Source of the DNA: a virus | Lineage: Duplodnaviria; Heunggongvirae; Uroviricota; Caudoviricetes | DNA length: 23,450 nucleotides | Direction: 5' to 3' (one strand) | IMG/VR virus record: IMGVR_UViG_2541047903_000002 | Notes under the pieces: generated by a model | Databases searched by the model: none | What the model saw: only the letters and a program-made list of their open reading frames with translations | Told to the model about the DNA's origin: nothing | Made by a program: the position numbers and the translations under genes | In this document: piece by piece, positions 1 to 23,450 of the stretch | How the letters are laid out: every line of letters begins with the position of its first letter | Position numbering within the stretch: position 1 is the stretch's first letter

Positions 1-944
1 CTATGCTGTTTTGATATCTACGATAATCCAGTCTTTACCACGATCATCATTGTATCGGTCGGTCATTTTTCTGGATTTATGACCTAACAACTTTTGCGTA
101 TCCAGACCCTGTTCCCGATATAACCGTTCTGACAGAGATCGCTGCTCATGAAATGTGGGCGCAGTTCCTGGCTCCCATTTTATGCCACATTTTTCCCTGG
201 CCTTTTTAAAAGCCGTTGTAAGAGTATTTGCAGACACCTGGTCTCCTCTGTTTGCTTGAGAGGTAGTGTGACGGTAATGGACCAGATATTTACTAACAAC
301 AGCATCCCTGCACTGAGATATAACTTCACGAAGGGTAATATTCAGAGCATCGCATTTCAGGTTAAGCGGAATAGCAAGTTTTGAACCGGTTTTTTCCTGA
401 GTAATGTGCAACATGTCGTCCCAGATATCAGAGAATTTCAAATTGCAGATATCGCCTAAACGTTGTCCAGTGACAAGAGCAAGTAGCATCCCGCATTTTA
501 AATAGGGCTGCCGTCTGCTTACGCTGTCAAATATTGCCTGCCATTCGGGCAGTGATAATCTTTGGCGGTTTACTCGATTTCGCGGTTGTTTTGTTGCCTG
601 CGCTGGGTTAAATCCTGGCGGAACATGTCCTGCGTGTTGTGCTTCTTTGAAGACGTCGATCAACACCATTCTCACGACTTGCGCCATCCTGTTATGACCT
701 TCAGCCTTTACAGCATCAATTATTTCGGCAATATCAAGTGCGGTAATATCCTTGAGGTGTTGCATTCCACAATGCTCACGGAAAAGACGAATGGGTTTGC
801 CTTTTTGCCGATAGGAGTTGGGTCTTAGTTCATTATGTTGCAGCCTGTCCTCCTGGATAGAAATATATTTATCAAGCCATTCTGTCACCGTAATGTCTGA
901 GCGCCTGCCTTTCATTCTTTCTAGACGCTCATTGACGCTTAATA
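1..944 (-). pseudogene. int: Lambda-family tyrosine integrase, C-terminal core-binding and catalytic part, separated from its N-terminus by IS10
   Basis: 304-aa ORF (1..915) ends with a lambda-Int-like C-terminus (HKSRKMTDRYNDDRG...). Frame stays open up to the IS10 junction at 944 and is in phase with the N-terminal fragment at 2283..2481. Confidence 0.85.
936..944. repeat. Left copy of the 9-bp target-site duplication (CGCTTAATA) flanking IS10
   Basis: Identical 9-mer read directly on both sides of the IS10 ends. Confidence 0.8.
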
Positions 945-989
945 CTGATGAATCCCCTAATGATTTTTATCAAAATCATTAAGTTAAGG

Positions 990-1059
990 TAGATACACAT
1001 CTTGTCATATGATCAAATGGTTTCGCCAAAAATCAATAATCAGACAACAAAATGTGCGA
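990..1059 (-). ncRNA. IS10 RNA-OUT antisense RNA (position inferred from the known IS10 layout)
   Basis: Established IS10 organisation: pOUT transcript is complementary to the 5' end of the transposase mRNA. Placement relative to the tnp ATG at 1052 is inferred, not read as a defined transcript. Confidence 0.4.
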
Positions 1060-2260
1060 ACTCGATATTTTACACGACTCTCTTTACCAATTCTGCCCCG
1101 AATTACACTTAAAACGACTCAACAGCTTAACGTTGGCTTGCCACGCCTTACTTGACTGTAAAACTCTCACTCTTACCGAACTTGGCCGTAACCTGCCAAC
1201 CAAAGCGAGAACAAAACATAACATCAAACGAATCGACCGATTGTTAGGTAATCGTCACCTCCACAAAGAGCGACTCGCTGTATACCGTTGGCATGCTAGC
1301 TTTATCTGTTCGGGCAATACGATGCCCATTGTACTTGTTGACTGGTCTGATATCCGTGAGCAAAAACGGCTTATGGTATTGCGAGCTTCAGTCGCACTAC
1401 ACGGTCGTTCTGTTACTCTTTATGAGAAAGCGTTCCCGCTTTCAGAGCAATGTTCAAAGAAAGCTCATGACCAATTTCTAGCCGACCTTGCGAGCATTCT
1501 ACCGAGTAACACCACACCGCTCATTGTCAGTGATGCTGGCTTTAAAGTGCCATGGTATAAATCCGTTGAGAAGCTGGGTTGGTACTGGTTAAGTCGAGTA
1601 AGAGGAAAAGTACAATATGCAGACCTAGGAGCGGAAAACTGGAAACCTATCAGCAACTTACATGATATGTCATCTAGTCACTCAAAGACTTTAGGCTATA
1701 AGAGGCTGACTAAAAGCAATCCAATCTCATGCCAAATTCTATTGTATAAATCTCGCTCTAAAGGCCGAAAAAATCAGCGCTCGACACGGACTCATTGTCA
1801 CCACCCGTCACCTAAAATCTACTCAGCGTCGGCAAAGGAGCCATGGATTCTAGCAACTAACTTACCTGTTGAAATTCGAACACCCAAACAACTTGTTAAT
1901 ATCTATTCGAAGCGAATGCAGATTGAAGAAACCTTCCGAGACTTGAAAAGTCCTGCCTACGGACTAGGCCTACGCCATAGCCGAACGAGCAGCTCAGAGC
2001 GTTTTGATATCATGCTGCTAATCGCCCTGATGCTTCAACTAACATGTTGGCTTGCGGGCGTTCATGCTCAGAAACAAGGTTGGGACAAGCACTTCCAGGC
2101 TAACACAGTCAGAAATCGAAACGTACTCTCAACAGTTCGCTTAGGCATGGAAGTTTTGCGGCATTCTGGCTACACAATAACAAGGGAAGACTCACTCGTG
2201 GCTGCAACCCTGCTTACTCAAAATCTATTCACACATGGTTACGTTTTGGGGAAATTATGA
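1052..2260 (+). CDS. IS10 transposase
   Basis: 402-aa ORF MCELDILHDSLYQFCPELHLKRLNSLTLACHALLDCKTLTLTELGRNLPTKARTKHNIKRIDRLLGNRHLH... matches the IS10/Tn10 transposase as I recall it. Confidence 0.9.
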   Translation: MCELDILHDSLYQFCPELHLKRLNSLTLACHALLDCKTLTLTELGRNLPTKARTKHNIKRIDRLLGNRHLHKERLAVYRWHASFICSGNTMPIVLVDWSDIREQKRLMVLRASVALHGRSVTLYEKAFPLSEQCSKKAHDQFLADLASILPSNTTPLIVSDAGFKVPWYKSVEKLGWYWLSRVRGKVQYADLGAENWKPISNLHDMSSSHSKTLGYKRLTKSNPISCQILLYKSRSKGRKNQRSTRTHCHHPSPKIYSASAKEPWILATNLPVEIRTPKQLVNIYSKRMQIEETFRDLKSPAYGLGLRHSRTSSSERFDIMLLIALMLQLTCWLAGVHAQKQGWDKHFQANTVRNRNVLSTVRLGMEVLRHSGYTITREDSLVAATLLTQNLFTHGYVLGKL

Positions 2261-2273
2261 GGGGATCTCTCAG

Positions 2274-2282
2274 CGCTTAATA
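2274..2282. repeat. Right copy of the 9-bp target-site duplication (CGCTTAATA)
   Basis: Same 9-mer as 936..944, immediately after the IS10 inner end. Confidence 0.8.
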
Positions 2283-2481
2283 TTTGTCGGGTACGTTGTT
2301 CAGCAATAATGGTATTTGCTTCAGTAGCAACTTGTTTTGCTTCATTCTCATCAGTTCCTAAGCTATGAAAACGACCGGATAGTGGATGTTTGTATTGCCA
2401 ATATACCTTTCCGGTTCGCTTATCTAATTTGCAATATAAATTGGGTATAGAGATTTTGTGAGATCGGGGTCTAGCAGCCAT
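2283..2481 (-). pseudogene. int: Integrase N-terminal (arm-binding) fragment, cut off by IS10
   Basis: MAARPRSHKISIPNLYCKLDKRTGKVYWQYKHPLSG... resembles the lambda Int N-terminus. Removing IS10 plus one duplication copy restores a continuous 380-codon frame. Confidence 0.8.
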
Positions 2482-2707
2482 CAGCGATTATCCGTTGGAG
2501 TTTTGGGTTTGCGTTTATTGGGAGTTGCGGTTCTGCAAGCGTTCCTACAAAACGGGAATTTCGGTCAATCATCCAGTAGCGACCAACTTTTATAGCGGGT
2601 GGGGCCATCATTTTCCCTTGCGCGTATTTTTTCAGAACTCGCTCACTTGGTGCTAAGTCCCCAAATTCTTCTTTAGCCCAGTCCTGTAAAGTGATTAGTC
2701 GAGACAT
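2471..2707 (-). CDS. xis: Excisionase
   Basis: 78 aa, MSRLITLQDW... resembles lambda Xis (MYLTLQEW...); its 3' end overlaps the int start, the usual xis-int arrangement. Confidence 0.7.
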   Translation of the reverse strand: MSRLITLQDWAKEEFGDLAPSERVLKKYAQGKMMAPPAIKVGRYWMIDRNSRFVGTLAEPQLPINANPKLQRIIADGC

Positions 2708-2846
2708 TTGTCCTCCTCTTAGCTGCTGAGGGAGTTTGTGACCGATATATCTGACATGATATTAAGCTCATGGCAGGTACATCTCTTGACTGGTCATAGA
2801 GATAAATTTAATGCTGAGAAATGCAGTATTGAATTTATCAATTTTT

Positions 2847-3086
2847 CTATTTCCTGCGTATGGCACGTAACTTCTTAATGTGTTCTGCTGTTTCGATCTC
2901 TTCAGCTATCCGATCTGCGTCAGCTTTATTCACAGGTTCAAAGTCATGATTAAAGCGGAACATGCTGGCGATACATGTTCTGCCTTTTCGGATGTAGTGA
3001 ACTTTGTTGTGAGTGGAACGCAGGATTTTGCAGGGAGTGCCGTGGTGGTCGACGTACCAGGTGTTAGGGTAAATCACTCTGAACAT
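2847..3086 (-). CDS. Hypothetical small phage protein
   Basis: 79-aa ORF in the early-left operon orientation; no motif recognised. Confidence 0.4.
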   Translation of the reverse strand: MFRVIYPNTWYVDHHGTPCKILRSTHNKVHYIRKGRTCIASMFRFNHDFEPVNKADADRIAEEIETAEHIKKLRAIRRK

Positions 3087-3111
3087 TCTTGACCTTGTGT
3101 TGTGCGGATTG

Positions 3112-3396
3112 TTATTCAGTGCCGATATTTACCTTTATCGCGTATACCTTTACCGGTTTATCACCGAAGTGCGGATGTGTGATTGTCTTCACTTCATATC
3201 CGTCATACGGAACATCAACTCTGCGGCTGGAATCGTCGCGCTTCGGATATCCCTTTGTGATAATCAGGCGGTCATGCTTACGGTTAACGAGGCGCTTTTT
3301 CCAGTAGTCATTACACAGGCGATACTCTTCCGTTTTCTCTCCGCGAATCATGGCATCGAAGTATTCACCTTTAACGGCAAGTTGCAGGTTAGCCAC
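3112..3396 (-). CDS. ASCH-like (PUA-like) domain protein, putative
   Basis: G-E-K-T-E-E-Y-R matches the ASCH G-x-K-x-x-x-x-R signature. Start moved in frame to a GTG preceded by AAGGAG, just after the upstream stop; the track start at 3480 would overlap the upstream gene by about 90 nt. Confidence 0.45.
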   Translation of the reverse strand: MANLQLAVKGEYFDAMIRGEKTEEYRLCNDYWKKRLVNRKHDRLIITKGYPKRDDSSRRVDVPYDGYEVKTITHPHFGDKPVKVYAIKVNIGTE

Positions 3397-4129
3397 GGTT
3401 AACTCCTTGCTGTGTGGCGTCGAGTAATAAATCCCACAACCGCTGAGAGCAATTTCCGCATGTACAGCGTTGACCCACAACGTTTATCGCGTTGCTGATT
3501 TCCGGCGTTACCTGTTTAGGAACCATAACCCAACCATCCGGAGTTACCGGAAGCGAGAACGGCAGCACATCTCTGTGAACAAGTTTTTGCTGTGACAGGT
3601 TATCCAGAACTTTCTGTACTGCTGCATCACCGAATACACCAAGCGCATCTGCCATAACTCCTACAACCTGATAAGCCTCAGCGCATACCGTGGATAAACC
3701 ATCCGGAATTACCGGAGAGTTGCCGGGTTCTTTAATGTGCAAGCGAGGCTCACCATCTTTTGGCTCAGGCCACTGGCGCTCCATGTTGATCTTCAATTTA
3801 TCTTCCATAGCAACGGTAATTTCAGCATCGCTGATGCCAGCACGGCGCTGTGCATCCCACAACAGAAACTGCATATCAGCCCACTCGCTAAGATCGTCTG
3901 GTTCGGCTGCGGCTTCCAGTGCCTCTTTTGAGAGGTGTTTCAGTGGACCAATGGGGCCAACGCAGCCAAATGTGGAGTCAGACCATTTGGCATGCTCGTG
4001 GCGAATCTGTTCGCGTTCCAGTGATGCCAGTGCAATTCGTGCTAGTTCCATTTGTTCGCCACGAGTAAGCCCGTTTTCAAGCGGATTTTTAATGAACAAT
4101 TCAATACGTTCTTTGGTAATAGTGGTCAT
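3389..4129 (-). CDS. Prophage protein, probably MazG-like dATP/dGTP pyrophosphohydrolase (DUF550) N-domain with a DUF551-like C-domain
   Basis: 246 aa; assignment by recollection of this common enterobacterial prophage family, not by search. Confidence 0.5.
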   Translation of the reverse strand: MTTITKERIELFIKNPLENGLTRGEQMELARIALASLEREQIRHEHAKWSDSTFGCVGPIGPLKHLSKEALEAAAEPDDLSEWADMQFLLWDAQRRAGISDAEITVAMEDKLKINMERQWPEPKDGEPRLHIKEPGNSPVIPDGLSTVCAEAYQVVGVMADALGVFGDAAVQKVLDNLSQQKLVHRDVLPFSLPVTPDGWVMVPKQVTPEISNAINVVGQRCTCGNCSQRLWDLLLDATQQGVNRG

Positions 4130-4335
4130 GTGTTAATCCTCAAAACTTTATGCCCGGGCGCAAAAGTACGTGTTTTGTCTTTGCTTATTCGCCACCCGTC
4201 TTTACGGGCCTCTTTTGCACAACCAGACCATGACGTACCGATATACTCACCGAAGTCTGGCACTGGATATACACCTTCCGTACACTGGCGACAATCACAA
4301 TAGAGATGCATGGTGTAACTTGCGGCAATAGCCAT
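4126..4335 (-). CDS. Small Cys-containing protein (possible zinc ribbon)
   Basis: MAIAASYTMHLYCDCRQCTEG...; stop overlaps the downstream start (ATGA); start placed at an internal ATG that overlaps the stop of an upstream reading frame. Confidence 0.4.
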   Translation of the reverse strand: MAIAASYTMHLYCDCRQCTEGVYPVPDFGEYIGTSWSGCAKEARKDGWRISKDKTRTFAPGHKVLRINT

Positions 4336-4508
4336 ATCACTCTCTTTTTCCCTGAAGCATGGCAGCGTGGCAGGCATCCTCTACGCCCTTAACTGCATCT
4401 GCGCAGTAGTTATAGCGATTGCATTCCACTAACTTCTGCCTGAGATTTTCAATTGCTTGCGCGACATCAGCCTGTATTTGAAGTGGTCAACAAAAACTGG
4501 CCACCGAG

Positions 4509-5656
<1,148 letters not shown>

Positions 5657-5864
5657 TATGGCACCTGTGTTGTTCTGAGGTGAGCATATCACCTCTGTTC
5701 AGGTGGCCAAATTCAGTAAACCACTTCACTTAAATAGTGGATTGCGGTAGTAAAGATTGTGCCTGTCTTTTAACCACATCAGGCTCGGTGGTTCTCGTGT
5801 ACCCCTACAACGAGAAATCGGATAAACTCTATTCACCCCTACAGAGAGCAAAAGAGAAACGCCG

Positions 5865-6446
5865 ATGAACAACTCATGGTGGCAGGAACTAATGCATTTT
5901 TTCCTGCAAGGAATGACACTTAAACAGTTGATTCATATGCTAATCATCCTGATCATATTGATTATTGTTATGCCGGTAAGCGTAAAAGAATGGATAAACC
6001 TGCATAGTCCAGAAATCCTTCCTCATTACTGGATGTATTACATCCTGTTGTTTTGCGTTAGCTATGTGCTTAACGGCGTTGTTAATTCCGCTTATCACGC
6101 TGTGACTGAAAGAATTGAGGTATTCGCTGCTCAGAAGCGCAAATCTAAAGAAGAAAAATATGTGCAAGATTTGTTTGATTCGTTAACTCTTGGAGAAAGA
6201 GCGTATTTGGCATTCGCTGTAGCCGCTAATAACCAGCTACAAACGGAAAAGGGCGCTCATGAATCAATTTCATTGCTCAAAAAAGGACTCCTCGTTCGAA
6301 GGCCTCCTGCTGTTGGATATCCTGATACCGACCGTTTCGTTATCCCTGAAAGCTATAGACATGAGTGCTACATTAGGTTTGCCGGGAAGGCAGACAGCCT
6401 TATGGATGAACTTATCGCTCAGGATAAGCATGGCAAAAACAAGTAA
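5865..6446 (+). CDS. sieB: Putative superinfection-exclusion protein (SieB-like), membrane protein
   Basis: 193 aa with a hydrophobic N-terminal region (LIHMLIILIILIIVMPV, YILLFCVSYVLNGVV); divergent from and adjacent to N, in an AT-rich segment. Call is by position and composition. Confidence 0.5.
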   Translation: MNNSWWQELMHFFLQGMTLKQLIHMLIILIILIIVMPVSVKEWINLHSPEILPHYWMYYILLFCVSYVLNGVVNSAYHAVTERIEVFAAQKRKSKEEKYVQDLFDSLTLGERAYLAFAVAANNQLQTEKGAHESISLLKKGLLVRRPPAVGYPDTDRFVIPESYRHECYIRFAGKADSLMDELIAQDKHGKNK

Positions 6447-6462
6447 TTAGCAAATGAATTTA

Positions 6463-6735
6463 TCATCTCGCCGTCAGTTGTTTTGATTTCCGGTAGCCTG
6501 CCGCGTAAAGAGCTACGTTCGGAAGACAAGTTGAACCTTCATATTTTCTGGTCAACGTTGTCAGAGTTATCACTTCTGCTCTCATTGCTGGTTTGAGCTT
6601 GCATTGCAAGACCACTCGTGAAGGGGTTGGCCTGTGTAGCTTGTCGGAGCTGATCGCCTCCTGACTTTGCAGATTTGCGCGACGAGCTCTACGGCGAGAA
6701 GCTGCGGTGCCTTTAAATTCTGTTTTTCTGGACAT
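6463..6735 (-). CDS. N: N-type transcription antiterminator
   Basis: Arginine-rich motif GTAASRRRARRANLQ near the N-terminus; C-terminus VALYAAGYRKSKQLTAR resembles P22 gp24; GGGAGG Shine-Dalgarno before the ATG at 6735. Confidence 0.8.
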   Translation of the reverse strand: MSRKTEFKGTAASRRRARRANLQSQEAISSDKLHRPTPSRVVLQCKLKPAMRAEVITLTTLTRKYEGSTCLPNVALYAAGYRKSKQLTAR

Positions 6736-6834
6736 GGATTCCTCCCGAATAAACTTTGGCGATGCAATCTCGAAGCTCCTCCTGAGACGGTTGCTTCGGC
6801 ATTGCATCCCACAGCTTATGTGGTTGGGTGATCT

Positions 6835-6878
6835 GGCTTTTCAGCCACGTAGTCGAGAGTCGACGTTGTTTAAAGAGC
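6835..6878 (-). promoter_or_regulatory. nutL: boxA-like GCTCTTTAA plus boxB hairpin GGCUGAAAAGCC
   Basis: Read on the minus strand between pL and N; same boxA - about 23 nt - boxB layout as the site after cro. Confidence 0.6.
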
Positions 6879-6924
6879 CTGCCAGTCTGTTCCATTTGGC
6901 TTCCAGCGTCCTGCTGACGGTTAA

Positions 6925-6953
6925 ATAGTACGATATGTACTTTACAAGATCAA
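6925..6953 (-). promoter_or_regulatory. Candidate pL (-35 TTGATC, 17-bp spacer, -10 TACTAT) with an overlapping palindromic operator AGTACGATATGTACT
   Basis: Hexamers and palindrome read directly on the minus strand upstream of nutL. Confidence 0.5.
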
Positions 6954-7140
6954 TACAATTTGTTGTAAGTTGGCGTGGTTTTTTATAACGCTTTGTATTT
7001 AATAGTGTTGTTTTTTAGCGTGGATGTATTGCCTCGGCGATGTAAGGAGAGATCAGAATTGCGTGGTTTAGTGGGTTGCATCTATTTATTTTTCAATAAA
7101 TATAATTGGTTATGTGTTTTTAGGTGGGCGAACGTGAGGC

Positions 7141-7166
7141 AAAGAAAACCCGGCGCTGAGGCCGGG
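7141..7166 (-). terminator. Intrinsic terminator ending the cI-linked operon
   Basis: Minus-strand hairpin CCCGGC-CTCAGC-GCCGGG followed by TTTTCTTT, directly after the 250-aa gene. Confidence 0.6.
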
Positions 7167-7171
7167 TTGTA

Positions 7172-7924
7172 TTATGCTGCAAGTCTCTTAACCCAAGTCT
7201 CTCTTTTGGAGAATGGTAGAACTTGGCTTGATTCATGGAAGAGTAAGGAGAGTTGTTGCATTTGATCACCAATTGCTTCGCTGTCTATAACAACAAATCT
7301 GTTGTTATACTCCTCACTTGAAGCTTTAAGATCAATTAGTTTCCCAAGCAATGAGTAAGCACTATTCCAGCTTCCTCCGTGTTTCACGCTTGATGTAAAA
7401 ACGTATTTAGGTATGTCGGTTTTTATTGTTACAGGGACGGTAATTTGATGTCCACTCAAGCCATATACGTTTTCACGAAGAGAAAGTGCGTCTCTAAGCT
7501 CTGTGTGATATAGATAATCAATAACCATACTTTCAAACTTTTCAGCTTGAACTGGCTGATACCAGTCTAACGACAAAGTTGATGCGAGTATACCAGCTCT
7601 AATTATGTTCGATGTAATCGCACCGACATCCTTTTCTGTTGCCCAAGCAATGATTTCTCCTCGAGCATTGAGTTCTGCGCCTTCTTTAAGCAGTAATTGT
7701 CGTATCTCATCAAGTCGTTTTTTGGTAAGCGAGATCCCTCTTGCCTCCATATTCATTAAGGCATCGCATCTGTCACTAACTAAATACCTACCATTGACTT
7801 CACGGATAAAGGCACCGACATGCTCTCCATCATCACAGTAAGTGAATGGACTGATAATTCTCAAGGTCTTGCCTATTGGATGGCATTCGAAACCTAGTTG
7901 TGAGATCACTGTTGAGCACATCAT
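7172..7924 (-). CDS. Hypothetical protein, second gene of the cI-linked cassette
   Basis: 250-aa ORF; start ATG overlaps the stop of the upstream gene (ATGA); AT-rich; no family recognised. Confidence 0.7.
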   Translation of the reverse strand: MMCSTVISQLGFECHPIGKTLRIISPFTYCDDGEHVGAFIREVNGRYLVSDRCDALMNMEARGISLTKKRLDEIRQLLLKEGAELNARGEIIAWATEKDVGAITSNIIRAGILASTLSLDWYQPVQAEKFESMVIDYLYHTELRDALSLRENVYGLSGHQITVPVTIKTDIPKYVFTSSVKHGGSWNSAYSLLGKLIDLKASSEEYNNRFVVIDSEAIGDQMQQLSLLFHESSQVLPFSKRETWVKRLAA

Positions 7925-8478
7925 ATTCCAAACCCCATTTGCCCCGACTCATCTTCAAGCGGTAAAGGTATTCTCCCAGAGTAAGTTATGTTCAGATGTT
8001 TACAGAAGTAATTCCAATACCCTACCAGGTCATCTGGGTTTATGTCATCTTCGATTGGAAACGCTATTCTATCACTATAGTATCCAGCTTCTTCATAGTA
8101 TACATGGTAGTGAGCACCGTAAATGATATCTTGGTACTTCGGATGATCGACCTTGTAACTATTCGTGTGTTTGTCAAAGTGATAGGTATCTACCGCGAAA
8201 ACCCTCTTGTTATGATAGAAAGCAATAATATTTATTTTAGGGTAAGAAATCGGGTCATCAGGTTCTGAATCCTGATCTGGTTTCCATTTCAGTTCAAACT
8301 TTAGCCCTTGTATAGGTATACAATCCTCATCCAAGGGGATGATATGGGCTTGTAGCCACATATCAGAGCGACTTGGTTTCTGTTTCCATTTAACGCCAGA
8401 AAAGTTAACTATTTTTTTACAATAAAGTACTTTATCAACTTCTACTTGGCTTGGCTGATAATCATCTATTTTTGCCAA
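7921..8478 (-). CDS. Hypothetical protein, first gene of the cI-linked cassette
   Basis: 185-aa ORF starting 39 nt after the cI stop (track start is TTG; true start uncertain); acidic, Tyr/His-rich C-terminal half; AT-rich. Confidence 0.65.
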   Translation of the reverse strand: MAKIDDYQPSQVEVDKVLYCKKIVNFSGVKWKQKPSRSDMWLQAHIIPLDEDCIPIQGLKFELKWKPDQDSEPDDPISYPKINIIAFYHNKRVFAVDTYHFDKHTNSYKVDHPKYQDIIYGAHYHVYYEEAGYYSDRIAFPIEDDINPDDLVGYWNYFCKHLNITYSGRIPLPLEDESGQMGFGI

Positions 8479-8517
8479 TGTTTACCGCCCTGTAAATTGT
8501 AGATAAAAGTGGTTTCA

Positions 8518-9177
8518 TCACCCAAACGTCTCTTCAGGCCATTGGCTGGCGATAACTTTCCCCACAACGGAACAACTCTCATTGCATGGGATCATTGGGT
8601 ATTGTGGGTTTAGTGGCTGTAGAAACACCTGACCGCTATCCCTGATCAGTTTCTTGAAGGTAAATTCATCACCACCAAGTCTGGCTATGCAGAAATCGCC
8701 GGGCTCAACAGCTTGCTCAGGGTCAACCAGAATTAACATCCCGTCAGGAAAGCTGGGTTTGGAACCTGTTGGTGCGGTCATTGAGTTACCTTCAACCTCA
8801 AGCCAGAATGCAGAGTCACTGGCTTTTTTGGTTGTGCTTACCAATCTCTCCGCATCGCCTTTGGTAAAGGTTCTGAGTTCTGGAGAGAACATCCCAGCCT
8901 GAACATGAGAAAAAACAGGGTACTCATATTGTTTTTTAACTGGGGCCGATGAGTATTCGCCAACAGGTGAAAATGTCCCGTCGTGGTTGAATGATATGTT
9001 ATCAATACCAAGGTATTTAAACACCACACCAATATCACTAAGAGATGGATGACGAGATCCGCGCAACCAGTGTCCAATCCCACCCTGCGTCATACCTAGC
9101 TCTTCGGCTAACTTCTCTTGAGTTATGCCGAGCTCTTTCATTCTGGATCTAGCCAGTTCATACCATTTCATTTTCAT
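8518..9177 (-). CDS. cI: CI-type prophage repressor with a lambda-type C-terminal domain
   Basis: C-terminal about 135 aa ([21 protein letters not shown]...QWPEETFG) match lambda CI; N-terminal HTH domain is different. Start at M-K-M-K-W-Y (9177 or 9171). Confidence 0.85.
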
Positions 9178-9288
9178 GTCCTTATTATTACGCTCTGTAC
9201 TGGAACCATCCATGCACAATGTGTATTTTTACTTGTATTCGCAAAGTACATATTGTATTTTTTTATTCGTGTTTACTATGGAGGGCAT
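9178..9288. promoter_or_regulatory. Right operator/promoter region between cI and cro (pRM/pR), with imperfect palindromes
   Basis: AAGTACATATTGTAT resembles the palindrome at pL; CACAATGTG and a GGAGGG Shine-Dalgarno before cro also present. Confidence 0.55.
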
Positions 9289-9504
9289 ATGAGCAACCTA
9301 CGAAAATATCGAGAGTCACTGAATATCTCTCAAACAACACTTGCTAAGGCAGTTGGATGCACACAGGGAGCTATCGGACATTGGGAATCTGGTCGTCGCT
9401 TCCCAGACCTTAAAACATGCCGTGCTCTTGTTGCGTGCCTAAACAAGTTAGGCGCAAAAGTCAGTCTTGATGACGTGTTCCCGCCGGAACACAAAGCCGC
9501 TTAA
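9289..9504 (+). CDS. cro: Cro-type HTH repressor
   Basis: 71 aa MSNLRKYRESLNISQTTLAKAVGCTQGAIGHWESG...; the HTH (TQGAIGHW) is close to that of the adjacent repressor (TQGGIGHW). Confidence 0.8.
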   Translation: MSNLRKYRESLNISQTTLAKAVGCTQGAIGHWESGRRFPDLKTCRALVACLNKLGAKVSLDDVFPPEHKAA

Positions 9505-9514
9505 TAAGCGGATC

Positions 9515-9560
9515 CGCTCTTTGTAACAACGGACATTCGTCCTACGTCGCTGAAAAGCGA
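9515..9560 (+). promoter_or_regulatory. nutR: boxA CGCTCTTTG plus boxB hairpin TCGCUGAAAAGCGA
   Basis: Read directly; spacer between boxA and boxB is nearly identical to that of nutL. Confidence 0.6.
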
Positions 9561-9645
9561 GTTCCAAGATATCTGACCAACTAAGGCCATATGCGTTTCC
9601 ACGCATACCTTTCAACTAACTATTCACTATTGGAAATCTTAAGAA

Positions 9646-9942
9646 ATGGAAAGAACAAGTTACAGCAAACTATCACAGCGTGACGTTGATCGCGCAGAAA
9701 CAGATTTACTTATCAATCTGTCAGCTATTACCCAGCGCGGTCTGGCAAAGATGATTGGCTGTCATGAATCGAAGATAAGCAGAACGGACTGGAGATTTAT
9801 TGCTTCGGTCTTGTGTGCTTTCGGAATGGCATCAGACATCAGTCCGATTAGCAGGGCTTTTAAGTATGCGCTTGATGGACTCACCAATAAAAAACGCCCG
9901 GCGGCAACCGAGCGTTCTGAACAAATCCAGATGGAATTCTGA
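9646..9942 (+). CDS. cII: CII transcriptional activator
   Basis: C-terminus TNKKRPAATERSEQIQMEF matches lambda CII. Confidence 0.9.
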   Translation: MERTSYSKLSQRDVDRAETDLLINLSAITQRGLAKMIGCHESKISRTDWRFIASVLCAFGMASDISPISRAFKYALDGLTNKKRPAATERSEQIQMEF

Positions 9943-9963
9943 GGTCATTACTGGATCAATCCA
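9887..9963 (-). ncRNA. oop: oop-like antisense RNA
   Basis: Minus strand matches the lambda oop RNA as I recall it, including the terminator ...CGGUUGCCGCCGGGCGUUUUUUAUU; antisense to the cII 3' end. Confidence 0.55.
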
Positions 9964-9974
9964 CAGGAGTCATT

Positions 9975-10874
9975 ATGACAAATACAGCAAAAATACTCAA
10001 CTTCTGCAGAGGTAACTTTGCCAAACAGGAGCGTAATGTGGCAGATCTCGATGATGGTTACGCCAGACTATCAAATATGCTGCTTGAGGCTTATTCAGGC
10101 GCAGATCTGACCAAGCGACAGTTTAAAGTGCTGCTTGCCATTCTGCGTAAAACCTATGGATGGAATAAACCAATGGACAGAATCACCGATTCTCAACTTA
10201 GCGAGATTACAAAGTTACCCGTCAAACGGTGCAATGAAGCCAAGTTAGAACTCGTCAGAATGAATATTATCAAGCAGCAAGGCGGCATGTTTGGACCAAA
10301 TAAAAACATCTCAGAATGGTGTATCCCTCAAAACGAGGGAAAATCCCCTAAAACGAGGGATAAAACATCCCTCAAATTGGGGGATTGCTATCCCTCAAAA
10401 CAGGGGGACACAAAAGACACTATTACAAAAGAAAAAAGAAAAGATTATTCGTCAGAGAATTCTGGCGAATCCTCTGACCAGCCAGAAAACGACCTTTCTG
10501 TGGTGAAACCGGATGCTGCAATTCAGAGCGGCAGCAAGTGGGGGACAGCAGAAGACCTGACCGCCGCAGAATGGATGTTTGACATGGTGAAGACCATCGC
10601 GCCATCAGCCAGAAAACCGAATTTTGCAGGGTGGGCTAACGATATCCGCCTGATGCGTGAACGTGACGGACGTAACCATCGCGACATGTGTGTACTGTTC
10701 CGCTGGGCATGCCAGGACAACTTCTGGTCCGGTAACGTGCTGAGCCCGGCCAAACTCCGCGACAAGTGGACCCAGCTCGAAATCAACCGTAACAAGCAAC
10801 AGGCAGGTGTGACAGCCTGCAAACCAAAACTCGACCTGACAAACACTGACTGGATTTACGGGGTGGATTTATGA
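9975..10874 (+). CDS. O: Replication initiator O
   Basis: 299 aa, near-identical to lambda O from memory (MTNTAKILNF...). Confidence 0.95.
   Translation: MTNTAKILNFCRGNFAKQERNVADLDDGYARLSNMLLEAYSGADLTKRQFKVLLAILRKTYGWNKPMDRITDSQLSEITKLPVKRCNEAKLELVRMNIIKQQGGMFGPNKNISEWCIPQNEGKSPKTRDKTSLKLGDCYPSKQGDTKDTITKEKRKDYSSENSGESSDQPENDLSVVKPDAAIQSGSKWGTAEDLTAAEWMFDMVKTIAPSARKPNFAGWANDIRLMRERDGRNHRDMCVLFRWACQDNFWSGNVLSPAKLRDKWTQLEINRNKQQAGVTACKPKLDLTNTDWIYGVDL
10323..10455. repeat. ori-lambda: four iterons plus AT-rich region inside O
   Basis: Four tandem TCCCTCAAAACGAGGGA-like repeats followed by ACAAAAGAAAAAAGAAAAG. Confidence 0.85.
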
Positions 10875-11572
10875 AAAACATCGCCGCACAGATGGTTAAT
10901 TTTGACCGTGAGCAGATGCGTCGGATCGCCAACAACATGCCGGAACAGTACGACGAAAAGCCGCAGGTACAGCAGGTAGCGCAGATCATCAACGGTGTGT
11001 TCAGCCAGTTACTGGCAACTTTCCCGGCGAGTCTGGCTAACCGTGACCAGAACGAACTGAACGAAATCCGCCGCCAGTGGGTTCTGGCTTTCCGGGAAAA
11101 CGGGATCACCACAATGGAACAGGTTAACGCAGGAATGCGCGTAGCCCGTCGGCAGAATCGACCATTTCTGCCATCACCCGGGCAGTTTGTTGCATGGTGC
11201 CGGGAAGAAGCATCCGTTATCGCCGGACTGCCAAACGTCAGCGAGCTGGTTGATATGGTTTACGAGTATTGCCGGAAGCGAGGCCTGTATCCGGATGCAG
11301 AGTCTTATCCGTGGAAATCGAACGCGCACTACTGGCTGGTTACCAACCTGTACCAGAACATGCGGGCCAATGCGCTGACTGACGCGGAATTACGACGCAA
11401 GGCTGCCGATGAACTGACCTGTATGACAGCGCGAATTAACCGTGGTGAGACGATACCTGAACCAGTAAAACAACTTCCTGTCATGGGCGGCAGACCTCTA
11501 AATCGTGTTCAGGCGCTGGCGAAGATCGCAGAAATTAAAGCTAAGTTAGGACTGAAAGGAGCAAGTGTATGA
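10871..11572 (+). CDS. P: Replication protein P (DnaB helicase loader)
   Basis: 233 aa, near-identical to lambda P from memory; ATGA overlap with O. Confidence 0.95.
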   Translation: MKNIAAQMVNFDREQMRRIANNMPEQYDEKPQVQQVAQIINGVFSQLLATFPASLANRDQNELNEIRRQWVLAFRENGITTMEQVNAGMRVARRQNRPFLPSPGQFVAWCREEASVIAGLPNVSELVDMVYEYCRKRGLYPDAESYPWKSNAHYWLVTNLYQNMRANALTDAELRRKAADELTCMTARINRGETIPEPVKQLPVMGGRPLNRVQALAKIAEIKAKLGLKGASV

Positions 11573-11859
11573 CGGGCAAAGAGGCAATTATTCATTACCT
11601 GGGGACGCATAATAGCTTCTGTGCGCCGGACGTTGCCGCGCTAACAGGCGCAACAGTAACCAGCATAAATCAGGCCGCGGCTAAAATGGCACGGGCAGGT
11701 CTTCTGGTTATCGAAGGTAAGGTCTGGCGAACGGTGTATTACCGGTTTGCTACCAAGGAAGAACGGGAAGGAAAGATGAGCACGAACCTGATTTTTAAGG
11801 AGTGTCGCCAGAGTGCCACGATGAAACGGATATTGGCGGTATATGGAGTTAAAAGATGA
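11569..11859 (+). CDS. ren: Ren protein
   Basis: 96 aa MTGKEAIIHYLGTHNSFCAPDVAAL..., lambda Ren-like; ATGA overlap with P. Confidence 0.9.
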   Translation: MTGKEAIIHYLGTHNSFCAPDVAALTGATVTSINQAAAKMARAGLLVIEGKVWRTVYYRFATKEEREGKMSTNLIFKECRQSATMKRILAVYGVKR

Positions 11860-11884
11860 CCATCTACATCACTGAGCTAATAAC

Positions 11885-11916
11885 AGGCCTGCAGGTAATC
11901 GCAGGCCTTTTTATTT
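11885..11916 (+). terminator. Intrinsic terminator (tR2 equivalent)
   Basis: Hairpin AGGCCTGC-AGGTAATC-GCAGGCCT followed by TTTTTATTT between ren and ninB. Confidence 0.7.
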
Positions 11917-11932
11917 GGGGGAGAGGGAAGTC

Positions 11933-12373
11933 ATGAAAAAACTAACCTTTGAAATTCGATCTCCGGCACATCAGCAAAACGCTATTCACGCAGTACAGCA
12001 AATCCTTCCAGACCCAACCAAACCAATCGTAGTAACCATTCAGGAACGCAACCGCAGCTTAGACCAAAACAGGAAGCTATGGGCCTGCTTAGGTGACGTC
12101 TCTCGTCAGGTTGAATGGCATGGTCGCTGGCTGGATGCAGAAAGCTGGAAGTGTGTGTTTACCGCAGCATTAAAGCAGCAGGATGTTGTTCCTAACCTTG
12201 CCGGGAATGGCTTTGTGGTAATAGGCCAGTCAACCAGCAGGATGCGTGTAAGCGAATTTGCGGAGCTATTAGAGCTTATACAGGCATTCGGTACAGAGCG
12301 TGGCGTTAAGTGGTCAGACGAAGCGCGACTGGCTCTCGAATGGAAAGCGCGATGGGGAGATCGGGCTGCATGA
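11933..12373 (+). CDS. ninB: NinB recombination protein
   Basis: MKKLTFEIRSPAHQQNAIHAVQQILPDPTKP... matches lambda NinB from memory. Confidence 0.9.
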   Translation: MKKLTFEIRSPAHQQNAIHAVQQILPDPTKPIVVTIQERNRSLDQNRKLWACLGDVSRQVEWHGRWLDAESWKCVFTAALKQQDVVPNLAGNGFVVIGQSTSRMRVSEFAELLELIQAFGTERGVKWSDEARLALEWKARWGDRAA

Positions 12374-12897
12374 CTATCAAATCAAATACGCCAGCACACG
12401 ACAAGGACTGCTGGCAAACGCCGCTTTGGCTTTTTGATGCACTGGATATTGAGTTTGGATTCTGGCTGGATTCGGCAGCGAGCGACAAAAATGCTCTGTG
12501 CGCTCACTGGCTAACTGAGGACGACGACGCGCTCAATTCTGAGTGGGTAAGCCACGGTGCAATCTGGAATAACCCACCGTACAGCAATATCAGGCCGTGG
12601 GTGGAAAAAGCCGCTGAGCAGTGTATACAACAGCGACAGACGGTAGTGATGCTTGTGCCAGAGGATATGTCTGTCGGATGGTTCAGCAAGGCTCTGGAGA
12701 GTGTTGACGAAGTTCGTATTATCACTGATGGACGGATTAATTTTATCGAACCATCGACAGGGCTGGAGAAGAAGGGAAACAGCAAAGGCTCCATGCTGCT
12801 GATTTGGCGACCGTTCATCAGTCCTCGACGGATGTTTACTACCGTATCCAAAGCGGCATTGATGGCGATCGGGCAGGGCGTCAGGAGGGCTGCATGA
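12370..12897 (+). CDS. Phage-type DNA N6-adenine methyltransferase
   Basis: NPPY catalytic motif (WNNPPYS); ATGA overlaps with ninB upstream and ninE downstream. Confidence 0.8.
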
Positions 12898-13070
12898 GAC
12901 GACAGCGACGAAGCATCACCGACATAATCTGCGAAAACTGCAAATACCTTCCAACGAAACGCTCCAGAAATAAACGCAAGCTAATCCCAAAAGAATCTGA
13001 CGTAAAAACCTTCAATTACACAGCCCACCTGTGGGATATCCGGTGGCTAAGATATCGTGCGAGGAAATGA
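12894..13070 (+). CDS. ninE: NinE
   Basis: [29 protein letters not shown]... matches lambda NinE from memory. Confidence 0.85.
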
Positions 13071-13414
13071 CAATGGATTATTCACAGTTAAGTGATTTTG
13101 AAATTAACAGAATGGTAGGAGACATAATTTTTAAAGGCCTTTGGGCAAGTAAACCGGAAACATCAGGGAATAACACCAACAAATGGTATTACGGAAATGC
13201 TGATACAACTTTTGAGCCATTAAATCATTTGCCTGACTACTGCAATGATCCGAGCGCTTCATGGCCGATTATTGAGAAATACAGGATTTCTATCTTAGAC
13301 CAGTTAACTGAATGGTGTGTGGATGCAAAAGGCGTAAGCCCAATATTTGATACCAGACCTCTCCGCGCCGCCATGATTGTCTTTCTCCTGATGCAGGAGG
13401 CCAATAATGCTTAG
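13067..13414 (+). CDS. Nin-region protein of unknown function (possibly YbcO/NinX-like)
   Basis: 115 aa from an ATG overlapping the ninE stop; family assignment uncertain. Confidence 0.5.
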
Positions 13415-13601
13415 CCCATCTCAATCCCTTCAATACCTGAAAGAAAGCATAGAGCGGGCTTCAATGTGCACAGAGTGGATTCTATCTAGGTTTAGCGCAT
13501 ACAGAAGATTGCCGGTAAAGGGCATGCCAAGCAAGTCGATGCTGCATATGCAAAAGAATGCGCGCTGGAAGGTATGGCGAGAACACAGGTTATGTGGCTG
13601 A
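13407..13601 (+). CDS. Hypothetical small Nin-region protein
   Basis: 64 aa, ATG preceded by AGGAGG. Confidence 0.45.
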
Positions 13602-13620
13602 AAGAGGGGGTTATTAAGGC

Positions 13621-13983
13621 GTGAATACCTACAGCATCACATTACCCTGGCCTCCGAGCAATAATCGCTATTACCGCCATAATCGCGGGCGCACGCACGT
13701 CAGCGCAGAGGGGCAGGCATACCGCGATAACGTCGCCCGAATCATTAAAAACGCAATGCTGGATATCGGCCTGGCTATGCCTGTGAAAATCCGCATTGAG
13801 TGCCACATGCCGGATCGCCGTCGCCGTGACCTGGATAATCTGCAAAAAGCCGCTTTTGACGCACTCACTAAAGCAGGTTTCTGGCTGGATGATGCTCAGG
13901 TCGTTGATTACCGCGTTGTGAAGATGCCTGTTACCAAAGGTGGGAGGCTGGAACTGACCATCACCGAAATGGGGAATGAATGA
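13621..13983 (+). CDS. rusA: RusA Holliday-junction resolvase
   Basis: 120 aa [37 protein letters not shown]... matches E. coli DLP12 RusA from memory. Confidence 0.9.
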
Positions 13984-14120
13984 TGTTTGAGTTTAATATG
14001 GCAGAACTTCTTCGCCACCGCTGGGGGCGTCTGCGCTTATATCGTTTCCTCGGTTCTGTTTTGACCGATTACCGAATACTGAAGAATTACGCCAAAACCC
14101 TGACAGGAACAGGAGTATGA
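13980..14120 (+). CDS. Small 46-codon ORF overlapping the rusA stop (ylcG-like position)
   Basis: [46 protein letters not shown], translated by hand; below the ORF-track length cut-off. Confidence 0.4.
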
Positions 14121-14205
14121 AGTCAGAGATAACAATCAACTAATACTGTTTTGTTGATTTTTGCTTGTAATTGGCGTTCTGGTCTGATTTTTGTGGAGTA
14201 AGTTG

Positions 14206-14589
14206 ATGCGTGATATTCAGATGGTTCTTGAGCGTTGGGGTGCGTGGGCGGCTAATAATCATGAAGATGTGACCTGGTCGTCCATTGCCGCCGGTTTTAA
14301 GGGATTAATTCCTTCAAAAGTAAAATCTCGCCCGCAATGTTGTGACGATGACGCGATGATCATTTGCGGGTGCATGGCCCGTCTGAAAAAGAACAACAGC
14401 GATTTACACGATTTATTAGTAGATTATTATGTATGTGGTATGACATTCATGTCACTGGCAAGTAAGCATTGCTGCTCGGATGGTTATATCGGGAAAAGGT
14501 TACAGAAGGCTGAGGGCATAATTGAAGGGATGTTAATGGCATTAGATATCCGGTTAGATATGGATATCGTTGCTAATAATTCTAATTGA
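14206..14589 (+). CDS. Q: Late-gene antiterminator Q (DLP12/phage-82 type)
   Basis: [24 protein letters not shown]... with Cys-rich zinc-binding region; position after rusA. Confidence 0.85.
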
Positions 14590-14726
14590 TATGCAATTGT
14601 TTACTAAAAGTTATTAAAAATGGGGCGTGGAAACGCCCCCAAAATAAAGGGTAATATATAACAGAAGGTTTATATAGTAAGAAGCAAGGTAGTGCTTCTA
14701 AAGGAAGTGGCTTGAGGGCTCCACTT

Positions 14727-14767
14727 ATATGTTGCGGAGGCAAAGCCTCCCGCAACATATCTTTTTC
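14727..14767 (+). terminator. Strong intrinsic terminator between Q and the convergent porin gene
   Basis: 14-bp perfect stem ATATGTTGCGGAGG/CCTCCGCAACATAT, loop CAAAGC, then CTTTTT. Confidence 0.7.
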
Positions 14768-14777
14768 GTAAGTCAGA

Positions 14778-15860
14778 TTAGAACTGATAAACCAGACCTA
14801 CAGCGACGATGTCGTCGGTATCAATACCAGCTGTTTTGGTAAACTTACTATCGTCAATTAAGTTGATTTTGTAATCAACAAAAGTGGACATGTTTTTATT
14901 AAAGTAGTAAGTAGCACCGACATCGACATACTTGACTAAGTCTCGGTCACCATGAACACCAAGGTCTTTACCTTTTGACTGAAGGTAAGCAACAGATGGA
15001 CGCAGACCGAAGTCAAACTGATATTGTGCTACTGCTTCAAAGTTTTGTGCTTTGTTTGCAATATGGTTATTACCAAAAACGGTCATATTCTGAGTTTCAG
15101 AATATGTGGTAGCCAGATAGATATTGTTCGCATCATATTTCAGGCCTGCAGCCCATACTTCCGCATTTTTGCCGGAGGCATTGAATTTGCTCTTACCATA
15201 GGCGACCTGACCGTCAGTGCGATCTGATTTAGCATAGGTTGCACCCACGCCGAATCCTTCATACTCATAAGTAGTGGAGAAACCGAAACCATCACCATTG
15301 GCTTCAGTTACGTCAGTGCGGTCATTTTTACCCTGATACTGAGCAGCAAAGTTCAGGCCATCGACCAGACCAAAGAAGTCGTTGTTACGATAAGTTGCAA
15401 CACCAGTAGTGCGACCAGTCATGAACACATCTGTTTGGGTCCAGGTATCACCACCGAATTCTGGCAGAACGTCAGTCCACGCACCGATGTCGTATGCTAC
15501 ACCGTAGTTACGGCCGTAATCGATTGAGCCGTAATCACCAAATTTCAGGCCTGCAAATGCAAGACGGGTTTTGTCTTTGGAAGAACCTTGAGATTCAGCA
15601 CGGTTGCCTTTGAATTCATATTCCCACTGACCGAAACCAGTCAGTTGATCGTTGATTTGGGTTTCACCTTTGAAGCCAAGACGGGCATAAGTAGTATCAC
15701 CATCATCTGCATCATTAGAGGAGAAGTAGTGCTTGGCATTAACTTTCCCGTATAGATCCAGCTTGTTACTGTCTTTATTATAAATTTCAGCTGCCTGAGC
15801 AGACATCGCCATCAGTACTGATGCAGCTACAGCAGAAATTGCCACTGTTAATTTTTTCAT
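14778..15860 (-). CDS. nmpC: Outer-membrane porin of the OmpC/OmpF/NmpC family, apparently intact
   Basis: Signal peptide [23 protein letters not shown], porin-like beta-barrel sequence, C-terminal ...VGLVYQF. Confidence 0.9.
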
Positions 15861-16287
15861 TGTACGCCCTTTTTTTGAACTTTTATTAAAAAATGATGTC
15901 ACTGCGCGATAAATATTCATCTAATCAATGTGATTATTTCAAGATGTAAGTTTTAGTTTCTCATTTAATTTGTGAAGTAGATCTCTATTTTTATCTGAAC
16001 CTTTTCTATCTAATCCTATTCATGGCTCTTGTCTGAACAAAAATAAATCTATTAGCTAATTTATATTAATGGCACTTATTTATAAGTGCTCTATAATTCT
16101 TTAGCTTAATTTAAACAAACTAAAAATAACATCGGAAATTATTAACTGGTTATTTGTTGAAGTTTTCTTATGCATTTGTGGTGGTGTTTTGAACACTCGG
16201 TGGCATTCTCACAAATATCATTTAGTAGTTTACGTACGTAAAAAATTGGTTATGCTGTTAAGAGTGGTTACTTCGTCACACAGCTTA

Positions 16288-16317
16288 AACCCGCCGTCGA
16301 GCGGGTTTTTCCATTTT
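16288..16317 (+). terminator. Plus-strand intrinsic terminator upstream of the holin gene (possible tR')
   Basis: Hairpin AACCCGC-CGTCGAG-GCGGGTT followed by TTTTCCATTTTTT. Confidence 0.55.
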
Positions 16318-16448
16318 TTGAGTCTCGATATTAGCTGATAACCCAATACCTGAGTTATTCACTGACTCCGAATCTGTTACGTTTCTGCCTTTATTGCGAT
16401 ACGTAGTATCCCCTTAATTTACACCCGCTTTGTCTGCGAGGTGGGGTT

Positions 16449-16664
16449 ATGAAATCCATGGATAAGTTAACAACGGGTGTCGCCTATGGTACCTCAGCAG
16501 GTAGTGCCGGGTACTGGTTTTTACAGTTGCTCGATAAAGTCACGCCCTCACAGTGGGCGGCAATAGGTGTGCTGGGTAGCCTGGTATTTGGCCTGCTGAC
16601 GTACCTGACAAACCTTTATTTCAAGATTAAAGAAGATAAGCGCAAGGCTGCGAGAGGTGAATAA
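16449..16664 (+). CDS. S: Class II holin (phage 21 S-type pinholin), dual-start motif MKSM
   Basis: 71 aa matching S21/EssD from memory. Confidence 0.9.
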
Positions 16665-17161
16665 TGCCTCCATCATTACGAAAAGCCGTTGCTGCTGCTA
16701 TTGGTGGCGGAGCAATTGCTATAGCATCAGTGTTAATCACTGGCCCAAGTGGTAACGATGGTCTGGAAGGTGTCAGCTACATACCATACAAAGATATTGT
16801 TGGTGTATGGACTGTATGTCACGGGCATACAGGAAAAGACATCATGCTCGGTAAAACGTATACCAAAGCAGAATGCAAAGCCCTCCTGAATAAAGACCTT
16901 GCCACGGTCGCCAGACAAATTAACCCGTACATCAAAGTCGATATACCGGAAACAATGCGCGGCGCTCTTTACTCATTCGTTTACAACGTGGGTGCTGGCA
17001 ATTTCAGAACATCGACGCTTCTTCGCAAAATAAACCAGGGCGATATCAAAGGCGCATGTGATCAGCTACGTCGCTGGACATATGCTGGCGGTAAGCAATG
17101 GAAAGGTCTCATGACTCGTCGTGAGATTGAGCGTGAAATCTGTTTGTGGGGTCAGCAATGA
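16664..17161 (+). CDS. R: SAR endolysin (lysozyme R, phage 21 type)
   Basis: Gly/Ala-rich N-terminal signal-anchor-release segment followed by a lysozyme domain. Confidence 0.9.
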
Positions 17162-17619
17162 ACAGAGTAACCGCGATTATCTCCGCTCTGGTTATCTGCA
17201 TCATCGTCTGCCTGTCATGGGCTGTTAATCATTACCGTGATAACGCCATTACCTACAAAGCCCAGCGCGACAAAAATGCCAGAGAACTGACGCTGGCGAA
17301 CGCGGCAATTACTGACATACAGATGCGTCAGCGTGATGTTGCTGCGCTCGATGCAAAATACACGAAGGAGTTAGCTGATGCGAAAGCTGAAAATGATGCT
17401 CTGCGTGATGATGTTGCCGCTGGTCGTCGTCGGTTGCACATCAAAGCAGTCTGTCAGTCAGTGCGTGAAGCCACCACCGCCTCCGGCGTGGATAATGCAG
17501 CCTCCCCCCGACTGGCAGACACCGCTGAACGGGATTATTTCACCCTCAGAGAGAGGCTGATCACTATGCAAAAACAACTGGAAGGAACCCAGAAGTATAT
17601 TAATGAGCAGTGCAGATAG
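17158..17619 (+). CDS. Rz: Rz i-spanin
   Basis: N-terminal TM segment, coiled-coil-like body, ATGA overlap with R. Confidence 0.85.
17378..17560 (+). CDS. Rz1: Rz1 o-spanin lipoprotein, embedded in Rz in another frame
   Basis: Lipobox VVGC followed by a proline-rich sequence. Confidence 0.8.
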
Positions 17620-17650
17620 AGCTGCCCATATCGATGGGCAACTCATGCAA

Positions 17651-17944
17651 TTATTGTGAGCAATACACACGCGCTTCCAGCGGAGTATAAATGCCTAAAG
17701 TAATAAAACCGAGCAATCCATTTACGAATGTTTGCTGGGTTTCTGTTTTAACAACATTTTCTGCACCACCACAAATTTTTGCTGCATCGACAGTTTTCTT
17801 CTGCCCAATTCCCGAAACGAAGAAATGATGGGTGATGGTTTCCTTTGGTGTTACTGCTGTAGGTTTGTTTCCAACAGTAAACGTCTGTTGAGCACATCCT
17901 GTAATAAGCATTGCCAGAGCGGCAGAAAACAACATTTTTTTCAT
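17651..17944 (-). CDS. bor: Bor lipoprotein (serum-resistance, Iss-like)
   Basis: MKKMLFSAALAMLITGCAQQTFTV... matches lambda Bor from memory. Confidence 0.85.
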   Translation of the reverse strand: MKKMLFSAALAMLITGCAQQTFTVGNKPTAVTPKETITHHFFVSGIGQKKTVDAAKICGGAENVVKTETQQTFVNGLLGFITLGIYTPLEARVYCSQ

Positions 17945-18424
17945 CTTATTATCCTGCATTGTTAAAAACGGCAGAATCCTATGTGACAACAATTAAACGA
18001 TAGTTAAATGGATTGATGAAAATTAAAACTACACAGGTGGGCTCAGACTATTGGAGGAAGTTGGGGACACTCAGAATCCTGTGGAATGAAATAAACCGGT
18101 CTATCCGTCCATTACCCTTTTAGCTGCGCTGTATCGTCGCCGTATTCCCGCATTAACCATGACCGTAGCCCGACGGGGAATTCCTTCTGCGTGAGTGTGC
18201 GGGAATAATTAAAAACGATGCACACCGGGTTTTTACCGCGTTAATGATTCGCGGGTTTATCCCGGTGCGATGGTGGAAGAAACAGGAAGCTGTATTACAG
18301 AAAGTGCTACTACTGTATCCCGATGCGATGTATGTAATGTGAGTCAGATAATGGCACAGGATGTGGTGATGTGGCAGTCTGGAACACAGGATATATTGTC
18401 AGAATAAGACCCGTAGGAATAAAA

Positions 18425-18751
18425 ATGAAAAGACGCCTTTTACTACTTTTTCTGTTATCTGTCCTGGCAGTGGGATGCTCGCAGCAAAAAGCTGATGAGC
18501 CCCGGCAATTAGTGACGGTGTATCCACGATATCCGGAATATGCTGCAGCAAATTATATCAAGGGGCTGGTTGAGGTTAAGTTCGATATTGGTGCTGATGG
18601 GACTGTGACACGGATCGTTTTTCTCCGCTCAGAGCCTCATAATTTGTTTCGTGATGAAGTGGTGAAGGCCATGGCGAAATGGCGATTTGAAAAGAATCGC
18701 CCCTGTCAGGGAGTGAAGAGACAATTTATCTTTACGCCGTCACGTCCTTGA
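18425..18751 (+). CDS. Lipoprotein with a TonB C-terminal-like domain
   Basis: Signal peptide plus lipobox (LAVGCS); PRYPEYAAANYIKGLVEVKFDIGADGTV resembles the TonB C-terminal fold signature. Confidence 0.55.
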   Translation: MKRRLLLLFLLSVLAVGCSQQKADEPRQLVTVYPRYPEYAAANYIKGLVEVKFDIGADGTVTRIVFLRSEPHNLFRDEVVKAMAKWRFEKNRPCQGVKRQFIFTPSRP

Positions 18752-18840
18752 TGCTTCCAGGTAGAGAGGGGCTGGAAGCAGGAGAAAAATGAAAGAGCCA
18801 GCGGTTATATTTTTGTCATGGCTGACGAGGAATGATGGAA

Positions 18841-18880
18841 GAAGGCGTTGTATGCCACACAACGCCTCACTGTTCATTTC
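18841..18880 (+). terminator. Intrinsic terminator after the TonB-C-like gene
   Basis: Hairpin GGCGTTGT-ATGCCAC-ACAACGCC followed by a T-rich tract. Confidence 0.5.
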
Positions 18881-19053
18881 TTCTTTTTCTCTGGTGGAAC
18901 CCGATGAATAAGAGTTGCACTGGTTTCCGATGAGATGGCGATATACTCGGGCAAAGTATGCTGGCAGTTTTCCAACTGGTCAAAAATACCTGCTCTCGTC
19001 TGTTGCAATGCCTGCAGCATGCGGCGGCAATGCGCCTTGCTTTTACTAACCAT
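18874..19053 (-). CDS. Hypothetical small protein (59 aa, Lys-rich C-terminus)
   Basis: Internal ATG of the 117-aa track ORF, preceded by a GGAAGGAAAG purine-rich stretch; the longer form would overlap the next ORF. Confidence 0.3.
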   Translation of the reverse strand: MVSKSKAHCRRMLQALQQTRAGIFDQLENCQHTLPEYIAISSETSATLIHRVPPEKKKK

Positions 19054-19114
19054 CTTTCCTTCCTCTATCAGTCGCTGCGTGAACTCATCATGGAATACCA
19101 GGTAAATGCGGATG

Positions 19115-19366
19115 TTATCGGTTTTGGCTACGCAGCATAGTACAAAACGGACAGGTGCATCCCGGGACGGGGGAGGCGTCACATGTCCCTGTGATGGTTG
19201 TTCCGGGTAATGTACTGTGTGGGGCATAAAAATGTCCGATAATTTTACTTTCTACCGCAGTTAGTTGATTCGTTGGTCCTGGTAGCACATTGGGCGAGGA
19301 TTTAAATGCCAGGCAACTGAAGGATGATGTCGCAAGGGAGATAGCGAGAATATTTCTGATTTTCAT
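19115..19366 (-). CDS. Hypothetical small secreted protein with signal peptide and Cys-rich C-terminus
   Basis: MKIRNILAISLATSSFSCLA... then TGTCDASPVPGCTCPFC; start placed in frame at the ATG of the track ORF. Confidence 0.35.
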   Translation of the reverse strand: MKIRNILAISLATSSFSCLAFKSSPNVLPGPTNQLTAVESKIIGHFYAPHSTLPGTTITGTCDASPVPGCTCPFCTMLRSQNR

Positions 19367-19514
19367 TTGATGATGCCTCTGTGTGAAATGACGGTAAACG
19401 ACGCACTTGTGCCGGCACATAATAGCAAGCACCATAATAGATCAGATTCGATTCTTGCTGTAAGTGATAATTATTCTCGTTTTCGGGTCCTTTCCGTCGA
19501 TCCAACAGGTTACG

Positions 19515-19526
19515 GGGCGGCGACCT
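19515..19526. other. cosN cohesive-end site, lambda type
   Basis: CAACAGGTTACG followed by GGGCGGCGACCT and CGCGG(T)TTTTC(A)CTATTTATGAAAATTTT matches the lambda genome ends from memory; Nu1 begins about 175 nt downstream. Confidence 0.8.
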
Positions 19527-19702
19527 CGCGGTTTTTCACTATTTATGAAAATTTTTCAGGGAAAATCGTGTCGGTACTTCTCGAATATAACTTTTTGTTT
19601 TTTTTAATATTGCATCCGTAAAGGTCCGACATGAAAGTGTCCGAAAATGCCTTTTTCTGGCGTTTTCATGTCGGGCCTTGTATTTGATAATGGGTTGTTT
19701 TC

Positions 19703-20251
19703 ATGAAGGTTAATAAAAAGAGGCTTGCCGAAATTTTCAACGTGGACCCGCGGACGATTGAACGCTGGCAGTCTCAGGGACTCCCTTGCGCCTCCAAAGG
19801 TAGTAAGGGCATTGAATCTGTATTTGATACTGCCATGGCAATTCAGTGGTATGCGCAGAGGGAAACTGATATCGAAAACGAAAAGCTCCGCAAAGAACTG
19901 GACGATTTGCGTGCGGCAGCGGAGTCAGATTTACAACCCGGCACCATTGACTATGAACGCTACCGGCTCACAAAAGCGCAGGCAGATGCGCAGGAACTGA
20001 AAAATGCCCGTGAAGACGGAGTAGTGCTGGAAACTGAACTGTTTACCTTCATTCTGCAACGTGTGGCACAGGAGATTTCGGGGATACTTGTGCGTGTGCC
20101 GTTGACATTACAGCGTAAATATCCGGACATTTCACCATCACACCTTGATGTGGTGAAAACTGAAATCGCGAAAGCCTCCAATGTTGCAGCTAAGGCCGGT
20201 GAAAACGTGGGCGGGTGGATCGATGATTTCAGACGCGCAGAAGGCAGCTAA
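19703..20251 (+). CDS. nu1: Terminase small subunit Nu1
   Basis: [28 protein letters not shown]... Nu1-like winged-helix N-terminus. Confidence 0.9.
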
Positions 20252-22151
20252 TGCAGCCGGTGCGATAGCTACAGGGCTTTTATCTCTCATTATTCCTGTT
20301 CCACTGACGACAGTTCAGTGGGCCAATAAACATTATTACCTTCCTAAAGAGTCGTCTTATACCCCGGGGCGATGGGAAACACTGCCGTTTCAGGTTGGCA
20401 TCATGAACTGTATGGGCAACGATCTGATTCGCACGGTTAACCTGATTAAATCTGCCCGTGTTGGTTATACAAAGATGTTGCTGGGAGTGGAGGCTTATTT
20501 TATTGAGCATAAATCACGCAACAGCCTTCTTTTTCAGCCCACGGACTCAGCTGCTGAAGATTTTATGAAATCTCATGTTGAGCCAACGATAAGGGATGTT
20601 CCTGCATTGCTGGAGCTGGCTCCATGGTTCGGAAGAAAACACCGCGATAATACGCTCACCCTGAAGCGTTTTTCCTCCGGTGTGGGGTTCTGGTGTCTGG
20701 GTGGTGCGGCAGCAAAAAACTACCGTGAAAAATCCGTGGATGTGGTCTGTTATGACGAGCTTTCCTCGTTCGAACCGGATGTTGAAAAAGAGGGTTCGCC
20801 AACCCTGCTGGGGGATAAACGTATTGAGGGCTCTGTATGGCCAAAATCCATTCGCGGCTCGACGCCTAAAATCAAAGGCTCCTGCCAGATCGAAAAAGCC
20901 GCTAACGAGTCGGCACACTTCATGCGTTTTTATGTGCCCTGTCCGCACTGTGGGGAGGAGCAGTATCTGAAATTTGGCGATGATGCCTCGCCTTTCGGTC
21001 TTAAGTGGGAGAAGAATAAGCCAGAAAGTGTTTTCTACCTTTGTGAGCATCATGGCTGTGTGATCCATCAGTCTGAGCTTGACCAGAGTAACGGGCGGTG
21101 GATCTGTGAAAACACGGGCATGTGGACCCGTGACGGCCTGATGTTTTTCAGCGCCCGGGGTGATGAAATTCCGCCGCCGCGCTCCATCACTTTCCATATC
21201 TGGACGGCGTACAGTCCGTTCACCACCTGGGTACAGATTGTCTATGACTGGCTGGATGCACTGAAAGATCCCAACGGCCTGAAAACCTTTGTGAACACCA
21301 CGCTGGGCGAGACCTGGGAAGAGGCTGTGGGCGAAAAACTCGATCACCAGGTGCTGATGGATAAGGTTGTGCGTTACACGGCGGCGGTGCCTGCCCGGGT
21401 GGTTTATCTGACGGCGGGCATTGACTCGCAGCGAAACCGTTTTGAGATGTATGTCTGGGGATGGGCTCCGGGAGAGGAAGCCTTTCTGGTGGATAAAATC
21501 ATCATTATGGGGCGTCCCGATGAGGAAGAGACGCTGTTACGTGTGGATGCGGCGATCAACAAAAAATACCGCCATGCAGACGGAACCGAAATGACCATTT
21601 CCCGTGTCTGCTGGGACATCGGGGGGATCGATGGCGAAATCGTTTATCAGAGGTCAAAAAAACACGGTGTTTTCCGGGTGCTGCCGGTAAAAGGCGCGTC
21701 TGTCTATGGCAAGCCGGTGATCACCATGCCGAAAACCCGCAATCAGCGGGGCGTTTATCTGTGTGAAGTGGGGACGGACACCGCAAAAGAAATTCTCTAT
21801 GCCCGTATGAAAGCCGAGCCCACGCCTGCGGATGAAGCCACGTCGTATGCCATCCGTTTTCCTGATGATCCGGAGATTTTTTCGCAGACAGAGGCGCAGC
21901 AACTGGTCGCGGAAGAGCTTGTGGAGAAGTGGGAAAAAGGAAAGATGCGTCTGCTGTGGGATAACAAAAAGCGGCGTAACGAAGCGCTGGACTGCCTGGT
22001 GTATGCCTACGCGGCATTACGTGTGTCCGTGCAACGCTGGCAGCTTGATCTGGCTGTACTGGCAAAATCCCGGGAAGAAGAGACGACCCGGCCAACCCTT
22101 AAAGAACTGGCAGCGAAGCTGTCCGGAGGAGTGAATGGTTACAGTCGCTGA
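20223..22151 (+). CDS. A: Terminase large subunit A
   Basis: Lambda gpA-like throughout ([20 protein letters not shown]..., Walker-type ATPase region); start placed at an in-frame ATG near the Nu1 end. Confidence 0.9.
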
Positions 22152-22341
22152 ACTGCAGGCGCTGCGTCAGGCGCGCCTTGATTTATTAACCGGTAAACGG
22201 GTGGTGTCTGTCCAGAAAGATGGTCGCAGAATTGAATATACGGCGGCTTCTCTGGATGAGCTTAACCGGGCGATCAATGATGCGGAGTCGGTACTGGGGA
22301 CAACCCGGTGTCGCCGTCGTCCGCTGGGAGTGAGGTTATGA
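22135..22341 (+). CDS. W: Head-tail joining protein W
   Basis: 68 aa with TGKRVVSVQKDGRRIEYTAASL, lambda gpW-like. Confidence 0.85.
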   Translation: MVTVAELQALRQARLDLLTGKRVVSVQKDGRRIEYTAASLDELNRAINDAESVLGTTRCRRRPLGVRL

Positions 22342-23450
22342 AACGAACGCCTGTCCTGATTGATGTGAACGGCGTTCCGCTTCGTGAGAGTCTCAGCTAC
22401 AACGGGGGCGGTGCAGGATTTGGCGGGCAAATGGCTGAGTGGTTGCCACCGGCGCAGAGTGCCGATGCGGCCCTGCTGCCCGCGTTGCGTCTGGGGAATG
22501 CCCGGGCAGATGATCTGGTGCGCAATAACGGAATAGCGGCTAATGCGGTGGCCCTGCATAAGGATCACATTGTCGGGCATATGTTTCTGATCAGCTACCG
22601 TCCGAACTGGCGCTGGCTGGGGATGCGGGAGACCGCAGCAAAAAGCTTTGTCGATGAGGTGGAGGCGGCCTGGTCGGAATACGCCGAAGGGATGTTTGGC
22701 GAGATCGACGTGGAAGGAAAACGCACGTTCACGGAATTTATCCGTGAAGGTGTGGGCGTTCATGCGTTTAACGGCGAAATCTTTGTGCAGCCGGTCTGGG
22801 ATACGGAAACCACGCAGTTATTCCGTACGCGTTTTAAAGCCGTGAGTCCGAAACGGGTGGACACGCCTGGACACGGTATGGGGAACCGTTTTCTGCGGGC
22901 CGGTGTGGAGGTCGATCGATATGGCCGTGCCGTCGCGTACCATATCTGTGAGGATGATTTTCCGTTCTCTGGTAGTGGACGATGGGAACGGATCCCGCGT
23001 GAACTTCCCACCGGGCGTCCGGCCATGCTGCATATTTTCGAGCCGGTGGAGGACGGGCAGACCCGTGGGGCTAATCAGTTTTACAGCGTCATGGAACGGC
23101 TGAAGATGCTCGATTCCCTGCAGGCAACACAGCTTCAGTCGGCCATAGTGAAGGCGATGTATGCAGCGACGATTGAAAGTGAACTTGATACCGAAAAGGC
23201 CTTTGAATATATCGCCGGCGCGCCACAGGAGCAGAAGGATAATCCGCTTATTAATATTCTGGAGAAGTTCTCCAGCTGGTATGACACGAATAACGTGACA
23301 CTGGGCGGTGTCAAAATTCCGCACCTTTTCCCTGGTGATGATCTGAAACTACAGACTGCGCAGGATTCAGACAATGGATTTTCTGCGCTTGAACAGGCGC
23401 TGCTGCGGTATATCGCCGCCGGTCTTGGCGTTTCCTACGAACAGTTGTCC
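22338..23450 (+). CDS. B: Portal protein B, 5' partial (runs past the window end)
   Basis: Hand translation from the ATG overlapping the W stop gives lambda gpB-like sequence (GNARADDLVRNNG, FEPVEDGQTRGANQFYSVME) with no stop up to 23450; missing from the track because it has no stop in the window. Confidence 0.85.
   Translation, partial: MKRTPVLIDVNGVPLRESLSYNGGGAGFGGQMAEWLPPAQSADAALLPALRLGNARADDLVRNNGIAANAVALHKDHIVGHMFLISYRPNWRWLGMRETAAKSFVDEVEAAWSEYAEGMFGEIDVEGKRTFTEFIREGVGVHAFNGEIFVQPVWDTETTQLFRTRFKAVSPKRVDTPGHGMGNRFLRAGVEVDRYGRAVAYHICEDDFPFSGSGRWERIPRELPTGRPAMLHIFEPVEDGQTRGANQFYSVMERLKMLDSLQATQLQSAIVKAMYAATIESELDTEKAFEYIAGAPQEQKDNPLINILEKFSSWYDTNNVTLGGVKIPHLFPGDDLKLQTAQDSDNGFSALEQALLRYIAAGLGVSYEQLS

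Follow-up and report, generated by a model that had tools for sequence, protein, structure and literature searches.

The window, that is, the whole 23,450-nt stretch of DNA that was analysed, opens with an integrase gene (int) that lies in two parts. The 3' part of int comes first, followed by an insertion sequence of the IS10 type between two copies of a 9-bp repeat, then by the 5' part of int and by an excisionase gene (xis). A second type of insertion sequence, ISEc52, lies further inside. In position order, except where one feature lies within or across another, the features of this locus are the following:

1-944, minus strand: 3' part of int, from the second base of codon 67 to codon 380, with the stop at 1-3; core-binding and catalytic domains
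915 to 1, minus strand: 304-aa open reading frame (ORF) that starts at the first in-frame ATG (915-913, Met77)
936-944, no strand: left copy of the 9-bp target-site duplication, CGCTTAATA, which is present once in empty-site alleles
945-2273, plus strand: complete IS10 of 1329 bp, IS10-Left sequence type, with the outside end at 945 and the inside end at 2273
945-967, plus strand: outside-end terminal inverted repeat of IS10, identical to that of the R100 copy
990-1059, minus strand: antisense RNA RNA-OUT (Rfam RF00240, 97.3 bits against a gathering score of 41, model positions 1-70 of 70)
1052-2260, plus strand: intact IS10 transposase gene, 402 aa (ORF, Pfam, NCBIfam)
2251-2273, plus strand: inside-end terminal inverted repeat of IS10, with a GATC Dam site
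2274-2282, no strand: right copy of the 9-bp target-site duplication, CGCTTAATA
2239-2481, minus strand: 5' part of int in an 80-aa ORF, made of codons 1-69 and 11 residues encoded by the IS; arm-type DNA-binding domain
2471-2707, minus strand: intact xis (excisionase), 78 aa, overlapping the start of int by 11 nt (Pfam Exc, E 6.7e-6)
4479-5728: single ISEc52

In all related genomes icd lies 114 bp beyond the stop codon of int. The window therefore starts at the left end of a lambdoid prophage at icd, and the attachment site itself falls outside the window. The xis gene is annotated as the excisionase WP_000088653.1 in E. coli ATCC 25922.

The interrupted integrase and its empty site

The first-pass annotation had placed the IS10 between identical 9-mers and had proposed that the two int fragments are in phase and rejoin to a lambda-type Int. 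All of these points were confirmed. Positions 936-944 and 2274-2282 both read CGCTTAATA without mismatch (checked by script), and the identity ends at the ninth base, with A versus G on the left and C versus T on the right. Two 9-mers specified in advance would be identical by chance with a probability of 4^-9 (about 4e-6), and the repeat exists as a single copy in the empty-site genomes. The same 9-mer occurs once more in the window, at 9498, an occurrence that is irrelevant to the insertion. Within int, the target 9-mer covers codons 67-70.

When 1-944 was joined to 2283-2481, the resulting 1143 nt gave a minus-strand ORF of 380 codons and a stop, with no internal stops. The rejoined Int matches PF09003 (Arm-DNA-bind_1) at residues 1-71 (E 1.8e-28) and PF00589 (Phage_integrase) at residues 200-367 (E 7.8e-24), and its residues 5-378 align with the full-length lambda Int structure 1z1b (E 2.4e-55). 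In the latter alignment the catalytic R-K-H-R-H-Y set is conserved at six of six positions: the motifs VTGQRLGD, EKTGSK, TFHEQRSL, LLGHKS and DRY correspond to lambda R212, K235, H308/R311, H333 and Y342. At the DNA level, the rejoined gene is 100% identical to the gene for the 380-aa site-specific integrase WP_000741334.1 of ATCC 25922. The three-domain layout (arm-binding, core-binding and catalytic) is that of lambda Int (1z1b, 1z1g, 5j0n, 1p7d, 1ae9), and the overlapping xis-int pair is likewise shared with lambda. On the other hand, lambda Int is a different protein of only moderate similarity, with 356 aa versus 380 aa in the rejoined Int; lambda integrates at attB between gal and bio whereas this prophage lies beside icd, and lambda Int is unsplit.

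A continuous arm-to-core polypeptide is absent in the window, where 1338 bp stand after codon 69; such a polypeptide is encoded only in other strains or after rejoining in silico. The native int sequence of the 5' part consists of 2283-2481 and the repeat, and the 80-aa junction product matches Pfam Arm-DNA-bind_1.

The empty site is present in other E. coli. Positions 1-944 and 2274-3000 of the window form one unbroken stretch of 1662 bp, at 100% identity, in dozens of complete genomes including ATCC 25922, clone D i2/i14 and M16807. This stretch is shorter than the query by 1338 bp, which is the IS and one repeat (3000 - 1338 = 1662). In a direct blast against the ATCC 25922 locus (L005), window 1-944 aligned with 3001-3944 and window 2274-4478 with 3936-6140, and the two flanks overlap there by 9 bp, the length of the duplication. 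The int gene of ATCC 25922 and other B2 strains (WP_000741334.1) is 100% identical in DNA to the window int on both sides of the IS; in ATCC 25922 it is uninterrupted and has the same neighbours, icd on one side and xis and a DUF4222 gene on the other. An exact empty site in related strains without the IS, with 100% identical flanks that overlap by 9 bp, argues for simple transposition into int, as had been supposed.

At 95% identity or more, int was found in 1,679 of the 5,426 complete E. coli genomes, in nearly all of them uninterrupted. The same insertion was found in none of the 5,426, and neither was any other IS10 at this site. The two complete-genome records with a query coverage above 80% were rejected as carriers: their IS10 lies elsewhere, in xis in isolate 2-101 and 120 bp deeper in int in RM10410.

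Identity of the inserted element

The description of the element as a complete IS10 of 1329 bp also stands. All 1329 bp agree with a Tn10 copy on R100 (100% identity), and the element has an intact transposase and a full-length RNA-OUT. The IS begins with CTGATGAATCCCCTAATGATTTT at the outside end and finishes with GGGGATCTCTCAG at the inside end. The imperfect terminal inverted repeats characteristic of IS10 are present (outside end CTGATGAATCCCC..., inside end CTGAGAGATCCCC...), and the termini agree at 4+7+2+4 positions of the first 23, as in IS10. The transposase matches Pfam DDE_Tnp_1 (E 1.5e-24) and NCBIfam transpos_IS4_2 of the IS4 family (402 bits versus a cut-off of 152), and GATC Dam sites are found in the pIN region and at the inside end. 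The features of IS10 membership are thus found together: the 1329-bp length, the ends, the 402-aa DDE ORF, RNA-OUT lying over the transposase start and the 9-bp duplication. The orientation was fixed by the Rfam match to RNA-OUT. Its promoter, pOUT, fires toward lower coordinates, out of the IS and into the 3' fragment of int; a simple promoter scan detected neither pIN nor pOUT.

Tn10 carries two IS10 copies on R100 (NC_002134), and the window IS equals the one at 36132-37460, which adjoins gltS/jemA, at 1329 of 1329 bases. The other copy, IS10-Right, is the neighbour of tetD and has 15 nucleotide and 4 amino-acid differences from the window IS. Six of the 15 nucleotide differences lie within the initial 107 bp, where the end, pIN and the RNA-IN/OUT region are located, and the amino-acid changes from IS10-Right to the window/Left type are V266I, L381S, A389T and A398V. 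Copies were assigned to Left or Right from the R100 annotation, from the order of genes in Tn10 and from the published RNA-IN of IS10-Right, ...CGCGAAAAAUC...CAAGAUG, which fits the tetD-proximal copy, not the window. For the order of genes in Tn10 we relied on a published description (PMC5571418). Given its complete identity to the jemA-proximal copy, the window IS is of the IS10-Left sequence type. It shares with IS10-Left of Tn10 (R100/NR1) the same bases, ends, 402-aa transposase, RNA-OUT region and 9-bp target duplication; the difference is that IS10-Left is the left arm of the transposon whereas the window copy is solitary and chromosomal. The source assembly is short-read based, and the interior of the IS might in principle represent several IS10 copies collapsed into one consensus.

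IS10-Left is described as inactive or much less active (PMC11148124, PMC5571418). The window copy may have moved by its own weak transposase, or with transposase supplied by the IS10-Right of a Tn10 in the same cell. Counted roughly, complete E. coli genomes include about 1,975 replicons with a Right-type outside end versus about 750 with a Left-type one. By an equally rough count, IS10 outside ends of which none is Right-type are carried by about 319 E. coli replicons, which indicates that solitary Left-type copies are not rare and do spread.

The best explanation of the locus is one transposition of IS10-Left into int of the icd-adjacent prophage, to which we assign a probability of about 0.95. 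An IS10-Left type element, originally of Tn10, would have entered int of the lambdoid prophage by a single cut-and-paste transposition, and the host would have been a B2/ST73-like E. coli close to ATCC 25922 with the prophage beside icd. A staggered 9-bp cut at CGCTTAATA was probably made and filled in to give the direct repeats. The insertion breaks int after codon 69, in the inter-domain linker, and leaves Xis intact. Nothing contradicts this structural reading. The event is an ordinary one and is already known: both of its parts are 100% identical to database sequences, and the allele is in public assemblies.

Spread of the allele and other damage to the prophage

Window 1-10915 is the same as scaffold KE701794.1 of GCA_000460515.1 (L013), with no mismatches, and this scaffold shows icd and the chromosomal flank. 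The 80-aa ORF that is specific for the right junction was also found in GCA_025154475.1 and in two LIAN20-2 gut metagenome samples. The left junction was found in GCA_000460515.1 and in metagenome data (YOKO23-1; scaffold L017). Reading metagenome scaffolds through the IS was rejected as an approach; scaffold L006 is chimeric, with a left flank from another locus. The junction is shared by several gut metagenomes and by at least two public assemblies, so the allele is that of a circulating lineage and not of one isolate. The insertion had been called probably recent, and this holds only in a relative sense: no mutations set the flanks or the IS apart from the empty-site alleles and from R100, but the allele has reached at least two assemblies and gut metagenomes.

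It is unlikely, but deserves weighing, that the shared junction reflects repeated independent insertions of IS10 at a local hot spot and not one ancestral event. IS10 makes 9-bp duplications and has a strong site preference, for NGCTNAGCN or NPuCNNNGPyN (PMC4574204), which would favor such recurrence. The same left junction in L017 carries an IS10-Right-type outside end, and L017 has 11 differences from L013 across the roughly 10.9 kb of chromosome beside the IS; in L007, 3 of the 627 positions in the flank are different. L017 may represent an independent event at this site, or the assembler may have chosen the commonest IS variant 53 bp from the contig end. The contig reaches only 53 bp into the repeat, where metagenome assemblers often take the commonest variant, and this weakens the case for a second event. 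The site itself also speaks against a hot spot. It matches NGCTNAGCN at only four of six positions (and NPuCNNNGPyN at three of four, by eye), while six better matches (5/6) are present inside int-xis, so that it appears to be a weak site with no obvious hot spot. In addition, complete genomes hold int in 1,679 cases and an IS10 at this site in 0 of 5,426.

The prophage bears other damage as well, in the manner usual for a prophage in decay through IS activity. ISEc52 in the window has a left flank corresponding to position 6140 and a right flank corresponding to position 12789 of the ATCC 25922 locus, and it is associated with a deletion of about 6.6 kb (about 6.65 kb) relative to that strain. 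The deleted block contained ea22, a traR-like gene, exo, bet, gam, kil, cIII and ral. In the ATCC 25922 prophage ISEc52 is present twice, at different places, and the exo-bet-gam-kil-cIII-ral block has been retained. Between the two prophages, identity is 99.97% over the genes for immunity, replication, Q, lysis and terminase/portal.

Other copies of int and xis are disrupted as well. In a list that is partly biased, because a search with the 304-aa ORF recovers N-terminal events only, IS2 was found in int of MS1657 and VTB96929v, a mosaic of IS10 and an IS3-family element in int of RM10410, IS10-Right in xis of isolate 2-101, IS1 and ISEc52 in the first 20 int codons of L011 and L012, and deletions with end points at codons 38 and 74 in L009/L016 and L010/L018. 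The target duplications differ from the present one (the one in xis, for instance, is TGCTAAGTC, and one in int is AGTTGGGTC). These copies were disrupted by different elements at different positions, and all are independent events. The 304-aa ORF was rejected as a marker of disruption, as it is also called where int is 100% intact (L014, L015).

Expected consequences for excision

The break falls after Ser69. In the 1z1b alignment Ser69/Val70 are paired with lambda Thr65/Ala66, which places the break in the linker that joins the arm-binding domain to the core-binding and catalytic domains. The 304-aa ORF holds all of the lambda C75 structures: residues 85-378 are the part that aligns with 1p7d and 1z19. 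In lambda, recombination at att sites requires that one Int polypeptide bridge the arm and core sites. With int split, no single polypeptide would bridge the two, and the prophage should not excise by its own Int; loss of Int-dependent excision, which had also been suspected earlier, is a reasonable inference from this arrangement. Another Int with this specificity, if the genome encodes one elsewhere, could still work in trans, and int would be restored by a rare precise excision of IS10.

The 304-aa C-terminal fragment might nevertheless be expressed. pOUT points out of the IS toward it, and the catalytic fragment could be transcribed from this promoter. Of the lambda Int fragments, C65 keeps cleavage and topoisomerase activity. 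It is improbable, in our estimate, that the 80-aa arm fragment (from the native promoter) and the 304-aa fragment (by read-through from pOUT) keep some activity, be it as a topoisomerase, in Holliday-junction resolution or in weak recombination in trans, or interfere with related integrases, so that int would not simply be knocked out. The break in the inter-domain linker, the completeness of the 304-aa ORF relative to 1p7d and 1z19 and the direction of RNA-OUT/pOUT into that ORF would all suit a split enzyme, and a simple scan found no terminator-like site on the minus strand in 1-945. However, att recombination depends on arm-core bridging within one polypeptide, and no recognisable Shine-Dalgarno sequence precedes ATG 915 (CTAGAAAGAATG; by eye). 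In favor of read-out, transcripts from pOUT are reported to extend into neighbouring genes at about 10% of the strength of lacUV5 (PMC9330008), although RNA-OUT normally ends at IS10 nt 47 (PMC5006887), so that read-out would concern a minority of transcripts. A functional split integrase is unlikely.

A further proposal adds selection to these two pieces: the catalytic fragment would be constitutive from the IS, and selection would ground a prophage with useful cargo while keeping an active recombinase fragment. It was offered on the basis of the many independent IS events in int/xis and of the cargo, iss and an OmpC-like porin. We consider it very improbable.

That the IS10 is an artefact, either a hop in a cloning host of the DH10B type or a misplaced short-read repeat with the real int intact, can be dismissed with near certainty: IS10 is notorious for jumping into cloned DNA (PMC4574204), the matching assembly is a scaffold-level one of 2013 and metagenome scaffold L006 is plainly a chimera where it crosses the IS, but whole-genome shotgun data use no cloning host, the 9-bp duplication is exact at both junctions as expected of a real insertion, and the junctions recur in independent assemblies and metagenomes (right, in GCA_025154475.1 and two LIAN20-2 samples; left, in a YOKO23-1 scaffold and GCA_000460515.1), which argues against both cloning and assembly as the source.

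A single IS10-Left transposition remains the preferred reading of the locus, and it explains why a transposase is called there along with a 304-aa 'integrase' and an 'Arm DNA-binding' ORF of 80 aa. What is added to the first-pass annotation is the IS10-Left identity, the break in the linker with pOUT facing the catalytic fragment, the ISEc52 deletion and the sharing of the allele. Beyond annotation the finding matters little. A junction-specific PCR or k-mer (e.g. CATTGACGCTTAATACTGATGAATCCCC) would provide a lineage marker for the ATCC 25922-related sublineage. The IS10-Left identity means that the 'defective' arm of Tn10 occurs in nature as solitary copies. The prophage itself is probably locked in place, which matters for predicting its inducibility and the lateral spread of its iss and porin cargo, and is also relevant to predicting in-situ replication after induction.

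Disruption of int/xis and a mosaic IS10

The integrase and excisionase genes (int/xis) of the icd-site prophage have undergone at least 8 independent disruptions among the comparison loci (L001, L002, L004, L009-L012, L016 and L018). The agents were IS2, IS1, ISEc52, an IS3-family element, IS10 and deletions. The locus of RM10410 carries its IS10 within int:

L002 (NZ_CP042350.1) 3470-4798: IS10 in int of RM10410

Left-type and Right-type diagnostic bases are mixed in this copy (RRRRRRLLLLRRRRR), which is flanked by the target duplication AGTTGGGTC, a poor match to the IS10 consensus. The mosaic sequence of the RM10410 element suggests that IS10 copies recombined or underwent gene conversion.

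Distribution of IS10 types

Among complete E. coli genomes, about 750 replicons carry a Left-type IS10 outside end, compared with about 1,975 for the Right type, and in about 319 replicons an IS10 outside end was present with the Right type absent. Therefore, solitary copies of the supposedly defective IS10-Left form are widespread.

Two metagenome scaffolds also contain IS10 junctions:

L017 1-62: junction region (ENA ERZ28665929, YOKO23-1 metagenome scaffold_334)
L006: ENA ERZ28603290 scaffold_2387, metagenome

L017 shares the left junction CAG|TATTAAGCG with the window, but its 53 bp of IS sequence are of the IS10-Right type, unlike those of the window. Its chromosomal flank differs from that of L013 (KE701794.1) at 11 of approximately 10,900 positions. 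L017 represents either a separate insertion event at the same site as in the window or an assembly effect where the contig ends. In L006, the right junction is correct, the sequence to the left of the IS is unrelated, and IS position 107 carries one Right-type base; the assembly of this scaffold over the IS10 repeat is chimeric.

Loss at ISEc52 and the retained cargo

The window prophage also contains an IS3-family element:

4479-5728: ISEc52, single copy, 1250 bp

Comparison of the flanks showed that this element bridges positions 6140 and 12789 of L005, the ATCC 25922 locus, so that about 6.65 kb is absent from the window relative to L005. The missing block includes ea22, a traR-like gene, exo, bet, gam, kil, cIII and ral. 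ATCC 25922, in contrast, possesses two ISEc52 copies, which lie at positions unlike that in the window and flank part of this block. A single ISEc52 at the gap, together with two copies elsewhere in ATCC 25922, suggests that the loss arose by IS-mediated adjacent deletion or by recombination between IS copies.

Annotation carried over from ATCC 25922 identifies two further window genes:

~14778-15860, minus strand: OmpC-like porin gene
~17651-17944, minus strand: iss (increased serum survival lipoprotein)

The porin gene and iss are cargo that a locked-in prophage would keep.

Follow-up and report, generated by a model that had tools for sequence, protein, structure and literature searches.

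The question raised by this locus is how leftward early transcription is controlled in the interval between the cI repressor gene and N, and whether the arrangement found there is new. A preliminary description, made from the sequence alone, had placed in this interval a promoter pL with a palindromic operator, followed by a boxA-boxB nutL, and had taken these elements to fix the early-left control logic. The window considered here is the whole stretch of DNA that was analysed (23,450 nt; IMG/VR record IMGVR_UViG_2541047903_000002), and each of the strings quoted in that description occurs in it once, where it had been located. We conclude that the interval is very probably the region that controls early leftward transcription in a lambda-like prophage of VT2-Sakai type, in which a repressor-controlled pL is followed by nutL upstream of N (Table 1). 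This arrangement is known already and occurs very widely, and it holds no new biology; the interpretation is supported, with extensions.

Over 801 bp (6400-7200) the window shows 100% identity to coliphages ev207, ev017, PhiR57_1 and PhiR63_2. The stretch from the terminator to N matches VT2-Sakai, the Stx1-converting phage and Stx2 phage II at ~93% identity, as it does many other Stx phages, and identity to VT2-Sakai from OL to nutL (6820-7175) amounts to ~91%. The VT2-Sakai record AP000422, whose annotations are labelled 'putative', carries on its left side a rho-independent terminator of the pRM transcript, three putative OL operators, the major leftward promoter, nutL and N, and on its right side three OR operators, pR, pRM and nutR. 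Since these annotations stand at homologous places, the first reading of the sequence amounts to the rediscovery of an annotated control region. The control logic that it proposed is borne out by them and by the downstream gene, a full-length Pfam N_peptide.

VT2-Sakai (Sp5), the Stx1-converting phage and Stx2 phage II (AP000422, AP005153) resemble the window in having a cI that is 97-100% identical. The VT2-Sakai type further shares the 15-bp core of OL1, of OL3 and of all three OR operators, the 17-bp pL spacer, the -10 hexamer TACTAT and an identical nutL. It differs at the -35 hexamer (TTGATC in the window versus TTGACC), in the left half of OL2 (ACAAC in the window versus AGAAC) and in the genes between cI and the terminator, where the window has two others. 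These overlap (7172-7924 and 7921-8478, minus strand), occupy the position of lambda rexA/rexB and encode a 250-aa DUF1828 protein (PHROG 1960) and a 185-aa protein that matches DUF6978 weakly (PHROG 2017); we regard them as candidate exclusion or defence genes expressed in the lysogen.

The OL-pL-nutL segment was matched in 786 of 5,426 complete E. coli genomes, and in E. coli Nissle 1917 (locus L089) as well as in the E. coli type strain it is identical to that of the window. In the RefSeq annotation of Nissle 1917, N is a 'hypothetical protein', and nothing is annotated under the segment except another 'hypothetical' ORF, which runs across nutL. A paper on a Nissle 'phage repressor (pr)' (PMC5987069) was considered as evidence on cI and set aside, as its primers bracket 9600-9970, within which a cII homologue is located, and not cI.

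Table 1. Elements of the early control regions in the window. Coordinates are those of the window; minus-strand elements are written in the direction of transcription where two dots join the numbers in descending order.
Feature	Position	Strand	Sequence	Basis or remark
pL -35 hexamer	6953..6948	-	TTGATC	Aligns with lambda pL -35 TTGACA
pL spacer	Between -35 and -10	-	17 nt, TTGTAAAGTACATATCG	
pL -10 hexamer	6930..6925	-	TACTAT	Geometry as lambda pL -10 GATACT
Predicted transcription start and conserved leader start	6918..6906	-	G 6918; GTCAGCAGGACGC	Homology to lambda pL
OL1	6927-6941		AGTAC ATATC GTACT; minus AGTACATATCGTACT, plus AGTACGATATGTACT	Perfect palindrome; VT2-Sakai operator; near-invariant in relatives
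OL2	6952-6966		ACAAC AAATT GTATT; minus ACAACAAATTGTATT	2-bp overlap with pL -35; VT2-Sakai homology, conservation
OL3	6985-6999		AATAC AAAGC GTTAT; minus AATACAAAGCGTTAT	Motif match; homologous VT2-Sakai operator; half-sites conserved in 34 variants
OR3	9187-9201		ATTAC GCTCT GTACT; ATTACGCTCTGTACT	Motif match, VT2-Sakai homology, conservation
OR2	9213-9227		TGCAC AATGT GTATT; TGCACAATGTGTATT	VT2-Sakai homology; half-sites conserved, central bases variable
OR1, ahead of cro	9245-9259		AGTAC ATATT GTATT; AGTACATATTGTATT	Motif match, VT2-Sakai homology, conservation
nutL boxA	6878..6870	-	GCUCUUUAA (boxA-like GCTCTTTAA)	Inside VT2-Sakai nutL annotation
nutL spacer hairpin, then UACG	6864..6852	-	GUCGA-CUC-UCGAC	Folds; relatives vary only in the loop
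nutL boxB	6847..6834	-	UGGCU-GAAA-AGCCA; TGGCTGAAAAGCCA	5-bp stem, GAAA tetraloop
Long N-leader hairpin, between nutL and the N ribosome-binding site	6808..6761	-		16-nt arms, 88% complementary
N antitermination gene, 90 aa	6463..6735	-		Pfam N_peptide PF25694, PHROG 271; N-terminal arginine-rich motif MSRKTEFKGTAASRRRARR
Intrinsic terminator at the end of the cI (pRM) operon, immediately preceding the OL region	7147..7168	-		Terminator scan; 8-bp stem, 6 GC pairs, T-run
cI repressor	8518..9177	-		HTH_3 and Peptidase_S24; predicted reader of the operators
cro	9289..9504	+		HTH_3
nutR	9515..9560	+	boxA CGCUCUUUG, hairpin GGAC-AUUC-GUCC, UACG, boxB UCGCU-GAAA-AGCGA	

Both parts of the nutL originally described, a boxA and a hairpin, are present in the leader of N. 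The hairpin had been given as GGCTGAAAAGCC (6846..6835, minus strand), to which one further U-A pair can be added, making it a 5-bp stem that closes a 4-nt GAAA loop, and an additional hairpin occupies the space between boxA and boxB. The corrected layout reads GCUCUUUAA-ACAAC-(GUCGA CUC UCGAC)-UACG-(UGGCU GAAA AGCCA). Its boxA agrees at 8/8 positions with the 8-nt core GCUCUUUA for NusB/NusE (taken from PMC3177189), and the boxB fold has a free energy of -6.3 kcal/mol (z = -2.8). Downstream of cro, nutR repeats the plan as CGCUCUUUGUAACAAC-(GGAC AUUC GUCC)-UACG-(UCGCU GAAA AGCGA), and the pattern boxA...GCTGAAAAGC is found exactly twice in the window, after pL and after cro, versus 0.00 occurrences expected.

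The second pair of the boxB stem is G-C in nutL and C-G in nutR. When five nut sites are compared (nutL and nutR of the window, nutL and nutR of Shigella phage 75/02, and nutL of Salmonella phage epsilon34), 25 of 25 boxB stem cells are paired, two pairs carry compensatory changes, and the loop stays GNRA throughout. Instead of the five-nucleotide GNRNA-type loop of lambda and P22, we find four nucleotides, GAAA in the window and GCAA in phage 75/02 nutL; this is a variant of the nut-site kind and not grounds for exclusion. At gathering thresholds no Rfam family covers the nut sites, the only match in the window being the RNA-OUT of an IS10-like element, and our search of the literature returned nothing on a tetraloop boxB.

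Of the competing explanations, the one that survives best concerns the folding of this RNA. The minimum-free-energy fold of nutL (-14.2 kcal/mol) pairs boxA with the 3' arm of boxB and leaves boxB unformed, so that the boxB hairpin is not the only stable fold, and nutL might work through this boxA/boxB-3'-arm structure as a regulatory switch and not as a simple N-binding hairpin. Neely and Friedman (2000) reportedly put forward alternative NUT RNA structures for H-19B, and the fold obtained here may correspond to that idea. However, nutR folds directly into two separate hairpins, the compensatory changes support the boxB stem, and co-transcriptional folding would form the spacer hairpin and boxB locally. 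We regard a switch as unlikely, and retain the N-binding boxB hairpin as the preferred reading of nutL, with which the alternative fold could coexist as a modulating feature.

The gene served by nutL matches PF25694 along its entire length (residues 1-90; 1.5e-32, 112.5 bits against a cut-off of 27.9) and is 98.9% identical to VT2-Sakai N, and a search against solved structures gave no match to it, including none to the lambda N structures. Its ATG at 6735 is preceded by the ribosome-binding site GGGAGGAA, and the distance from boxB to the ATG, which had been put at about 100 nt, measures 98 nt. The N leader folds with z = -3.8. The arms of its long hairpin are kept in phage 75/02 but for one A-to-G change that retains a G-U pair, with differences falling mostly in the loop. 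The lambda N leader contains an RNase III-sensitive structure, to which this hairpin may correspond.

An experimental reference is provided by nut sites of the H-19B/933W type, which show the same succession of boxA, ACAA(C/T), spacer hairpin, UACG and boxB. Between the nutR regions of the window and of H-19B, identity is ~90%, and the spacer hairpin and the boxB stem are the same; in both, a spacer hairpin lies where nutL has one, with a sequence unlike that of nutL. H-19B nutR, which has been described with two hairpins (PMC3526286), gave N-dependent antitermination in experiments (PMC3526286, PMC4499122). The N proteins are 42% identical and share both ends, the window N being without ~37 central residues, and their arginine-rich motifs read SRSRRRERLKAKAL in H-19B versus AASRRRARRANLQ in the window, a difference in step with that of the boxB loops. 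The boxB loop of H-19B is GACAA (5 nt) and that of the window GAAA (4 nt), one base fewer, and the H-19B boxA is degenerate, whereas that of the window fits the core.

The promoter call (TTGATC, 17-bp spacer, TACTAT) holds by virtue of homology to lambda pL and of position, and not through the quality of its hexamers. These agree with the consensus at 8 of 12 positions, a score equalled by 110 sites in the window and thus not significant alone, and pL falls below the threshold of the consensus promoter scan, which did not list it. We retained the call only because it is collinear with lambda pL and conserved. From the -35 through the 17-bp spacer and the -10 to the next six bases, the two promoters can be aligned collinearly, and the leader start GTCAGCAGGACGC is identical at 12 of 13 positions to ATCAGCAGGACGC of lambda, at an equal distance from the -10. 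As the lambda pL transcript starts at the A of ATCAGCAGGACGC, the start in the window is predicted at 6918. All 34 variants have the -10 TACTAT, and 32 of them retain TTGA in the -35, which is TTGACC or TTGACT in most relatives.

It could be argued that N is mainly transcribed from elsewhere, by read-through from the cI operon or from another promoter, and that TTGATC/TACTAT is not a functional pL at all, which would agree with the modest hexamers, the silence of the scan and the number of equally good sites. Yet the cI operon is separated from the pL region by a strong intrinsic terminator, predicted to insulate the one from the other, whose VT2-Sakai homologue is annotated 'rho independent terminator for pRM transcript'. 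Together with the conservation of both hexamers and the collinearity of spacing and leader with lambda pL and its start site, this makes transcription of N from elsewhere highly improbable, and a functional pL at this place remains our reading. Between the terminator and OL3 lies an AT-rich perfect inverted repeat, ATTTAT-TGAAAA-ATAAAT (7084-7101, minus strand), in a stretch that is also conserved in H-19B, whose immunity region differs; the repeat could be a candidate site for a host architectural protein.

The palindrome first noticed over the pL spacer and -10 is present at 6941-6927, where it extends over the spacer and positions 1-4 of the -10 hexamer, but it does not stand alone: it is OL1, one of three OL operators. 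A motif of the same type had also been reported in OR ahead of cro, and is found there as AAGTACATATTGTAT (9244-9258, plus strand). The consensus offered at that stage, AGTACnnnnnGTAyT, was close and essentially right, and the six operators, three in OL and three in OR, give the form ARTACR-N3-YGTAYT. Counted directly over their 12 half-sites, A4 and C5 are present in 12/12 and A1 in 11/12, and position 6 is always a purine. A count of the motif across the window, as the preliminary description had suggested for the immunity region, yielded 15 occurrences of ANNACNNNNNGTNNT versus 5.1 expected, a number reached by 0 of 100 shuffles; 5 of the 15 fall inside two operator zones of ~75 bp (Poisson P ~9e-9). 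Two overlapping loose matches to the operator pattern, ATTACTGGATGTATT and ATTACATCCTGTTGT, lie inside sieB (6025-6051, plus strand); they are probably due to chance and were not counted as operators.

Conservation was assessed from an IMG/VR scan with cI, which found 464 relatives, of which 80 with a protein identity of 97-100% were retained, providing 34 distinct OL and 32 distinct OR sequences. Mean column entropy is 0.08 bits in the half-sites, 0.23-0.32 in the operator centres and 0.43-0.66 in the other inter-operator columns (half-site versus other columns, Mann-Whitney P = 8e-8), a pattern that is the footprint one would expect of a dimeric helix-turn-helix repressor. It is scarcely credible that the palindrome arose by chance or is bound by some other protein, with repression of the N operon acting elsewhere. 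Chance alone would yield a 5+5 inverted repeat with a gap of 5 bp roughly once in every kilobase, and binding of the cognate repressor to it is a prediction, but six like sites stand exactly at lambda-type operator places, near pL as well as pR/pRM, with conserved half-sites and with centres and spacers that vary, and the operators remain linked to this cI gene in loci whose N module is of lambda or P22 type.

Centre-to-centre spacing of the operators is 25 bp for OL1-OL2, 33 bp for OL2-OL3, 26 bp for OR3-OR2 and 32 bp for OR2-OR1, so that OL1-OL2, the close pair in OL, is not the counterpart of OR2-OR3, the close pair in OR. A fourth operator in the gaps of 32-33 bp (OL2-OL3 and OR2-OR1) was considered and rejected: the GTATT at 9235-9239 is without a left half-site and becomes GCATT or GTGTT in relatives. 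We read it as a putative part of the pR -35, the hexamers of pR being ambiguous between TTGTAT/TATTTT (the VT2-Sakai annotation) and TTTACT/TATTGT. Our literature search found no report of the cognate repressor on Sakai-type operators, the gel shifts that it found being those of lambda cI only, which binds the VT2-Sakai operators weakly, at ~4-6 micromolar (PMC10742460). The same paper refers to Fattah et al. for cross-immunity.

The position of the predicted repressor genes, with cI encoded between OL and OR and cro beside OR, is as expected of a lambda-type pL/OL system. The N-terminal domain of cI is 35% identical to Cro and shares with it the recognition-helix motif TQG(G/A)IGHW, in keeping with recognition of the same sites by both. 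Over residues 84-219, which comprise the hinge and the C-terminal domain, cI is almost identical to lambda cI, whereas the N-terminal DNA-binding domain differs and is unrelated to that of lambda, as is the operator sequence; cI is a natural chimera. Given the lambda-like C-terminal domain, RecA-stimulated cleavage and lambda-style cooperativity would be expected. A pRM promoter is predicted at 9177-9212 (minus strand), from sequence and the VT2-Sakai annotation only, with a -35 TGGATG abutting OR2, a 17-bp spacer and a -10 AATAAT. Its predicted start on the A of the cI ATG (9177) would yield a leaderless cI mRNA as in lambda, with OR2 centred near -43.

The region resembles lambda in having three operators, of which OL1 lies across the spacer and -10 and OL2 meets the -35, in the start of its leader, and in the order of boxA and boxB upstream of N. 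Unlike lambda, it has an extra hairpin between boxA and boxB, a GAAA boxB loop where lambda has GAAGA/GAAAA, and an N that belongs to another sequence family. The OL spacings of 24 and 20 bp in lambda (annotated coordinates) also differ from those of the window, and a second unusual point, beside the boxB loop, is that a repressor which carries the lambda C-terminal domain would act here on sites 25 and 33 bp apart.

Exchange of modules among relatives shows which element goes with which protein. Of 74 loci that carry this OL1, 63 have nutL and nutR of Sakai type, nine of lambda type and two of P22 type, with none discordant. The N motif could be read in 67 of the 74 and always agreed with the type of the nut sites: the nine lambda-type loci have lambda nutL, nutR and N, the two P22-type loci have P22 nutL and nutR with a P22-type N, and Sakai N was confirmed in 56 of 63 and unreadable in seven. 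One cI/OL/OR module is accordingly found joined to N and nut modules of lambda, P22 or Sakai type (loci L070, L074-L083). Immunity and N modules are joined at 6906-6918, where the conserved leader start (A/G)TCAGCAGGACGC has the appearance of a recombination linker. The reverse combination is seen in Shigella phage 75/02, whose immunity region is unrelated and whose N is 84% identical, homology to the window beginning at boxA; its nutL boxB is UGGCU GCAA AGCCA. In Salmonella phage epsilon34, N has an arginine-rich motif of the same type (AAGRRRERRAALQ) and boxB is CGGCU GAAA AGCCG. Swaps in which OL1 is kept, and a phage that shares only the N module, indicate that operators go with the repressor and nut sites with N, which is exactly what a repressor-controlled pL followed by an N-responsive nutL requires.

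From the sequence elements and their statistics, homology to annotated or experimentally used relatives, conservation footprints, boxB covariation and the co-inheritance of N, nutL and nutR, we infer how repressor, N and Nus factors may act at this locus. In the lysogen, cI dimers on the three OL operators ARTACR-N3-YGTAYT would block RNA polymerase at pL, with OL1 covering the spacer and -10, OL2 touching the -35 and OL3 lying 33 bp further upstream, and the three matching OR sites would control pR and pRM likewise. After loss of the repressor, transcription would begin at ~6918 and produce an RNA carrying nutL, with boxA GCUCUUUAA, the spacer hairpin, UACG and the GAAA-tetraloop boxB. The arginine-rich N-terminus of N would bind boxB, NusB and NusE (S10) would bind boxA, and together with NusA and NusG they would render RNA polymerase resistant to terminators. 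After cro, nutR may play the same role for the rightward operon.

Other genes and insertions are found in the early-left arm. A SieB superinfection-exclusion gene (5865-6446, plus strand; Pfam SieB 9e-22, PHROG 1301) is convergent with N. An IS3-family element, which resembles IS911, occupies 4509-5692 on the minus strand (orfA 5354-5692, orfB 4509-5327), and an IS10-like element is marked by the Rfam RNA-OUT at 990-1059 (minus strand, 97 bits) and an adjoining 402-aa ORF at 1052-2260 (plus strand). With two insertion sequences in this arm, it is probable that the pL operon is interrupted downstream of N.

For the prophage itself, the regulatory map is fixed by these results: three OL and three OR operators, a pL start near 6918, nutL, nutR and N, and the practical value of this lies in better annotation. 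The only mildly unusual feature is the boxB, a true GNRA tetraloop (GAAA/GCAA) in place of the pentaloop of lambda, P22 and H-19B. Its pairing with a Sakai-type N is seen in phages of E. coli, Shigella and Salmonella, namely the window, VT2-Sakai, 75/02 and epsilon34. It is conceivable, though we hold it only tentatively and with the balance somewhat against it, that Sakai-type N and boxB form a distinct recognition class, in which the motif (A/G)RRR(A/E)(R/H)RA.LQ reads a 4-nt GNRA tetraloop (GAAA/GCAA). The extra base of the lambda boxB pentaloop is flipped out and contributes to NusA engagement. The tetraloop is without this base, and if that role holds, dependence on host factors could differ in phages that carry it. 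The tetraloop boxB of Sakai-type N is the only point that might reward work, and the relatives assembled here offer a natural series for N-boxB specificity, in which one stem is combined with a tetraloop or a pentaloop.

Follow-up and report, generated by a model that had tools for sequence, protein, structure and literature searches.

The two leftward genes that lie directly behind the cI-type repressor gene of the window, by which we mean the whole 23,450-nucleotide stretch of tailed-phage DNA analyzed here (IMG/VR record IMGVR_UViG_2541047903_000002), encode, in our judgment with somewhat better than even probability, a lysogen-expressed, two-component anti-phage module that acts by superinfection exclusion or abortive infection. 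We favor this reading because of the position of the genes, their mobility, the variable content of the slot that they occupy, their relationship to a family of defense candidates and the presence of other such candidates beside them, and their retention in decayed prophages. The two genes are called A and B below.

Gene A occupies positions 7921–8478 of the minus strand and encodes 185 aa from a TTG start codon, and gene B (7172–7924, minus strand) encodes 250 aa; these coordinates and the 39-nt gap after cI are as originally predicted. The cI-type repressor gene (8518..9219, minus strand), the product of which matches the HTH_3 and Peptidase_S24 domains, is presumed to be the first gene of a cI-A-B operon. 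Its counterpart in phage PhiR57_1 is annotated cI. The spacer between cI and A (8479–8517, minus strand) contains a Shine-Dalgarno-like GGGCGG sequence 6 nt ahead of the TTG codon, and a terminator sought within these 39 nt was not found. We accept the TTG codon, proposed in the original prediction, as the start of A because the N-terminal MAK is kept in all close homologues and because the RefSeq call in CFT073 gives an identical start. The stop codon of A and the start codon of B overlap as ATGA at 7921..7924 of the minus strand (junction GGAATATGATGTGC), as had been described, and this arrangement would imply translational coupling of the two genes.

An intrinsic-terminator-like hairpin of 8 base pairs, 6 of them G-C, followed by TTCTTTGCCT, closes the cI-A-B unit on the minus strand. 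A terminator upstream of pL had been predicted and is indeed present, but we place it at 7147–7168 rather than at 7141–7166, and the homologous stretch of phage 933W is annotated as "terminator". The left boundary of the slot is formed by the OL operators and the pL region (6920..6965, minus strand), ~180–245 nt past the terminator, with inverted repeats common to OR; the operator-like repeats at 6923–6943 and 6952–6963 match OR at 9243–9263. Ahead of N there are a boxA-like sequence, CTCTTTAAACAA, and a small hairpin (6852–6864), which differs from boxB; the lambda boxB pattern is absent. An Rfam search of the region from 5700 to 10200 yielded no credible RNA family. The genes N, sieB and ren were all found in the window. 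With cI before it and the terminator, OL/pL and N after it, the cassette therefore fills exactly the stretch that rexA-rexB occupy in lambda, in agreement with the position originally assigned to it. The short gap, the lack of a terminator between cI and A, and the terminator past B make the three genes look co-transcribed, and the layout suggests that the cassette would be transcribed from pRM in the lysogen.

The cassette had been described as clearly more AT-rich than its surroundings. Its GC content is 39.6%, compared with 46.3% for cI and 46.8% for the whole window, and its GC3 is 0.34–0.36, compared with 0.45–0.58 in the neighboring genes. The AT-richness is real, though moderate, and sieB is likewise low in GC (41%).

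The cassette resembles lambda RexA/RexB in that two genes follow cI, precede a terminator and OL/pL, and are presumably expressed in the lysogen; moreover, lambda and this prophage both have ren and sieB-type genes. The original prediction drew attention to the retention of ren. The gene is present, but it is uninformative with regard to a Rex-like role because the general layout is the same in related phages that have the cassette and in a related prophage whose cargo is different. Unlike RexA and RexB, A and B have no membrane segment, and they bear no sequence relationship to the lambda proteins: searches of PADLOC, Pfam, NCBIfam and PHROGs for similarity to RexA/RexB returned only PDC-M24, DUF1828, DUF6978 and unnamed PHROGs. 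RexB crosses the membrane four times and forms a channel (PMC12894663), whereas A and B are soluble, and therefore their mechanism cannot be a RexB-like membrane depolarization. A second known occupant of such a position is BstA, the gene for which immediately follows the repressor gene in many prophages of Gram-negative bacteria and is strongly expressed in lysogens (PMC8585504). The A-B cassette shares this placement with bstA of the Salmonella prophage BTP1, but the BstA system comprises one protein and a DNA element for self-immunity (aba), and A and B have no homology to it. The identification of the pair with RexAB, BstA or any other named system was rejected, given that PADLOC returned PDC-M24 only and NCBIfam nothing useful.

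Both ORFs are real genes under purifying selection, as shown by low dN/dS values and by the conservation of the pair across genera. With synonymous sites saturated, dN/dS against orthologues was 0.09–0.18 for A and 0.05–0.08 for B, and A diverges ~1.5 times faster than B. In word-indexed searches, A fell into 21–26 clusters (90% identity) and B into 47; every cluster came from Enterobacterales or Aeromonas, and the two genes often shared a contig. An exhaustive profile search retrieved relatives of B in 236 clusters (50% identity), the full-length members of which are nearly all ~250 aa long. An A-type gene lies directly upstream of B in nearly every locus that was fetched from Enterobacterales, Aeromonas and Pseudomonas: in 16 of the 16 first loci, and then in 18 of 21 further IMG/VR loci of the Pseudomonas type, where A was detected by hmmsearch with an A profile at E values of about 1e-21 to 5e-32. 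The loci with the pair include those of Izhakiella, Yersinia, Providencia (two), Xenorhabdus and Pantoea, a Rac-like prophage of Klebsiella, Aeromonas caviae, a low-GC IMG/VR phage contig, and the Pseudomonas phage phPA-G, in which the A-like ORF is unannotated. The two genes are adjacent and co-oriented in all related loci where both were found, and the 4-nt overlap is kept wherever the gene ends were read (Enterobacterales, Klebsiella, Aeromonas, IMG/VR and Pseudomonas loci). Queries with the single distant representatives P0078 and P0099 gave no match in viral contigs.

Neither protein had been recognized in the original prediction, but the profile searches show that the pair is already catalogued. 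B matches PADLOC PDC-M24B with an E value of 4.7e-10 (residues 2–249 on positions 4–254 of a 256-position profile), and 49 of 60 representatives of its wider family match the same profile, the best at 9e-55. B also matches Pfam DUF1828 over residues 26–110, with 33.5 bits, above the gathering cut-off of 22. The match of A to PDC-M24A is weak and partial (E 4.8e-4, residues 104–163 on positions 79–134 of 148), and its score of 22 bits against Pfam DUF6978 is below the cut-off of 29.6 and covers the C-terminal part only; the L015 homologue scored 19.8 bits against DUF6978, and the Pseudomonas A-like partners matched neither PDC-M24A nor DUF6978. Judged from these matches, the pair is classed as a divergent, prophage-borne member of PDC-M24, a computational candidate family. 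We found no literature on PDC-M24, on DUF6978 in phages or on DUF1828 in defense, and none on the A and B accessions, the PhiR phages or experiments with the pair (Brenes & Laub 2025 being outside the scope of the search).

The AlphaFold models of A and B are soluble alpha/beta folds. The highest 19-residue hydropathy is 0.45 in A and 1.19 in B, which bears out the predicted lack of transmembrane segments, and neither protein has a signal peptide, so that both are predicted to be cytoplasmic. A is acidic (pI 5.27), and the Tyr/His-rich stretch that had been pointed out corresponds to HYHVYYEEAGYY at residues 123–134. No solved structure matches the fold of A, and comparison of the sequence profiles of the A and B families with solved structures gave spurious matches only. 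Across Enterobacterales, Aeromonas and Pseudomonas, residues W31, R92, H104, H123, H125, F158 and P173 of A are invariant, and D97, N106, N163 and Q180 are nearly so. The model places H123 and H125 on one strand and H104 on another (residues 103–105), with E129 at the start of the helix that follows the H123/H125 strand. Such a pattern is typical of a metal-binding or catalytic center, and we take the three histidines, with R92, D97 and N106, for a putative site of this kind. The C-terminal tail of A, consisting of the last ~8 residues (SGQMGFGI), is conserved, yet it is modeled with low confidence; one interpretation of this combination is that the tail is a docking peptide.

B consists of two domains. 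Residues 1–121 correspond to DUF1828 and adopt in the model a fold like that of type III secretion chaperones and DUF2170; in the fold comparison this domain scored 10.3 with DUF2170 and 7.7–8.0 with several type III secretion chaperones. The resemblance extends to YbjN-like small alpha-beta proteins. Unlike the genes for type III secretion chaperones, the B locus has no secretion-system context, and the binding of a partner by B is putative. Residues 128–250 have a restriction-endonuclease-like core fold. The original prediction saw no obvious nuclease motif, and this is half right: the C-terminal half of B has an endonuclease-like fold, but the canonical catalytic residues are absent. The D...(D/E)xK residues of strands 2 and 3 are not conserved in the family alignments, in which K173 and the strand-3 positions of B vary. 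Compared with PD-(D/E)xK nucleases (the nuclease domain of Can2/Card1, and enzymes of the NgoMIV/Cfr10I/PspGI type), to which it is 5–13% identical, the C-terminal domain conserves the GxSGH loop, W186 and D198 instead of D...(D/E)xK, and B has no CARF or DNA-recognition domain. The residues conserved throughout the B family are M1, C3, P26, D32, D51, the GxSGH loop (155–159), W186 and D198. Because the D...(D/E)xK residues are missing, a role of B as a nuclease is doubtful, and the domain is either inactive or unconventional. The GxSGH loop and D198 are candidates for a Ser-His-Asp triad or, alternatively, the loop could be a glycine-rich phosphate loop.

In the related prophages, the pair is located downstream of a divergently arranged repressor gene and on the same strand as that gene. 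Of the 20 related loci checked, 19 have a repressor of the Peptidase_S24 type, like that of the window; the exception, ahead of the Klebsiella pair, is a 128-aa RacR-like HTH protein. Whether homologues recur beside unrelated repressors was a question raised with the original prediction, and they do: 21 repressors, including the cI of the window, fall into 12 clusters at 50% identity, so that pairs stand behind at least that many repressor types, and several of the 21 have no detectable similarity to the window's cI.

Other defense candidates are found in the immediate neighborhood of the pair. In Izhakiella and Providencia, a DUF3024 gene that matches PADLOC PDC-S43 (E 1e-38) lies between the repressor gene and A. 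A relative of PDC-S48, TerB/BRCT-like, takes this place in phage phPA-G, and a PDC-S48-like gene of the same type follows B in Aeromonas. Several Pseudomonas-type contigs have a small ORF of ~80 aa between the repressor gene and A. Two contigs, L038 and L039, carry the pair without an adjacent repressor gene; their neighbors are either PDC-M63A/B (E 1e-47 and 2e-154) or a HipA-like/DUF3037 pair, and an endonuclease I gene is also nearby.

One possible hypothesis for the linkage to the repressor operon, which holds for at least 12 repressor types, is that the pair is an accessory of lysogeny control that tunes the repressor switch, induction or lysogenization of its own phage. Lambda RexA has been reported to modulate the lysogeny/lytic switch (PMC12894663), and B has a domain that resembles a nucleic-acid enzyme. 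We think that this is quite improbable. The window's cI also functions in prophages whose slot is empty or holds different genes, the pair serves repressors of unrelated sequence and presumably unrelated operators, and in L038 and L039 it is found away from any repressor and beside defense candidates.

The content of the slot in E. coli was examined by way of the window's cI, which is present at ≥99% identity in 490 E. coli records. In O157:H7, the genes behind a 99%-identical cI encode a DUF3024 fragment of 66 aa and an unknown protein of 173 aa, and a 92.7%-identical cI directly precedes N, leaving the slot empty. Since what follows this cI differs between prophages and may be nothing at all, the pair is a mobile accessory cassette, and its location is best explained if it extends the operon of the prophage repressor as accessory ("moron") cargo. 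The cI-N interval has been described as a hotspot of mosaic diversity that is expressed together with the repressor and holds rexAB and bstA (PMC8585504), and the variable occupancy in E. coli fits this published view (PMC8585504).

The cassette is found in 241 of 5,426 complete E. coli genomes, always at ≥99% identity and always on the chromosome, and no copy occurs among 72,556 plasmids. The strains that carry it include CFT073, Nissle 1917, NU14, ATCC 11775 and ATCC 25922, and it is also found in phages ev017, ev207, PhiR57_1 and PhiR63_2 and in one Stx1a phage. PhiR57_1 and PhiR63_2 are phages grown on ECOR13, and the cassette is thus compatible with phage growth; their names and host suggest that they come from the Brenes & Laub 2025 panel of temperate phages. 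The cassette is also intact in prophages that have decayed. The left arm of the prophage in the window has been replaced by IS elements, and in CFT073 the cassette is intact though cI is a pseudogene.

The retention of the cassette in decayed prophages is also what would be seen if A and B formed a toxin-antitoxin-like addiction module that stabilizes the prophage, or were a selfish cassette, in either case giving no direct defense against other phages. An ATGA overlap between two small, co-translated genes, one of which encodes a protein with a nuclease-like fold, would suit such a module, as would the movement of the pair among many prophage backbones. However, searches of Pfam, NCBIfam and PADLOC matched neither protein to a known family of toxins or antitoxins, the two proteins are larger than is usual for type II partners, and a DNA-binding domain of the antitoxin kind is absent from both. 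Plasmids commonly carry addiction modules, and the absence of the pair from the 72,556 plasmids also argues against this possibility, which we consider unlikely. It overlaps, moreover, with the anti-phage reading, since many toxin-antitoxin modules are defense systems.

Alternatively, the cassette might be a moron that serves the fitness of the host in ways unrelated to phages, such as stress tolerance, virulence or metabolism, comparable to bor, lom or the prophage's own porin gene. By its position it would be expressed in the lysogen, its carriers include B2-type strains that are extra-intestinal pathogens or probiotics (CFT073, NU14, Nissle 1917 and ATCC 25922), and A looks like an enzyme. 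This explanation has in our view a small probability: both proteins are cytoplasmic by prediction and lack a signal peptide or membrane segment, the distribution of the pair tracks prophage repressors across hosts of different lifestyles (Aeromonas, Xenorhabdus, Pseudomonas), and the pair is repeatedly found beside defense candidates.

The Nissle 1917 copy of the cassette is in the prophage 3 of Nissle 1917 type. A study of this strain lists two "hypothetical" genes, EcN_1291 and EcN_1292, between sieB and cI (PMC5987069), and the gene order of the prophage that carries them matches that of the window. The study postulates an unidentified resistance factor in prophage 3, and it found that the commensals SE15 and IAI1, which are without EcN_1291/EcN_1292, also resisted lambda and stx phages (PMC5987069). 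Because SE15 and IAI1 are resistant without both genes, the cassette is not needed for resistance of the Nissle type, and the prophage-3 resistance is only a lead as far as evidence for the cassette is concerned. The possibility that the "pr" gene of Nissle 1917 is the cassette was rejected: "pr" is EcN_1294, which is listed after cI (EcN_1293), and the gene order suggests that it is a cro-like gene.

If the anti-phage reading is correct, one could envision, with low confidence, the following scenario. A and B would be made in coupled amounts and would form a complex, in which the chaperone-like N-terminal domain of B might hold A, possibly through the flexible C-terminal tail of A. The endonuclease-like domain of B, being without the usual catalytic residues, could be a nucleic-acid or ligand sensor for the infecting phage, and sensing would lead to the release or activation of A. 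A, as a histidine-centered effector, might then damage a nucleic acid or nucleotide target, and the infection would stop. The roles could also be reversed, with A, the faster-evolving protein, as the sensor and B as an unconventional nuclease. That the pair represents a new form of prophage immunity, in which an effector A with a new fold and a three-histidine center is restrained by a sensor B built from a chaperone-like domain and a disabled endonuclease, behind many gammaproteobacterial repressors, is a tentative proposal that we think more apt to be wrong than right.

The original prediction of a novel defense module is accordingly changed in two respects: the pair is now a better-founded candidate, but it is not wholly new, as PDC-M24 had already been flagged computationally. 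What is added here is its consistent location in the repressor operons of many gammaproteobacterial prophages, the assignment of domains and folds, the invariant histidine center, and strains and phages that are tractable. Widely used strains and sequenced temperate phages carry the pair, which makes it relevant to phage therapy and probiotic engineering. Should the pair prove protective, DUF1828, DUF6978 and PDC-M24 would each gain a function for the first time, and the pair would be the third unrelated system, after RexAB and BstA, in the slot behind the repressor, one that operates without a membrane channel and includes a protein of unknown fold.

In E. coli CFT073, both genes of the cassette, A and B, are 100% identical to the copies in the window. 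The cI region that adjoins them (10347-11048 of the CFT073 locus, L002) is annotated as split and incomplete, with an S24 fragment and a separate HTH gene. The cassette has outlived the repressor in this strain. The left arm of the window prophage (1-5700) is decayed. After the integrase (1-915, minus strand) come, in order, a DDE transposase (1052-2260), a gene resembling dATP/dGTP pyrophosphohydrolases (3389-4129) and, directly against sieB, an IS3/ISEc52 element (4509-5692). The window lacks exo-bet-gam-kil-cIII-ral, a block that is present in CFT073 and in the cassette-bearing temperate phage PhiR57_1. The same gene order as in the window is found in prophage 3 of Nissle 1917 (EcN_1289-1311).

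The interval between pL and N contains, at 6852-6877, a boxA-like sequence, CTCTTTAAACAA, followed by the hairpin GTCGACTCTCGAC, which has a 5-bp stem. No lambda boxB pattern was found in the pL-N region of the window, and the boxA-like site and hairpin are probably a nutL of an N type other than that of lambda.

Family alignments showed that residues 1-3 of protein B, M-(N/M)-C, are kept in most of the family, and that Cys3 is invariant among the closer homologues. Such a conserved start is unusual in a cytoplasmic protein. In Pseudomonas phage VB_PaD_phPA-G, an A-like gene for which the GenBank record PP083311.1 holds no annotation (4486-5004 of locus L016, approximately 14515-15033 of the record) shares 4 nt with the B homologue annotated there; the product of this A-like gene retains the invariant H..N and HxH residues together with the GQMGF tail.

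The window prophage encodes more than the cassette. A full-length general porin gene (14778-15920, minus strand; Porin_1, E 2e-151) lies between the Q region and the lysis region, and the nin region holds the gene of an orphan methyltransferase similar to Dam (12310-12897, plus strand); these are additional lysogenic-conversion or anti-restriction cargo. Directly 3′ of the terminase large-subunit gene, where plus-strand head genes are expected, three minus-strand ORFs of 198, 88 and 168 aa were found instead (22167-23324). None of the three matched PADLOC, and the 198-aa ORF had no match in Pfam. This group may be another insertion.

The slot downstream of the repressor holds other genes in related loci. 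Izhakiella and Providencia prophages have the order repressor, DUF3024 gene, gene A, with a 113-aa DUF3024 protein (L009 5044-5385, L011 5053-5394, L012 5052-5393) that matches the PADLOC defence-candidate family PDC-S43 (E 1e-38). In E. coli O157:H7, the slot 3′ of a 99%-identical cI holds a 66-aa DUF3024 fragment (L017 4236-4436) and a 173-aa protein without known function. PDC-S48-like genes have an operon position common to phPA-G, 5′ of A (L016 3680-4330), and Aeromonas caviae, 3′ of B (L003 7876-8796); the Aeromonas protein contains a BRCT domain, and its N-terminus appears TerB-like as judged by eye. Several defence candidates seem to be gathered in the repressor-downstream slot.

Follow-up and report, generated by a model that had tools for sequence, protein, structure and literature searches.

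A probable VT2-Sakai-type lambdoid immunity module with a mosaic cI repressor gene

The cI–OR–cro region of the window (by which we mean the whole 23,450-nt stretch of viral DNA analyzed here) is, with a probability of roughly 0.93, a lambdoid immunity module of the VT2-Sakai (Sp5) type that is ordinary, widespread and already described. Its repressor/Cro switch is not new, having featured in publications and GenBank annotation from about 2000–2003 onward, and the immunity type was sequenced first in the Shiga-toxin phage VT2-Sakai (Sp5). The annotation of record AP005153 describes cI as 'similar to phage lambda CI' and marks a putative cro along with putative operators of 17 bp at OR and at OL. 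As relayed second-hand in PMC10742460, Fattah et al. 2000 found the homology between VT2-Sa CI and lambda CI to be high C-terminally and low N-terminally. In PMC8951638, the CI proteins of Eru2 and Eru3 (VT2-Sakai being Eru3) are placed in Clade I, closest to lambda CI, with an overall identity of 61%.

The layout of the region is that of a lambdoid immunity module: cI and cro diverge from a short intergenic control region, with cII lying downstream and N on the left. The repressor gene cI occupies 8518–9177 on the minus strand (219 aa from ATG 9177, with HTH_3 and Peptidase_S24 domains) and cro occupies 9289–9504 on the plus strand (71 aa). To the right lie cII (9646–9942, plus strand; Pfam Phage_CII, 7e-34), O (9975–10874) and P (10871–11572). 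The gene for the N antiterminator (6463–6807, minus strand), which is non-lambda, belongs to the same immunity/early-left module and is HK97-N-like in the AP005153 annotation, sits in a segment (6463–7169) that shares 93% identity with the Stx1 phage and VT2-Sakai.

Positions 8400–9650 of the window are 100% identical in phages ev207, ev017, PhiR57_1 and PhiR63_2. The Stx1 and Stx2-II phages of this immunity type are those of strain Morioka V526. Rightward from the cI stop codon, the sequence is 98.5–98.8% identical in many Stx phages, among them the Stx1 converting phage (AP005153), the Stx2-II phage (AP005154), Nil2, 2851 and the Pennsylvania 'PA' Stx2a phages; for VT2-Sakai, identity over the cI–OR–cro segment is about 98.5%. 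At the protein level, the window and VT2-Sakai share 98.8% identity in the CI N-domain and 100% in both the CI C-domain and Cro; across VT2-Sakai, the Stx1 phage and Nil2, identities are 98.8–100% for the CI N-domain and 100% for the C-domain and for Cro. The DNA of N, OL, cI, OR, cro and cII is 93–97% identical between the window and the VT2-Sakai, Stx1, Stx2-II, Nil2 and 2851 phages. Between cI and OL, however, the window has a DUF1828/phrog_2017 gene pair whereas the Stx phages have orf22 and others, and the window phage carries lambda-type O, P and ren and, unlike the Stx phages, no stx genes within the window. Among 5,426 complete Escherichia coli genomes, the segment comprising the N-domain, OR and cro was present in 776 (~14%), with the type strain ATCC 11775 at 100%. 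H-19B, a phage with characterized operators, is without this immunity: with an E cutoff of 0.01, tblastn gave no match in it to either CI domain or Cro.

The repressor is a two-domain protein of the LexA/CI type, with an HTH plus peptidase S24 architecture. Counting residues from the Met at 9177, Pfam places HTH_3 at residues 11–58 (1.9e-10) and Peptidase_S24 (PF00717) at residues 87–209 (1.1e-28), the latter matched over its full length (1–116/116). In the PDB, the C-terminal part of CI (residues 84–219) matches lambda CI (3bdn, 2.6e-96; 8gmu, 3.2e-89), with entries for the lambda CI C-terminal domain at 1e-65 to 1e-96. Residues Ala94–Gly95, Ser132 and Lys175 align with lambda Ala111–Gly112, Ser149 and Lys192 and are invariant in a six-sequence alignment.

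Within cI there is a true recombinational mosaic joint. The lambda-type part of the gene (8518–8928, minus strand; residues 84–219) encodes the rest of the linker with the Ala94–Gly95 cleavage site, followed by the S24 catalytic/oligomerization domain with Ser132 and Lys175, while the non-lambda part (8929–9177, minus strand; residues 1–83) encodes the HTH domain, with recognition helix QGGIGHW, and the first part of the linker. The initial annotation, made from the sequence alone, had proposed that the last ~135 residues match lambda CI, and BLASTP of residues 84–219 against residues 102–237 of lambda CI (taken from NC_001416) bore this out, with 135 of 136 residues identical. The sole difference in the C-domain is Leu112 (TTG, window 8842–8844) versus lambda Trp129 (TGG). 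Leucine at this codon is common to the Stx-phage copies, whose C-domain is 100% identical to that of the window, and phage Dewey has Trp. At the DNA level, MAFFT alignment and blastn against the whole lambda genome agree that window 8517–8928 corresponds to lambda 37226–37637 at 93.4% identity, and by the same two methods nucleotide similarity to lambda was not detected in the cI segment 8929–9177. The left joint lies at the cI stop codon. The right joint, located within a few bases at 8928/8929 (codons 83/84), falls in the linker between the domains, with 10 codons separating it from the Ala94–Gly95 bond downstream, and this abrupt step in the DNA is where a recombination junction had been proposed, at the domain linker.

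The lambda-like backbone that had been suggested for the module is likewise present, and it is mosaic too. Lambda homology resumes at 9880 inside cII, which is the right-hand mosaic boundary, and runs to 12373, the stretch from the end of cII through O, P, ren and ninB being 97.3% identical to lambda. Among phages, the lambda-type C-domain is found on at least four N-domain types, namely those of lambda (99%), the VT2-Sakai type (98–100%), Lambdavirus PDP110P1 (87.5%) and Salmonella phage 118970_sal4 (79%). Conversely, a VT2-Sakai-type N-domain on a non-lambda C-domain, which would have pointed to the direction of the original exchange, did not turn up in 63 phage records and two divergent E. 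coli examples; in every record examined, the N-domain is joined to a lambda-type C-domain. The cI stop codon is also the exact point at which homology to the Stx phages with this immunity breaks off, which makes the end of cI a recurrent exchange point for the content of the rex position. The mosaic structure of cI, with joints at 8928/8929 and at the stop codon, therefore means that homologous recombination between lambdoid phages coupled the induction/oligomerization module of lambda to a different DNA-recognition module. As an instance of modular, domain-level mosaicism in lambdoid phages, the window cI is a textbook example with little value as a discovery.

A history without recombination, in which cI descended vertically, with rapid divergence of its N-domain under selection for another specificity and a C-domain kept constant, strikes us as extremely improbable. 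The window and lambda N-domains are distantly homologous, and purifying selection on the C-domain has been strong, as 26 of the 27 nucleotide differences in the lambda-type part of cI are synonymous and one is non-synonymous. Purifying selection at the protein level, however, cannot preserve synonymous sites, yet these are lightly diverged in the C-domain (6.6% of all bases), whereas the N-domain DNA has no detectable similarity and the change from one to the other is completed within a few bases. Because similarity is lost stepwise, synonymous sites included, simple differential divergence is ruled out. The second sharp joint at the cI stop codon, the occurrence of the lambda-type C-domain on at least two further N-domain types and the different position of the joint in the PDP110P1 repressor all argue for recombination as well. 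We find it hardly credible, too, that these genes are relics of a defective prophage with a non-working switch. Some E. coli genomes, that of strain MSB1_9I among them, do keep cI next to a replacement for cro, but the ORFs of the window are all intact, the records in which the segment is 100% identical (ev207, ev017, PhiR57_1 and PhiR63_2) are deposited as complete phages, and the rest of the window holds a complete set of early, replication, lysis and packaging genes.

On the DNA-recognition side, the N-domain of CI had been described as unrelated to that of lambda, which overstates the difference: it is divergent (29.8% identity over 47 aa by tblastn), but it belongs to the same HTH_3 family and is a distant relative. 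Its alignment to the N-terminal part of lambda CI is weak (~30% identity). The best match in the PDB is the 70-residue DBP48 (8tac); entries for the lambda repressor N-domain come next (1lli, 4.7e-4; 1lmb, 3.4e-3), and the 434 and P22 repressors rank behind the lambda entries (E 0.25–0.5). When the HTH motifs were compared by eye, 10 of 21 residues were identical between the window and lambda, including the equivalent of lambda Gln44, and the lambda specificity positions Ser45, Ala49 and Asn52 were Gly, His and Arg in the window CI. The nearest N-domains outside the immunity group are those of C2 from the P22-like Salmonella phage ST64T (55%) and of the 118970_sal4 repressor (52%). ST64T C2 is of a different immunity type and has a C-domain 46% identical to that of the window CI; 118970_sal4 is also of another immunity type, and its repressor likewise carries a lambda-type C-domain (79%).

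Cro is a protein of the all-helical HTH_3 type (Pfam HTH_3, 4.2e-12) and a paralogue of the CI N-domain. The two share 22 of 62 residues (E = 8e-11), a similarity that, given this E value, is well beyond chance. A close resemblance between the recognition helix of CI and that of Cro (GCTQGAIGHWESG) had been noted, and it was confirmed: both strings are present, with 9 of 13 residues identical. The exposed helix residues Q, G, H and W, which would be expected to face the DNA, are common to the two proteins, and helix position 3 is G in CI and A in Cro. Lambda Cro, whose fold differs from the all-helical HTH_3 Cro of the window, gave no BLASTP alignment to it at E ≤ 100. Outside the immunity group, the nearest Cro is that of ST64T (69%), and the ST64T C2 helix TQGAIGHW is the same as the helix of the window Cro. 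Phages 434 and P22 resemble the window in that Cro is a paralogue of the repressor N-domain and both proteins are all-helical HTH_3, while the sequence similarity of the solved 434 and P22 domains to the window CI N-domain and Cro is marginal (E 0.01–1).

Six related pseudo-palindromic sites of 17 bp, three at OR and three at OL, are predicted operators. On the plus strand at OR, these are OR3 (9186–9202, TATTACGCTCTGTACTG), OR2 (9212–9228, ATGCACAATGTGTATTT) and OR1 (9244–9260, AAGTACATATTGTATTT), each an exact match to the published predicted VT2-Sa site of the same name; OR3 is a putative operator in AP005153 as well, and OR1 has one mismatch to AGTACN5GTACT. On the plus strand at OL, predicted OL1 (6926–6942, TAGTACGATATGTACTT) matches VT2-Sa OL1 exactly and is a perfect AGTAC-N5-GTACT palindrome, while OL2 (6951–6967, CAATACAATTTGTTGTA) and OL3 (6984–7000, TATAACGCTTTGTATTT) are each one base off their VT2-Sa counterparts. 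The six predicted VT2-SA operators listed in the supplement of PMC10742460 are all found in the window at the expected places, four of them exact and two with one change, and VT2-Sakai-group phages show the same pattern (OR1–OR3 and OL1 as in the window, OL2 and OL3 one base different each).

The half-site consensus of the six sites is AARTACA, with A5 and C6 present in 12/12 half-sites, A2 in 11/12, and T4 and A7 in 9/12. Allowing ≤2 mismatches, AGTAC-N5-GTACT occurs 13 times in the window compared to 5.6 expected, a count reached in 0 of 100 shuffles; the sole copy free of mismatches is OL1, and of the three copies with one mismatch, two correspond to OR1 and OR3. A relaxed form of the palindrome, which catches five of the six sites, occurs 16 times compared to 6.7 expected (0 of 100 shuffles reached 16). 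The lambda-type operator TATCACCGNNNGTGATA, searched with ≤3 mismatches, had no match at OR or OL. The half-site in lambda operators is TATCACC, versus AARTACA in the window.

The maximal cI ORF (8518–9219, minus strand) is open up to TTG 9219, and the likely ATG starts are 9177 and 9171. ATG 9171 has a well-spaced AAGGA Shine–Dalgarno sequence 7 nt upstream, and the Nil2 record takes this ATG as the start (217 aa). In the AP005153 and PhiR57_1 records, cI starts at ATG 9213 (231 aa); this start, given in several GenBank records, is unlikely to be the true one because it lies inside OR2. For annotation, it is useful to have the likely true start flagged, as several database records begin the gene inside this operator.

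A simple scan for sigma-70 promoters picked up none of PR, PRM and PL at the thresholds used, and promoter positions were taken from a reading of the sequence and from analogy with lambda. On the minus strand, OR3 ends 8 bases before ATG 9177, a TAATAA hexamer lies at 9190–9185, and ATGGAT at 9213–9208, which would make a poor -35 element, overlaps OR2 by two bases. Relative to a cI start at ~9177, the centers of OR2 and OR3 are at about −43 and −17, compared to −42 and −19 in lambda. This geometry suggests a weak, CI-activated PRM that would give a leaderless or near-leaderless cI mRNA, as in lambda, and by the same comparison a leaderless message could begin at ATG 9177 itself.

The module would be expected to operate as a standard lambda-type bistable switch. 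Lambda has the same gene order and logic, with three operators each at OR and OL, and differs in its DNA-binding domain (~30% identical to that of the window) and in having rexAB, which are absent from the window. Through its N-domain, CI is predicted to bind the six 17-bp operators, three of them between cI and cro and three upstream of N; CI dimers at OR1 and OR2 and at OL1 and OL2 would shut PR and PL, and Cro, with the same recognition surface, would compete with CI at the OR sites. Because CI is essentially lambda CI from residue 84 onward, it has the cleavage site, the catalytic dyad and the dimer and tetramer interfaces of lambda, whose CI agrees with that of the window at 99% over the linker, cleavage site and C-terminal domain. 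Following DNA damage, RecA would probably stimulate self-cleavage of CI at Ala94–Gly95 by the Ser132/Lys175 dyad, given this 99% identity in the cleavage and catalytic region. CI may also bind cooperatively, as lambda CI does, but lambda-like pairwise cooperativity is an assumption here because the OR1–OR2 center spacing is 32 bp in the window versus 24 bp in lambda.

The module falls outside imm-lambda, as its N-domain, its operators at OR and OL and its Cro are all non-lambda. From these sequence features we infer an immunity specificity distinct from that of lambda; the recognition residues and the half-site both differ, lambda operators are lacking and Cro is of another fold class, all of which points in this direction. 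[quoted passage not shown] We consider such cross-immunity quite unlikely for the window phage. The HTH motifs of window CI and lambda do have 10 of 21 residues in common, lambda Gln44 among them, and the half-sites AARTACA and TATCACC share A2, A5 and C6, but the key lambda specificity positions are changed (Ser45 to Gly, Ala49 to His and Asn52 to Arg), operators of the lambda type are absent at OR and OL, and Cro belongs to another fold family than lambda Cro. The report itself is second-hand: in PMC10742460, Fattah et al. 2000 are said to have shown the cross-immunity and to have ascribed it to similar recognition helices. The same source gives electrophoretic mobility shift data in which lambda CI shifts VT2-SA operators at 3.7–6.4 µM. 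However, lambda CI acts on its own OR1 and OL1 at 0.2–0.35 µM, so that the VT2-SA affinities are 10–30 times weaker, and on unrelated Stx2-I sites at 3.7–7.7 µM, much as on the VT2-SA sites (PMC10742460). Because the affinity matches that for the Stx2-I sites, these values suggest that binding of lambda CI to VT2-SA sites is largely non-specific.

A different kind of interaction with lambda may be imagined, given that the linker and C-domain differ from those of lambda CI by one residue: mixed dimers or tetramers/octamers of window CI and lambda CI could for this reason form in cells lysogenic for both a lambda-immunity prophage and the window prophage, coupling the stability and induction of two prophages that would otherwise be heteroimmune. 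We put this forward tentatively, as a rather unlikely outcome. If true, mixed oligomers might explain the second-hand report of VT2-Sa/lambda cross-immunity, and repressor cross-talk could be common, with the module in ~14% of complete E. coli genomes and the C-domain on at least four N-domain types.

The immunity group of the window prophage is that of the Stx phages Sp5 and Sp15 of E. coli O157:H7 Sakai. Because the group is the same, homo-immunity with these toxin phages is predicted, and a commensal carrying the prophage should resist their lysogenization via repressor immunity.

Several other features were observed in and around the module. A two-gene cassette on the minus strand (7172–8478) lies exactly at the position of lambda rexA–rexB and encodes a 250-aa DUF1828 protein (phrog_1960) and a 185-aa protein (phrog_2017, with a weak DUF6978 match). 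It is flanked by two islands of lambda homology, one being the cI C-domain (8517–8928) and the other, downstream of the cI operon, a segment at 7047–7168 (minus strand) that corresponds to lambda 35708–35826, just past rexB, and contains a terminator-like hairpin (7147–7168). Both cassette proteins have weak matches to the PADLOC candidate defense system PDC-M24 (B, 4.7e-10; A, 4.8e-4), and the pair may be a superinfection-exclusion or defense system expressed with cI in the lysogen. The cassette was found in only seven phage records, and the Stx phages of the same immunity have another gene at this position.

In E. coli MSB1_9I (NZ_LR890508, locus L008, 2090–4213), a cI copy lies by torI/dsdC, with 96% identity in the N-domain and 98% in the C-domain and a 1,353-nt ORF in place of cro; the locus looks like what is left of a prophage that has retained its repressor. 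At the right-hand end of the window, the packaging and head genes Nu1, A, W and B (19515–23450) show 65–69% DNA identity to lambda, versus 97% for O–P–ren–ninB. Between Q and the lysis genes, the window carries a 380-aa porin gene (14778–15920, minus strand), OmpD-, NmpC- or OmpC-like in the matching phages, which is a moron of the lysogenic-conversion type.

Follow-up and report, generated by a model that had tools for sequence, protein, structure and literature searches.

An orphan Dam-type adenine methyltransferase, almost certainly directed at GATC, in the standard slot between ninB and ninE of a lambdoid prophage

The closest described relatives of the methyltransferase analyzed here are encoded by the Stx phages VT2-Sakai and 933W. 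For VT2-Sakai, one paper, with reference to Radlinska & Bujnicki 2001, states that the enzyme M.EcoVT2Dam 'is known to target 5'-GATC-3'' (PMC6602927), and another counts VT-2 among the phages with shown Dam-like activity, restricting homology with the cellular Dam to the enzymes of T2 and T4 (PMC7139368). The full annotation of VT2-Sakai contains a single methyltransferase, orf32 (NP_050531), a protein of 175 amino acids encoded between NinB and NinE, and it is assumed here that orf32 is M.EcoVT2Dam, as it is the sole methyltransferase found in this phage. Assigning the name to another VT2-Sakai protein was considered and rejected, given that only one methyltransferase is annotated and that a 2806-aa open reading frame lacks a methyltransferase domain. 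The role of phage Dam enzymes has been described as 'still not well understood' (PMC7556043), and a literature search on the Pfam family PF05869, to which the enzymes discussed here belong, yielded nothing about function in lambdoid phages.

The window, that is, the whole stretch of 23,450 nucleotides that was analyzed, is a lambdoid prophage close to the icd-adjacent one in E. coli ATCC 25922, which covers 94% of the window at 100% identity; the missing 6% has the size of an IS10 element. The features on which the analysis is built are the following, in the order of their positions:

945..2273, plus strand: IS10 (ISVsa5/IS10-left type) in the prophage integrase gene, 1329 bp, with a 9-bp target duplication
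6463..6807, minus strand: N antiterminator gene (PF25694 N_peptide, E 9.7e-33)
11885..11916, plus strand: tR2-like intrinsic terminator between ren and ninB, an 8-bp stem with 6 GC pairs followed by a run of T, matching lambda in sequence and position
11933..12373, plus strand: ninB (orf) recombination mediator, lambda-type allele (PF05772, E 1.1e-54), near-identical to lambda ninB DNA
12363..12373, plus strand: upstream junction GGGCTGCATGA, where the ..AA-stop end of ninB and the ATG of the methylase overlap
12370..12897, plus strand: phage Dam-type orphan N6-adenine DNA methyltransferase gene, orthologue of M.EcoVT2Dam, 175 aa plus stop, 528 bp (PF05869, TIGR01712)
12412..12483, plus strand: codons for W-Q-T-P (residues 15-18) and F-x-L-D-x-A-A (residues 31-37), putative AdoMet-binding region judged from family conservation and the structure model
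12571..12582, plus strand: NPPY codons (residues 68-71); in N6-adenine methyltransferases this is the catalytic motif IV, and it does not vary among 35 members of the family
12887..12897, plus strand: downstream junction, where GGGCTGCATGA is repeated exactly and the ..AA-stop end of the methylase and the ATG of ninE overlap
12894..13070, plus strand: ninE (PF05322, E 1.8e-41)

The methylase open reading frame is intact and overlaps both neighbors by four nucleotides: its ATG (12370-12372) overlaps the ninB stop codon TGA (12371-12373) in an ATGA at 12370-12373, and its own TGA (12895-12897) overlaps the ninE start codon ATG (12894-12896) in an ATGA at 12894-12897. The original prediction, which had read an N6-adenine methyltransferase with an NPPY motif and ATGA overlaps at both ends from 12370 to 12897, is thus borne out by the coordinates as well as by the PF05869 and TIGR01712 assignments. 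A longer reading frame that begins with GTG at 12310 (195 aa) was discarded, because nearly all full-length homologues have about 175 residues and align from the MT(I/L)K start; a GGAG motif 11 nt upstream of the ATG at 12370 also counts for the ATG over the GTG. An antisense reading frame at 12504-12851 (115 aa) was taken to be a by-product of the methylase coding strand. The Pfam matches downstream of ninE are NinX, RusA and then the Q antiterminator.

The assignment to the family is far beyond chance, as judged from the sequence profiles. The match to PF05869, 'DNA N-6-adenine-methyltransferase (Dam)', extends over the full length (residues 4-169 on profile positions 1-167 of 169) with E 3.7e-65 and 219.1 bits against a cutoff of 28.1, and the NCBIfam equivalog TIGR01712, 'phage N-6-adenine-methyltransferase', is matched with E 1.2e-79 and 265.6 bits against a cutoff of 97.05. 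In an alignment of 35 relatives with 59-86% identity, the residues N68, P69, P70 and Y71 are invariant, as are T17, P18, F31, L33, D34 and A36, while W15 and Q16 are nearly so. A ..AA terminus, as in NinB and the window methylase, is common to many members of the family. The W-Q-T-P and L-D-x-A-A motifs lie about 30-50 residues N-terminal to NPPY, and therefore the putative AdoMet-binding part would come first and the catalytic part second, with nothing between them.

Searches of the PDB by sequence, with the single protein and with a profile of the 35 sequences, returned no related entry, and the structural comparison was therefore based on a predicted model. The AlphaFold model, built on the 35-member alignment, is confident (pLDDT 89, pTM 0.87) and has the class I fold of AdoMet-dependent methyltransferases: residues 31-36 are predicted to form the first strand of the Rossmann-like fold, and NPPY follows a beta strand at 64-68, like motif IV after strand 4 in class I methyltransferases. 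M.TaqI is the best match among DNA methyltransferase folds. Much larger enzymes align with about 140 of the 175 model residues through their catalytic domain, which leads to the view that the phage enzyme lacks a separate recognition domain. The target adenine would be flipped into the NPPY pocket and the methyl group passed from AdoMet to N6. It can be speculated from the model that GATC is read by a less confidently predicted hairpin around residues 121-140 or by the C-terminal helix.

The window methylase is identical in 174 of 175 residues to VT2-Sakai orf32 and, likewise, in 174 of 175 to ST933Wp34 of phage 933W (NP_049494). The only differing residue is at position 51, which is D in the window, A in VT2-Sakai and V in 933W, and this column varies within the family in the alignment with 35 relatives. 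Because of this near-identity to M.EcoVT2Dam, which is reported to be GATC-specific, the target of the window methylase is almost certainly GATC. The window itself contains 71 GATC sites, compared with 90 +/- 8 expected from dinucleotide-preserving shuffles (99 of 100 shuffles had at least 71). GATC is thus mildly under-represented, and the site density is no sign of a special target.

The gene had been described as inserted between ninB and ninE, which is misleading. A DNA alignment of the window, lambda and VT2-Sakai showed that the window is near-identical to lambda through ninB, that from GGGCTGCATGA on it follows VT2-Sakai with the methylase, whereas lambda has ninC and ninD, and that all three rejoin at ninE. 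It is because of this three-way mosaic that the methylase is viewed as a common alternative cassette in a standard slot, the product of routine mosaic exchange in the nin region of lambdoid phages, and not as an unusual insertion. The 11-mer GGGCTGCATGA has exactly two matches in the window, one per end of the cassette; the same junction is also present at lambda ninB/ninC and at VT2-Sakai ninB/dam, and the downstream end in VT2-Sakai carries it with one mismatch. It may serve as a conserved linker in nin regions, helping cassettes to be exchanged or genes to be coupled in translation.

The same arrangement recurs in hundreds of phages and in 29% of the complete E. coli genomes. The 528-bp gene is 100% identical in the phages ev207, ev017, PhiR57_1 and PhiR63_2, and copies with at least 95% identity are present in 244 phage records, of which many belong to Stx1- and Stx2-converting phages. 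Of 5426 complete E. coli genomes, 1566 carry such copies, at most five each. Among the matches listed, the order ninB-methylase-ninE is conserved, with the annotation 'phage N-6-adenine-methyltransferase' between NinB and NinE. With its more distant members, the family is represented in 1906 phage records, among them those of T1-like phages, Staphylococcus phage 80 and the lactococcal 936-group. The gene is thus already known, named in RefSeq (the ATCC 25922 copy is WP_000153286.1, 'phage N-6-adenine-methyltransferase') and very common, and its discovery value is small, a single residue separating the protein from an enzyme characterized in 2001.

Transcription of the lambda nin region from pR has to await loss of the repressor and N antitermination. 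The tR2-like terminator upstream of ninB and the N gene listed above have their counterparts in lambda, and by analogy expression of the nin genes, the methylase among them, should depend on antitermination by N, which would place the methylase among the delayed-early lytic functions. Taken together, the gene very probably represents a small, single-domain, AdoMet-dependent enzyme of the HP1/T1/VT2 'Dam' family, carried as a GATC-methylating orphan cassette with a lytic role. Such an enzyme would act on the adenine of GATC, the site of the host Dam, without belonging to the host Dam family, and its cassette would be translationally coupled to ninB and to ninE. Its synthesis would await infection or induction and the action of N, with next to no expression in a stable lysogen. 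In the lytic cycle, when host Dam is limiting or missing, the enzyme would maintain full GATC methylation of the fast-replicating phage DNA, and the methylated progeny DNA would then withstand enzymes that cut unmethylated GATC and would resemble host DNA to methyl-directed systems. The role of the methylase is most likely GATC methylation of replicating phage DNA in lytic growth.

Observations on related prophages bear on the proposed silence in lysogens. Host dam is reported to be essential for stable lysogeny of 933W (PMC3342100). Since 933W carries an orthologue of the window methylase and host dam is needed all the same, the prophage copy seems not to provide Dam activity in lysogens, and prophage methyltransferases have been described as often transcriptionally silent (PMC4659465). 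The orthologue in Phi24B, a 528-bp 'dam' coding sequence, was detected as expressed in lysogen cultures (PMC3342100). This signal could reflect spontaneous induction, and there may be some expression in lysogens or in an induced subpopulation.

It should be noted that the prophage in the window looks defective. IS10 is flanked by the perfect 9-bp target duplication CGCTTAATA at 936-944 and 2274-2282, and it is 100% identical to copies in R100 and other plasmids. Remnants of the integrase gene lie at 1-915 and at about 2283-2481 on the minus strand, IS10 being about 66 codons from the integrase start; the remaining 304-aa reading frame keeps the Phage_integrase catalytic domain, and the closest relatives of the ATCC 25922 type have no IS10 at the integrase site. 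Because IS10 interrupts the integrase gene, the prophage probably cannot excise. In the ATCC 25922 relative, the stretch from int to sieB contains two ISEc52-like copies together with ea22, exo, bet, gam, kil, cIII and ral; in the window, one ISEc52-like IS3 element at about 4130-5865 (reading frames 4509-5327 and 5354-5692, minus strand) adjoins sieB. No exo or bet reading frame was found among those of the window, and for this reason about 6 kb of the early-left region seem, from the sequence, to be deleted, a second sign of a defective prophage. Since the prophage looks defective, the methylase may currently be without any function.

Further genes of the prophage were noted in passing. Two co-directional genes at 7172-8478 on the minus strand, between N and the cI-like repressor and hence in the position of rexA/rexB in lambda, encode proteins of 250 aa (DUF1828) and 185 aa (weak DUF6978 match). 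The pair matches the PADLOC candidate PDC-M24 (M24B full-length with E 4.7e-10, M24A partial with E 4.8e-4), and a prophage-encoded anti-phage module is possible on the strength of these matches. An OmpC-family porin gene (14778-15920, minus strand) sits a short way downstream of the gene for the Q antiterminator (14191-14589), and a gene for the Iss (serum-survival) lipoprotein is located at about 17650-17990 on the minus strand, after the lysis genes, as judged by its position in the ATCC 25922 annotation. Porin and Iss genes are typical cargo of lysogenic conversion.

Other explanations of the enzyme and its isolation have to be weighed. The specificity might be other than GATC or relaxed, like that of the non-specific prophage enzymes M.EcoGI and M.EcoGII, which would fit a very small enzyme that in the model has no separate target-recognition domain, and some prophage methyltransferases are indeed promiscuous (PMC4659465); moreover, the GATC assignment comes second-hand, through papers citing Radlinska & Bujnicki 2001. 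However, one residue in a variable column is all that separates the methylase from the enzyme reported to be GATC-specific, and GATC is repeated for VT-2 by two independent papers (PMC6602927, PMC7139368), so that another or a relaxed specificity is highly improbable. Drozdz et al. 2012, on non-specific adenine methyltransferases, mention neither VT2 nor HP1. Alternatively, a restriction-modification system could have been lost except for this methylase, or the methylase could be partnered by a restriction gene at another place in the prophage. PADLOC also matches type II methyltransferase models, with E 5.3e-08 and thus more weakly than its best match, 'orphan methyltransferase', and two candidate defense genes, unrelated to the methylase, are present at 7172-8478. 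Yet that pair lies in the immunity region, 4 kb from the methylase and on the opposite strand, and matches a different candidate system, the 4-bp overlaps with ninB and ninE leave no space for a partner, and the conservation of the three-gene order among the phage and genome matches listed speaks against this reading as well. No cognate endonuclease gene adjoins the methylase, as it would in a type II system, and no restriction endonuclease was found by Pfam and PADLOC scans of the window reading frames scanned or in the annotation of the ATCC 25922 relative. A restriction-modification origin is therefore extremely improbable, and the earlier description of the enzyme as an orphan, with no restriction partner in view, is upheld within these searches.

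The original prediction had also pointed to a GATC site around position 1011 in a resident IS10 and to possible effects of the methylase on this element and on host epigenetic regulation. Both the element and the site are indeed present: IS10 contains GATC at its positions 67-70, which correspond to 1011-1014 of the window and precede the transposase ATG (1052) by 37 nt, and at 1320-1323, which correspond to 2264-2267 at the inner end; one site close to the transposase promoter and another at the inner terminus are what is expected of a Dam-regulated IS10. Control of IS10 by Dam is established knowledge, and these are reportedly the two sites through which Dam methylation restrains the element (Roberts et al., 1985). 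If the methylase were active in the lysogen, it could alter host epigenetic regulation and modulate transposition of the resident IS10, a reading to which the expected placement of the sites, the very probable GATC target and the detection of the Phi24B orthologue in lysogen cultures (PMC3342100) lend some weight. On the other hand, E. coli Dam already methylates these sites, and additional Dam could do no more than reduce the time for which they stay hemimethylated after replication; the methylase lies behind the tR2-like terminator in the repressed pR operon; and stable 933W lysogeny reportedly needs host dam although 933W has the methylase (PMC3342100). Furthermore, IS10 and the methylase are 10 kb apart and linked only by the prophage they share, and the methylase occurs in 1566 genomes, with the closest relatives lacking IS10 in the corresponding prophage. 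An effect on IS10 or on host epigenetics is thus quite improbable, and this part of the original prediction is not sustained. It is also very unlikely that Dam made by the prophage at a low level, or at the time of induction, speeds the re-methylation of GATC sites in IS10 or in prophage control regions and thereby damps transposition or stabilizes the prophage, but if this were true, an orphan methylase of a phage and a transposon sensitive to Dam would be functionally linked within one element.

The window methylase was also compared with the closest known systems. In VT2-Sakai and 933W, the orthologous gene has the same 528 bp and directly follows ninB with an ATGA overlap, and in VT2-Sakai, as in the window, ninE lies directly downstream. 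The two loci differ in the ninB allele, which is of the lambda type in the window and of a divergent type in VT2-Sakai, and the window contains no stx genes, unlike the Stx phages VT2-Sakai and 933W. In lambda, ninC and ninD occupy the slot of the methylase between ninB and ninE, with GGGCTGCATGA at the ninB end in both cases, but ninC is annotated as PAPS-reductase-like and the two cassettes share no DNA similarity. The HP1 Dam and T1 Dam family (PF05869, TIGR01712) consists, like the window methylase, of small, single-domain enzymes with NPPY; relatives in T1-like phages carry the annotation Dam, and the 933W record describes its methylase as 'similar to methylases of bacteriophage HP1 and T1', although T1-like and other non-lambdoid members are only about 30-40% identical to the window methylase. 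To the alpha-class enzymes E. coli Dam and T4 Dam (PF02086, MethyltransfD12), in contrast, the window methylase has no detectable sequence relationship: a Pfam scan at E <= 0.01 gave PF05869 only and no D12-class match, the protein is about 100 residues shorter, and its model lacks the target-recognition domain that E. coli Dam and T4 Dam have between the AdoMet-binding and catalytic regions. The GATC specificity common to the PF05869-type and the cellular Dam enzymes is accordingly treated as convergent (PMC7139368).
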